Source: Microbotryum violaceum
Lineage: Eukaryota
Direction: 5' to 3'
NCBI GenBank assembly: GCA_001244265.2
Contig: CDLV01000005.1
Coordinates: forward strand, 2,294,001-2,358,000
Length of the DNA stretch: 64,000 bases
In this document: piece after piece, positions 1-64,000 of the stretch
How positions within the stretch are numbered: the first letter of the stretch is position 1
Layout: each line of letters starts with the position of its first letter
Notes under the pieces: model-generated
What the model was told of the DNA's origin: nothing
Databases searched by the model: none
What the model saw: only the letters and a program-made list of their open reading frames with translations
Translations under genes and position numbers: made by a program

Positions 1-98
1 GCGGCACCCCCGGATGCGTCGTCGTGAGCGCGAGCGCGCAAGTCCATAATTGGCGGACGCTGACTAGTGGGCTGACCTACGCACAGCGCTGGCGCAAC

Positions 99-2894
99 AT
101 GACGGTCGAGAAGCCTAAGCTACGCGGACCGTGGGCCAAAGAGGAGGACGACAAGTTGGAATCCCTCGTGCAGCAACACGGGTCCGAGAAATGGGTGAGT
201 ACCTATGGCTTAGCTGCTTTCTCCGCTCGACTTGCCTCTGTCCTACTTCTCTCCGTCCGCTCTCTCCTATCGCGTCTGGCGGCTAAGGGCCCCTTCCGAC
301 GGACACCCACTGATGCGGTTCATCCATGCGTATGGGCGGTATATATCTACCAGGTTGCCATCGCGCAAGAGATGGGGACTCGATCGGGCAAGCAGTGCCG
401 TGAGCGGTGGCATAACCATCTCGACCCTTCAAGTGAGTTTGGCCCTCTCCTGACGCCGCGCGAAAACTAGCTGGTCAGCCTGGCCTCGACCCTGACAAGG
501 CACCGCTACTCTTTTCCAACAGTCAACAAGGGCGACTGGACGCCCGAAGAGGAAGAGCTCATCAAAACCATGTACATGAAGATCGGCTCGAGGTGGGCCG
601 AAATGGCAAAGTACCTACCCGGCCGGCCCGACAATGCGATCAAGAATCACTTCAATGCGTAAGTCTTCCTCGAAGGAGAACTAAGCGACAAACGATCGAA
701 ATCGAACTCATGAATCATTTCGTGGCTCGGACTTCACAGCTCGATTGGTCGTCCGCGGAAGCGTGGGTCCAGTATTAGTTCTATGACCGGAGCCCTCGAC
801 CTCTCCGACTCGTCTCAAGGCACTGCGATGTCCCGCACAGCGTCCAACAGCTCCCTTGCCAGCTCTGGCTCCACCTCTGGATCGGGCTATGGCCGATATG
901 CCCCCTACCATCGCTCGTCCTCGTCCGTCTCGTCGACGGGGGTCTCGAAGGGGCGCAGCGACTCGATCTCCTCGGCACACGACCCCTTTGGTCTTCCCGC
1001 GTATTCTGCACCCACGGATTACCCACCGCAGTTCCCCTACGATCAGCACGGAATGCCACGGGGTGGAGGAGGGCATATGGCGTACGCGACGTCGAATGTG
1101 CCCCACGTCCACCACACCCATTCAATGTCGCTGCCGCATGCACCGCTATCGCGCAGCTCCTATGCGCCCCCGGCCAGCGGCCACAGCAGTTCCGACGAAT
1201 CGACGGCGATGACACCGGACATGATGAGGGCATCGCTCCCCGGATCTGCAGGACCATCGGATCGATCCATCCGGCCAGAGGTGTTCGCACGGCCCTACTC
1301 GAATTCGTCGCCCTCGATCGCAAGCGGTTTCGCGTATCCGCACTTTCCCTCGGGTCGCGAGCCGTCGCCGCTCGATTCAAATGCGTACCATCCGAACTTG
1401 CAGATCGAAACGGATGGCTCTGCGATCTGGAACCAGCAGCAGCGACATGCCAGCTACTCTCGTTTATCGACGTCGAGCGCCTCGTCATCGTCGTCGTCGT
1501 CGAATTCGCCGAATCCGCACGCCATAGCATCGCTTCGTAACAGCCCCCACCTCGGCTTCGACCCCAACTCGCATGTCGGCTTCGACCCGAGCGTAGGATT
1601 TGCGGGCCCGATCGAGGTAGACCAGACGCAGTACGGTTTGTATCCGGACGAGGCCGCCGCTCAGGCCCACCAACAAATGTTCGCGTCCGCCGATCGCTCG
1701 ATGTACCCCTCGGTGTCGGGGCATTACCACACGCCCTCGGACACGGGCTACGACCATGTCGCACCGTTCTCTGCGACACAGGCATTTTCGGCTCGACCAG
1801 GTCTGCAGCACTCGACGTCGCACGAGTCCATCACGTTACAGCAGCCCGTCTACGAGCAGCAACCGGTGCAGGCACACGAGCAACAGCAGCAAGCGCCCCA
1901 GCAGCAACATCAGCCTCCGTTCTATGTGCATGCCGGACACATGGTCACCCCCGATCCAACGACGGGGTCCTACACATTCAATCCCGCTTCCAAACGATCC
2001 GACTGGGGAGGTTTGGCCCCGGACGATGTGCGTCACCAGTCTTCTTCCCTTGGCCAGCCGGGACGGGTGACCGGCCTCGCCGGAGCCTCTACCATCTATG
2101 CTGCTCCTGTCGAAAGCACTGCTGCGCCGTTCGTGTCGCAAGCGCAAGCACAAGCGCCAGCTCCGCAACCCGCTTTCGGCCTCGACTCGACGATGGCGCA
2201 GCTTAGGCACCAAAATTATCGCGATCCGGCAGCATTCGACAGCCATCCTTCGCCAGCGTCATCTGACACCTCCTCCGGTTCGGGCCAGTCGAGCTATTCG
2301 TTTGCGCCTTCCTCGAGAATGCTCGACTCGTCCTCGCTGGGCCCGAATGCTTCTCCCGCCTCCACGGCCAGTGACAGCGACCTCCCTAGCATCCCGGCCG
2401 CCCTCTCCACTCAGAGCCCCATTCTGGGTCAGGCTCAGGATCGAGGTGGGGCTGCGCTCGGTATTCCCTCACGACGCAACCGGGCCCGACCGCAATCATT
2501 GCAGATCGTGGCGAATGGCGGTGGCAGTCTGTCGATTGCCGGAACCATGGTACCTGGTTCCACGCGCGGGGCACTCTCTGCGGTCATGCCCGATGGGATC
2601 GACCTTGATGTTCCGACACCACGGGCGGCGACGATGCAGAAGGGGTACTCTTCTCCCGGTGGTTTGCGGGCGATGGATGCGCTGCGAACGCGACAGGTCG
2701 AGGAAGGTCGCACTCCGACGACGGCGGGTGAGGCCTTGCAAGATCAGCAGCAGTGGTACAAGAAGTCGACGGCCACTCGCTCGCCTGTGCCCCTGAGCCC
2801 GAATCAAATCTCTTCGATCTTCCATCCGACCAGCGACTGGATGGCGACGGACTCGATGGGTCGAGCCAGCTTGCCCGGAAGCATCGGCATGTGA
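99..2894 (+). CDS. R2R3-type Myb transcription factor with a long Ser/Gln-rich C-terminal region
   Basis: Spliced exons 99-194, 354-432, 523-658 and 740-2894 give [74 protein letters not shown], two Myb repeats. These join in frame to ORF 783..2894. An acceptor at ~86 suggests an upstream exon. Confidence 0.92.
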
Positions 2895-3682
2895 TTGTCA
2901 GCATCGCCCCTCACCCATTCTTAATCTCTCGGTCGCCTTTTTTTTTGCTCTGCTCGGGCACCTTCCCCGCGGCATGTGCCGTTCCCGAGCGTCTTTCTCC
3001 AGTGTTCGATCTTCACGACTCGGCTGGGACAATTCGACCCCACGTTCGTTACACCACTGCTCTTCATACCGTACCGACCAATCACCACTTTTGTCGTCAC
3101 CACCTCGGACCTGTTTCGAAGGTGGCTTCCCATCCTTTCCGCCAGCTTCGCGCCGGACCGGAATGCTTGAATGGATCCAACTCGAGTTTGTACACGGTCA
3201 CTCGCCCGGATCGAGTTCCTACTATTATCGCCCTGTCCGTATGGATTACGACATACACACACGAGCGCACTTCCCACACTGCCCCTTCCTTTCGTGTCGG
3301 TCTCAACTCTCACCGTGATTTGGTGGGATTTTCTTTTTCCCGCTTGAAGTGCCCACTTCTCGACATCTGTTTAATAATCGGTTCTTTTGTATTTGGGTGA
3401 ACATTATTCTGCAACGATGTGATTCGCTGGTCGTATTCTTTATCAGACTGTTTGGCTTCGCCATGGGCGCTTGATTTGAGTAAGCATGAGAAATAAATCG
3501 AGCCCGAACTTGCGCCCCGGATTGCACAGGATTACACCGCCCATGATCCCTATGACGCGTCGCGTCGCGGGCAGCCTCGCGCAGCCTCCGCTGGCTCAAC
3601 TGACGCCGACAACGGCTTTTGTCTACCTAGTCGTGTGAATTTTAAACGTCCTCTTAGACCCACACCCACACCCACCATAGCC

Positions 3683-5664
3683 ATGTCACCTATAGCATCG
3701 GCACATGACAATCTCTTCGAGTCACCGCTTGACCTCGTCCCTCGACAAGCTTCCTCCCTCGTCGACTCCGCCATTTCTCAGGTCGATTCGGACTCGACGA
3801 CGACGAGGCCCGTGAACACCGCAGCAGCTCGCGATGGGTTCGTGCAGGTCAGGGAGAGGATGCGCACCCTTCGCCGCTCGACCAACCCAGACGAGGATTC
3901 AAAAGCAAGATGGGCTTCCACAATCCATTCAACCGCTGTCAGGTTACCCCCCTACGAATCTTCGACTCTCTTGCGCAGCCGCGGTTTGCCGTCCGGTTTG
4001 TCCTCGCCGCAGCCTATACTCATGCGGCGCAGTTTGAGCTTGGAGCCGAGTGATACTCAGAAGGTCACGCTGGGAGTGAGTTGTTTCATTCACTCACTCA
4101 GTTCTGGATTACTGTACGCTGGCTGAAGTTCGAGCTTTATATTGCTCGCACAGGTCATCGCTGCTGTGAGTGAGGAATCGGTCTGGCCCGGCAACTCAAC
4201 TTGCGAGCGAGCGGTTCGCTTCAGGAGCTTTCGTGCACGCACCGACCAAAGGGCATGATTGCACCCTCGTTGGATGACCCCTACGACTCTCTCTGAGCTC
4301 ATCAAACTGTGGCGCTATTCCATACCCGTATAGTATGTCGTCATTATCGCCATCCTGTGGCACGTACCAGTCCGTAAGTCTCACTTTTCACTCTTCACGG
4401 AGAGATCTTTCCCAGAGTCTGCGCTGGTACCCTGACACTCGTTTGCTGACGCTGATCGGAACACTATCCGTGACAGTAAAATGGATCTTGTACCCTCTCA
4501 AGATGCTCACGATCGCTTTCCATGAGGTGGGCGATTCATGCAGTAAGGCGGTGTGAAACTATGGGCACCATGGCTGACGATCTGCACCGATGCTTTCCTT
4601 CCACAGTTTGGCCAGTGAGTTGTGATATGATGTTAAAGTCGTCATTTTGGACCATCACTGTCGATCAGACGCTGAGCATGCATATAACTCATGATTTAGC
4701 GCTGCGACGGGATGCTGCACTGGCGCAAGGATCAAGAGCATCACTCTCGATCCGCGAGAAGGCGGCTGCACAATGAGTGACTTTGTTCGAGCGCTCTCTG
4801 ACCATTCAAAACCGTTACTCACATGCATACTTTGATCATCCAGTGTCCGGCGGCATCTCCGCCATCACGCTCCCGGCAGGCTATCTCGGATCTTCGTTGA
4901 TAGGGGCGCTCCTCATCTTCTGCGGATTCGACATTGTCGCGTCCAAAATCGCCTCGTTTGTGCTTGCGGTAGCGTTTATTATCATTCTATGGTGGGGAAG
5001 AAAGGACTGGTTGACGATCGTGACGATCTTGGTTTCGGTCGGCCTCTTGGTTGCCGGATGGTTCATTGCTCATGGAGCTGCGGTGAGTTTGGTCCACCTC
5101 CCTCCACACCTCGAGAGAAGAGCACTGCAGCTGACGACGATGAAGTATGAGCGACTAGTTGCGATATGAGGTTCTGTTTATCGGTGTCATGTCCGCCCTG
5201 TACTCAGTGTGGGATATTGTGAGTCCGCCCCAGCCTCACTTTTCTTTTTACATACTCTTGCTAACCCGTGCTCGCCTTTTGATGCCCAGTTCGACGATGT
5301 ACGTACCCGGGTAAGGATATAGGTGCGCTCAAAACTCAGAGTGCTGACGTGTTGTGGCCTTCCCATGTATCTCACAGCTCATCCTCCGCAAGGTTAACGA
5401 GTCCGATGCCTCCGTCTTCGCAAAGCGCTACGGTGGCTCGTCAGCGTGCTGGGGGGTCCTCTGGGCGATCGTGTCCGTCGTCTTCATGGCGGCAGGGATT
5501 TTAGTGAGTCATTTCAAAACATGCAGAAGCCCATCTTCCGGAGAATTTGCCCTAATTGTCTTGTGCTCCTCGTCCCGCAGTGTGGCCTCTTGGCTTTCAA
5601 AGACTCTTTCTCCGAACAAGCAGCCGACAGCGCAAAGTTCTTGCCCACCCGTCTGCTCTTTTAG
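3683..5664 (+). CDS. Peptidase M50B-like membrane zinc metalloprotease (multi-exon)
   Basis: Spliced product contains YPLKMLTIAFHEFGHA (HExxH), DPREGG, ITLPAGYLGSSLIG, several hydrophobic segments and LILRKVNESDA. The start codon is uncertain. Confidence 0.85.
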
Positions 5665-5844
5665 CTCACCCACCCGTCCACTTGGCTCTTCGCATCGCAT
5701 CGCATGTCCCAACAAAAAGTTTGTTCACTCCATGTACCTCAGTCTTGCCGAAAACGCCTCAATTTCGTACGCTTCTCTGTCTATTACAAGTGCAAGTCCC
5801 ATTGACGACGATCGGCTTTCTATGTTGAGCGCGCTGTGGAGTTT

Positions 5845-7557
5845 CTATAGTAGTTCAGCCCAGCCTTCTCTTTGAAGGGCCCATTTTACCCCTTCCTGTT
5901 CAATATACAGGCGAAAGCCATAGGTGTCAGCTCCTGCCTCTCATTCTCGCCCTCGGGACGCTAAGACGTACCCAAACGTCATCCTTCACAATCGTCGGTC
6001 GATGCTCCGCGTCTTTAACATCCCCTCTAAACACCCCCGTCCTAACCAGTATACTCTCCCACCCAAACGCATTCGCTCCCGCAATATCTGAGGCCGGGTT
6101 GTCTCCCAGCATGTAGACGTTGCCTTCGATTGGCCCTGCGTCGGAATTGACGACGGCTTCGTGGAGTGATTCAGAGGATGAATGGGTGTGAGGATTGGAG
6201 AGGGATCGGACATGGTGGGACAGGAGGGATGAAGCGTATTTGTATGTGTGTGAGGTAGGTTTGCCACCCGTTGTTCTGTGCAGCACGGCCCAGGCCCAGG
6301 TCATCAGTCTCGATGTGCTCTGGACAACCCCCCCCCCCCCCCCCCTTAACCCGGACGCCGACGCGCGCACCTGATCAAATCCTTGTTGTACGTCCGCTTC
6401 CAAACCGCCGCAACACTTTCTTGGAAAGCGCCTTGGCCGAACCGGGGTTGGGAGAACTCGTTCCCCCATAGTAAATCCGGATTGGAGAAATGTACGGGCA
6501 ATTGAGGTGAGCTTTCCCATTCGGAAGTCAATTTACTCGTCCCCAACACGCCTTGAGACGATGATAGGACGTCGCATATCAGTTGGACGTCTCGACCCCA
6601 ATTGAAGGAGTCATGGAAGACTAAGATGGCTGCAAAGGATATTTCGGAAAAGTCGACGTCGGCCTGGAAGACAAAAGGGAGATTGGTCCGGGTCAGGCCG
6701 ACTTTTCGCGACAAAAGAAGACTCTGTTCCAGCAATCTCCTACCTTGGCGTAAGCGACTTCTTTCTCGGTCAATTTTTGAAAGGGCCACACGCTTGCTTG
6801 CCAGTGTAATACGTCCTCCGGAATGTAGACGTGCTTGAACCCATAACTGTTTTGTTCGTGGCCAACAGCTTCAGTTCAACGTTCTAAGATGCGCATCTCT
6901 GCTTCCCCCCGGGGTAACTCAACTGTTGTGCGACTTTGCGACAATGATCCTTGATTCCTCCAATTACCAAGACAGGCTTATCCTCGAATTGGGGCACCAA
7001 ACCCCTGAAGATGGTATGACTTTGCACCACCTGCCCTTCGCCAATTTCGACGCCCAACTCGCGAGTCAACCTTTGCGCGCGAGTGGCCTCGATCGATCCA
7101 CCTCCATTGGTGAGGCAGATGAAGGGGAATTTCTGAGAGAGTTTGTTCTGTCCTGAAAGGACGGCGAAGGTTCGTTTGGCCTGGGGGAGGACGTGGGATC
7201 CTTGTTTGAGAACGCCGTCCTAGGTTGGGTTGGATGAGCGAGGAGGTCCGACGTTGACGTCAGGTTGGGGGGCCAACTTGAATAGGATCGAGCGAGCGTG
7301 ATATCTGTCTGAAAGGACGTACGATATCAAACGCAAACGCGACCGGTTTCCTAGACCCAGAAGAGGCTGCACGGGATGCAGGTCTCGATCGAGATAAGCT
7401 TTCACTTTGCACGGAAGCCGGCGGAAAGGGGTGCGGCGAGGGGTGGACCGAACTAACTGTTAAGTCGCCGGCGCGTTAATGACGTAGCACACGCCAGGGA
7501 CGGTCGCCGTATACACCCTAGTCCGACGGGTGAGATGCGGGGAATAACCACAGACAT
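5845..7557 (-). CDS. HAD-superfamily subfamily IIA hydrolase (CECR5/HDHD5-like)
   Basis: Spliced motifs AFAFDI|DGVL (DxD), LTNGGG, VVQSHT, VFHDSFNWGRDVQ, FSNPDLLW, PRFGQGAF, GKP and YMLGDNPASDIAGAN..GWESILVRTGVF. The last exon ends ..REGWAELL-TAG at 5845. The 5' end is approximate. Confidence 0.88.
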
Positions 7558-7754
7558 GCTCGGGAATGCCAAGCACCACGATGAGCAGACGAGCTATCGC
7601 GCAGGTGAGGGAGGAGGAGGGAGAAGGAGGGAGGATGAAAGTCGTGAGAGCTCTCGCGCGGATCGTCGCGCACCGTCTCTTGCGCTCCTGCACAGTCCTG
7701 CACGCAACAGTCCTGCACAGCATCGCCTTGCTCAAGCGCTCAGCACTCATCAAC

Positions 7755-9161
7755 ATGCCACAAGTCGGTAGGTCACGTCGGTCAACGTTATGTTCTTGTC
7801 CCATTCACTCATTCTCAGCCAGCTTCTCCGCGCAGGTCCTCAATTGCCTCCCCATCTGGCCGCTGCTTCATCGTCCTCGTCGTCTTCCGGCCCTCAACTA
7901 CCTCCTCATGTCCCAGCGGGCCCTTCACGACCATCTACACAAACCGTTGGACCTGTTTTTCCCCCATCAGCTCCCACAGCCGCTGGGCCGTCTTTGGCCG
8001 CGCCGGTGCAAGATGACGACGACTCGGACGACGACTATGGCCCTTCGCTTCCACCCGATCTAGCCGCCGCCCGGACGACCACCGCCTCAAGTATCGCCGC
8101 AGGCCCATCAACGGCTCCAGATGCACCTACGAAGAAGGTTCTCGGACCCACGCTGCCCTCTGACTACCGCCCGTCAGCTTCGGTCTCAGGGGCCGTGTCC
8201 GACTCTGCTGCTTCTCCACCACTGCGACCGTACAAGAAGGAAACGCCCCTTTCGAACCTTTACTCGGATGATGACGACGATGCGTTCGGACCGATGCCTT
8301 TACCTGCCGGCGCATCAGGCTACTCGGAGGAGAACGAAGGTGTGCGTTTGGTGCGAGAGCGCGAAGAGAGGCAGAGGGAACGGGAGAGGGAGGCCGAGAG
8401 GAAGAAGAATGAGAAGCCGAAACGAGAGGAGTGGATGATGGTCCCTCCCAAGGACCTGGATCTCATGTCGTGTAAGATTCAAAACTGAATTGGGGTCTCG
8501 AGTCAGAGAGGTGCTGATCCTCCTTAACGGTTCGGTGCCCCAACCCAGCCATGGACCCGACCAAGCTTAAGTCACGAGGCTTCCAGCAGATGGCCGGCAA
8601 AGGCATGGCCCATGGCAGTGCGGGCAAACCCAACCCCGAAGACGTGAACCTATGGACCGAAACACCGCAAGAAAGGCAGAAACGACTCGAGGACGAGATG
8701 ATGGGGAGGAAGCGAAAAGCCGAGATTTCAAACGGCGGTGGAGGTGCCGGTCAGCCTGAAGAGACAGATGAGCAGAGGAGAAAAAGGATGAGGGACCAGC
8801 AGTTGCGTGACGAGGTCGATCGACACAATGTGAGTCCGGTATTCGTATCACGACTTGGGTTCCGTATGTGCTGCTGTGTGGACGCGCGCAGTCCTCTGTG
8901 AGCCTGCCGAATTAGCCACTGATCATGGGATTCCCCTTGCGCTTCTGTTGATAGAAATCTTCACGCAATGCGACACTGCTCGACCAGCATGCCAAGTCGT
9001 CCAAAATCAAAGAAAAGGACGACAAGGTGCCGCCGAGGATCTGGGACCATGACCGGGACATGAGCGTCGGAGGACGGTTATTGGATGACTCGAAGCGTTC
9101 GGACATGATCAAGAACGCCCGGGATCTCGGTGGACGCTTCGGAGGGGGAAGCTACTTGTGA
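7755..9161 (+). CDS. GPALPP-motif / DUF3752 domain protein
   Basis: Repeated GPxLPP motifs (GPQLPP, YGPSLPP, GPTLPS, FGPMPLP), followed by KREEWMMVPP, MDPTKLKSRGF, LWTETPQERQKRL, IWDHDRDM and a C-terminal RFGGGSYL. About 4 exons. Confidence 0.85.
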
Positions 9162-11075
9162 TGCATGTTCAAATGTACAAGCTATGTTGTTGACTAAGGT
9201 GGAATTGAGTCTAGATCGCTGTCCTGTAGCGCTTGCTCGGGCAGCAGCTCCCTGTTGCATGCTCGGTCTGACATGAGCGTGATGACCCTCTCCTTGCCAC
9301 TCGGGGAACATCATTGAGCAGCAATCACCCCTCGCCCTTCGCCGCAACTATGAAAGCAAGACTCGCCTACGCGAGACGTCGACTTGATCTGTGCTTGGAT
9401 CATCGACCCCAGTAATCCTTGCCCACCGAGATTCCGCCTTCCCGCAAGACTGCGACCCCCACCCCCACTTGACTTGGACAGCCGCTGGGGTGTGACGGTT
9501 ACCCGGGCAGGCAAGGCGCCGACCCGCCAAGCGGGTTGAGCTTCGCGCCACCGCAAGTTCCACTTCAAGTTCACGAGACACGTCACACGGTGAACCGACC
9601 ACCCGCACAGCCTAAGCATCCACGACTTGGCTTCTATCCCATTTCGCATGACATCCCTGGTGAGTGAAGCCACAGAGCCGCCTTGATATGTGAGCGGCAT
9701 CGCAGAACGCCCCGCAGAGCTGGTGCTCACGTGCCGCGCTCGGGCTCTCCGAAGCTTGCACTGACGCTCACTCGTGACTCGACACTCCGACACCGACAGG
9801 TGAACGCCTCGGGACTAGAGTCGTTTGATCACACCCACATTTGGTTCAGGGTGAGTTGGAAAGGAGTGTTTTGGTCATTGGCTCGATCGAAGTGCGAAGT
9901 GCGTGCATTGCATCACTGCAGGGGGTTGCGGCGGCGGCCCCGGGCTGGGCTGGGCTTCTCCGTTTTGGCGTCGCTGGCCGGGCGCGTCCCGTCCGTGTGC
10001 CCGCGTGGAGTCTCCGGCAGCGGGCCCGCCGGCGCTCAGCTCTCTGAGGCCTCAGCGAGCTGACTCCTTGAACGGGTTCCCCACTCTTGCCGTCCTCGCG
10101 CGCTCTCCATCTCCAACCTCACTCCGACACCAAATCCCCGAACCTGTCGTTCGATTTTGGCGTCGACACCGGAACCTTTCGTCGTTTTCGTAGGTCCCCA
10201 ACGAGTCGACGCGGGCGTCTCCACGGCCGCCAGCGACGACTGAACGGGAGCCAAGTTCGTCCCCGGATCGACCCCACGACGCGAGCGATCGTTCACCCCG
10301 CTCTTCCGTCTCGTCGTTCACGACCGCGACCTCCTCCAACGTCTCGCCTTCCCACCCACCTCAGGCGATTCTACCTTCCTATTTTCAATCTCACCACATC
10401 CATACCTTTGACGGCTTGACGACCACCTGGTCCTCGGCAGCGACCAAACCGTCTTCCCTGACCATTGCTGGCTCACCGCCTAACTCATTGGGCCTCACCG
10501 CTCTGCCTACATCTGCCATCTCGTGGGCGCCTTCTTCGGCAGCCGTTCTCGGCCATCGCAAACCGGGCACCGCGAGTAATCACGACCACGATCGAGACGA
10601 GGGCAGTGACCGACGCCTCACCAGCCTCAGTACTCACGACGACCTTCCAGGCGTCCCGACGGCAGGTCAGTTTTACACGTATCAAGGCAGTCACTTTGCG
10701 TGGATGCGAGCTTGCGAGACTGACTCAAGTGCTTCGGCAAATACAGCACTCTTGTCGCCTCCTATCGGATCGGAACCCGAAAGCGAGCACACCCAAGCCG
10801 CGCTCGCCCAGATCTTTGGCGGTCACATTCGACCACACTATCGACCGATTCATCCGTTTCTTGACTCCCGAGCGCCGCTTTCCTCATCACTTGCATCACC
10901 TCCGAGGAGCTATTTCTCTCCGCCTCCCTTGCCGTCTCCAGGCCATCCGCCAGGCCAGTCGTGTTCATCTTCGTCCGCCAAACCTCGCTCGCGATCCTAT
11001 TCCTCTGCTTCCGCCCTCTCCGACATAGCAACTGTACCCAAAACTTTGGCTGCGCTGGACGGCTCCTTTCCGGAG

Positions 11076-13550
11076 ATGAACCACTCGACGAATGATGCCT
11101 ATGGATTCCAGTCGTCAGGGTCGCACTTTTCGACCTCGCTGCCCGTCAATCCTATACGAATCGGCCAAACTTCGCCGAGCCTGACGTCGTCCAGCGGCGG
11201 GCATGATGCCGACGAGCCAGCCCCGTCCCGACCTGCTTTAGGAGCATTCGCCGGTGCGAACTCATTCTCTGGGGGCATCGGACTCGGTCGTGGCGCCCAA
11301 ACGGGCTGGCGCAGCTCTTCGGCGACTCGAGCCTCGTCCTTTGGCTGGGAGGATGCCGACCGGGAAGGGCGGTCGAGACTGCGCGCCGAGAGCGACGGAC
11401 CCTGGGCAAGCGAGGATACGACGAGTGGAATCGGCTTGAGTAACATGTCGCCCTTTTCTCGCGATGGGAGTCGGCTGCTCTTTGAGCCTCAGGGCGAAAC
11501 GAGGGGATTCGGCACGGGAGCAGGGACATACAAAGCACGAAGGGACCACTCGCTCGGCGCCGTCGGAAGCGGACGAATGAGAGGTGATCTGGTCTGGGGT
11601 CGCTCCGAGCGCACCCTGAACGAAGCCGAGAACGAAGACGACGACTCGTTCGTCCCTCCGACCAAGTCCGGTGCGACCTCGCGACGCCATTCCTTCGCCA
11701 CGTTCAACTCGTCAAGTCGCTCGCAGATCGGCTTCCACCTCCCTGAGGAGGCTCGATCGCCACCGAGTCAGCACAACGGAGGCTTTGGCTCGATGGCACT
11801 CGGTAGCAACGACGGCGATCGTCGCTTTGGTCCGGGAAGCTCGGCCATTAACGACGACGACCTTGCGGCGGATCTTAACTCGCTGCATCTCAACCTCGAG
11901 GCTCATGCGGCCGTCATCGGCGGACAGACAGCATCTTCGACGTCACCTCGGAGTCCTGGTGGTCTAGGTCATGTCGGATCGATGCCGGTCAATTTTCCTC
12001 CGATGCGCTCGAGCCGGCATTTCAGCGACGTCGAATCGTCTCGCTCCCCTCCCGTTCGATCCTCGGGCGTGGCGTCGTCGACACCGGCCGCGGTCAGCTC
12101 CAGCTCCGGCGACGACTCCTCCAGGGCGACGAAGGCCTTCTTCTTGCCCCAGCCTTCGGTGCCGACAACTTCGCTGTCCCCTTCGACCGCGCAACGAGTG
12201 ACCTCGCGCTTCGAATTTGGTGGCACGTCGCCTGGGAAAACGGCTAGTACCACCGGTCCCATGCATCCATTCGCCTCCGGTGCACCCGATCTGGGTCTGG
12301 GGGCCTTCCGACCGCCCCCGACAAGTCAACCGACCATTTCGCAGGCTCCTCCACAACAGCGCTCCGGGTTCATGTCTGGCTTGATGGGCCAGATTCCACC
12401 ACCGCCGCCCCCTCCCGGCGGTCCCGCTTCGGGATACCCTGGGATGTACGGTCAAGGGGCCTCGAACTTCGGCAACTACGGTGCACTACCTCCTCCCCCA
12501 CCTCCTTCGCAGATGGCGATGGGCCCGGGCGGTGGGATGCCACAGCATCCGGTACAGCATGGATTTGGCGTCCCCCCACCCCAGTCGTTCTATACTGGAC
12601 AGGGACAGGGTCAGGGACTTGCACCGCGCCCTAGAGGCGGACCTCCTAACAACAGCGGACCCCCACTGAGCGGCACACCCCAGGGCACTCCAAATGCGAC
12701 GGGCAACACTGGGACCGGGAACAAAGAGTCGAATGGCGACTTGTCGAACCTCGGTCGTGGCATCCCACTGCACAACGTTCCGGCCAACGCGCCCTTGTAC
12801 ATCGTCGAGTTCAAAGCCGGACGCAAGGACCTGTTCTTCGTTGACGACCCGAACCTGCAATTACGCCAAGGCGAACTGGTGATTGTCGAGGCCGATCGCG
12901 GCAAGGACATTGGCAAGTTTTTCAAGCCTTGTTCATTGGATGAAGTTCAGGCGTTCCAGCAACGACTGGTCGAAATTGCGATGGGACAGCTTGCGCACAA
13001 TGGCGGCGGTGGCGGCGGCGGTGGGATGGACCCGAGAGGACCCGGTGGGGCTGCGAACACGGGTGGACCACCCAACGCGGCCACGTTGGCAAGAATAACG
13101 AAGGAGTTCGCACCCAAGCGGCTGTTTGGGAAAGCCAGTGCTTCGGACACGCACCAGTTGTTGAACAAGGCGCAAGACGAAGTCAAGGCCTTGGCGTTGG
13201 TGAGGCAGAAGGTGGCGCAAAGAAGTCAGTCCCATGTACAAGCTGCTGAGGTCATCGCCAGAAGAAATACTGACCCTGTCTTCGCTGATGCAGGCCTTCC
13301 TATGGAAGTCTTTGATGCCGAGTGGCAATGGGATCGTCGCAAGTTGACCTTCTACTACACCGCCAACACTCGCGTCGATTTCCGTGAACTCGTGAGAGAA
13401 CTGTTCAGGGTCTACAAGACCCGTGTCTGGATGTGAGTCGCCGGGCGCGACACGGCCGCGTTTCTGATTGGGCACCCGTTGAACCTTGTTCTCGTCTTCC
13501 ACAGGTGCTGCCTCGACGCAAATTCATCCGAAGCGTGGAATTTTGCTTGA
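11076..13550 (+). CDS. PSP1 C-terminal domain protein
   Basis: C-terminal LYIVEFKAGRKDLF, VIVEADRGKDIG and LPMEVFDAEWQWDRRKLTFYY..RVDFRELVRELFRVYKTRVWM. A small terminal exon at 13505-13550 completes the protein. The first in-frame exonic AUG is at 11076, but the frame is open further upstream (see findings). Confidence 0.9.
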
Positions 13551-13638
13551 ACCATAGAGCGCCAGAAATGGTGACACGGGCATCACTACGATTGCATCTT
13601 GCCAAGGCTGCGTCTATCTCATCTCGCAAACTCGAATT

Positions 13639-13743
13639 CAAACCTAGATCCGGCCCATCCCACACGTATACATCAAACCTAGATCCGGCCCATCCCGCAC
13701 GTACACACCAAACCTAGATCCGGCCCATCCCATACGTATACAT
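13639..13743. repeat. 35-bp tandem repeat, 3 copies
   Basis: CAAACCTAGATCCGGCCCATCCC plus a 12-nt slightly variable tail, with units starting at 13639, 13674 and 13709. It lies in the PSP1 3' flank/UTR. Confidence 0.95.
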
Positions 13744-14243
13744 TCTACAACAATCGCAAACTTTGTCGCCTCCTTTTCTTTTTGTTAGCCACCCGGAGAG
13801 GAGAATCCGTAGATCTTAGTTAGCTTGCGACATAAGTTAGATCCTGTTCCTTTCTTTATGTACTTGTAGCTGTAGTTCTCTTCTCTTTGTTGCTTCTTTC
13901 CTTGTACCCCGGGAAGCGCGAGAACAGATTAGATGCAATTCATGCCGACTTGTTCTTGATGTACGCATACGCCAGGGCGGCGGGACCAAAGTATTGACAG
14001 TAGTGCATCACTGTCTCTTGATACCATAGTAATAGAAGGCAAGGGAGGTTGTGGCGCGAGCTATCAGAGCTAATCACGGTTTCGATCGCCTTCTTCGCAC
14101 GCGTAACGGAAGGAAGGCTTGATTGGAAAGATGTCTGTTGTTACAACAACATCAAAAGCGAGCCGGTTCAGAAAAGATAGGGAGTGGAAAACACATGTAC
14201 GCAAGACGAAAATTCGTTCTGCCGGATATTCAAGATGAATTGC

Positions 14244-16306
14244 TCAACGCAAAGGTGGGATCGCCGCTCGGGGGAAAGCTCGGATCGTTCCACCCGTCGT
14301 CCCCGTCTGATCGCTCTGGCTTAAACTCTGAGTGACCGATTGACCAAAATCGTTCAGGCTCGACGTCGAAGGGGAAGGGAGCACGCTACCTCGAGGATTG
14401 GGTGCCCCTCCTCCTCCCCCTGCCGTCGGTCCTCCTCCCCGTCGAGATGTGATCGTTCGATCGTCAATGCGTTCGTTCGCTGAGATCGGCGTCGATCCAG
14501 ATCGAGTTTCCTCCGATCCGCGAATGACGGGGGAGGGGGGTACGCCGGGGGAGTCAAAGTAGTAATCCGAAGTTTGATCACTGAACGGTGTATCCCCACC
14601 GTCCCCCTCTTCCTTTGACAGAGGTCGTTGCGATCCTGCACCTCCCCCATTTCTCCGATTCGAGCGATGCCCATCCGAGTAGACGGAGCCAAGGAACCCA
14701 CTCTTTCGACCCGAGGTGTTGTTGCGGTTCATCGTCGATGCCGAGGACGAGTGGTTGAAGAAGGGGGGTCGGTGACCTTCGTCATCGTCGTCGACTCGAT
14801 GTTGCGAAAGAGGGGATCTTCGTCGGTCGGGACGATTAGAGCGAAGGGATTTGAGCAGGGTCTCGACCATGAGTTGTCGATCGTCGGCGGTGAGGACCGA
14901 CGCGAGCACGGAGAACAACTGTCGTCGTCGAGGGGTGATGATGCTCGACGATGGAGAGGACAATGGGGAGGAAGTGGCAAAGGTGACGCTCCTTCCGTTC
15001 GAGACGTAGGCTGGCTTTGCTCCGGATCGACTCTGCCTCGACTCGCTGGGGGCATCGGGCCCGTCTTCCCCTTCTTGCCGTCGCCGCCGTGCTGACGGAA
15101 GTTGTTGCTCTGCCTCATCGTCGTCATTCGTAGGAGACCCATTCTGAAAGAGGGTCATGAGCCTCGGTTCCTCGGGCAAGATGACCTGATCTCGAAAGCT
15201 GATGATGGCGAACTTGCGAATGTCGATCCTACCTTCGCCCTGTCGAGTCCTCCCTCCCTGGAGACGATCGAAGCCATCGCCACCCACGGCGGCTTTCAGC
15301 CTCTCGTCGCAGCGTAGAGGCCAGAAGATGGCTTCGAGGTTGGGTAAAAGACCGGACCAGAAGAAGGCCCAGGTCTCGTCGAGGCGGTGGAGAAACTTGT
15401 CGTCGGGGAGTGGGGCATTGGGGGGTGAGAGTTTGGACGAGAGAGTGAGGAAACCAGTGGTGAGTAGGTCGGTCAGGTCCTCGACGAGAAGACCGGTGAC
15501 GAGGGTGGAGAGGTTTGAGGAAGGGGTATGGGATGCGGTGGGGCGGGACGAGGTGCGCGCAAAAGTGCGTTGAATGCGGGAGATGACGAGGTCGTTGAGG
15601 TCTTCGACGTGGCCTCGGATCCCTTCTCCGTTACTGCTCGAGTGGGCAGAGCACGCTTAGTTAGTCGCAGAATAGACCCAAAAAAAAAAAAAAAAAAAAA
15701 AAACCCTTATCAATCTGCTTCAACTGACAAGAGGGGCAACACGCGCACACAGAGGGACTGCCACGCATCGTCGATGTGGCGCAGGGCGTCAGGGGTCGAA
15801 TGGTCGAGCGCGGCGGCGACGTTCCTGACGTTGTACGACTCGAGCGCCTTGAGCGTCGGCAGCGAGGTCAGACTGGGCGCGACGCTCGCACTTGCACTGG
15901 GCGTTGGAGTGCCCGAGGGCGAGGGCGAGGTGAGCGTGGGACTCTTGGACAGAATGCCGGGGCCGGGAGTGCCAGCCTGGGTTGCCCCACTTGAATGGTG
16001 CGAGGATCGGATCCAGCTGGACCTCGTCGAGGGCGCGGGCGAGGCTTGACCCGACTGCAGCAACGGTGTCGCTTTGCCCGACGAAGAACGGTTGACCGAC
16101 GAGGCACGCGAGAGTTGGATCTGTGGTTGTAGCTGACCGCCAAACGCTCCCGCTGTGGTGGATGGACGCGTAGGAGCGGCGGCGGCGGCATCGGCGGCAG
16201 CACGTCGCAGTCCACCGAGGGTCGTCATCGAACTGGCGCGCGAACGGGCACGGATCGTCGGCGAGTCATCCTGCCAGCTTGTCGAAGGGTGATGGTCGGC
16301 ATCCAT
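14244..16306 (-). CDS. HbrB-domain protein (Bit61/PRR5-Protor-like TORC2-associated subunit)
   Basis: DDAWQSLCVRVLPL|FNGEG..EDLNDLV, RLDETWAFFWSGLLPNLEAIFWPL and IDIRKFAIISFRDQVILP. There is one intron at ~15638-15728 containing a poly-A/T run. Confidence 0.8.
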
Positions 16307-16370
16307 CGAGATGCAACCTGTGCCCACCCCGGGGGAGGTAGACGTACGTACGAGGTTGCAGCAGGAGGCT

Positions 16371-16413
<43 letters not shown>
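16371..16413. repeat. (GCAA)n microsatellite, about 10.75 units
   Basis: Directly visible, upstream of the HbrB start codon. Confidence 0.97.
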
Positions 16414-16414
<1 letters not shown>

Positions 16415-16624
16415 TCGATGATGACCGTGCGCTCGAGTTTGAAATTGGAACGCGCTCAGCTGCGATCAGTATCGATCAGTTATTAGTGGCCTTCAATTCG
16501 GTTGCCTTCAATTCGCCTGACTCTGCCTGATTAGCGCAGATTAGCGCTTGTGCTTCTCCCAGCCGCCACTCTCCCAAGCACCTCGCGCACCTTGCTTGCA
16601 TGAGATAGCCACGTTGGTGTGGCC

Positions 16625-17009
16625 ATGGTCAAAGCTGTCAAGGGTCCGTCGTCTCGCTCGCTCTTTGTTCAAATCCGATCGAGCACGGCCACTGACATCA
16701 TCCTCCTCTCCCCACCCACCCGTTCACTCGACCAGGCACCCTCGTCACCTGGTACGGCCTATTTCCGAGTGCGATCATGTTGGCCTCCCGCTCACCTCTA
16801 TGGCTTTCTGACCCCCCACCAGCGACCCCGCCGCACGAGAGATCCTGCTGCAATTGGACGACCTCGAGGCCTCGCAAGGCGGTCAGCGCTTCGTCGTGCA
16901 GAAACTTGACGAGACGCACATCCTCATCGCGACCGACAGTGTCGAGAGCGTGTTGCAGCAGCTCCAACTCGAACTCGAGAAGAACAACTATGTCAGCTTG
17001 GAGCTCTAA
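16625..17009 (+). CDS. TFB5: TFIIH subunit p8/TTDA (Tfb5)
   Basis: Three exons give MVKAVKGTLVTCDPAAREILLQLDDLEASQGGQRFVVQKLDETHILIATDSVESVLQQLQLELEKNNYVSLEL. The gene is missed by the ORF track. Confidence 0.92.
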
Positions 17010-17345
17010 GCCTGGCCCGAACACGGACGACGAGAAAAGCAAGACCGCAGGCCCGGGAGCAGATTCTTACGCTTTCGTGGTGGTCATTAGAAGCATGTTG
17101 TACTGTAGCGACTGTCGGGCAATAATCAATATCTTGACCCACTTCTAATCGTGGATGAATGCAGTCTCCGAATCTTTGAAAAGCCAACGCACTCCTGCTC
17201 CTGATTCAAGTTGGAATGACCCCACACCGTGGCCCCCACACCGTGGCCGATGGCCCCTCTCCCAGAGCCTCTCTCCCTCTGCCTATTGCTCGCACTACTC
17301 CCAGTTCGCCTCCCAGGCCAACTCAGGCCGGCCACGCCACCCCCG

Positions 17346-20300
17346 ATGCAAGTACTTGTCCCTGCTTTTCTGCTTCTCCTTGGCTCCATCTCGTAGCTGC
17401 GGCTGCTCTCAACCACGAGCTCTCTCGCTCGTGTCGTGGCAACCTAATCCGCTCCCTCGCCCGCCCGTTACCGTCGATCGTAGCGGATAGAGCGACATCT
17501 CACCGGGCACCCGATCGCCCGTCTGATCTGGTCGTACCACATTGCACCGAGCTGACGTCTTCTTTGTATTACACTCCAGGACTCCCAAGCAAGGGCTGGT
17601 CGTCACCGTCGCGCCGTCGGCGTCGGCCTTCTTCGCCGGCGAACTGTTCGAGTGCACGATCACCTTTGCGAACCCGGCACCACCTATCGCGGTACCCAAC
17701 ACGAATTGGTCTACGTCGACTTCTTCCGACCCTTACGCATCCGAGGTCCAGTCCCATTTCCAGCCCTCGGCCGCCGCGAGTAGGCTGCCCCCGGGCCGCC
17801 GTCGACCCCCCTCAGCGAGTCACCTCGGCCTCGCCGAGTACGACTCCAAGCACCTCGACTCGGACGAGATGCCCCCTTCACCCTTTGTCGGATCGTCGAG
17901 GGATCCCTCCGACTCGTGGGGCCGACCACTCCCCACCGCGGGTGCACACAGTCGTTCAACCTCGGTCGCTTCGACCGTGCGCAACCCCAGCTCGGGAGCC
18001 ATAGCCGGCGCACCACCTTCTTACGTCGCCAGACCGACCCACCACAAGCGACCGAGTTTCTCCTCGTCCAGCAACATCAGTGCCCATAATCTCTCGATCA
18101 GTCAAGCCGCCAGCTCGAGTGCGAATCCGAATCTCGGCGGCTTCTCTGCACCGCCCGCCCCGCCGTGGGCCGTCAACCATCGCTCCAGTTCGGGTCTCAA
18201 TATGAGCAACACTCTCTCACTATCCGTCTCAAATCTATCGGGTGTAATACTACCTACTCGCAAGGGGCTGATTGGAAAAGCCCCCGCCCCAAAGCCGCCG
18301 CCGCCGCCGCCACCTCCGACGCGCGGAATCTACTCGAACGGACCTCGGAGACCGGCATACGGTCCGTCGGGCTCAAGCCACGCCAGAACCATGTCGATGG
18401 CCGTATCGAGTCCGAACTTATTCGCCATGTCGAACGGCGGCGAGCTGACACCCCAGCCTTCGCGCCATCCGACACCGATGAACGGCCCCTTTGATCATCA
18501 GCATCCCCCACCCCCACCTCACGATCCCAACTCGTCGCTGCGGAGAAATGATCCCGCGTTATCACCGCCGGTGTCGCCGCTGTACGACATTCCAGCGCAG
18601 ACCAGATACCTCCCAGGTGGGGACCCTGAGCCGAGACCCATCTCGCCCGAACACCCTTACCTGCAGCGGATAGCGTCGGCCGCCGCCGCCGCAGCAGCAG
18701 TGACGACGACCGATCGCGACTCGGACGAGGACTCGAACTACGACCCGAGCGATTCGCGCTCGACCTTGCCCGGCCACGGCTTCTACGGTATGGGCAGGAA
18801 CGAGACGATGGACAACCTTGTCAAACAGGACTTGGAAGCAGCTTATGCGCGGGAGGTGTCGGCGTCGCACACGTATCGCCTACCGAATGGGAGCAATAGC
18901 TCCCTCTCCCTTTCAAACAGTCCTGCCTCGACCCCTTTAAGGACCGTCGATGGAGTCGTTGTGCCACCCCCTCCGAGAACGGGCACTGCTCATCTGAAAC
19001 GAGCCTTGTCGAGCACAGCAGCATCCGCTACCAGGTCACCACTGGCCTCGATCTCCTCGTCGACTCCTTTCGCGTACCCACCCGAGACGGTCTCTTTGTT
19101 GTGGTCGTTCGCGCACCTCGAAGGTACCTTCGAAGTCGATGAAGCCTTGGTAAAACCGGGTGAATTCACCTTGTTGAAGCAAGAGTTGACCTCGGGGCCG
19201 GGAGCGGTCGTTGGTGGGGGAACGTTGAACGATTCGGCGCAGGGTAAGGGAGGTCGAGGAAGTGGATGGACTTCCTGGATCTGGGGGGGTGGCAACGATG
19301 CTGCTTCGTCGGGCCTGGGCAACACCCAGTCGAAAATGGTCGGTGGGGGTGGGCTCATTGGTCAGGCTGGCCCGTTGGGTCAAGGTCCGCAGACGCTCGA
19401 GGAGAGGAAAGAGAAGAGCTTGAAGGAGAAGACGATCCCGACTTTTTCAAGTCCGCCGAGCATTCTGGGCGTAGATCTCGTGCTTGAACCGGGAGAATCC
19501 AAAAGCTGTGAGTGGAGAGGACCTGGACCTCGTGAGAACGGCCAGCGCAGCAGCTGATCTCGAGGGTTTTGGGGTGCGTGGAACAGATACTTTCTCGATT
19601 AGAATCCCGGCCGATTTGCCTCCGTCCTTCCGAGGAAAATCCATCAAGTTCTCTTACCACCTCGTCGTGGGCACGAACCGAACTAGGATTGGGGGGATCA
19701 ATTCGATGGCGGCCAAATCGTGCGCGGCGAGGGAGGCGACCAGTCGGGTCATTAGAGTCCCCGTTAGGGTTTACAACCATGTTGGAGGTGAGTTTGGGGC
19801 GGTTCCACTGCGGTATTGGGGTTATGAAAACTGAGCTTGCTTCGTTCGACGGTGAACAAAGTGACCGGAGCTCGACCCTTTTACGACTTGACGAACCCAA
19901 TCGTCTACCACCGCGACGAAGCAACGGTTCAAGCCGTCGTTCCAGCCTCCGAGCAAACGACACTTGCAGCATCGACCAAACCAGCGCTCGTTCGAACGCC
20001 CACGGCGACCGAGACCGTCATCGAAGCCAAGAATCGTCGACGGCTTTCTAACGGTCGGCGCGAATTCGAGGCCTACGCGACGGCCTTGCTCGATTCCGTA
20101 CGACTCGCTTCGCCGGAATTGGTTTCGAACGCGAGCATGTCGCCGACGTTGAGACCTACGCGACTGGCGGGGGAGGTCACGATGGAAGGGTCGCCGGCTC
20201 TAAGGCCCGAGCGGTTGGATCGACATGGGAGCTCCAGGGCGGTGACCACGGCGACAATAGAGAATGGGGGAAATGGATTGGGAGTGTTGGGTATCGTCCC

Positions 20301-21490
20301 GCCACATACCGGAGCTTTGGCGAGTGTCGGCGTGGGGGAGGAGGAGGAACCGGCGGGGTGCAAGGCCGCGGTTGAGATTGTGACAAGGAACTCTCAGAAA
20401 GGTGAATCGAGGCTGGGTCTCCGGAGGTTGGAGTATACGCTGATATCTCGTTCGTTGGAGGAACAGTCTCTTACGATATCAACAAGGACGGCTTCATGGT
20501 CGCGCAACTGACGCTCGTCAAATCGGCGTACCGACTTGGCGAAACCGTCAACGGCTCGGTCGTTATCAACTCGAGCGAAGGCCGTGTCTTGCGCATCTCG
20601 GCTCGGCTCGAGACCCACGAACTGATTGAAACTTCTATATCGACCAAGCCGGCACCGCAAGTCCGAGCCCTGACACGCCGCTTGCACTCGGAGCACCACC
20701 AAATGACGCTCGACTGCGCTCGCGTCGGCTTTGCCCTCGCGATCCCTTCGGGCGCGACGCCCGATTTTGGCACGTCCGGGGTCAAGCTGCAGTGGTCCGT
20801 CCGCTTGTCTTTCCTCGTCGTTCCTCCGTCCCCCGATGCAAAACCGGCAACGCAGCCCAAGGGGCACGCGAGGAGGGGTTCGACCTTTTTGGGTCGCGGA
20901 ACCCCGCCCGCGCCGCCGCCACCACCGTCATCGGGTCTTGCGGGAGAGTCAGGTCGCTCGCATGCTCGATCCAAGTCGTTCGCGTATGGCTTCGAACCGA
21001 CTGTCCCTCTGACCTTACCCGCCGCACCCGCAATCTTACCGACCGGAGCCGCGCATCTTATGCCCGTCCTCGGACCCAAAGACACCTCAGCCTCGCATGT
21101 CTCGTACCGTGCCGTCCCCGACTTAGGTTTCGCGCCTGTACTATACTCCACGAACGCACCCGAAGCTCCTCCGAGCCCTGGTCCTTTGCAACGCACGGCG
21201 AGTGGCAAGACGCTGGATTTCCGTAGTCATCAACGCAACGCGTCGAGTTTGTCGCATTCGAGGGGGACGCAGGTCGTCGCGGTGCAACAGACGAGTGTCG
21301 TGTTGGTGCCGGCCAAGTACGAAATGGTCGAATGCTCGATCCCGATCAAGGTTTATCCAGGGTAAGTGAATGGAGAGGTTCAAGGGACCGGAAGAGATTC
21401 GTGGATTTGGAGCTCACCTTGTTTTACGCTGCGCTTGACCGAATCAGAAATACCCCTTTTCGACCTACGATTAGCATGTTTGCGGCGTGA
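17346..21490 (+). CDS. RGP1: Rgp1, subunit of the Ric1-Rgp1 Rab6/Ypt6 GEF
   Basis: FFAGELFECTITFAN, LLWSFAHLEGTFEVD, FSSPPSILGVDLVLEPGESKS|YTFSIRIPADLPPSFRGKSIKFSYHLVVG, KSAYRLGETV, TPDFGTSGVKLQWSVRLSF and ECSIPIKVYP. The start is uncertain (17346 or 17250). Confidence 0.88.
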
Positions 21491-21740
21491 ACGAGCTCGT
21501 CGCTATCTTGGTTCAGATTAGAGTAGTACGATTGGTGTAATAACTAAGGAGTGAGGAGCGAGCTCAAGAGTTGCCCAGCCTAAGCTGTCCAGTCCGCTGC
21601 CAGCTGCTCAGATGGGCCAGGAAGTTCGTGCAACCCCCGCGGCAGCGCGCCCCCACTGTATCCCCCACATCGATCATCCATTCGCAGCTCTTGGCTTTCC
21701 GCCACAATCTCCCGCCTAACGCGTCTCCGCATCGATCGCC

Positions 21741-22637
21741 ATGGTCTAGTGAGTTACGACTTCCACAGTGATGAAAGAACAAAGCTGATCAGATTTGCAG
21801 AACCTCTATAGCACCATCATCGTGCACCTCAAAGCTAAGGACCTGGACAGTGCGGAGAAGATCGCCTGGAAGCTCGTTGACGCCGCGACTGTCTATCGCA
21901 AAGGTCCGCACGGGGGTGTGAGACCTCGACTAATGTTCTTTCTGCGGGACTGACCAGGTTGAATTTCTTCTGTTACTTCCAGACAAGGAACAGCTGTGAG
22001 TGGGAGCTTCGCAGATCGGCCTGCTCAACCTTGGTCCAGCATCTACGCGGTTTCACTGATGCCTTGTGATCGTACTCTATGGACCTCGTCACCTTTGTTC
22101 GCAGAGGATGGTTGGTTCACCGGTACGTACACACGCTCCACTAGCTCTGTGGAGACTCAGCCTCTTGAGCTCCGCCAAAGCTAACCCCGCTGCTCCATGC
22201 CCATCTCCATCCTCCGTGCTTGCACACGTCGATCGGCTCGGCGGCCCATCCTCCCGTTCATATACTGCCCGAATATACTTTATGTTCAACAGCGATCCCA
22301 AGGACCCTCTGAAGTTTGCTATCGTTGAGCGATTTGTCAACGAGGCATCTCAAAAATATCACCTCGAGGTTCGTACCATCGTCAAATCCTTCCAAGGGAT
22401 CTTCCGTCTTATCTCGATCTCGATTTTTTACCACTTCGGCCCATGTTTGTGACCGAGGTGCCGCCCTGACAAGTGACTGAGGGTTATGATATCACCGCAC
22501 AGAACCCTTACTGGCTCACGTTTGACCCTTACGTGATTCCCTTATTGGACGGCCCGATGGATCTGACGCGGTGGGAGGAGTTGCCCGTGCCCGAACCGAA
22601 CCAAGATTCGTTCGAGGCGGGGCAAAAGGCTCAGTAG
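21741..22637 (+). CDS. Small ABM (antibiotic biosynthesis monooxygenase)-type dimeric alpha/beta barrel protein
   Basis: Six small exons give MVYTIIVHLKAKD..KLVDAATVYRKDKEQLGWLVHRDPKDPLKFAIVERFVNEASQKYHLENPYWLTFDPYVIPLLDGPMDLTRWEEL. The gene is not recovered by the ORF track. Confidence 0.82.
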
Positions 22638-23541
22638 AGGAGGAAGGTAGCCGGGAGCGAATGCAGTGAAGAAATACGATGTTTTTGGTCACGCGACGAT
22701 CTCGTATCTCGGGAGGGTTGTTCATCACTTCTGCCGAGAGGGGACCTTGCGACCCCACTCCTCACAAAAAACCTCGGCGGTACTCGAGCGGAAAATTCGG
22801 TGCGGGCGAAAAAGAAATCCCGCATGCGCTTGGATCCCAATGAATTGTGAAATTTCAGACTTCTTTTCTAGAGCAGAGCTTTGTGAGAGACCTTTCACAG
22901 GCATTGAGTGAGATGTCTCGGAAGGGCCGAGCCTTCGTAGGTCTTGGTCATCGACGTTGACGTAGACGCCGCGCTGGCCGCCGCATTCTCGGTCGGCAAC
23001 GGCCGCTGCTCTGACTTGAATTTCATTCTTGTCAGCTGCCCTATCCAAGCGTTTCCTTCTTTGCAGCTGGAGAGCACGCACAGCGGCCAGGATCTCGGTC
23101 AACACCAACAGCAACCGAGACAATCTCCTTCGCTATCCCGTGCTCGAGCCTCGACAGTCGACAGTCGACAGCACGTTCCTTGGCTTCGAGGCCATTCGTT
23201 TCGACAAACGTTTCCTGACATTTCCCCGCTCCCTTGTGCGCTTGACTCTCCTAAGTCGCGAGCCGGCACCAGCCCAGGTCGAGCGAGCCTGGGTTAGGCG
23301 CGCGTGCGACTAAGCTCAACCAAGCCTCCACAGAGTGCGACCGTCACCGTCGCCGTGCTTCGCCGGGAGGGGGACCCTTCAACTCGAGCTCTGATCTCAC
23401 TCACAGCGGCTCCGTCCGACCACTCCACTGCAGCTCGACCGCCAACTCCCAGCTCGCCTCGACTTCTCACCGCAAAGGACAGACCGACACCCAGACCCCA
23501 ACCGGGTAGGGTGCTTCGGGGGTCCCAAGAGGTCGACTCGC

Positions 23542-26112
23542 ATGGCTTTGCTCGACGGCGGCACGAGTTCGTCGTCGCTGGTCCAAGTGGGCCCGACACC
23601 GAATGGACAACCGCCTCAGCGCGCGATTACGCTCAGACTGTCCGAGGAGACGCTCGCGCAACTAATGGCCCTCGCGAGCCGAGGAAGCCAACCCAACAAG
23701 GGGACCTTGCAGATCGACCTGGGCTCCAATCCGGTCAGTTTCATTACAGCTGCTGTGACAGGACTCTCCCGGGGGGGAAGGGCTTGACGATGCGAGATGT
23801 GCTTGCTCCATCCGTTCCGTTCACGTCGCCTTCCCTCGCGCCGCGATCGCGGTTGCTCTAATTGCCCGCCCGCCAACAATGGCCACCGGGCAACGGCCCC
23901 ATTTCGCGTAATATCTCACCGGCGCTGACACTTTCCCATGTCGCTATACGGACATCCCTTCTTTCGACAGACGTTCATGTTCAATGGCGCATCCTACCCC
24001 GTCACCTTGCTCGAAGAGGCACCCCATACCGAACTGCTATGCTACACCCGCGCAAAGTCCGGATCGGCGACGACCTCGGACTCGACCTCGACCCCGCGTC
24101 GACTGGAACGCTTTGCCGACGTCTCGCACAAGGCGACACTCAAACCCTCGTCCAACCTCGACCGCGTCAGCCAAGCACTACGTGAACAACGGTCCGTCGC
24201 GGAGAAGGAGAAGCAAGGGAAAAGGTTAGCGTTTGCCCGCCCCTCTTCGTCCTCCTCACCCCATGGCCTTCTCGATTCCCGAGTTCAGTCTCGGCTCGTC
24301 CGAGCTCGCCGATGCCGACTTGAACCCTCTCCTTTCCCGACCAATTACCGCGGACATTTCCGACCTTGCCCAGTCATCATCAAACGCAGACGGCAGACTA
24401 CGACATAACTGACCACGATCGTCACATGATTTTGCAGAGCCGTCCTGATCGAGAGCGCTCCGACGTCGCGATCCAATTCAAAGAATCGGCACACGACGGC
24501 CAATGCCAGCACCAGCGCGGTACCGATGCCGCGGCACCCCGTCGCTTCGACTTCGGCATCCTCTTTGACGACAACCTCACCCGCTATCCGACCTTCTTCG
24601 AGGTTGATTGCGGCCGCACAAAAGGCGACACCGGCCCAAGTTGCGGCCGCCGCGGCGGCCAAACGGTCACCACCCGAGCAAAAATACGTTTCTCTGGCCG
24701 CCGTCTCCCCACCTTCGACGGCGCTCGCGACGACCCACCCTTCCCCTCCGCATGCCGATTCGCCGGCGCGCCAGCACTCCTCAACTTCGTCCGAGTCGTC
24801 GACCACGAGCTCGTCATCGCTGCTGCAATACTCGACGGCGAGCACCGCCACCAGCACGGGCACAGGCGCGAGCGGCGTTCAAAAGGGTCGAACCTCTCTG
24901 TCCTCGGTCGAATCGCCCGCCGCTGTCGCTTCGGAGCTACCCGTCGCCTCGATCGCCTCGTCTTCTCCAACAAAACCCATCGCCGCGGGAGGCGGAGGCG
25001 TGTTGAAGGGCAAAGACTCGATAAAGAAGGAAAAACAGAAGCGACAACGGCGCAAGGACGAAGTCGCCGAGGCCGTACGGATCGCGTCCAAACCTCGCCA
25101 CGACCAGCACGAATTGCTTCCCCTTTCCCCTTTGCCCATGCAAGGTAGGGAAGAGGACAACGACGACGACGAAGACGAAGATGCCGAGGGCGAGATCGAC
25201 GAAGAGATGACGTTCGTCGCGCAGGAGGAGCAGCCGAGATCGCTGTTGAAGAAGAAGCGGAGGGTGACCATAGCGGGGGGCGAGGTTGGATCCGACGCTC
25301 CGACAACCAAGAGTTCGCGGTCACGGGTCGCGACCTCGACCCCGTTGATCTCGACGGCGTCAACGGCGTCAACGGCGAAGAAGCGGAAACGCGCCCTCGC
25401 TAAGTCCGAACGGTGGTACTCGTCGTCGTCCGAGTCCGAGGGCGAGGCAAGTTCGGCCGCCTCGATGTCCAAGGCGGGGGCGGGCGAAATTACCTCGAAG
25501 CGATCGAAAGGGTTGTCGGTCCGTCCTGCGACCAAGAACGGCAGTCTGGTTAAGCGGCGACGGACCGTCTCGAGCCACGACCTCCTCGCGCTGCCGACAG
25601 CCGGCGACTCGGATCCGGAGCGAGGGCGGCCAAACTTGGATTCGGCGTCGCTGTCTCGAGCAAGCTCGTCTTCGAACCAGAAAGCTCAACCCGTGCCATC
25701 ATCCTCGCTCTCCCAAGTCGTCGCCACCTCGACCTCGACCTCAACGACGCTCGATCCTTCCGACCGTTCCCCGAGTCTGACCGGCACGAACGACGCTTCC
25801 GATCGCTACGTCACGATCACCTCTTCGGCATCGTTCGAGCGTCACCGACAGCTATTTGAAGAAGCCTATCCATCCTACCGAGCGCTGTACGATACGTTGA
25901 TGCAGGAACGCCAAATTCTTGCGAGTAAGGAAGGGGGGCGGACTTCGCAAGGCAGGTACACGCTCGACGAGGTCCGCAAGCTCGTCAAGCGGTTAGAGAT
26001 GAATCGCGACGAATTGGAGCGGATTAAGCTTGGCTTGAAAAAGTACGCCATGACGGCGGGAATACCTCTCGTCCTCAACGGTGGCGCGGTGACACGGACG
26101 GAGATTTTATGA
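23542..26112 (+). CDS. Probable ELL-like RNA polymerase II elongation factor (occludin/ELL C-terminal domain)
   Basis: About 3 exons. N-terminal AITLRLSEETLAQL, a long basic Ser-rich linker with NLS-like KKKRR/KKRKR, and C-terminal TITSSASFERHRQLFEEAYPSYRALY..RDELERIKLGLKKY. Confidence 0.6.
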
Positions 26113-26635
26113 GGAGTAGCTCGGGCACTACCGGTCCTTGCTCCCTGGGACAATATGATCATGTAGGAGGACATGTTTCCTCTACATGGATCTGGGCATA
26201 TCTTAGTATGCTTTTTCTTGGTTCTCCGCTTGGCGTTTTTTGGACGTTGCGCAACTTGGATTTTCTGTATGTTTGTACCACCCCCCTCTCCCCACCATGC
26301 CTCATCATGAGTATTACGAGTCGTTCTTCCCTTCCCATACCATGTTGTGTCTGGCGTCTGAATTTCTCAAAAAATGACCCCGTTGCAAGAATTGTACTTC
26401 AAGTGAAAGATGCGGAATCGAGCAAAAAAAGAAAAGAAAGAAAAGCGAGAACTGATTGTGATTAAGAGGAAAGGGAAAGGGACAAAGCCAATAGGCGAAG
26501 CGACCCATGAATAATGCACCTTTCTTCTTCTTCTTGAGAACATCAACGCGGGGACAGAAGAGATAGCACACTACAAGTTGATCGGAACGGGAGGGTGGAG
26601 GGAGAGGAAAGGTGGGAGGTAGCTTGGGAACTCCG

Positions 26636-28451
26636 TCACTGGGGTCGACCGCCTTGGTAATGAGGCGGTTGGTGCCCATGCTGCTGTTGCGCCTGGTAGT
26701 GTTGATGTTGCAATGCGGCCTGTTGTTGCATGTAGGCCGCGTATTGAGCCCCGTACTGGGCTTGCCACGCCGCCATCGCTGCGGCCGCCGCGGCTGGATC
26801 CTGTGGGGCTTGTTGCTGATGTTGGTGAGGCTGTTGTTGCTGCTGTTGGGGTTGGGGTTGAGCTGAGTAGGTGCCGTAGGGTTGTTGCGCTTGCGCGTAC
26901 GGTTGTTGTGCGTACATGTACGGTGGCTGCTGCGCAACGAGGCCCGGCTGTGGTCGTGCCTGCTGCTGCTGCTGCTGCTGCTGCTGGTACGGTTGCGGGC
27001 TCCCGACGATATGGGCAGGGGAAGCGCTTCCCGTCGAACCACCGAACGCTGAACCTGCTTCCTTGTCCTTCCCCCACGAACACTTCAACGGTCGACCGTG
27101 AACGTTTGTTCCGGTAAGATTGATGATGGCGTTGGCAGCGTTCTCGTGCGTGTCGAGTTTGACGAATGCGAAGCCCCGATCGGCCTGCATGCGGATCTCG
27201 ACGATGTAGCCAAAGCCTTGGAAGAGAGGGATGAGGTCGGCTTGCGAGACGAAGGGGACGAGGTTGCCGACGTAGATGGTTGAGTTGAAGGACGGGGCCT
27301 GGCTCACGATTTGGTCGTACTGTGTGCGAGGGAGAAACAGCCTGCTCAGCTCCCGAATTCGATTGAAGTGTCAGTCGCGAGAGACAGGCTTACCGAGGCA
27401 GGTGCCGATGTTGCAGCATGCGTGGTACCCATCGGTGAAGCACTAGGGGCACCGGGTTGACCCTGGATGAAAATGTGCTGTCGCCCGTTAGTACGCAGTT
27501 TTCGGACCCGAACCTGGGTACACGCTCAACGTACGCCGTTCTTCGAGTTGGCCCAGTTGACCCGAATCGCCTTGGTGCCGAGCCACTCGCCGTTCATGGT
27601 CGCGATCGCCTGCTCGGCATCGGTCTTGTCCCGGAAGGCCAAGAAGCCGTAGCCCCTCGATTTGCCCGTGTTCATGTCCCACATGCACCGCGCGTCCGAG
27701 AGCGAACCGAACGCGGCAAAGGCCTTGCGCAGGACCTCGTCCGTGACCTCGGGGGAGAGATCGCCGCAAAAGACGTGGTAGTGGCCGGCGAGATCCTCCT
27801 TCGGTGCCGAGGCCTGGTTCTGATACGCCCACATGACTTTGATCTCGTTGTCAAAGATCTTGCGCCCATTCAGGGTCTGCAGCGCGGTCTCGGCCGAGCG
27901 CAATTCTTGGAACTCGACAAAGCTGTGCCGGCAAGGGGTTTTCCAACCTCAATTATTTCATCTTGACTGGTGGTGAGTACACCCATGCTCGACTTACCCG
28001 TAGTTTGCTCCACCGTGCTGAAAGTTTCGGTCGGGAATGATCTTAACGCCGATGACGGGGCCTGGCAACGGAGGCAGTGTCAGTTCTGTCGATCTGCGCT
28101 CCGACAAGATCATAACGGCGCCAAGTGCACTGACCGGCAACACCAAAGATTTCCTGAGGAATGACGAAAAATGAGGGTCAGCCGCCGAGAGCGAGCGAAC
28201 GAGCAAGCGCGCAGCCAGACCGGACTGTGGTGGACTGACCTGAAGCATGTACTCGGTAACGCGAGGCGAGATACCTCCAACGTACAAATGCGCCCTGGTT
28301 CGAATGGTTGGGAATGTTTGGGAATGTCAGGCTGTGGAGTGGACTGTTTCTGTACTGGCTGCACCGACCTCTTTGGCTGTTCGCCGTTCGGGTACGCTGC
28401 CGAATTGGGCGCCGCGCCGCGGGCCGAAGCTTGCTGAGGGAACTCGTCCAT
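26636..28451 (-). CDS. PUB1: TIA-1/Pub1-like three-RRM RNA-binding protein with a Q-rich prion-like C terminus
   Basis: RRM1 LYVGGISPRVTEYML..NYG|FVEF, RRM2 HVFCGDLSPEV..KSRGYGFLAF..IRVNWAN, RRM3 TIYVGNL..RGFAFVKL..LKCSWGK, then a poly-Q/Y tail. Confidence 0.92.
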
Positions 28452-28777
28452 GATGTGTGCTGGTAGGCGGTTGATGGGTTGCGATGCGATGCGAGGTCTT
28501 GGGTTCGCGACGTAGAACAAAAGAGACGAAGAGGGGAAGCCGACGGAAGAAGCTCTGGTCGAGTTGAGCAGGACAAGTTGCTATGCACTGAGAGACACGA
28601 CACACACACACAGAGACACACGAGCGAGAGAGAGGGAGAGAGAGAGAAAGAGAAAGAGAGAAAAGTTGAAACCAGTCGTCTACAGGAGCAAGAGAAGAGA
28701 GGAAATGAAGGGCGGGGTCGTCGTCGGTCGAGGGAGAAGGGACGAGTGCCGCGCTGATGCGATCAATCAATCACCAA

Positions 28778-28855
28778 AGCGAGGAACTATTAGCGAGGCA
28801 CTATCAGCGAGGCACTATTAGCGAGGCACTATTAGCGAGGCACTATTAGCGAGGC
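28778..28855. repeat. 14-bp tandem repeat (AGCGAGGCACTATT), about 5.5 copies, in a divergent promoter
   Basis: agcgaggaactatt agcgaggcactatc agcgaggcactatt x3 agcgaggc. Confidence 0.96.
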
Positions 28856-28960
28856 CCGGCTGTTTGAGCTGGTTGAGCACATTTGAGCTCGGACCCAAGC
28901 CAGCTTGCGTGGGGAGCAGCGGCGCTTCTCCTACTTCAATCGTACTCCCTTGGCGTCGAC

Positions 28961-29816
28961 ATGGCCTCCAGCATAGCCTCGACATCGCACTCTCGCCACC
29001 ACCACCACCACCACCACCAAGCTCAGCATGTTTCGCGACCGACCGCCTCGAACGCGACCCGAACAGCCTCGTCCTCGTCCTTTTCGTCGCTCGGCCCCGG
29101 CCCTGCCCCCGACCTGACCGAACGCTTCAAGCTCAAGGCCAAGTACCTCGACCTGCAACGAGATTATTTTCGGGCACTAGAGGTGCGCTCGCTAATCGTA
29201 GTGCGTTCAGCCCCCTACTCCCTGCCTCGTATTGATCCTTGTTCGCGTCGACACTTCCGCCACAGATCCGCAAGGACCTGACCATCGAGGTCAAGGAGAA
29301 GCAGGACAAGCTGCAGTCGTTGCAGGACGAGGTAGAGTAAGTCATTACGTTCATCTTGTGACTGTGTACTGCACTCCCCCCCTCGCTCACACGCCCTTGC
29401 TCCTGACCAGCCTCTTGATTGACCAAATCTTTGACTCGGACTATGCTCGACTCGAACCCAGCGACGATGACTTGTTCTCAACTCCCGAGGACGAGGACGA
29501 AGATCCAGATCGGACAGCAAAGGACAACCACCCACGAACAGCGCCGAGTCTGGAACCGAGTACGAGCAGTGCACCGCCGACGGGGGGCCACCACGGGGTC
29601 ATACGAAAGGTGAGCCTCATGCTCGGTCCAGTGGCGCGGGCGACGAAGGTCATCCATGGCTGATCCGATGAGTTGGTCCACGTATCACAGGACCCACCTC
29701 GTACCGATTCGGGTGATGTCGACGAGGCTGGTCCGTCGGCAAAACGTGCTCGGGTCGAGGAGCCGGGGCCCCATGAAGAAGCTGCCTTTCCGAACGGTCG
29801 GCGCCTCGAGGAGTGA
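28961..29816 (+). CDS. Small coiled-coil nuclear protein, uncharacterised (possibly INO80E/Iec3-like)
   Basis: Four exons give a poly-His N terminus, KLKAKYLDLQRDYFRALE|IRKDLTIEVKEKQDKLQSLQDEVD|LLIDQI, an acidic patch and the NLS-like PSAKRAR. Confidence 0.6.
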
Positions 29817-30679
29817 AAGGGCGTGGTGGAGCAGCTGTTGTGCTCTTTTGGTCGGTGTACATTGACTTGTTGATATGAATATAGAGGGTTCGTATTAAAG
29901 GACGTTCACCTGGTACTGTGAGCGAAGACTGTGTTCTCTTCCCTACTCCCGAGCCCTCGGGGCAAAGACGATCTGCAGGGCATGTTGGTAGCTCGTACCA
30001 TGCCTCCAAGCATCGATTATCGCTATGACTGATCGTATCGAACATCTTCTAAACCTGCTTCGTAGGTAGAGATTTCATACATCTACGACGCACCCGTGCA
30101 ACGTCGTTTCGTCGCACCCGTGCAAAACGTCTCCTTTTCTTTTTCTTTTCGGTTGCCTTCGGATTGGTTCGATCTCGAAGCTCTACGTTGGCGGTGCTAC
30201 GTGGTCGGTGGCTCATCCTTGATTAGCCTTGACAATCCCGTTTCCCTAGTGTTTCCCTTTCTGTTCTGTATTTTTGAGTGCACATCGAGATGCGCAGGCA
30301 CCGTGAAATTCGATAAATGGTTCCTGGAACGGTCGTGCGGCGCCGGCTGGGCCAAATCATGCTTCAAGCTTCAAGAGACAAGGCTCGCAAGACTTCCTGC
30401 CAAGCCCAGCTTGCCCAAGGCGCGCGGAAATGCAAGGGCGAACTCCCTCACAGTGGCGGAGCGTGACGGTGTTCCCTGTTCCGCCTGTACCTCATCATAA
30501 GTCATCCTCAGTCGCCATTCGTTCAAGACAAACCTCTGCGTAGGACGTTGATCGTACCGCTTCCCTCTATCATCCTGCCGAGCGCTGCTAGGCCTCCATC
30601 ATCGAACCCGCAGCGCGCACAACACCGCAATCTCGTGATCGCAGCGATCTCCGCTCTTTGACCCGTGCCCGCAGACGCC

Positions 30680-32898
30680 ATGCCCTCCTACCCGTACAGG
30701 GACAACGACTACGGATCGGTTCCTCATGGGTCGACCGATCGATTGTACGTGTTCTTCCACCCGCGATCCATACCACGGGCGTTTCCTTGTTAAGAGTCTC
30801 GCGGAGCGTGCCGGCGCCGGCCGTCCACTGTCCGAGTCAAGGCGCGTCTCTGCGCATGCGCGCGCGCGACGTGTCTCGTGTGCTCCACCTCTCCTGTTGA
30901 GCGATGTGACCGCGAACAAACAAACGCTGACACCCACAATGCCTTGCACCATAGCCCCCCTTCCGGTTCGAACGCACACTTGGACCCGCGTGGTGAAAAA
31001 CCTTACGAATATAACTACGGCGCGCCCATCGGACGCAAGCGTGGTGTGTCCAGATGGGTCAAGTTTGGTATCCCACTCCTGTTGCTCGTCATCGCCGGAG
31101 CCGTTGTCGGAGGCATCTTCGGCTCGCGTGCGGCCAATGACAGCAAGAACAGGGCCAATGCGAATGCTGCTGCTCAGGCTGGCTCGTCGTCGCCGTCGTC
31201 ATCTTCATCGGGCAGCTCGCCAAAGTCGACGTCGGGGACATCATCGTCTCCCAGTGGCACCTCGTCGTCGGCCCCTTCTCCCACGTGAGTCCGCACGTCT
31301 GCGCCGGTGGAGGCCACACACTGGACTGACGCCGAGCCGGAACTCCCCATACAGCCCAACCAAAGTTACGGGTCAATACACCGTCACCAACCGCGCCGCC
31401 TGGGATTGGTCTCAGGACAAGAGTATTGGCATGTGCCTGGGCAACTGGCTCATTTTGGAGCGATGGATGAATGAGGACTGGTTCGTCCAAGTCGCGGGCA
31501 ATTCCTCGCTCGATGAGTGGACCTTGTCCCAAGTACTCGGCAGCGACCTCCCCACAGTCATGCAGCAGCACTACAACACATGGATCGTCGAGTCAGACTT
31601 CGATACAATGCAACAAGCAGGAATCAACATGCTACGCATCCCGACCGGTTTCTGGGCATTCATCCCGACCGTATCCGGTGAACCTTACTACAACAACAGG
31701 ACAGAGCTGCAATTCCAACTCAACAAAGTCTTGGGATGGGCCTACGCCCGCAACATGTACGCCGTGATCGATCTTCACGGCCTTCCCGGCTCTCAGAACG
31801 GCGAACAGTCCTCCGGCCATCTTACGACCACGCCCGCTTGGTTCGGTAACACGGTCAACCAAGGACGATCGGATGCTACCGTTGCGGCTGTTATGGATTT
31901 CATTGCAACCTCTCCCTACCGCTCCATTATCGCCGGCCTCGAGGTAATCAACGAACCCCGCCCCTACACCGAGGCGCAGAACCAAGAGCTCATGGCGTAT
32001 TACGAACGCTCCTACACGGCTATTCAAGCCTCTGCATGGCCCGTCACAACCTTCATTCATGATGGCTATATCAGTTCAGTGCGTAATCATCAACCCTTTG
32101 ATACGTGAACCCTTTGTAGCCTCGTCAAGGGGGCTTCATTCATTCCGTTTCCAGTCCTCTTCTCTTGGTCTTTCGGGCGCTTTGCTGATCAATCTCGAGA
32201 AACACGACCCACTCATGTTGTTCGCTCCTATGTTTCACCAGGGCTTCGAATATTGGAGAGCATTCGCTGCAGCGCATGCGACGGTCCTGCCCTCGATGGT
32301 GATCGAGGACCACCCCTATCCCGGCAACTTCCCCGCACAAACCAGCCCGACCGACATCATGGCGCAGATCTGCTCGGCGGCGCGCCGTTATCTGAATTAC
32401 CCAATTCCCGTCGTCATCACCGAGTGGAGTCTGTACACTGGAGTCAAAACATTGGCGTTCGAAAAGCAGTTCTACGATGGCCAGCTGACCGCTTGGTCGT
32501 TCTCGGCTGGAGGGATGTTCTGGTCGTTCCGCCACGTGCCTAGCAAGGCTCAGTTGGCGCAAGGAATCGACTACAGCCAGTACTCGTTCATCTACCTTGT
32601 CCAGCAAGGCGCAATTACCTTCCCTTCAGATGTTGGCGTCGCCAACACAGCCACACGCTCGAATGCGCAAAAATATCTCGACTCGCTGACGAGCAACTGC
32701 GGCTCGGCTCCCAGCAATGCTGCGCCTTATCCTGCTGCAACGGTGCCATGGACCGCCGAAGCTGCTGCTCGCACGGCAGCAGGTCCGGGCAACTACCCCG
32801 CCACCTCCGTCACGGACCCGAACTTGGGTGCGGACCCGCCGAGTGCGACTAGTTCGTCCCAGTCGCGCTCTCGCAAGGTCAAGAGGGCGTTGTACTAG
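30680..32898 (+). CDS. Membrane-anchored GH5 exo-beta-1,3-glucanase-like enzyme
   Basis: One TM segment (FGIPLLLLVIAGAVVGGIFG) and a Ser-rich linker, then GMCLGNWLILERWM, LRIPTGFW, IDLHGLPGSQNG, the acid/base motif INEP, FIHDG, the nucleophile motif VITEWS and FWSF. Confidence 0.9.
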
Positions 32899-33320
32899 AG
32901 GTCTTTACCTGGCGCTCAGCTCTTGATCATTATCATGACTTTGTGTATGTAGCCGAGCTGTGGCTTGCATTGGTCATGTTTCTAGGGCGGTCACTTATCC
33001 TATGGACTTTTTTTCCTGTTCTTACGCCCGAGACCCGACACTTGATATGATCACGTTTTTCTTCTAGATTCTGTTTCGTTGGTGCGCCTTACCTTAGAGA
33101 CAGTATAATAAGGCGAAAGTACGATGACAGAGGCGACTGTTCGTAAGCTTGTAAACGAAAGGCTGTGCCTGGCCGCTTCTCGCAGATCGCCGACCTTGGC
33201 CATCCTTCGCCGACTATGCCGACTGCGGCAATTGGCGCGCGACACGTAGAAGGCATCCACCTCTCTTGCACTTTGCCTCCCCTCCCCTCGCGAGTCACAT
33301 CGGATGCACTCGACATCAAA

Positions 33321-35646
33321 ATGAACCAGCCGAGTGGAGAGCTGGACTCAGACACGTGGATGACTCCCAACTCGACCTCCAGCATGGTGCACCTCGAAGA
33401 TGAGGGCCGGCCCGAGTCGGTTAGCCTGTCAGCAGTCGCCGCGTGCTCCTTCGCGTCGTCGTCGCATGCTACGTCAGTGATTCCCCACGATACCACCAGC
33501 TCGGGATGGGAGGAACCGATGCAGCAGGTTGTGGCACAAGACATGTCACAACGCGTAGTACCCGAATTTTCGTCACGACATCGATCGCTCTTCACCGAGC
33601 TGTTGCAAGTCGATGAACCCATCCCGTCGCAGCAGGAACTCGAGGTCAGTCATCGACACCGGCCACGTGGCCCCGTGCAGTCGCCACCGGGCCCGCGACC
33701 AATCAGCCGGGGCTTGGGTCTAATTTGGAACGGCGAACTGCTGCTGAGATGATTTTACAATTCTTTACGCATGACTCGGTCACAACATAAAACAGGATGC
33801 AGGCGCCTTCGACCTGGACGCGACCTCACAAATGCTGGCAGAGTGGAGACGCGAACATGGCCAATCACTGGCCGGAGCGCGTGCACATGACCCGAGCAGC
33901 CTTTCCGGTTGCGGGGCAAGATCATCCTCCCCTGTCCACGACGCGATCGACGCATTGGAAAAGTCTCGTACCGTATCATCTTCGCTTAGCTGGGAGCTGA
34001 TTGACGAGCCGGAGCAATTAATCTGCACGAGCCCGTTGACTTCACCCCGGCTTTCGCCATTTGCCTTTGTTCGAAAAGCCATCCGACCGGCCAAACCTAT
34101 TCGGACGCAATCGACGCCTGTGCTCTTCGACCCCACCAGTTCGCCTTTCCTATCGCCTCCGGTATTCACCACGACCCCAATGAACCCGTGGGAGCAGTCT
34201 TTGGCGCGTCATTGGCCCACCAGCAGTTGGTCGAATGGCACACCGTGCGACGAGCGCTCAAACGCATCCACATCGAGGCTAGCCGTCGTGGCCGATGGAC
34301 CTTCCAAACACAACAAGCTTCGCAAGTCGATGCCGGCAGGCCTCTCCATTCGTACTGACGGCGAGCGCCCGAACGTATCTGCATCATCGTCAGCAACACC
34401 CGCTCGCTCGCCGAACCCCTCCACGTCCTCGACCGCACCCAACTCGCCCTTGTCGACCAAAAGGCAGTGGCATCGATCGCTTCCGTTCATCCTGACCTCT
34501 CCCACACGGGCCCACTCTGATGCTCTCGATGCATCCGGCTACAAGCCGGACCGCTCACCGTCGTCGTCCGGACCGTCCTCTCCTGCTGCTGCGCATCCAA
34601 CGAGTCGTCGAGGATCATCGAGGAAGAAACGCGGATCCACTTCTTCGTCGGACGAAGGGCATTTAGGGGATGCAGAAGACCTTGCTGCTGCTCGGATCGG
34701 TAGGGATGGATCGCGCGAGTCCGCTCTCTCCTCGAGCCTGTGGGGGCTCAAACTCGGTCGCGCCTCGGGTTCGAGTAGTCATCTGCGAGTGCCGAACGGG
34801 GATCGCGCACGCATACCGTCAGAGCGTCGAATAATCGGCGAAGGCGGTACTGGTCAGGATGAATGGCCACCTACCAAGCGGTCATTCGAGGTTCTGCATC
34901 GACCAAGTGTGGGTCGTAGTCGGTCGGCAAACGCAGTCCTCGGCGAGCGACACGACCTTTCGACTCGTCCCAAGGGTATCGGCCTGTCAGAGACGGCTTC
35001 AACGTCATCGCCGAACCTGAGCAAGATCGAAGAGGAGGAAAACGGGAGTCTGTTCAGCCTGACCGGATTGGGCTCGAAGCGATCGCCGTCGCTGCGCCTC
35101 GGCAGGAACCGTCCAAATTCAGATTCCTTGGATGACGACTCTGCCGAGGGCAGTAGCACGCGCACACGGCTGTCCAGCGCCATCTTGAGGCCAGGTTTGA
35201 GGACACATAGCCCGGTTCCTAGCTCGCATCTACACCACGTTTTGACACGCGATTCCTCTGTGGACTCGACTGAAGACGACGACCCTCCACACGCCACTTT
35301 CCAGACGTTCCCTGGCCCTGGAAAGTCGCCTGGACACGAGCAAGATGACCATATGAGGGTCTCTTCCTCGTGCACGACTAACCGACCTCAATCGTCCCCC
35401 CAGCTTTTCAGTGGAGCCGTAATGACGAGTGGAGCCGAATTAACGAGTGAATCCGACTCGTCGACCTTCACGTCTTCGTCGAACTGGGAGCACGATCACG
35501 ACGATGATGACGACACCCCTGCATCGTCGGTGCAGTTGGGCGAGAGCGACCCGGAAACCGATCACGATTTTAAAGCTTCCATCATTCATGCCAAGCGGCT
35601 CGAATCGATCCCTATCGAGGGTGGCGAGGTCATTGGGTGGCGATGA
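33321..35646 (+). CDS. Uncharacterised Ser/Pro-rich, probably disordered protein (~720 aa)
   Basis: An exon at 33321-33644 splices in frame via a GT..AG intron (33645-33795) to the 604-aa ORF 33832..35646. No recognisable domain. Confidence 0.65.
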
Positions 35647-35889
35647 TTTCAGCTTTCTCTCCGTGGCAAAGCTTTGCTTCCGAGTTTATGCCCCTTCAAC
35701 GGCGTGCCTCGTCGAATCTCATTTAACGACCCCTGGCTTTCATAACTTATAGATATTATATAAAGAGTCATCATATCATATTCTTCCTACACTTGCAGGA
35801 GAATACCTTACTCTTCGCGAAGCCTCGGCCGGGTAGTGCGACTGCATCGTCGATGCTGGACTGATGGTAGAGTCTGCTGGCTTGTTGCA

Positions 35890-36573
35890 TCATTGCAGTG
35901 CTACTCTGCCCAATACCTTCCATTCTTCTGGTTTGCCCTCACACACGACCACAAGCACCTCTTCGACCTGAAAACCCTGCGCCGATCCTACGGAAACCCC
36001 ACCCTCGAAAGCATGGCCCTCTTTCCGCATTCGCTCCATCACCTCTTTTACACTTCGCTCGCCTTCGATATCTGTTCCATACACAAGCGAAGCATGGGGA
36101 AAGTACTGCTCCACTCTTTCCACCTTTTCCCCCGTCTGCGGATCGTCGTGCAGTAAGCCGTCCTTCTCCAACCCTTCTTGGACGATTGTCCTGAGTCGCA
36201 ACAAGCCTTCATTGCCCTTGTTGACGATGGCGAAGAGGTATTGAAAGTAACGATGATGCGTTCCGATGCCTTTGAACTCGACTTTGCACTTCTTGAGGTC
36301 CGACGCTTTGATAGAGCGCGCGAGACTTGAGATGATGAGTTCCAGTGGAGTCGAGGTGGGGAGACCGGAGAGGAGCGTGATGTGGGGATCGAAGGGCGGT
36401 GTGTTGAGAGAGGACGAGAGGGAGTTGATGAGGGACGATAAGTAGTCATTTTGTGATGAGGCCCATGGAGGGGAGAGCCAGAGTGCGATGCCTGAGAACG
36501 TTCCGGTCAACGGAGAGGGGGCTGCTGGATCATCAGCAAGGTGAGTATCGGAAGAGGAAACACATATCGACAT
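35890..36573 (-). CDS. CPD1: 2',3'-cyclic-nucleotide 3'-phosphodiesterase (2H phosphoesterase, Cpd1-like)
   Basis: GIALWLSPP and two HxT/S motifs (FDPHITLL, YFPHASLVY), plus YFQYLF and CEGKPEEWKVLG. The start is uncertain. Confidence 0.85.
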   Translation of the reverse strand: MSICVSSSDTHLADDPAAPSPLTGTFSGIALWLSPPWASSQNDYLSSLINSLSSSLNTPPFDPHITLLSGLPTSTPLELIISSLARSIKASDLKKCKVEFKGIGTHHRYFQYLFAIVNKGNEGLLRLRTIVQEGLEKDGLLHDDPQTGEKVERVEQYFPHASLVYGTDIEGERSVKEVMERMRKEGHAFEGGVSVGSAQGFQVEEVLVVVCEGKPEEWKVLGRVALQ

Positions 36574-37365
36574 GGTGTAGGTGACACATACCCATCGATC
36601 AGGATGGAGAACGTGCGGCAGTGAGAAGTACGAGAGGAGAGTTTGATGGGAGAGGTGGAGTGAGTGAGCCGACTCGGAGTTCGAGAGCAAGAGTTCGAAA
36701 AGTGGGGGCGGGGGCGGGGGCCCCCAAAACACCTTGGCCTCATTTGGCTCGGTAGCCCTATGGAATTTTGGTCCGACAGAATGAGATCAACCATACCTTG
36801 GTAAAGAGATGATGACCCCCTTGGACGACACTCTTTATTCCATAGTTACACTTCAAATTTCAATATGCGTGCCGTGATGAAGCTTTCCGGTCATTACCGA
36901 CTCGGCTACAGCACCCCAAAGTCAGCTTTTTCGCCTCAGGCGGTCCGAACGCCGGAAGCCCCAGCCGTTTCAAAACTGCGCTCAAAGTCCGAATTCTGGA
37001 ACTTTCTCGAAGTGTAGGGACCTGTATAAACTAATTTCCGGACCTCTTCTTTCTCTTAATCCATGAATATAGCTCGTGTAGCGGTTACGAATCTCATTGC
37101 CGAGATACAGCGGCCGTCATTTCACTGGGTCAGAATTCACATGCCTATCCAACCAGGTTTGAGCGACAAGCACCAATGCGCTGGAGGTTTCTGCCGTCGA
37201 GCGAGCTGAGCGAGCTGAGCCCAGTCGCGACGGGGACGAAGGTGCTTGGGCCTAAGCCATGTAGGTTTGGTCAGATAACTCGTGCATGCATTTCAGTGGA
37301 CCGAAAAGCAAGGAAACGGTGCCGGTGCGAGCGAATTGAGCCGAGAAAGCTCTCAAGACAACGGC

Positions 37366-39285
37366 TCATCGACGGTGGGGAAGAATGTGCACCTCTATAG
37401 GAACAAAGCCATAACCATCAGGAAGCGTTCACGATTCCCAGTACGAAAGAAAACTAACCCAAGTCCTGATACCTCCCCTTGCGCATCGGATCCACCCTCT
37501 TGAGTATATTGAGCATATCCAGGTTCGAAGCGTTCAATTCGTCGCGCTCCACACCGTCACCGTCTCCGAGGAACGAGTGAAGAAGTCGTTGGTAGTAAAT
37601 GAGTGAATCGAGACACCCTGTGATGCATAAATTGAATAATTGAGTGGGTGAAGATCGTCAGCTTTGACTGCCATAGTCGCAAGAAGCAAGCGGTCGAGGT
37701 GGTCAGGTGCCTCGAGCGGCCGAGAGGAGGAGGCGAGAGGAGGCGAGAGGAGGAGGGGGCAACCCCCGAGCATTGCTTCAGCACTACCACAGTAGCCACC
37801 TTCCTTTCTGGCTCGGATGCGACGAGTCATATGACCACTTCGAACGATTGCCGCTCCTTCCACCCCCGACTCACATCGGGAATCTGGTTCTTCCTCGAGC
37901 AGCTCTTTGATCCCGTCTATCTCGCGCCGAACGATTGCGAGAGTTCCTGAAGGTTGTACGACAAGCCTCACTTGCATCAGCTTTATCCCATCCGCAAGCG
38001 CCGGGCAACGTAACCCACCCTTCCCAACCAGCCATCGGTGGTATAGCCATGCACTTTGATCGTTGGGGTCCGACCAGATCGCCTGCTTGACCAGGTGAAA
38101 TTCTAGTTTGAGAGGATCGACGCCTATCAGTAACGCCACGGCTTCCCCGGGGACACATGATGTCTCGAACGGACCTTCATCAACCTGCTTCGCTCTCGGT
38201 TCGCTTCCTTCCTCCCACCCTTGTTCTTCCCACGACTTGGGTAGCAGCTTGGATCGATAATGCCATGCCGAAAAGTTGCTAAAGTTCTCGGCGATCTTTC
38301 TTTTCGAGTACGCGAGCTCGCTGGTGGTCGTAGGTCGGGGTCGTTTAGGATTAGGAGTAGATTTTGAAGTTGATGCTTCTGATGAAGCCCCAGACTGGCT
38401 CGCTTTGGCATCCTCTTTGGCGTGCAACTCCGACAATGATGCGACGATGTATCGGCGGTAATCCCAGCTATGGACTGTTCAATGCGGGAGGGCAGGGGGA
38501 GTCAATTTTTGCCGAAGCGCCAGTCTCTTCTCAACGCCAACAACCGAGGACGTACAATTCCTTCCATCCTTTTCCAAGTAAGCTTCGACCATCTTCATCT
38601 CAAAGGCCCAGTTGGCGTCCGGCATCGTCTCCAATACCCACTTGCGGTGTTCCCACGTCGAGTAGTTCTTGGGGTTTTGTCGCAGGGCCGAGTTGGTGAG
38701 GTTGAGGTCGGCTTCTAGGATCGCTTGTTGTGTTGGTTCGTCACTGTGAAAGCCAAATAGGATGGTGATCTCATCAGGCATGGAAGATTCGCTTGAACGA
38801 ACAAAGTTGTAAGTGTGACTTGCGCTTGAGCAAGCGGTCCTCGAAGTAAGACTCTTCGCCGGATCGACCACCCCGTTTGATACTCCGGGTTGAGTTGCAG
38901 CACCTTCGTACTCAGATCCAAAGTCGCTTGCGAGTAGTCTTCGGCTTTACTCTGTGTCATAGACACGAATGATCAAGATCAGTCCACACCTTGTCAGCGC
39001 TCTGCCTCCGCCTTCGAAGCCATGACGACGGAATGAAGACGACTGAATAAGCAGAGCAATACCTTCAACCACAAGGATAGTCGTACCTTAGCAACCAGCT
39101 CATTCGTCAACGCTGTGTATTCCTGTATCTTCTGCTGCTCCTTCTCATGCTTCTTGCGAGCGACTTCGGCCGTGTCCGCGACGGGGGGGATGCGAGACCG
39201 CTTCACGCCGTGCTGTAAGATATACAGAGCGTTCAGACGAGCTTGGTTATGGGTGCAGAATGGAATGTGAAGTTTGACTGACCAT
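37366..39285 (-). CDS. BET4: Rab geranylgeranyltransferase (GGTase II) alpha subunit
   Basis: M|HGVKR start and PPTA repeats NPEYQTGWSIRR, NPKNYSTWEHRKW, NFSNFSAWHYRSKL and DPNDQSAWLYHRWL, with a C-terminal VDPMRKGRYQDL. Confidence 0.92.
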
Positions 39286-39507
39286 GATTGGACAGCTGGG
39301 GAGGATTCACAGAACGTGAAGAACAAAGACGAACTGACGTGACATGTCATGCGCGGCTCCACATGGAGTCACGCTTATGCCGGAGGAGAATTCCGGTCAC
39401 TTATTTATCTTGCCAATACCATTTCCAGGTCAATATTCAACAGGACTTTCATCTAGCATTGAAATACCTGCATCGACCCAAAGTCGTTCATACTGTAAAC
39501 AAGATTT

Positions 39508-42500
39508 CTACAGCAATTGCGCACGGGCCTCTTCGAGCGTCAAGACGTTCATCTTGGTCGGCTTTTCGTTCACGTTCTGACAGGGCGCAGATGAGTCCAG
39601 TCAGCTCATGACAAGTCGAGTGGGATAAGTAGACCTACGAGCTTGTGAAAGTCGAGCTGCCTGGCCAAGTGAGGCAAGTCGATCGGCAGCTTCGAAGGAG
39701 CGCAAAGCACCTGTCATCCCGCAACTCACAAGAGGTCAGCACCACATTCAACATCCCTCTCCAACGCTACGATCAACTCACATGAACAGCCTGCTTGAAC
39801 CCAAAACCTCGTTCCTTCCACCTACCTGCTAAATCCTCCGCCGCAGCCATCGCCACTTCAATCTCGGCCTTCCTACCTTTACACATCGCAGGTACGACGA
39901 TCCAATGTTCTGCGAAACCGCCATCGACGAGCGAGACGTGGTTCTTGGGAAGATCGATCGGCTCGATTCGTCGGATCGAACTGGTCGATTCGAATGCGAT
40001 GACCGAGACGGGGGGAGGGAGTAAAGGTCGGAAACGCCAGTAGTAACTCGATGCGATCTCGAGGCCGTCGAGGCCGTGCCAAAAGTAGGCCGTCTCCTTG
40101 CCTTGTTGTAGGATCGTGACTTGACGACCATCGGCGATCGATTCGGCAAACTCGAAGCAAGCGTCTTGCTCCTGAGCGTTGCTGGCGACGCCCATCCATG
40201 CATACACCTCGCCAACGATCGAGAAGACAGTGCAATGGCCGGAACAGATGCTTCGGGATGTCTTCAAAGCAGGACAGAAAGAGCAAGGTCAGTGATGACA
40301 CCCCAGCATCGCGTATGAACTTGTCCGCTTACGAGATCTTGCTCTTCGATGAAAGCGACCTCGTCGACGGTTTGCACAGAGTAGAGTCGAGTAGCGAGAT
40401 GGTCAAACTCGTCCCGAAGCCCCTGTGTCAACAAGACATTCATCAGGTCTACAGTTCTCGGAGCTATTCTTCCGTTCCTCGCTCACCCTACAGATCGTAA
40501 TCTGATCACCAAACACCTCTCCCAAAGTCTTCGTTTCCTGCCTATACCTCAAGCGCTGCGCCTCGTGCACACGCTCCCTCTTGAGGATCTCATTGATCTG
40601 ACCCTCCACTCGATGACCGATCGGAGGCGTCTCGTCACCAATCCAGATGAAGACCGTCGTCGAGTCGGGTGACACTTGCCGATGGACGATGGCGAGTATC
40701 TCGGTGCGGTAGAACATGTGATTGTGATCGATGGGGTCGCGGTCCTGCGTCAAAAGAGAGTACACATCCGTCGAGGCGGCAATCCCGGGGGGTAATCGGG
40801 TCGGCGATGGGGTGTTAAGAGCGAGCGCAACGGCGGCTTTCACGGCTTTTGAATCTGTTGACGACTTTGAAGGTGCGGCAGCTGAGCTGATCTTATCCTG
40901 TGAAGATCGGGGAGCGGCTGATGACGAGAACTGGGGCAGTCCCTTCACCATGGGTGCCGGCGCAACTGGCGGGCTTGCGTTCCTAGCCAGTGTCGGAACT
41001 GGTTTCGGAGCAAAGTTGTTATCCGTGGGGGCAGGCTGAGACACACGTTCAGTTTGAGTAGATGGTAGAGTGCGATTGGGCATCACAGGCGACGTTCGAG
41101 GACTGGCGACCCTGATTCCGTACGACTCCTTGATCGACAATGCAGCCAATGCCGCCGCGGTCTGGCTCGGTTGGGAGGCGTGTCCCCACTGCGCGACGAC
41201 GTTGCGCACCGAGGTCGGACTTGAAGGTCTCGAAATGGACGCTGCAGACTCCACGGTAGGAGCAGCAGCTGGTGTGGGGGCGTTCATACCAGGAAGGGCG
41301 GTACCTCGCGTGTACTTCGGCTCGGGAAGTCCTTCCGGTCGGACGGGGGCAGATTTTGGAGAGGCGTGAGGGGTGTCTTTGACGCCAATAGGGGGGCCAC
41401 TCCAGCCTCGGCTCGGTGCGGAAGGGGCCAGTGCCGCACTCGTGTTCGTATTTGGTAGAGGCGTGCTCGTCTGCTTGGCCGGTGGTGGAGCGGTTGAAGC
41501 TGCTTCGCCGCTTGGTGTGTCCCGATTCCATCGGTCCAACACACTCGATCTCCTGGCGGCATCGCGACGAGGAGCGAAATCGAAGTCGCTCGCGCTTTCC
41601 GACGGGGCCGGAGCTCGCATGCCAGGGCTGTTGGCCGCAACCATTCCCGGCAAGGCGTAAGCACCTACGAACCCCCGACGAGCATGAGCCGGTCCTTCTT
41701 CGCTGGCGGCCTGAGGTGCAGGCTGATTAAGTCTCGGTCCAGACGCTTTGGACCCCATGATCGCGGCCAGAGACATGGCCGCAGCTTCCTTCTTTTGGGG
41801 CAAACCAGTTGCATCAAGTGACCTAGTGCCCATCCCTTCCTTTTCGACCGTTTGCCCCCATCGAGAAGCGACGCCGACCTTGACGCTCGATTCGTTAGCC
41901 TTGTTCCCCTTTATCAACGTCGCCAGACTGACGCCCGTCGGAGCAGCGCCGGCAAGGCTCGATCCGTTGTTCGCATTCTTCCACTTGGACCTCGTCACTT
42001 CCATCTCGCGTTCGAGTCGTTCAGTCTCCTCCTTTTCCTGCTCGGTCATGCCCGTTCCGATACGATGACGAGGTGGGGCTTTGGCGGCACCACTCATGAA
42101 GGAAGCGAGGGAAGCTCCCCCACTTGCGCCTGCTGAAGGTTGGGCCCCACGCGAGGCGAGGGCGATGATGTTCTCGCGCGCTGAAGCGGTATCACGAGGA
42201 TCGGAAATTTCGCCATCAGATGGGTCGGATGCGTGCGTGCGCCGCCTGAGTCGTTCTTGGCGCGACCGCTCAATCTCCTGCGAGTGCGAGCGCGGGGGGT
42301 TGAGGCATGTCGCGGGCGAAACGGAGGCGTGCAAGTGGGGCACGAGTGGTACACACGAGTCAGCGGTCATATTTACCATTACGCTCATCCCACACGGTGC
42401 CAGACTGGAAGATAAAACTGACCTCCTCCAACGAGGCATCGCCACCTTGTTGCGCCGCAGCGTCACTGGACATGATGCCCGACTGATGAGCCCCAACCGA

Positions 42501-42749
42501 ACCCGTTCCCGCACTGAAACTCGACCCAAGACGAGGCGAAGGCGAACCCGAGGGTGACGGTAAGCCCTGTTGATGGGGCGGGTGCTGCGATCGCCTACGG
42601 GTATGGTACTTGGACGCTCCGGGAGAGAGCGACGCGCTTGGGAAAGCTGGAAGGGTCACGGGCGGAAGCGGTGACGATACGGGCTCGTAGGCGGAGACAG
42701 ACTGCACCCGGGAGGCTTCTTGGTACGCACTCAAGTGATCGTGGTCCAT
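39508..42749 (-). CDS. Gelsolin/villin-repeat protein with a long Pro/Ser-rich N terminus
   Basis: C-terminal FYRTEILAIVHR..VFIWIG, RLYSVQ, SICSGHCTVFS..VYAWMG and QQGKETAYFW, typical of fungal gelsolin-repeat proteins. The last exon ends EEARAQLL-TAG. Confidence 0.72.
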
Positions 42750-43028
42750 AGAGGTGGTCGACGACCAAGAGCAGCAGACTGTCCAGCGGAGTACTGCCCT
42801 TTGCGATTAGTCTTGCAGGGCGAGCGGTGTGACGACGAGAGCGTGACCCGGCAATGCCAAGCACGGTTCTCCAGCGCATTTGGTAGCAGCTGTGCTAGCT
42901 GTGAGCGCGTGAGCAGTGACGCTAGTGACGCGAGACGCGCGGTCGCTCGGTCACTGGGAATTCCACCGAATTTTTATTCGATCCTAAACGATCACACACT
43001 GTTTCAAATCTACACGCCCCTCATCCTC

Positions 43029-43573
43029 TCATCCACATGGACCACTATTCGAAAACACCCGCCTCGAAATCAAACACCCAAACGCCAATCAACTTACTCT
43101 TGCCATCATCGGCTAATTTGCCCCCCAACATCTCTTTGAACGCCTGATGGGCCGGATCGCGGTCGAGGTAGTAGTCCCTTTCTTGCTTGTTGCGGAAGGT
43201 GAGGATAAAGGTGTGCTTGAGGCGGGGGCAGTGGAAGCCAAAGATTCGGCGAGTGGGGATTTAGTACTTCAATCCGACTGTGAGTCGACGGATCACCGCA
43301 CTACACCGCACTCACCTCGAACCCTCTACTAAACCCTTCAGGTGAATTATTACACCCCCCGCTACATTCGACGATATACCTCCCTCCATCCAAAGTCTCC
43401 CCTTCCACTCTGGCTTCGTCGCTCTCTGCCTCTGCCTGAGTATTGGCGTAGAAATCCTTTGGCAGTGCGCATCTTTCCTTCAGAGCCAGAAATGACGAAG
43501 CGATCAAGTGCTTCTCCGAGGAGGAAACGGTGGGCGCGTAGGTGAAGGAGACGATGTGGGTGATCAGACCCAT
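43029..43573 (-). CDS. Stress-responsive A/B barrel (Dabb) protein
   Basis: Two exons: ITHIVSF..FLALKERC..YIVECSGGCNNSPEG..GFE|HTFILTF..ERDYYLDRDPAHQAFK..VWVFDFEAG. Confidence 0.9.
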
Positions 43574-44028
43574 CGCTGATCACTAGTAGAGAACGAGCAA
43601 GCGGGGTCAAAGGTCGGAGTGAAATACAGAGGTTGATATGGAACGCGGGCAATGTAGATGATGGACGGCAGAAATTGTGCTTGGTTGGGCAGAGCGGCAA
43701 GGGGAGGAGGAGGAAAGCCGACCCGGCAGGACCTCGAGCCGAGGCTTGATCGTCATCATGTGGAGCGCCCCCCACATAAAGTTTGGCTTGGCCAGGAAAC
43801 AAGCCGCCGACTCACTCCTCGCCTCGAGGCCCCGACAAGGAAATGGCGAACGAATGCCGCGTTTTGTCACTACTACCACATTCTACTATTTTTTGAAGAA
43901 GAAAGCGTATCTACACGCCTTACAATCTCCAGCAAAAGAAAGGAATAGCATGCGAGCGATGGACCTCTATTTTTTGGTGTGCGTGTGCGTGCGCGTGCGC
44001 GTCAGCTGATCAAGCCCATTCAACATGA

Positions 44029-46945
44029 CTACGTGTCCATCGAGAACGGGATCTCGTCCTCTTCCAGCCTCTCATCCGGATCGTCCTCCATTACCTCCGG
44101 CTTCGACAGCGGGCTGGCCATACCCATAACCGGATGCCCACCATTCGACATCCCCCTCGCCACCTTCGAAGGTCTCGCTGACGTCATCGGGGAAGAAGAA
44201 GACGACGACAAGCTAGCCACATTGGCCCAGGTCTTGATCGTCGTAGGTTGTGCGACCGATCGATCGGTCGTACCCCATGCGCCCGTCGGTGCTGCCGGTG
44301 GAGGGGACTTGGATAAGCCGAGATTGCCCCCCATCGTTCTCCAAGGCGAGCCGATCGCGGTGGTCATCGTCCCCAGCGAGCTCGGTGGCGTATCACCCGT
44401 ATGCAACGGTGGGATCAAGTGGAGTTGCGAGAGACCAGCAGCAAGACCACCTGGCAACGATCCAGGTGCAGGGAGAGGGTTGAGTGAAGGCGAAAGCTCT
44501 GCACCAGCTTTAACAGGAGGTCGCAAGCCAAAGTTTGATGTTGGGGGGTCAAAGGTCGACGAGTACAGATTGCGATTCGGGGAGGTGAGATAAGAAGGGC
44601 TGGAAGGAGATCCAGTTGCGCCTAATGCATCACGGGAAGTCGCGAGCAGGGACCGAGACGGCGTCATCTTGCTCGGGTTGAAAGCTGAGGCGGTCGGGTT
44701 CGTCCCTTCGGCGCTAGCACTGAGTGCACCCCATCCGCGTGTTGAGCTACTGGACGACGTCGAGAGGGTCGTGGGCGGCATGGGAGGTCGACCACGGGAG
44801 AGCATGAGATCTGGTGGTACCGATTGGCTGTTAAACGGGTTGAACGAGGGCGAGGCGAGGCCCATGCCGGCTCGACTCGCTCGCCTTCGCACTTCATCGG
44901 GTGTGAGAAGTTCGTTGAGCGAGGAGGGAAGGAAACCTTCGCTGTTGAAGACGTCATTGGTCTCGTCGTCGTCCCCATCCTCCGCGTTGTCCTCGAGTCC
45001 GAACGAGTTGGACGCACCGATCCCAAACAGGTTGCCACCGTTTCGGGACGAGTTGCAACGCATCTGCTCGGCCATGATGCCGCCTCTCGGTGGCGGAGAG
45101 CGCGCAGAACTGTCCTCGTTGCTGTCGTAGGACGAGGGCATGAAGAGCGCACGCGAGCCTCCGGAGAAGGGCGAAGTGCCAAAAATGCTGTGCGTGGGTG
45201 CCCCTGTACCAGCCCCAATCGAGGACGAGGACTGCATCGCGAGCGGTGGGGACATACCCATACCGAAATCCCCACGGGCGTGCGATGGTTCAGCGGGACG
45301 AGGTGGGGACAGCGACTCGCTTGTGCTCGACATGCGGCGCGCCTGCTGCCCGAGCATCACTTGGACGGCGACCGAGGACCGGGCATTGTTGGATGGGTTC
45401 GCGAGCTTGGCCGACATTTGCGAGAGCCCCGACGGTGCCGAGATGAAGATGGCGGTCGAGCCCGGTGACGACAGCTGCGACGAAGCCGCTGCGGTCGGGT
45501 CCGCTGATGTCGCGGGCATCGCACTACTCGTCGTACTCATTCCTTCCTCGCTTTCTGGCGGCCATCTCGATCCAGGGCTGGTCGACATTACCGCCGACGA
45601 CTGTTGGGGCGAGGTCGTCGTACCCGCTACTCGACTCCAGCTTTTCGCTCCCATGTCCCAGGGCTGTGCCGTACTACCGCTGGATTGAAAGATCTTGGCC
45701 AAACCGGAGGAGGGGAGCTGCGTTGGACTCGACCCGATTGCAGTAGAGGATGAGGTGGCGGAAGGTGAGGTCGAGGGATCGACGACATCTGCCGATGATG
45801 CATGGGCTTGCATCTGTGCGTGGGCCTGGGCATCTCGGAGGGCGGATTGGGCTGCTCTCTTGTTCTTGCGATCAAACGAGATGGGCTGTCCGGGTAGTAT
45901 GTGGGCGAGTGCGCACTAACTTCCAAAATGGTAATCGCAGGTCAGCGGCTGGGCCGATCACATGATCGTCGGGTTTCAAGCTCTTCGGAGCCGGCACGAC
46001 TTGCCTTGTGGGCGAACTTGCAGTTGCCTTGGGTGAAGAACTTGCAGACCGGTTTGGCCTGGTGCGAGTAGAGCAGAGTTTCAGTCCTGGTTTGGATCTA
46101 AGTCTGAAGATGCTACTACTCACTGTGCCAGGCGCGACGACCTCGTGCGAGAAGGAACATGCTGCTCCCGCCGTACAGCTCCCTGCGGCAAAGAATCGGC
46201 ACCGAACGTGGGACAGATCCTTGGCTGTGGTATAGATTAAAAAAAAAATCCACGATTAGCATTGCTTTTAGAGTAAAGGGGATGTACGAGAGCATGGCTT
46301 TGGGACGGCAGGGTGATCGGCTTGGCACGTGTCAGGCTGAGTACATGCACACGCGTTCGGAGCCATCGGATCCGATCGATAGCACCCGGACCGGCCGAGT
46401 CGGTACCGCTGAGCCCGTCGGCGGCTGAACTCCGGCTCGAGATCGGGGCCTGGGGCCTGGACTCGGCTGGGAGGGTGAATCTTGAAGGATGTTCGTTGAG
46501 GAATGTGCTCTTGCCAGGCGACAGTCGATAGTTATCGCACACTCGGACGCGACGGGCGGGCAGCGGAAGTGACCGGGTGGTCCGGGTGGGGTGGGGCGGA
46601 TGATGGGGGGGGGGGGGGGGGCACGAGCGTCGAGCGTATCGAGTGTGCAGATGACTGACCTTTGGAAGTCTTCTTGTCACTACCAGGTGGTGTCTGTACC
46701 TCTTTGACTGCCGAAACACTACGCGGTAGACGAGCTGCCGAGGCCAACGACGCGGTGGTCGTACTGCTCCAGCTCGGTATCGGTGCCGAAGCCGCCGCCG
46801 ACGAGGACGACGACGACGACGAGGTAACGGTCGATGTCGTGGCTTCGGCTGGGGCTAATGGGGTCAATTCGAGTACGGAGCCTGCAGCACTCCCCCTCCC
46901 CCGATCCGAGTCCGAGGAGGTGGCGGGTGCTACTTCCGCCGCCAT
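44029..46945 (-). CDS. Tandem CCCH zinc-finger protein (Lee1/Cps3-like)
   Basis: CRFFAAGSCTAGAACSFSH and CKFFTQGNCKFAHK|CALAH, then FLPSSLNELLTPDEVRRR, SLPGGLAAGLSQLHL and a C-terminal FSMD. Confidence 0.85.
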
Positions 46946-47176
46946 AGTCGGTGGGAGCAGGAAGCACGGGTCAGAGTGCCAAGTGAAGGATGACTGAGGT
47001 CAAGAGGGGCGCAGGGGCCGCCTGCCGTCTGGCCACTGACCGAATCATGAGCCTCTGAGCTAAATGACTGTTCAAAATGACGAGCGCGCGTCGAGTGCGC
47101 GTCGAGCTCGCGGTCGCAGACTGAGCTTCCACTTCCTAGCCATCACCACACAGCCACACAGCGTCATAGCACCACC

Positions 47177-48170
47177 ATGGCAGCAGCAGCAGCAGCAGCA
47201 GCAGCCTGTTCCTCATCAACCCGGACCCTCGCCTCCTCTGCCCGTCAAGCGCTCACCCCGATCCGATGGACCTACCTCCCCGACCCACTACCCTACTCGC
47301 TCGGGCTGCTCCTGCAGGAGTCCATCGTCGCCTCGCGCTGGGCCGCCAAATCTCGCCTCGCCGAAGCCAACTACACCTCTTCGGACCGAGCCGCACTCGA
47401 AAGGATCGCCCACACCGATGTGTTGTTGTTGTTGCAGCACAAGCCCGTTTTCACCGCTGGAAGGAGGGAAACGGACCCTGAAGCGCTGAGGATAGAGGGG
47501 GAGAGGCTGACGAAACAGGGGGCGGACTATGTTAGTACGATGAGGGGAGGGCAAACGACCTACCATGGACCAGGGCAGCTCGTCGGCTATTCATTGATGG
47601 ACCTCGTCGCTAGTGATGTGAGTCAGCAAACGTGCGCTCCTCCGTTCATCCGGCTCATGACACGTTGACTGACCCTCCCTGGCATCCGACCCCCAGCTCT
47701 CGACAAGATGTTACGTCGACCACCTCGAAAAATACCTCGAAACGCTCGCTCGCTCGCTCGGAGTACCCGTCTACCCACTCGAACACACCGGCGTCTTCAC
47801 CTCCCCCACTCTCAAAATAGGCTCCATCGGCATCCACATGCGACACCGCATCTCTCTTCACGGCTTCGCAATCAACGTCGAAGAACAGACTCGGCGCTGG
47901 TTCGACATGATCGTCGCGTGTGGACTCGACGACGTCAAGGCCACTTCCGCACAAGCCGAACTTTCCAAACTCGACTCAAAGAACTACGATGTAAAGGTCG
48001 AGGATCTAGTCCCAACAGCTGCCAAGGAATTTGGCAAGCAGTACGGTCGAGGGATCGAGGAACTCAGGGAAGGTGACGAGTTCGTCGAACTGAGAAAGAT
48101 GATTGACGATGGCGTCAAGGGCAAACTACCGCCTCTCAAAGACTTGAGGGAGAAAAAGGTGGCAGCTTAG
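47177..48170 (+). CDS. LIP2: Mitochondrial lipoyl(octanoyl) transferase LipB
   Basis: LLLLQHKPVFTAGRR, RGGQTTYHGPGQLVGY, KIGSIGIH and ISLHGFAIN..FDMIVACGL. Two exons. The N-terminal poly-Ala comes from a (CAG)n repeat. Confidence 0.95.
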
Positions 48171-48219
48171 ACTGAAGTTTTATGGAGAATGTACAGGATA
48201 AATACGGATGAATATGTGC

Positions 48220-50014
48220 TCATTGGTAGATGTGGCCCGAGATCGCAATCTCCTTCTCGGCATCGAGCCCACGCCCTTCTGATTCGCCCTGTCGCACGAG
48301 AGGCATCACGCCGCGTCCGAACGCTTCAATTTCTGTATGGAAGATGGCAATGGGGCTGAGAAGTGATTTTGGAGGCTCTTCGGTGCTGAAGACTCACCCT
48401 CTTGGAAGTGCAAGAATGCGGTCAAGACAAAGTCGATCCCGAGCGACCGGAACAGGAGGATTCGATCGGCGACTTGTCGAGCGGTACCAATCAATTTGCT
48501 CTCTGCAGAAGGAGAATTTCAGGGGCTGGTGATTTTGTCGTCTGTACTATCGGGAAAATATTGCCAACGACTCACTGAAACCATCATTGTACTGAACCAA
48601 ATCATTAACATCGCTATTGGCCCACATACCCTTCTTATCCGAAGCCGAAGCGCCCGCATTCATAGCCTGCTGAAGAAACCCCTGTACCGCCTCGGTATCG
48701 GCCTTGCCCACAATCTCCCTCCACACCGCCAAAGCCTCCTCCTCCGTCTCGCGCACGATGACAAACGCATTGATGCCTAGACGGACCTGACCTGCTCGAC
48801 CTTCCTTGAGGGCGCGTTCCTTGGTATCGTCGATCAACTCGCGGATATCGGCGATCGTCTTTTGACCGTTCAGGAGCAAGAGGTCCGAAACTCGGGCGGC
48901 CATACCGCGTGCATCAGCAGAGTTGCCGCCTTGAAAGATCTCGGGACCGTTCTTTTGAATGGGTTGCGGTCGGAGAGGGTAGTTATTGTCTTTTTGGCCG
49001 GTGATGAGCAGCAAAGGAAGATGGGAGTCAGCAAATGTTGCAGGCTCTCTATCTAACCCGTTGCCATCAGACAAGCGCAAAGCGCACTCACACTGATAAA
49101 AGTTGCCATGAAAAGCTACCAGAATTCAGGACATGGCGGTTGAAGATTCAGTAAAAAAATCGATGTGGAACTTAAACAACGTGGCTGGACCTCGACTTAC
49201 TGAAACTCTCCGGTGCCGTCCAGATCCCGCGCAAGACCTTGATGAACTCTTCTGACCGTCTGTAGCGCTCTCCATGATCGAGCCACGGTTCGTTGATCGC
49301 TTGGAACTCGCCCTTGAACCAGCCGGAGACGATGTTGACGGCCACACGACCGTTTGAATAATGGTCGATCGAAGCGAGTTGCTTCGCTGCCAGTGTGGGG
49401 TTCCTAAAGAAGTGGGCGAGGACGAAGAGGCCTTGTCAGCGAGGTCTCGCGGATTGTCAAGTCGAAACTCCAGAGGTCAGATATACAAGACTTACCAGGG
49501 TCCAGGTAAGATAGCGATGATGAGTTTGAGCTTGGTTGTGTGGGCCAGTAAGTGCTGCGAGAACGAGGCGCTTTCATGCTGGAACTCGGCACCATAACCA
49601 CCCATGAAGCGAATTTGCGTTAAAGCGTGGGAGAAGCCGACACTTTCGGCAATTTGTGCCAATTTGACCTGGTACGGTTGGGGCCAAATGCTTGAGCTCA
49701 GGAATGATGGTGAAAGGCACCTAAAGCCTGTCGGTCCAAACGATCGGAAAGTGACGTGGGAGGTATGTCCAATGTTGTCACTCACGTTGTACTCGGGGGA
49801 CCAATCGGTGCGTTGTTCGATCTTGCTGACAACCAAACCTCCCGAAACGTTCGGCACCCCTGCAGAATGAGACGGGTAAGGAATGGGTTTCGGTAGATCA
49901 TGGATTCAACCGCGCTGCACTGCAGTGGGGCTCACAATAACCGAACTGAAGTGGAGCCCGGGCCGCTTCGTCCGAGTCACCTCTAGCGCTGGCAAAGGCT
50001 TCGGTGGAGGGCAT
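48220..50014 (-). CDS. sfnG: Dimethylsulfone monooxygenase SfnG-like luciferase-family FMNH2-dependent monooxygenase
   Basis: Eight exons and an intact frame: FGYWVPNVSGGLVVSKIEQRTDW..KLAQIAE..GFSHALTQIRFMGGYGAEFQHES..IIAILPGPW..GRVAVNIVSGWFKGEF..EPWLDHGERYRRSEEFI..FQGGNS..GMWANS..DLVQYNDGF..FLHFQEE. This closely matches Pseudomonas SfnG as I recall it. Confidence 0.9.
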
Positions 50015-50474
50015 GGTGGACGTGAGCGTTGGTGTTGAGATAAGTCACCGAGCGAATTGGTAGACTGTCCTTTGAAGTACAAGGACAGAGTGCAACTATT
50101 GCTCACATTGCGGGGTTCGCGATCAGTGGTCTGCATCGCGGTCCCCAAACTCCAATACCGCCGCGCAGGACACTGCCCCCTCTCGTCACTTGTTCCAGGC
50201 GGCGCGCGGTGGCGTGCTCGCGCAGTGAGGGCGTCGACCGGTCACTAGCGCTCGCGTCATCTTGAACTTTGGCGCATTTTGAGTCGTGAAAATGAAACGT
50301 TCTATTTAAGTCTCGGGAGACGATCTAGCGGACTATATCTAGGCACAGCCCCGCAATTGACTTGTTGGCAGCTCGCAAGTAGCTTCTGCTTCCCCGCGGG
50401 TCTACTTTGCTTTCGTGACACGGGTCACCGCGGAAGCACGCATTGGCCAAAAACGGGATCATACAATATCAAAT

Positions 50475-52067
50475 TCATGCGTGGGAAATGCGAACTACTA
50501 TCCGGCCAAATCCACACTCGCCTCTTCTCAATCGATCGAGCCCGTTCTGTGCAGTGCAAAGTATGTGCAGCCTGTCAGCACTCGAGCTCGGTCTTTTTCA
50601 CTCATGTATATGACAATCTCCTTACGTTCACTGCTTCGAGCCCTCCATGAATCACTTCCACCGCGGGTAAAACCAACTCATTGTTGCCGATCAGCTCCTC
50701 GAGCAGGCGCATCAATCCTGAGCCGACGGCGGCGTTGGTGTGAAACGTTTTGATTGGCTGGTATAGGTCGAGATCGGTTTTCTCATTAGTTTATGGTCAT
50801 GTTGAAGATAGCTGATACTTGATCCGACTGACGACTTCACAAAGTCTAACTCCCGAGCGAGCGGTCTTGGGTAAACCCGAGAGGCCGACCAAATAAGTGT
50901 CTGCTGACAGGGACAGAGCTTCCAGAGCGTGCGAGGCACTGGTCTTGCCGACGCAATCGATAGCGTACCGCAGTGCACCACCTGTGATCTCTCGAATCTT
51001 GGCCACCGCAGCGATTGGGTCGTCTCGATCTACGACGTGCTCTGCGAAGAGGAGAGAGACGAGCGATCAGCCAAGCCTCCTAACTTCCAGACCGAAGTCG
51101 CAAGGCGCTGACCACACTGACCGATGCCGACCGCACGAAGTCGCTCCTCATGCCGCTCTCTGTTGGCTACTGCTATCACTCTCAATCCCGCTGTCTTGGC
51201 TAACTGTGTCGCCAAGTAGCCTGATGTCGTAGAACCTGATAGATTTAGTCAAAGAGGTGTGAGCTCATGCACCCCGATCCGAGTCCCCACCTTTACGCGA
51301 TGCTCTTACCTCCCCAGATCAGAATCCAGTCACCAAACTGTGCCGAAGGTTCTTGGATTGGAGTTGGCGAACCGGTCGTCTTGACCCACTCAGGAGACTC
51401 GCCTTCGGCCCCGATGGCGAGGGAGCGAGGCGCGAACCCGCGGATCGCGATCCCGAGTGCCGAGCCAATAGCGAGTGCGGCAGCGACTGCTCCAACACCT
51501 GCCAGAGATGAATTTACAACATGTTACAGGATGTTAGGCTCCGAGCTGGAAGGGTTGGTGTGGAGCAGACAGCATCTCTTACCAAGGGCAGCGCATTGCT
51601 CAACGCTCGATTTGACTGGGACCGAGCCCAAGCAATGTTCCGAGGCGACCGCAAATTCCTGGAAAGCTGATGTCCTGTAATCGCGATAGGCCGTCGAGGG
51701 TCCAAAAACGAGGTCACCAAATCTCCACCTCTGAACGTTCGATCCGACCCCGACCACGACGCCGGCCAAATCGCGGCCATTCAGGGCGGGAAGCACCTGA
51801 GATCAAAGAACATCGTTAAGGGTCTTCAGGAGCGCGTACTAGGCGAAGAGTGTTTGGATGTGTCCAGGTAAGTTAGGTACTTACCGGAAGAGCAAAACCG
51901 TAGTCAGCCGATTTGTGATCGATGGGGTTGAGACCGATGGCTTCGATGCGGATTAACACCTCGTCGTCATGGAAGGTGGGCACCTCAATCTCCGAGAGCT
52001 GGTACCTCTGCCGAGGCGCGTGCAGCAGCAGCGCTTGTTGAACGGTCGGGCCGACAAAGACACTCAT
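50475..52067 (-). CDS. MDR/GroES-fold NAD(P)H oxidoreductase (enoyl-reductase/ToxD-like)
   Basis: Seven exons and an intact frame: EVLIRIEAIGLNPIDHK, GRDLAGVV, YRDYRTSAFQEFAV, WILIWGGSTTSGYLATQLAK and AIDCVG. Confidence 0.88.
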
Positions 52068-52373
52068 ATTATGAAAGGTATAGATGATAGTATCCAAGAA
52101 TGATGGAAGACGATAAGCGAAGGCTCGCCTGAGCGACTGACGAGGGTATTGGTGAGAGAGTTTGGATGCGGAGCAAGCGCGGAAGGTGCGGTGTCTGAAG
52201 GGTCGAGTCGTGCAATCGCTACTCGGCGAGCGGGTGAGCATCCGTCCGGGTTTGACTAAGCAGGTGGCTCTTTCTCTTCACTTCACTGTGAGAGCTGGGG
52301 CCTTGACGCGGCGTTGTGCGCTCACAGCGGGGCGCTCGGCTATTCCGCCGTGGGCCTAAGAAAATCAGGGGCT

Positions 52374-52720
52374 GATTGCGCAATCTCGCCAAACGTGCTC
52401 GCACGTCACAGCGGTGCCGCGGGTCAGATCGAGCACGGCATTCGGTTCGTCAGGGTGATCGAGCAAGAAGCCGAATTGACGACAGTAGTGAAGGCTGGTA
52501 CCGCTTTCATTTTTTCAAGAGCGCTTGAACTTGTCCGCGCTAAGGTAAGTAGTAGGTACATTGGACTTTCGATCAAGAGTGCACGTGACCTCGGCGCCCA
52601 GCCTGCTCACTAGCAGCGACTGGAAGGGGCCTCCATTCCCAGGGTGTCCCTTCCTCGATAAATGCGCCATCCCGGTTAATGAGCACTTGCTCCAAGAGTC
52701 ATGGCGCGGTATAGCGCAAT
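52374..52720. promoter_or_regulatory. Candidate bZIP- and Cbf1-type sites in the divergent promoter of the oxidoreductase and monooxygenase genes
   Basis: Palindrome GATTGCGCAATC (52374-52385), GCACGTGAC = rc GTCACGTGC (52581-52589), AATGCGCCAT (52661-52670) and ATAGCGCAAT (52711-52720). Confidence 0.35.
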
Positions 52721-52821
52721 CGCTTCGTCATCTTCTCCGCGCGCTTGCCTTCACATGCCCGCCTCTGTTGGAGCACCACTTTCTCAACCTCCCTTCCTTT
52801 CTTAGAACGATCACCATCAAC

Positions 52822-54409
52822 ATGCCTCACGCCGTCGATACACCTCCTACATCGTTCGACAGTCTCAAGCTCGGAAATGGGTCGAAAATTTCCTACCCTG
52901 ATTACACCACTGCTTCCCGACCTGTCTCACTCGAGGACTTCCTCAGGCGAGCCGAGGAGGTTTCGGACCTCCTCGGTTTGGATGTTGCCCAGGTGCGTAA
53001 TATAGCTCGTTGGACCTTTTGTTCATATAAGTTGATGAACACCACATTTCCACTCTCTTCTGCAGCGTGACAATCGAAACGAGGTTCCCTATGCGCAAAT
53101 TCAGCTCCTAAAGGACGCTGGCCTCGTCACGGCGCTAGGCCCGACTCGCTATGGTGGAGGTGGACTGCCGTTCGAGGCGAGCTACAAGATACAGCGCATC
53201 ATATCCAGGGGTGATTCTTCGGTTGGCATGATCCTAGCATACAGCTACCTTTGGTCGTGGACCGCCCAGGTCGTTGGTACCCAAGAACAAGCCGATGCGC
53301 TGGCCAAGCGGGTCACCGAGGGTCGCTTCATTTTGGGAGGCGCTGTCAATCCTCGGTAAGTACACCGTCTCACTCCTGATTCATGTGAAATACTTCCCTT
53401 ATATCTGAATGGCTGTGTATTCAACTTATGCAGAGACTCCGATCTCACTGTCACCGAGAGCGAAGACGGCAAGAGCATTGTTTTTAACGGCAGGAAGGCC
53501 TTTTCGACCGGATCAAAAGTGTCGGATCTCACCGTTCTTGAGGGCGTAACCAAAGGCACTGAAACGCACGTCTTTGCCATCGCCGAGTCCAAACAACCCG
53601 GTATCAAGTTCGGTGATGACTGGGTTGACGTCCTCGGAATGAGGGTACGTCTGCACTCGTTCTTCCTTCCCAGCCTCGGAACAATTGCGGATGACTGAGC
53701 GAGCCAACCCTCCCGCAATTCAGGGATCCCAATCCGGCTAAGTTACGATCTCGGATGTTCGATTGCCTTGGTCCGAGGCACTCGGCTTCGTCGAGAAGAT
53801 CTTCGTGCCGCTCGGGGCGTGGAACACCCGTGAGTTCTAGGCAAGATCAGCCGAGAGCTATCATATTACTGAGTTCGCAGTACCCTTGCAGTTCTTTTGC
53901 CCGCGATTCAGCTTCAATTCACCAACTTCTACACCGGCACGGCCCAAGGTGCGTTGAAAAAGGGCGCCTTGTTCACGGCAAAGAACACGCGCGGCTGGCC
54001 GTTCGCCGCCGATCCCAAGCAGACCGGTAGCGAAGAGTTCTACATTCAAGCGCTTTATGGCGAGTGGCAAGCGAAGTTGTGGGCCCTCGAGGCCCAAGTT
54101 GACCAAGCGGGTGAGATCATCGGCCAATTGCTCACTCGCGAGAGCCGTCAAATCACGGAGGACGAAAGGGGCTACGCCGCCGTGCGCATCGCCGCGGCCA
54201 AGGTTACCTCGACAGAGTTTGCGCTCGAGGTGACGAGCAAGATCTACGAAGCGCTTGGCTCTCGCAGCATCGCACTCCGAGCTGGGTTCGCGCACTTCTT
54301 CAACAATGTACGCACCCATACCTTGCACGACCCCGTCGCCCATAAGAAGGCCGAGGTGGGGCGCTATGTGTTGACCGGAGAGTACGCGACCCCCACTTGG
54401 TACACGTGA
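52822..54409 (+). pseudogene. MsuC/DszC/SfnB-type acyl-CoA-dehydrogenase-fold flavin monooxygenase with an in-frame stop (pseudogene or sequencing error)
   Basis: Five exons: QLLKDAGLV..YGGGG, GDSSVG, GGAVNPR|DSDL, FNGRKAFSTGSKVSD, LGMR|GSQSG*VTISDVRLPWSEALG and NVRTHTLHDPVAHK..TPTWYT. TAA at 53739-53741. Confidence 0.8.
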
Positions 54410-54688
54410 GCTCCCGAGTTGGTGCGGCAGAACAATTGCTGAATTGACTGGGACGGGGAGTTTGGTCATTGTAATTTTTACTTTGGGGCATGTGTTTTGA
54501 ATGACTTGTGTACGTTACTACCTTGCTTCTGGTACGTGAAATCCATGCGTTCTCCGGGCTGCTCCGGGCCGGGCCCGGCGCGGTACACTTTGTGGAGGCT
54601 CCTCACGGCCTCACGCGCCGCCGCCGGCTTCGCAGCGCTCGCTCTCCTGGCTTCTGCGTCGACCTACGATTCATTCACCACCATTTCG

Positions 54689-56335
54689 ATGCCGCCCAAA
54701 GGACTCAAAGCTGCTGGAAAGATCAAGAGGACAGCCACCGCGGCGTTCGACCCGTCTTCAGTTGGTATTGGCAGTTCGTCGACCGCGCCGGTTGCAGGAT
54801 CGGCTTCAGGCTCCGGAGACGTCTCGACCTCGACGCAGGACGGCGATGTCCGAACCATGCCCTTGGACGGCGATCGACTTTCTGTATCCGACCTTTTTGA
54901 ATTGAGATCGTCGGCGGTCGCACTTCTGTCGTCAGGCGACGAGGACAAGATGGAAGAGGCGAGGGGTCTGCTGCGAGGGATCCTCCACGGCGTACAAGAC
55001 CTGCTACCGCTGGTGCCGAAGCATCACTCGTCTCAGGCTCAAGAAGGACAGGTTGAAGGCATCGGGAAGGGAAAAGCCTCAAACGAAGACCAAGCTGGCG
55101 AGGAGGACAGCGAGAAGGTCGAATTAACGAACGATCAACTGCGAGCACTCGGTCTAGTCGACAAGGAGCAGCAAACGATCGCGCTCGAAGCCGAGCCGCA
55201 ACTCTACTATCTCCAAGCCTGGGCGCTACATCACTATGCGCTCGTTCTACCAGCCGGAAAAACATTCGCTCAAGCAAAACTCCTCTCCGAAGAGACGGGG
55301 AAGCGGCGAAAACTCGACCCGAGCGAGTCGAGGGATCCCGGCGAATGGCTTGCCCTGGCCAGCCAGAAGTACGAAGAGGCATTAAGGTGGCATGCCGACT
55401 CGGGCAACGACTTCGACCTCTCCCACCTTCTCGTCCTCGCCGATGGCAACCGCTGTAGTGCCGATCGAACGGCGTTCCTCATGAGTAAGCAGGAGGAGGA
55501 GGCAGCGCGCCAGTTGATGGAATCGGGCGTGGGGGACTTGCTACCTTTGATAACTCGCATCAAATTCGACGGCCAGCATACTCAAGAAATCGAAATGTTC
55601 TTTGAGGAGCGTGGTGATCTCATAGCCGTCATTCTGCGCTCCATTGCCTCTGTCATTGCCAGTCAGGAAGAAGTGGCATCACTGGCACAGCTCGCGCATT
55701 CGGAAAAGGTCTGCTCGGCGCTTGACACCGCCCTCGAGCCTATCAACAACGGCAATGGGTCATGGATCACGGCCGAGACGGCGCTGCAGTGGAGGTTCGA
55801 TCTTGCGATCATTCGTGGTGACATCGCCCTGGCCCAATTCGGTGTCGAGATCGAGATCGTGGAGGACAAGTATCGTCCCGACGCGACGGAAGACGATGAA
55901 GGGGACGTGGAGCCTCTGCCAGTCGACGCGAAAGAAGTGAATGAAGCCCAAAGACGAGGCGAGGAAGGTGCGTCCAGCTTTTAAGTATGAAGTATGCGTC
56001 CAGACCGTCCTGTCCGACGCACTGACTTTGCTCCGACGAACCCCGGTGCAGCCATTGCCAAACTCCGAGGCACGATCGAGTTGTACTCCGGTCTTCCGGC
56101 GAAAAAGCAAATCGCTACCGTCAAGACGGAACAGTACCGCAAAGTCAGTCCGGCCCTAATACCTCCCTATCCATTCGCTTCGACTGACACTGCGACTTTG
56201 ACCTTTGGGTAGCTCGAGGAAGCGCACCTCATGTACTCTGCACTCTTCAATCCGGACGATGAAAAGAAGGCTCAAGAGATCGAGGCCGAGCTCAGCAAGA
56301 TCAGGGCAGAGGGTGGCCTCGATCAAACATCATAG
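54689..56335 (+). CDS. Probable ETT1/Nro1-like helical-repeat protein
   Basis: Three exons. The basic N terminus MPPKGLKAAGKIKR, LRGILHGVQDLL and C-terminal LEEAHLMYSALFNPDD loosely resemble Ett1/Nro1 motifs. The coding region is clear but the identity is tentative. Confidence 0.5.
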
Positions 56336-56487
56336 AAGTCGGGTGCAGTTCTGCAATACATGCAATATAAGCCTAGTCCGACAAGTACAAAAGAGAACAG
56401 AACACCTATAGAATCCGGGTGTATGTCTTTCGGAAGTATAGGATTGTCCGCCAATATGCATTGATTGCGAATAAGATGATATCGTTC

Positions 56488-59053
56488 TCACCAAACGTAA
56501 CGAAAGGCGGCGTTCCGCTTGTCCGTCGAATCGCTGAAAGCCAAGTCCTGGGCTTGCTTTTCGACACTCCGGTCTCGTCGTCGGTTCTCGTGGATGCAGA
56601 GGGCACTGCATGATTTGCAATGCGGAAGACTTTGTTCAGGTTCGTCGTCGGGTGCCAAAAAGCAATAAACGCGCGCTGCAGCCAACGAAGCCCGACTGAC
56701 CCGTAGACAACACAAAGCCCGATGCCAGCGCATTGCAGAATCATGGTCACTTTGAACGCAAATGGGTACCGCGGTTGCTCCGATTTCTTGAACAAGAAAG
56801 CTGTGTAAGAAAGGACCGGGCGTGAGCCTCGTCTCTGACGATGATGATCGGGTTCCTGGAATGCACTCACGAGTCGCGATGTTGGCGCCAGCGATCGAGA
56901 TGAAAACTAAACCGGAGACGGCGATCTTCTTTGTCGCACCAGCGGTATTTGATACTAGTTTGAAACAATGTAGAGCCACTTCAGCAACGTGACATTGATT
57001 CAAAAGACCCACGCAAGTTGAGGACACGTACAAGCCAGGCCCGTCAGCCCGCCGAGGGCGCCGGACGACGCAACAATGAGGTACACTCCAGCCAGCAACC
57101 CCTCTTTCTTCGCCAGAGTCAGACGCCACTGCAAGGCGGTCCCCGTCGCGCTCAATATTGAGAGGGAAATAATCACTGCAATGCGCGTGTTCTTGTATTT
57201 GAGCGCGATATACCTGAGGATGTGAAGGCGAGAAGTTCAGGTCAACAGAGCTGGAAGGATCGAATGACTAAACCAATCGCACTGACCCTCCTATGATGTT
57301 TGAAAATCCAGCGACCAACCCCGTCGGCATCAGCAATAGCAGCGTGCGCAGAGCATCAGCGCCGTAACCCTTCGAAATGACGAGAGGTGAGAATGCGCCG
57401 ATGACGCCGGCCGATGCGCAGGTACAAAAGGTCGCAAGCATGAGAACAACGACCTTGATGTCGCAGACGGCCTCGAGTAGATGCGATCCTTTCAACCGCT
57501 TCGAGTTCAGCCCGGCTTGATTGTCTCGCAAGCCTATGACGAATGGACACAAGAAGAGCGTCAGCAAGCTGATCAAGGCCATCGACTCGGAGGCAGCACG
57601 AGCTCGGACCCACGCTCAACGGCGACATATCGCTGACGAGAAGTCAGCCACTTGGCGGAAACGGGCGAGTCGGGTAGGAATACGTAGAGGAAGCATGCGA
57701 AGATAATCGTCAACACGCCAATGAAGTAGTAGATCGACTTCCAGGCATGCGCCCGAGATCCGATATGCACGATCCCATAGACCATGGCCAGCAACGGTCT
57801 GCGACAACAAACAGGGGCTCGTCAACTTTCATGTCTCGAGTAGAGCGCTGCCCTCTAAATACTTACACACCGAAGAATCCGTTCGCAGAATATAAGATTG
57901 GCGCGCGAAGAGCTTGTTCGCGCTTGCGGTACCACATGCCTGACAACAGAAAGCACCACCGGGTCCCGCTCGATCAGTCCACCTCGGCTGCGGACAAGCT
58001 CCTGTGCGCTCGTGCACGACTTACCAAGGATCGTCAGAAATGCCGGAGATACCCCACCTTCTAATATTCCGAGTACGAATCGCTGTTGGCATGAACAATT
58101 CAGAAAGTGTCCCCGCAAGAGCCTTGCAGAAGAGGAAGCCTGTGCGCCTCACCTGCCCCATGATACCCTCAAACCCGGTGCAGGTGGGTGTGAGAAGGGT
58201 CACGATGCCCCAGAGTAGCACATAAAGCGAACAGATCTTGCCCGTCGGAAAGCGTTGTGCTATTGGCGAAAGTATAGGCGTGCCAACGACGTAGCTGTGC
58301 GTAGGCGACGGAGGAACGGGGAATGCAAATTCGCGCAAAGATCAGTTCGGCACTTCTGATGTAAGACGCGCCGGAATCAAACATGGAAGCTTGCAGACAG
58401 GCGTCCCTCCGGCACTGAGACATACCCAACATAGTATATTATCGAAACCAAGGTGTATTTCTATCGCCGGGGACGCGGCTCGTGAGCATCAGTGCGTGGT
58501 GGACAGTGCGAGCTACTTGGAAGCCTCACGTGAGTGTCGAAAGTTCCACCCGTCTGTGCAACGAAAAGCTTAAGGTCGCGGATCAATCCAAAGAGAGCAC
58601 CAACAGACAACCTGGCATTATTTTTTTGGAACTCAAAGTATGATCAGCAAACAAGGTGGGAGTCGCCAAACGACGCGTCAGCACGTGAGCCGACGGCCTT
58701 GAAGAGTTCAAGTGTTGCCTCGAGCACACTTCCCGTGCCGAGTCGATGCCCTGGGCGTCCGCGTTGCAGAGTCCCCAACTCACGCAGCTTTGTCGGCGTA
58801 TTGCATAGCCGCCCCAAAAAATATCAGCGGCAGGATTCTCCAATCGATCAACTTGATCAATTCACGTTCCTCCTCTGGTGATGGGGGGTTGGGAGTCCCA
58901 TTCAAGCGCTTGTAGCACCCGGATAGCCTCGTCGTCATATCCGCGCTGGCGATGGGAAGCGAGGCCGGACACCGCGTAGTCGACCGACTGGAGAGGGTCT
59001 GCCACTTTCGTATCGTCCATGGACCCAGCATGGGAGTGCGGACCAGACCCCAT
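56488..59053 (-). CDS. MFS transporter, allantoate permease (DAL5/ACS) family; possible 5' frameshift
   Basis: EEERELIKLIDWRILPL..QYADKA, QRFPTGK, RFVLGILEG, MWYRKREQ, AWKSIY, FLPDSPVSAKWL, SNTAGATKK and ENRRRD..AFSDSTDKRNAAFRYVW. About 10 exons. Confidence 0.88.
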
Positions 59054-60330
59054 CACTATCCCGTGATCAGCGCAGGAGAACAAGAGAGAGGCGGGCCTCC
59101 CTCGAAACGAGGAGCTCGATCGCGACTTGGCTGCGGTCTGGTCCAGGCACAGGCTGGCAAGTGCTCACATGGCCAATCCGACCGATCAGGCCATTGGTCG
59201 AATCTCGGAGACGACGCCGAAAAATCGCTTCGCCGGTCCGTTCATTTAAACGTTTTCAATCAAATCAAGTCACTCCGGAGAGGGAGGGAGGAGAAGGATC
59301 AAATTCGAGATCAGGATAATCGCTCAGGCTACAGCGATCTGGTCAGAGTTCAGGAGCAAGCCGCGAGAATTATACCCGCGTCCGACTTATGTTTTGGGTT
59401 CTGGCATCACCGGCACTCAGGCACCAACACACGTTTTCGTGATCCCGAATTGGCACCGATCAGCAAGTATACAGGAAAGTTGGTGCCGCGGCAAGCTACC
59501 CACCCACTTTGACTGCAGGCAGGTCGACGACAGGCCTGGCCTAATCGTCCGAGCTGTCCAGATTCCAGACCACAACTCCGTCAGAGTTGCCTGTCGAGTC
59601 CCGGGATTGGGAGGAAACTCCTGACTTTGGGACCTGATTTATACTAGCAGCTGTCGATCGTTCTCAACTATACAGCATAAACATATGTGTGTCCGAGCCT
59701 CGTATCACAAATAGGTAGGTAATCGCTTAACGCCACCGGTACCGCTGGCAGGGAAGTCTCAGACTCAGCACCATTCCGAAGCGCCAAAGTCGGCAAGCGC
59801 CTGACGTCAAAGGTCTGCCCACCCGAATTGGTACTTAGGGCAGGACGAGTGTGGACAACCTCAGGATCAACATCATCTCTGGCGAGAACACTATAGGCCT
59901 AATTATGTATATCTAGCTAGTTTATTACCATGAATTAGCGGCTTCGGTCAAGTAGAACTACACCCAACTTGTCCGGTGACTTGTGTCGATGTTCTGATCT
60001 GCGGGCAGTTGATAACGTGGAAATGCGCAACTTTCTGGAATAAGAGATATTGAGGCCTGGAATAAGAGATGTCGAGGGAGTGAATCCGGTTATATGATAG
60101 TGAAGAAGTAAATTTCAAGCATAAAGAGTACACAACGGAGTGGACCAGAACGTAGCCGGGTGGGTATCGAGATCGGGCAGCAGGGAGTCGGACCGCAGAA
60201 GCTTGATCAGATAAAACCAAGGATGAACAAAAATCCAACAAGAGATGCGGAAAACGGAAGAGACGAAACAAAACGAGAAAGTAGTGTGTACATATGGGGG
60301 CATTATGGATCCTGGAAACCCCGTCAGCGA

Positions 60331-62645
60331 TCAGAAGAGCGTCTGCAAGGTCTCGTCGTCGTCATCGATGTGGGCATGGGTCACAAGGTCGACCACTTCG
60401 TCGCGCTTGGCCTTAAACGTGAATCCGACGAAGACACCCCGGCCGAACTTCTCCTCCTTCTCTCGCATTCGGTCGACGTTACGTTGCTTCTCACGAACGT
60501 CGGCATACTTGGCCATGTCGGCCTCGTTGGAGAACTAAGACGGTCAATTTGGGTCAACGACGTTGGTAACCGGACTCTTCAGAGAAGTGTGATACTCACG
60601 TCATCAAAGTAGCCCGCATCGACCTCCGAGTCCAAAGCTGGGACGAAAGGCGCCTTCTTGTCCCTTAGTCGGACCCATTCGAGGCCGTGGAAGAAGGGGT
60701 GACGCTGGACCTCGTCCAAGGTAGATAGCCGACGGTCCTTGTGCGCGATGAGCGCTGTGATGGCGGACCATCCTACATCCGACAGGTTGAAGATGCGATC
60801 CTCTGGCCGGTCGTAGTGAGGTCGCCTCAAGCATCGACTCCAATTCTTGAGGTTTGCCCACGTCTCCTCCGCGGTCGCTCCGGAGAAGGGTGGGAAGCCA
60901 GCGAGGAATTCAAAGAGGATGCACCCGAGCGACCAGTAATCGACCGAGAACGAGTACGAGTGACCTCGGAGGGTCTCGATCGCCATGTAGTCGGGCGAAC
61001 CGACAACGGAGTCGGCGTAGCGGGGTTCGGCCATGCGGATCGACTTGTAGATCGACTTCATCTCGAACGTCGTGCGGTAGATAAGCTCGGTGTCCTTGAC
61101 CTCGTCGAGCTTATGCTTCATATTCTCGATCTTGCCTGGGTTCAAGGCGCCCGCGGCGAGGCCGAAGTCGGTCAACTTGATATGACCGCTGGGGTCAATC
61201 AAGAAGTTCTAAAGAAACAGAGGGACCCCGTCAATGGCTGTGACTGAGGGCACGAAATATTGAAGTGTCCTCTGCTCACCTCGGGCTTGAGATCTCGGTG
61301 GATGTAACCCAATCTGTGCAACTGATCGACGGCACAGAACATCTCGGCGATGTAAAATCGAGCATGTTCTTCCTTGAGCACGCCCGAGTTATTGAGCAGT
61401 GTCCGGAAGTCTCCGCCGGCGATAAAGTCCATCGCGAGGTAGACAAACGTCGGATCTTGGAAAGCATACAATAGCCGCACGAGCCAAGGCGAGTTCGTCG
61501 AAGCGAGAATGTCCCGTTCAGTGAGGACGTGTCGAATCTCGTCCATCTTGAGCAATGTCTTCTTGCGCATCTTCTTGAGCGCGACGACCTGATTGGTTTC
61601 CTTGTGCCTCGCAAGGTAGACCTCGCCGTAGCCACCTTGGCCTACTTGGGTGACAATGTGAAACTGGTCGAGCTTGAGCTTAGTCCGTCGCTTGCGCAAC
61701 AAGACACGCTCCCGACCACTGTACGACGTCCACTCGGCTTGCTCCTGGGCCGGGGAAAGCTGGCGCTGAGCGACCGAGTCTCTGAAAGCGGCGAGTCGTT
61801 GTTTGCGAGCATGGAGGTAGGTCAACAGGTCAAAGTAGTGGTCGTAGAAAACTGTTGTAAGAAGGGACGGAATGTTAGGGGTGAGTCTCGTTTGAAAGGT
61901 GCAATGCCATGCAATCCGACTGCTCGCGCTTACACAGCTGAGCCACGTCAGCTTTTCGCTTGACCTCTGTGCTTTGCAACCTCGCTTTCTCCCACTCTTT
62001 GAAACCCTGCCCTTTCCTCCAGCTGACTACTCCTGTTGCACTGGACATGGTTGAGTCGCGGTCATAGGCTCTCGACGGGTAGTGGGCCATGCCCGTCGGC
62101 TGCTCGTGGAGAAGTTGAGTCATGGTCGGCTCGGTCGAGTGACCGGCGCCAGCGGGGCGATGGTAGCGATTCGGATTCTCGAATCCAGGTGTAGAGCCGA
62201 GGACGGGAGAGCGGGTGTAGAGGCCAGGGGAAGGTAACGGCGAGAGCGCGCCGCCCGAGGACGACGACGCGGACGAGTGACTGGATTTCGCCTCGAGCCC
62301 CTTGGTGGGCGAGGTCGAGACGGACAGCTGCGACGAGATGTAGGACGGCGTCGGGCTGTTGGGGTGACGATAAATCTGTGGTTGCACGATCACGTTCGCC
62401 GTGGCGATATTGTGGGTGACGGTGTTCATCATGGTCGTGCTGATGTTGAGCTTGGTAGGCGCGGCAATCGAATGCCGGTGCGAGTTCTCCTTCAACCGCG
62501 GCGAAGATGTCGCCGAGGACGAGGTCGAGCGCGCGGTCGGCTTGACGGGCGAGCGATGCTGCGCTGCCGAGGACGTGGGCTTGTGCTCGACAAGGTGCGT
62601 TCCGTTGGGAGTGAGCACACGTTGTTGCGATCCAAAGTGGGACAT
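60331..62645 (-). CDS. DBF2: NDR-family Ser/Thr kinase Dbf2/Sid2
   Basis: VKRKADVAQL, RERVLLRKRRTKL, QVGQGGYGEV, VALKKM, IHRDLKPE|NFL, DFGLA, SVVGSPDYMA, YFDD|FSNEADM and the hydrophobic motif FVGFTFK. Confidence 0.95.
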
Positions 62646-63545
62646 GGCGGGACTGATGGCGATTGTCGTAGCCGTCGCTCCCTTTGAGGGTGCGAGCTGG
62701 CGTGAGGGGCGCGAGGGCGAGGTTAGTTAGATGAGCCGAGAAAGTTAGATGAAGGGGCCTGCGCGCCACTGGAGGTGTACGTTGACGACGTGTCCGCGAG
62801 GGGTTTATGCACAAGGCTACGAGCAGCTCCGGTGCTGGGTAAGAACGAGGCGTTTTTATACTCGAGTAGAGGCCGTATAAACCAAGGGTAGAAGGCTGAG
62901 AGAAGCTGGAGTAGATGGAGTAGTGCGGGCAACGGGGCGGAGGTCGAAGGCGATGCGCGCAAACGCTCGGCACCGACAAGACGTCCAGGCCGCCGGCGCT
63001 TTCATTCAACAAAAGCGCGCATACAGTCAGCTGATCTGGATCTTGCTTGGATCTCGAATATTCATTCGATCCCATCGCCGAGCATCCTCGCAAGCCTATT
63101 CGTATCCTTTCCTGAAACGGACGAGAAGCTGCCAAAGCTCCCTTTATTGAAGCTCCCATTGTGTTTACCGGCACCATGGACGTGCCGGCTTGGAATTGAT
63201 TACTCGCCCCTGCGGCCGCGAAACCAGATGGTGGATTCCCACGTTCGCGCGCTCACGCTGCCGGACTCTGCCAGACTCTGTCGGACGCTGCCTCACGGTG
63301 GAAGCAAAACGCCCCCTGTTCCCCCGCGTTGTGTCTCGCCGTATTGACGCGCAAGGCACTCTTCCTCCTGTCTCCCGTCTTCCGTTCCTTCCCCCACCCC
63401 ACGACTTGTGTGAACGCGTGTCCCCACCAATCCTCGATCCAACATGCCCCCATCTGCCTCAAGAGTTCCCCTCACTCACAGCCCGCGCTCGCCCGCGCTC
63501 GCGACGCCGCGCTCCCGTCGCGCAACACTCAACGCCTCGACCAAT

Positions 63546-64000
63546 ATGTACCAACAACCTTCGACGCCGTCGCGAGCAATGGCTGTCGCGTTCCAATCAT
63601 TGCCGAACCTGTGTCCTCGGCCGTACAAGGAAATTCACTACACCGACGACGACGATGACACGTTCGTGTCGCAGCTCGAGCGCGACGCGTTGGAGATTGA
63701 ACAGGCGATCACTCGTCTCGGCCAGGCCATCTCGGAAAGGAAACGCGACTTGGCTGCGACGGTGGCCGAATTGGACGACCAGAAACGATCGTCTGCGGCA
63801 GAAATCAGAGCCTTGATCGAACGCGCCAAGGAGGTCAAGCTCGACCTGAGCAAGGAGGTCGAGGATCAGCGCGAAGCAAGGCTAAAGACGAGCGAAGTCA
63901 CGCAACAGGAGCGTCACCTCGCTGGTCAGATCGACTCTTTGCACAACGAGGTGGAGGAAGAACGCAGAAAACTGCGGGCCAAGCGAGAATGTAAGTGTGT
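63546..64000 (+). CDS. Partial coiled-coil protein (first exon; possibly kinetochore Spc25-like)
   Basis: An open frame from ATG 63546 is heptad-rich (LERDALEIEQAITRL..LHNEVEEERRKLRAKRE) and ends at a GTAAGT donor at ~63991. Confidence 0.55.
   Translation, partial: MYQQPSTPSRAMAVAFQSLPNLCPRPYKEIHYTDDDDDTFVSQLERDALEIEQAITRLGQAISERKRDLAATVAELDDQKRSSAAEIRALIERAKEVKLDLSKEVEDQREARLKTSEVTQQERHLAGQIDSLHNEVEEERRKLRAKRECKC

Follow-up and report, generated by a model that had tools for sequence, protein, structure and literature searches.

A candidate sulfone-scavenging gene cluster with an SfnG orthologue and an MDR partner in Microbotryum

Gene content of the locus

The window analyzed here, a 64-kb stretch of the Microbotryum violaceum genome, contains genes for an SfnG-like monooxygenase, an MDR oxidoreductase, an ACAD-like monooxygenase and an MFS permease, all located at the coordinates first proposed for them in an earlier note on this DNA. 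Their presence was confirmed by spliced models of the first three genes and by a Pfam run on the stop-to-stop ORF pieces of the four genes, in which Bac_luciferase was matched by all three pieces at 48547-49905 (minus strand), ADH_N/ADH_zinc_N by three of five at 50797-52277 (minus strand), Acyl-CoA_dh N/M/C by three of four at 52549-54409 (plus strand) and MFS_1, weakly, by two of six at 56406-59052 (minus strand). The models of the SfnG-like, MDR and ACAD-like genes were built by spliced alignment to orthologues, and all introns are of the GT..AG type.

In the spliced model, the SfnG-like gene (48220..50014, minus strand) comprises eight exons (49936-50014, 49786-49859, 49496-49668, 49201-49403, 49092-49115, 48576-48989, 48398-48502, 48223-48332; stop codon 48220-48222) and encodes an intact protein of 394 aa, identical at 394/394 positions to P0002 of Microbotryum lychnidis-dioicae p1A1 Lamole. 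According to the gene models, 463 bp (50015..50477), presumably the SfnG promoter, extend from the MDR stop codon to the SfnG start codon. The MDR gene (50475..52067, minus strand), coding for an MDR-superfamily NAD(P)H-type reductase of the LovC/quinone-oxidoreductase kind, has seven exons (51885-52067, 51583-51796, 51310-51498, 51122-51235, 50833-51041, 50626-50757, 50478-50546; stop codon 50475-50477), and its likewise intact product of 370 aa equals P0241 of the same strain at 370/370 positions. The MDR oxidoreductase claimed beside SfnG is indeed there. As also claimed, the third gene of the trio, coding for an ACAD-fold (group D) flavin monooxygenase (52822..54409, plus strand), is transcribed divergently from the MDR gene. 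Between the two start codons lies a divergent promoter region of 754 bp (52068..52821, from the gene models), inside which run X15 carries a 16-base deletion at 52420. The five exons of the ACAD-like gene (52822-52992, 53066-53355, 53434-53644, 53724-53829, 53892-54406, then TGA) form a 431-codon frame, and the model is 94.4% identical to P0121 of M. intermedium.

This frame contains a premature in-frame TAA at 53739..53741 (plus strand), corresponding to codon 230 of 431, as seen from the sequence and from comparison with orthologues; the earlier reading of this DNA did not include it. The stop lies in a conserved GMRG(S/T)QSGS block, at a position where Ser or Ala is found in each of the 13 orthologues listed. 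The A at 53740 was confirmed by contigs of the runs X2 (depth 228) and X8, either of which possibly represents the source strain, while run X15, from a relative showing 21 differences over 8 kb, has a C there, giving TCA (Ser). The TAA is a lineage-specific nonsense change. The ACAD-fold gene has thus been recently inactivated in this genome and encodes no full-length enzyme here, with the MDR-SfnG core being intact.

The ACAD-like gene and the permease gene are separated by a stop-to-stop open frame of 513 codons (54443..55984, plus strand), in agreement with the earlier statement that the permease is one gene away. This frame matched no Pfam family, and its assignment to Nro1/Ett1 clusters in a protein atlas (0.89) is no more than a lead; the frame probably represents an unrelated Ett1/Nro1-like housekeeping gene. 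The annotation of M. intermedium fuses this frame and the ACAD-like gene into P0121, a protein of 955 aa. For the permease gene (approximate span 56406..59052, minus strand, from NCBIfam and Pfam matches on pieces), the best NCBIfam family of three exon pieces was TIGR00893 (2A0114; E 1e-8, 7e-8, and 0.006), whereas the protein atlas gave generic MFS clusters only. The permease is therefore assigned to the ACS/Dal5-type family (TC 2.A.1.14) at family level only. Of the claim that a DAL5-family permease forms part of the cluster, the family assignment holds at this level, but cluster membership is not supported as stated, and transporters of other families occupy the corresponding place elsewhere (SSS in Rhodotorula pacifica, Gpr1/Fun34/YaaH on metagenome contig L218). 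Still, the nearby permease may import the substrate.

The trio is surrounded by housekeeping genes, as previously described, and by no biosynthetic cluster. SsuD/MsuD-type, TauD-type and classical FMN-reductase genes are absent from the 64 kb, which leaves the sulfite-releasing step and the source of reduced flavin unaccounted for within the window.

The SfnG orthologue and the ACAD-fold monooxygenase

Against TIGR04021, the NCBI equivalog model for SfnG (cut-off 382.95 bits), P0002 scored 526.9 bits. All 14 scanned fungal homologues passed this model (485.7-575 bits) and failed the SsuD cut-offs. The protein is ~61% identical to a P. fluorescens SfnG and matched the solved enzyme of this species (PDB 8t0u) with E 4.9e-140. 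Of the active-site residues named in PMC11588060, 17/19 are kept, including all DMSO2 contacts (W121, R55, N297, and the cage W11, Y60, F267, W285, Y296), whereas an SsuD control lacks most of these residues. Two FMN contacts differ from Pseudomonas SfnG, namely S188N and N284M, both of which are shared by actinobacterial SfnG. The fungal sequences in the SfnG tree (22 rows) group in a single starred clade that falls within SfnG and has Proteobacteria as its sister group, as the phylogenetic check suggested for this protein had anticipated. Orthology to SfnG and a kept substrate pocket are thus established for the luciferase-like gene, in accordance with its original designation, and dialkylsulfone-monooxygenase activity is predicted for its product.

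The ACAD-like protein was searched against solved structures, and the best matches were TdsC (215 bits), 8cda (213 bits), DszC (205 bits) and MsuC (190 bits), with true acyl-CoA dehydrogenases reaching at most 57 bits. All nine scanned ACAD-like proteins stayed below the cut-offs of the DszC model NF043015 (199-292 vs. 850 bits; fungi 199-252) and of the SfnB model (180-247 vs. 430.9 bits), and an identification as DszC or SfnB was rejected on these grounds. In the ACAD tree, which did not include Dms1-3 and DszC sequences and whose MsuC reference was verified (690 bits against 6u76), fungal and actinobacterial proteins (26 rows) unite in a starred clade whose sister is the MsuC/SfnC clade. 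An assignment as proteobacterial MsuC was thus rejected as well, and the expectation that the third protein would group with MsuC was not borne out. What remains of its description as an MsuC/DszC-type monooxygenase is the ACAD fold and the ranking of TdsC, DszC and MsuC among the best solved relatives. The closest non-fungal relatives are actinobacterial (49-53% identity), whereas the ACAD proteins encoded next to sfnG in Proteobacteria are only 30-35% identical.

Linkage of this fold to sfnG is widespread in bacteria. An ACAD-fold gene is found near sfnG in 61/80 proteobacterial sfnG loci, and of the 80 actinobacterial loci of the ACAD-like clade, 58 have sfnG in the same orientation no more than 2.6 kb away, the distance usually being below 200 bp; an SsuD-type gene is also present in 29 and an MsuE-like reductase in 13 of the actinobacterial loci.

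Placing the ACAD-fold step after SfnG, as for MsuC, or before it, as for DszC and Dms enzymes, would both fit the sequence. In the latter case the enzyme would convert a dialkyl sulfide or sulfoxide such as DMS or DMSO to the sulfone, SfnG would cleave it, and the sulfinate would be oxidized or desulfinated without a dedicated enzyme. This order is a tentative alternative, in line with the slightly higher scores on TdsC and DszC than on MsuC, with scores on the DszC model exceeding those on the SfnB model, and with the position outside the MsuC/SfnC clade. Moreover, according to PMC13352529, group-D enzymes carry out the sequence DMS to DMSO to DMSO2, MsuC is dispensable in A. baylyi, where an msuC deletion mutant had no growth defect, and the kcat of MsuC is low, its preferred substrates probably being different ones. 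On the other hand, the sister clade contains the verified MsuC, the tree supporting the placement left out Dms1-3 and DszC, and some actinobacterial operons have the order sfnG-ACAD-msuE-ssuD, mirroring sfnG-msuEDC.

The MDR partner and conservation of the cluster

The best solved relative of the MDR protein is LovC (E 1.5e-25), and the closest solved relatives are enoyl and quinone reductases rather than flavin reductases. Alignment and sequence show that the GHE zinc motif is absent from the window protein; a T-x-Y-R-D-x-R motif is invariant throughout the subfamily. Among its relatives, the basidiomycete representative P0248 ranks first, followed by two representatives that are MDR-SfnG fusions, and outside Microbotryomycetes the protein comes closest to the N-terminal halves of such fusions. 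Among the matches listed, 28 of 120 SfnG homologues have MDR domains and none has a classical flavin-reductase domain. The MDR match precedes the SfnG match in 29/31 examined proteins, and typical full-length fusions have a linker of ~30-48 aa.

A similar association is seen in metagenomes, where SfnG follows directly downstream in 16 of 80 MDR loci, nine of them with both in one uninterrupted frame. With room downstream, SfnG was present in 14/16 of the best-scoring MDRs vs. 2/26 of the weaker ones; for two high-scoring MDRs (L224 and L240) no SfnG was found within 10 kb. The MDR was absent from all 160 bacterial loci examined (80 proteobacterial and 80 actinobacterial). The MDR is a fungal-specific, sometimes fused partner of SfnG, a relationship not mentioned in the earlier note and the new element of the present analysis.

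Its most likely role, judging from position and fusion, is that of a reduced-flavin supplier like MsuE/SfnF in bacteria, although no MDR is known to act as a flavin reductase. The protein might instead act on the product or substrate of SfnG, by aldehyde reduction or by C=C saturation in an unsaturated sulfone, with flavin coming from a general cellular reductase. Such a function is rather unlikely. It agrees with the enoyl and quinone reductases as closest solved relatives, with the release of formaldehyde or acetaldehyde by SfnG described in PMC11588060, and with the invariant motif, which could bind an anionic substrate. However, the missing GHE motif is the zinc-type motif of aldehyde-reducing MDRs, the gene occupies the place that an MsuE-type reductase has directly upstream of bacterial sfnG in four of eight loci scanned, and a fusion of reductase and oxygenase reads most simply as a fused two-component system.

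Synteny of the trio, proposed as a check, is maintained in other fungi. Based on locus-tag numbers, not coordinates, the three genes are kept together in seven further named basidiomycete genomes, with consecutive tags in M. intermedium (3094/3095/3096), strain JL201 (002300/01/02), NB124-2, JL221, Sporobolomyces carnicolor, S. koalae, and R. pacifica. Contig L218 reproduces the window layout, with the ACAD-like gene divergent from MDR and SfnG, and L207 does so in part. On L218, an NRPS-like gene (AMP-binding and PP-binding domains) is located ~4 kb from SfnG. The ACAD-like gene stands beside the MDR in only two of 80 metagenome loci, making the trio much rarer than the MDR-SfnG pair.

That the module detoxifies or modifies xenobiotic or host-plant sulfur compounds, or belongs to secondary metabolism, instead of serving sulfur nutrition, is improbable. 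The MDR does resemble LovC, a polyketide trans-enoyl reductase, and the NRPS-like gene on L218 could be read the same way. The cluster promoters, including the 463-bp stretch upstream of SfnG, contain no N. crassa CYS-3 consensus site, the sulfur-regulator motif scanned for, and a preprint reports no sulfonate growth defect for C. albicans when related FMNH2-dependent monooxygenases are mutated. Against this stand the strictly kept DMSO2 pocket of SfnG, the fact that both oxygenases have bacterial relatives encoded in operons for sulfur assimilation, alongside genes of the SsuD and MsuE types, and the housekeeping neighbors in the window. Chance adjacency of unrelated genes, which would suit the rarity of primary-metabolism clusters in fungal genomes and the lack of a demonstrated link for the permease and the intervening gene, is highly improbable and, for the trio, contradicted by the gene order in the seven further genomes, the arrangement on L218 and partly L207, the MDR-SfnG fusions in one reading frame and the sfnG-ACAD pairing in Actinobacteria. 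The cluster is a real, conserved variant of the bacterial sfnG/msuC system.

Proposed pathway and comparison with known systems

With a probability of roughly 0.6, the locus represents a eukaryotic, intron-bearing form of the bacterial sulfone-scavenging module, composed of SfnG, a group-D S-oxygenase and an MDR partner, and the trio most likely frees sulfur from dimethylsulfone-type compounds. In an FMNH2-dependent manner, SfnG would cut a single C-S bond in dimethylsulfone or a closely related dialkyl sulfone, yielding an alkanesulfinate and an aldehyde. The ACAD-fold enzyme, as suggested by its clade and its operon partners in Actinobacteria, would handle a neighboring oxidation state of the same sulfur, either from sulfinate to sulfonate (as MsuC) or from sulfide/sulfoxide to sulfone (as DszC and Dms1-3). 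The MDR, encoded directly upstream of SfnG, would be the dedicated NAD(P)H-using partner supplying reduced flavin. The original proposal of a clustered eukaryotic version of the first two DMSO2 steps thus holds with regard to SfnG orthology and conserved linkage, but not to an MsuC identity of the third protein, whose gene is moreover truncated by a stop here. In N. crassa, an alkanesulfonate-monooxygenase gene and a DszC-like gene are induced when the fungus is starved of sulfur, and also by CYS-3 (PMC8550094).

Compared to the Pseudomonas sfnG and msuEDC/sfnECR systems, the fungal cluster has an orthologous SfnG with the same pocket, an ACAD-fold group-D monooxygenase linked to it and a reductase gene directly upstream. 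In contrast, this reductase position is taken by an MDR instead of an MsuE-type flavodoxin-like FMN reductase, the ACAD-fold protein belongs to the sister clade of MsuC/SfnC, the window has no MsuD/SsuD-type gene, and the fungal genes have 4-7 spliceosomal introns and separate promoters. The actinobacterial sfnG-ACAD(-msuE-ssuD) operons of Glycomyces, Nocardioides, Actinosynnema, Amycolatopsis, and Saccharopolyspora, known from sequence alone, share the ACAD clade and the S188N and N284M states with the fungi. They lack an MDR, however, and fungal SfnG groups with Proteobacteria and not with these Actinobacteria, so that the two genes tell no one simple history.

The Rhodococcus dszABC(D) 4S pathway and Acinetobacter baylyi Dms1-3 follow the same principle, combining an S-oxygenase of group D with a luciferase-like monooxygenase that cleaves the C-S bond of a sulfone and with a separate reductase that uses NAD(P)H. 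Both DszC and TdsC also rank high among the solved structures matched by the ACAD-like protein. Unlike in Rhodococcus, the fungal proteins stay below the DszC cut-off, the sulfone-cleaving enzyme is of the SfnG and not the DszA type, and no DszB-type gene is present; judging from the SfnG pocket, the substrates are probably small aliphatic sulfones. StyA2B is a fused, 'self-sufficient' two-component flavin monooxygenase. Similarly, a single fused polypeptide of Dothideomycetes contains the oxygenase together with a reductase-like domain that binds NAD(P)H, although this domain, recognized here by its sequence only, has an MDR/LovC-like fold and not that of an HpaC- or flavodoxin-type flavin reductase. 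Finally, sulfur-scavenging enzyme genes lie beside Dal5-family transporters in Basidiomycota, as exemplified by JLP1 and a Soa1-type transporter in PMC5303821. The enzyme family differs, the window permease is set off by an unrelated gene, and SSS or Gpr1/Fun34/YaaH transporters take its place in other species, but both this permease and the transporter of that pair fall within the broad family TC 2.A.1.14.

Gene layout and the SfnG orthologue

Domain searches of stop-to-stop open reading frame (ORF) pieces recovered all four genes of the dimethylsulfone (DMSO2)-scavenging cluster claimed in the earlier note, in the order and on the strands described there, namely luciferase-like, MDR (ADH_N/ADH_zinc_N), acyl-CoA dehydrogenase (ACAD)-fold and MFS domains. 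The housekeeping surroundings were found as well, with Myb, PSP1, Rgp1, prenyltransferase alpha, lipoyl transferase and protein kinase domains elsewhere in the window. FMN-reductase, TauD or SsuD-type domains were absent from the 84 ORF pieces scanned across the 64 kb. Spliced alignment to orthologues placed the SfnG-like gene at 48223-50014 (-; 8 exons), the MDR gene at 50478-52067 (-; 7 exons) and the ACAD-like gene at 52822-54406 (+; 5 exons), with GT..AG introns of 62-117 nt throughout the three models. The spliced SfnG-like product is identical (394/394 residues) to P0002, an "alkanesulfonate monooxygenase" of Microbotryum lychnidis-dioicae p1A1 Lamole, and the spliced MDR product (370/370 residues) to P0241 (MVLG_00405) of the same strain. 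Sequencing run X16 was rejected as an RNA source, since it yielded unspliced pieces without joints, e.g., 50500-50944 across two introns, and looks like DNA. A literature search found, among the papers listed, neither any naming MVLG_00403 to MVLG_00407 nor a description of a fungal SfnG cluster or an MDR-SfnG fusion.

An open frame of 513 codons (54443-55984, +) separates the ACAD-like gene from the permease and has no Pfam match; its assignment to Ett1/Nro1 clusters in the protein atlas (0.89) can serve as a lead only. The M. intermedium annotation joins the counterpart of this frame and the ACAD-like gene into one protein of 955 aa (P0121), probably through a mistake in gene modelling.

The luciferase-like gene is, judged by its sequence, an orthologue of SfnG. 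P0002 scores 526.9 bits on the SfnG equivalog model TIGR04021 of NCBIfam (curated cut-off 382.95), compared with 141-146 bits on the models for SsuD (alkanesulfonate monooxygenase), which have cut-offs of 510-518, and the same pattern of passing TIGR04021 and failing SsuD was seen for 14 of 14 fungal homologues scanned. The match to the solved dimethylsulfone monooxygenase of P. fluorescens (8t0u) spans the full length (E 4.9e-140). From the 19 active-site residues named for the solved enzyme in the accessible text of PMC11588060, 17 are kept in the window, including the DMSO2 hydrogen-bond donors W121, R55 and N297, the five residues of the aromatic cage (W11, Y60, F267, W285, and Y296) and the O2-site residues N116, T52, and Q53. 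The two changes, S188N and N284M, affect FMN contacts and occur in every fungal sequence as well as in one actinobacterial SfnG, and an SsuD control sequence lacks most of the pocket. In a tree of 53 rows, rooted on SsuD-type proteins and computed by a quick search with SH-aLRT support only, the 22 fungal rows form one clade (support 99), which is sister to proteobacterial SfnG including the P. fluorescens sequence and divides into a basidiomycete and an ascomycete group. The cut-off passed, the conserved pocket and the placement inside the SfnG clade bear out the identity that had been proposed for this gene.

The SfnG of the basidiomycete Mycena falls inside the ascomycete clade, beside a Lasiodiplodia fusion protein (support 99), which may reflect a fungus-to-fungus transfer or contamination.

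The ACAD-fold gene and its premature stop codon

The ACAD-like gene contains the Pfam ACAD N, M, and C domains. The best solved relatives of the fungal protein are TdsC, 8cda ("probable monooxygenase"), DszC and MsuC at 190-215 bits, with the MsuC structure 6u76 at 190 bits, compared with 57 bits or less for true acyl-CoA dehydrogenases. Eight fungal relatives scored 199-272 bits on the DszC equivalog NF043015, failing its cut-off of 850 bits, and fungal relatives also failed the cut-off of the SfnB model TIGR04022 (180-224 of the 430.9 bits needed), on which true SfnB genes beside bacterial sfnG reach 477-638 bits. The nearest non-fungal proteins are actinobacterial members of the "acyl-CoA dehydrogenase family" with 49-53% identity. 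In a tree of 40 rows, with an MsuC reference confirmed at 690 bits against 6u76, fungal and actinobacterial rows form a single clade (26 rows, support 99), separate from but sister to a clade of verified MsuC and SfnC-like paralogues (5 rows, support 100); true SfnB and a third ACAD type, which occurs beside Pseudomonas sfnG, fall elsewhere. An sfnG homologue lies on the same strand, usually less than 200 bp away, in 58 of 80 actinobacterial loci of this clade; 29 of the 80 additionally contain an SsuD-type gene and 13 an MsuE-like reductase. Based on the failed cut-offs, the solved relatives, the operon partners and the tree, the protein is assigned to the SfnG-associated group D oxygenases, predicted to be that of an actinobacterial-type operon and not MsuC, DszC or SfnB as curated. 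The earlier description as an MsuC/DszC-type monooxygenase thus holds with respect to the kinship to group D and the linkage to sfnG, but the protein lies outside the MsuC clade and misses the DszC cut-off.

Two further bacterial loci were recorded in these searches. On a plasmid of Rhizobium acidisoli (L161), a further ACAD-fold group, with 42% identity to the fungal protein, adjoins genes annotated as SfnB-family, LLM-class oxidoreductase and ABC transporter, which points to yet another sulfur-acquisition module. A metagenome-assembled genome labelled Candidatus Melainabacteria (L088) carries an sfnG-ACAD pair that is nested among Pseudonocardiaceae in both trees and looks like a mis-binned actinobacterial contig.

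In this genome the ACAD-like gene is broken. An in-frame TAA at 53739-53741 interrupts it at codon 230 of 431, within the block LGMRG(S/T)QSGS, at a position where the orthologues listed carry Ser or Ala. Contigs from the sequencing runs X2 (depth 228) and X8, either of which may derive from the source strain, do not differ from the window, including at this site. In run X15, which represents a relative carrying 21 substitutions across 8 kb, position 53740 is a C, giving the Ser codon TCA. The nonsense change is recent and lineage-specific. A search with the C-terminal exon returned, among hits of at least 313 aa, an M. intermedium protein and none from M. lychnidis-dioicae, which is consistent with a broken gene. 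One splice alone would bypass the TAA (GC donor 53673, acceptor 53742); it was proposed by the aligner with distant guides, has a poor donor and was rejected, as it swaps the conserved GSQSGS block for unrelated residues. Use of DMSO2 may persist in this strain despite the broken gene, since MsuC is dispensable in Acinetobacter baylyi, as stated in a part of PMC13352529. The two alleles, TAA and TCA, in an obligate plant parasite provide a natural contrast for testing how important the partner oxygenase is in vivo. Run X15, in which the Ser codon is intact, also has a 16-base deletion at 52420, in the divergent MDR/ACAD promoter.

An MDR partner of SfnG and its fusions

The best solved relative of the window MDR is LovC, followed by quinone oxidoreductases. 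It has the Pfam domains ADH_N and ADH_zinc_N and the Rossmann glycine motif, and shows NGRDLAG in place of the GHE motif of zinc-type MDR enzymes. With this zinc-ligand motif absent, it is best placed in the non-zinc quinone/enoyl-reductase branch of the MDR superfamily. The SfnG-linked MDR subfamily shares an invariant T-x-Y-R-D-x-R (residues 96-102 of P0241), which is absent from LovC in the alignment and is a candidate site for an anionic ligand, e.g., flavin phosphate or sulfinate.

MDR domains are also present in 28 of 120 SfnG homologues among the matches listed, and the MDR match precedes the SfnG match in 29 of 31 proteins examined. In a typical full-length fusion, a whole MDR (40-44% identity to the window MDR) is joined to the SfnG that follows it by a linker of about 30-48 residues. 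When P0241 was used in an exhaustive search of representative sequences, two fusions, P0263 (874 aa, Cryoendolithus/Rachicladosporium) and P0264, ranked directly after the basidiomycete representative P0248. Among 80 metagenome loci recovered with an MDR profile, some of which are probably repeats of one organism, SfnG follows the MDR directly and on the same strand in 16, nine of them with both halves in a single stop-free frame. For the best-scoring MDRs followed by 900 nt or more of sequence this number amounts to 14 of 16 (the exceptions being contigs L224 and L240), compared with only 2 of 26 for weaker, presumably paralogous MDRs. This MDR was found in none of 80 proteobacterial sfnG loci and none of 80 actinobacterial loci; an MsuE-type reductase lies directly upstream of sfnG in four of eight bacterial loci scanned. 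The MDR is a fungal-specific partner of SfnG, and its position and fusion argue for a putative role as the NAD(P)H:flavin reductase component.

One MDR orthologue, P0247 of Phenoliferia psychrophenolica (984 aa), carries RING/IBR-type domains in its annotated form, which is probably another merged gene model.

Conservation, regulation and the proposed pathway

The linkage of the three genes proved to be conserved in other fungi, both by locus tags in several genomes and on a metagenome contig. For the named genomes adjacency was taken from locus-tag numbers, not coordinates. In both M. intermedium (3094/3095/3096) and Microbotryomycetes sp. JL201 (002300/01/02) the MDR tag is the middle one of three, flanked by the tags of SfnG and the ACAD-like gene. 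Pairs of genes with tags that differ by one or two were seen in NB124-2, JL221, Sporobolomyces carnicolor, S. koalae and Rhodotorula pacifica. Contig L218 (GC 48%) carries ACAD-like (-), MDR (+) and SfnG (+) genes arranged as in the window, and L207 a divergent ACAD-MDR pair. An ACAD-like gene stands beside the MDR in just 2 of the 80 metagenome loci, which makes the MDR-SfnG pair the widespread core and the trio a narrower form. A table in PMC11778650 lists, among its entries, an SfnG (KIW15895) and a DszC-like protein (KIW15893) of Exophiala spinifera two accessions apart, which is a lead only.

Regarding the origin of the pair, the nearest bacterial groups differ, being Proteobacteria for fungal SfnG and Actinobacteria for the fungal ACAD-like protein, yet fungal SfnG shares S188N and N284M with Actinobacteria. 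These conflicting affinities suggest that the pair did not arise by one simple transfer, or that the SfnG root is misplaced.

The permease was suggested to belong to the DAL5 family. TIGR00893 (2A0114), the model of the anion:cation symporter family (TC 2.A.1.14), was the top match for three of its eight exon pieces (E 1e-8, 7e-8, and 0.006), fragments that score far below the whole-protein cut-off, and the protein atlas returned generic MFS clusters only. According to a part of PMC5303821, the Dal5/Soa1 group falls in this family. Three transporter families recur at the cluster: besides the MFS gene of the window, these are a sodium:solute symporter (TIGR00813, 186 bits), annotated as fused to the ACAD-like protein of R. 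pacifica (P0130, 1098 aa), and, on L218 (7162-7515, -), a Gpr1/Fun34/YaaH-family gene of the small-anion channel type that separates the ACAD-like gene from the MDR gene. Judging by P0130, the direct neighbour of the cluster in R. pacifica is thus a transporter from another family.

The promoters were searched for the CYS-3 site ATGRYRYCAT, as given in a section of PMC8550094. The exact site does not occur in the window (0.75 expected), and the 14 sites with one mismatch (16 expected) include none in the cluster promoters. No word is common to all three promoters (SfnG, divergent and MFS). The SfnG and divergent promoters have one 10-mer in common (0.68 expected), the divergent and MFS promoters six (0.93 expected from mononucleotide shuffles), which are scattered (best blastn E 0.085). 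The divergent promoter (52660-52669, +) and the SfnG promoter (50270-50279, -) each contain one copy of the 10-mer AAATGCGCCA, whose core ATGCGCCA has only three occurrences in the 64 kb; the 10-mer resembles the CYS-3 site ATGGCGCCAT minus one base, a likeness that was picked post hoc and is statistically insecure. According to the same section of PMC8550094, the Neurospora crassa genes induced through CYS-3 include one for an alkanesulfonate monooxygenase and one that is DszC-like. A preprint, in the portion available, reports normal growth on sulfonates for C. albicans mutants in related genes.

Much of the sulfur in soil and on plant surfaces is present as sulfones and sulfonates. The locus offers a concrete and testable fungal pathway, with a pocket-intact SfnG orthologue, a conserved partner oxygenase and a fungal-specific reductase partner that is naturally fused to SfnG in one lineage. 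In this pathway, SfnG would cleave small dialkyl sulfones, the group D enzyme would oxidise sulfinate or a sulfide/sulfoxide, and the MDR would deliver reducing equivalents, in the simplest case as reduced flavin. If the latter applies, the MDR would add a new class to the reductases of two-component monooxygenases, and its fusions would be ready-made biocatalysts that cleave C-S bonds self-sufficiently. In the passages accessible to us, the review PMC5857272 describes fungal FMNH2-dependent sulfone/sulfonate monooxygenases as uncharacterised, both genetically and biochemically. In bacteria, group D enzymes convert DMS to DMSO and further to DMSO2, as described in a part of PMC13352529. Tentatively, with a probability of roughly 0.3, we propose that the SfnG/group D pair passed from bacteria to an early dikaryan fungus and gained introns later, and that in fungi the LovC-like MDR, as a so far unrecognised NAD(P)H:flavin reductase, displaced the MsuE/SfnF-type enzyme, giving rise by fusion to a self-sufficient sulfone monooxygenase in Dothideomycetes and lichen fungi.
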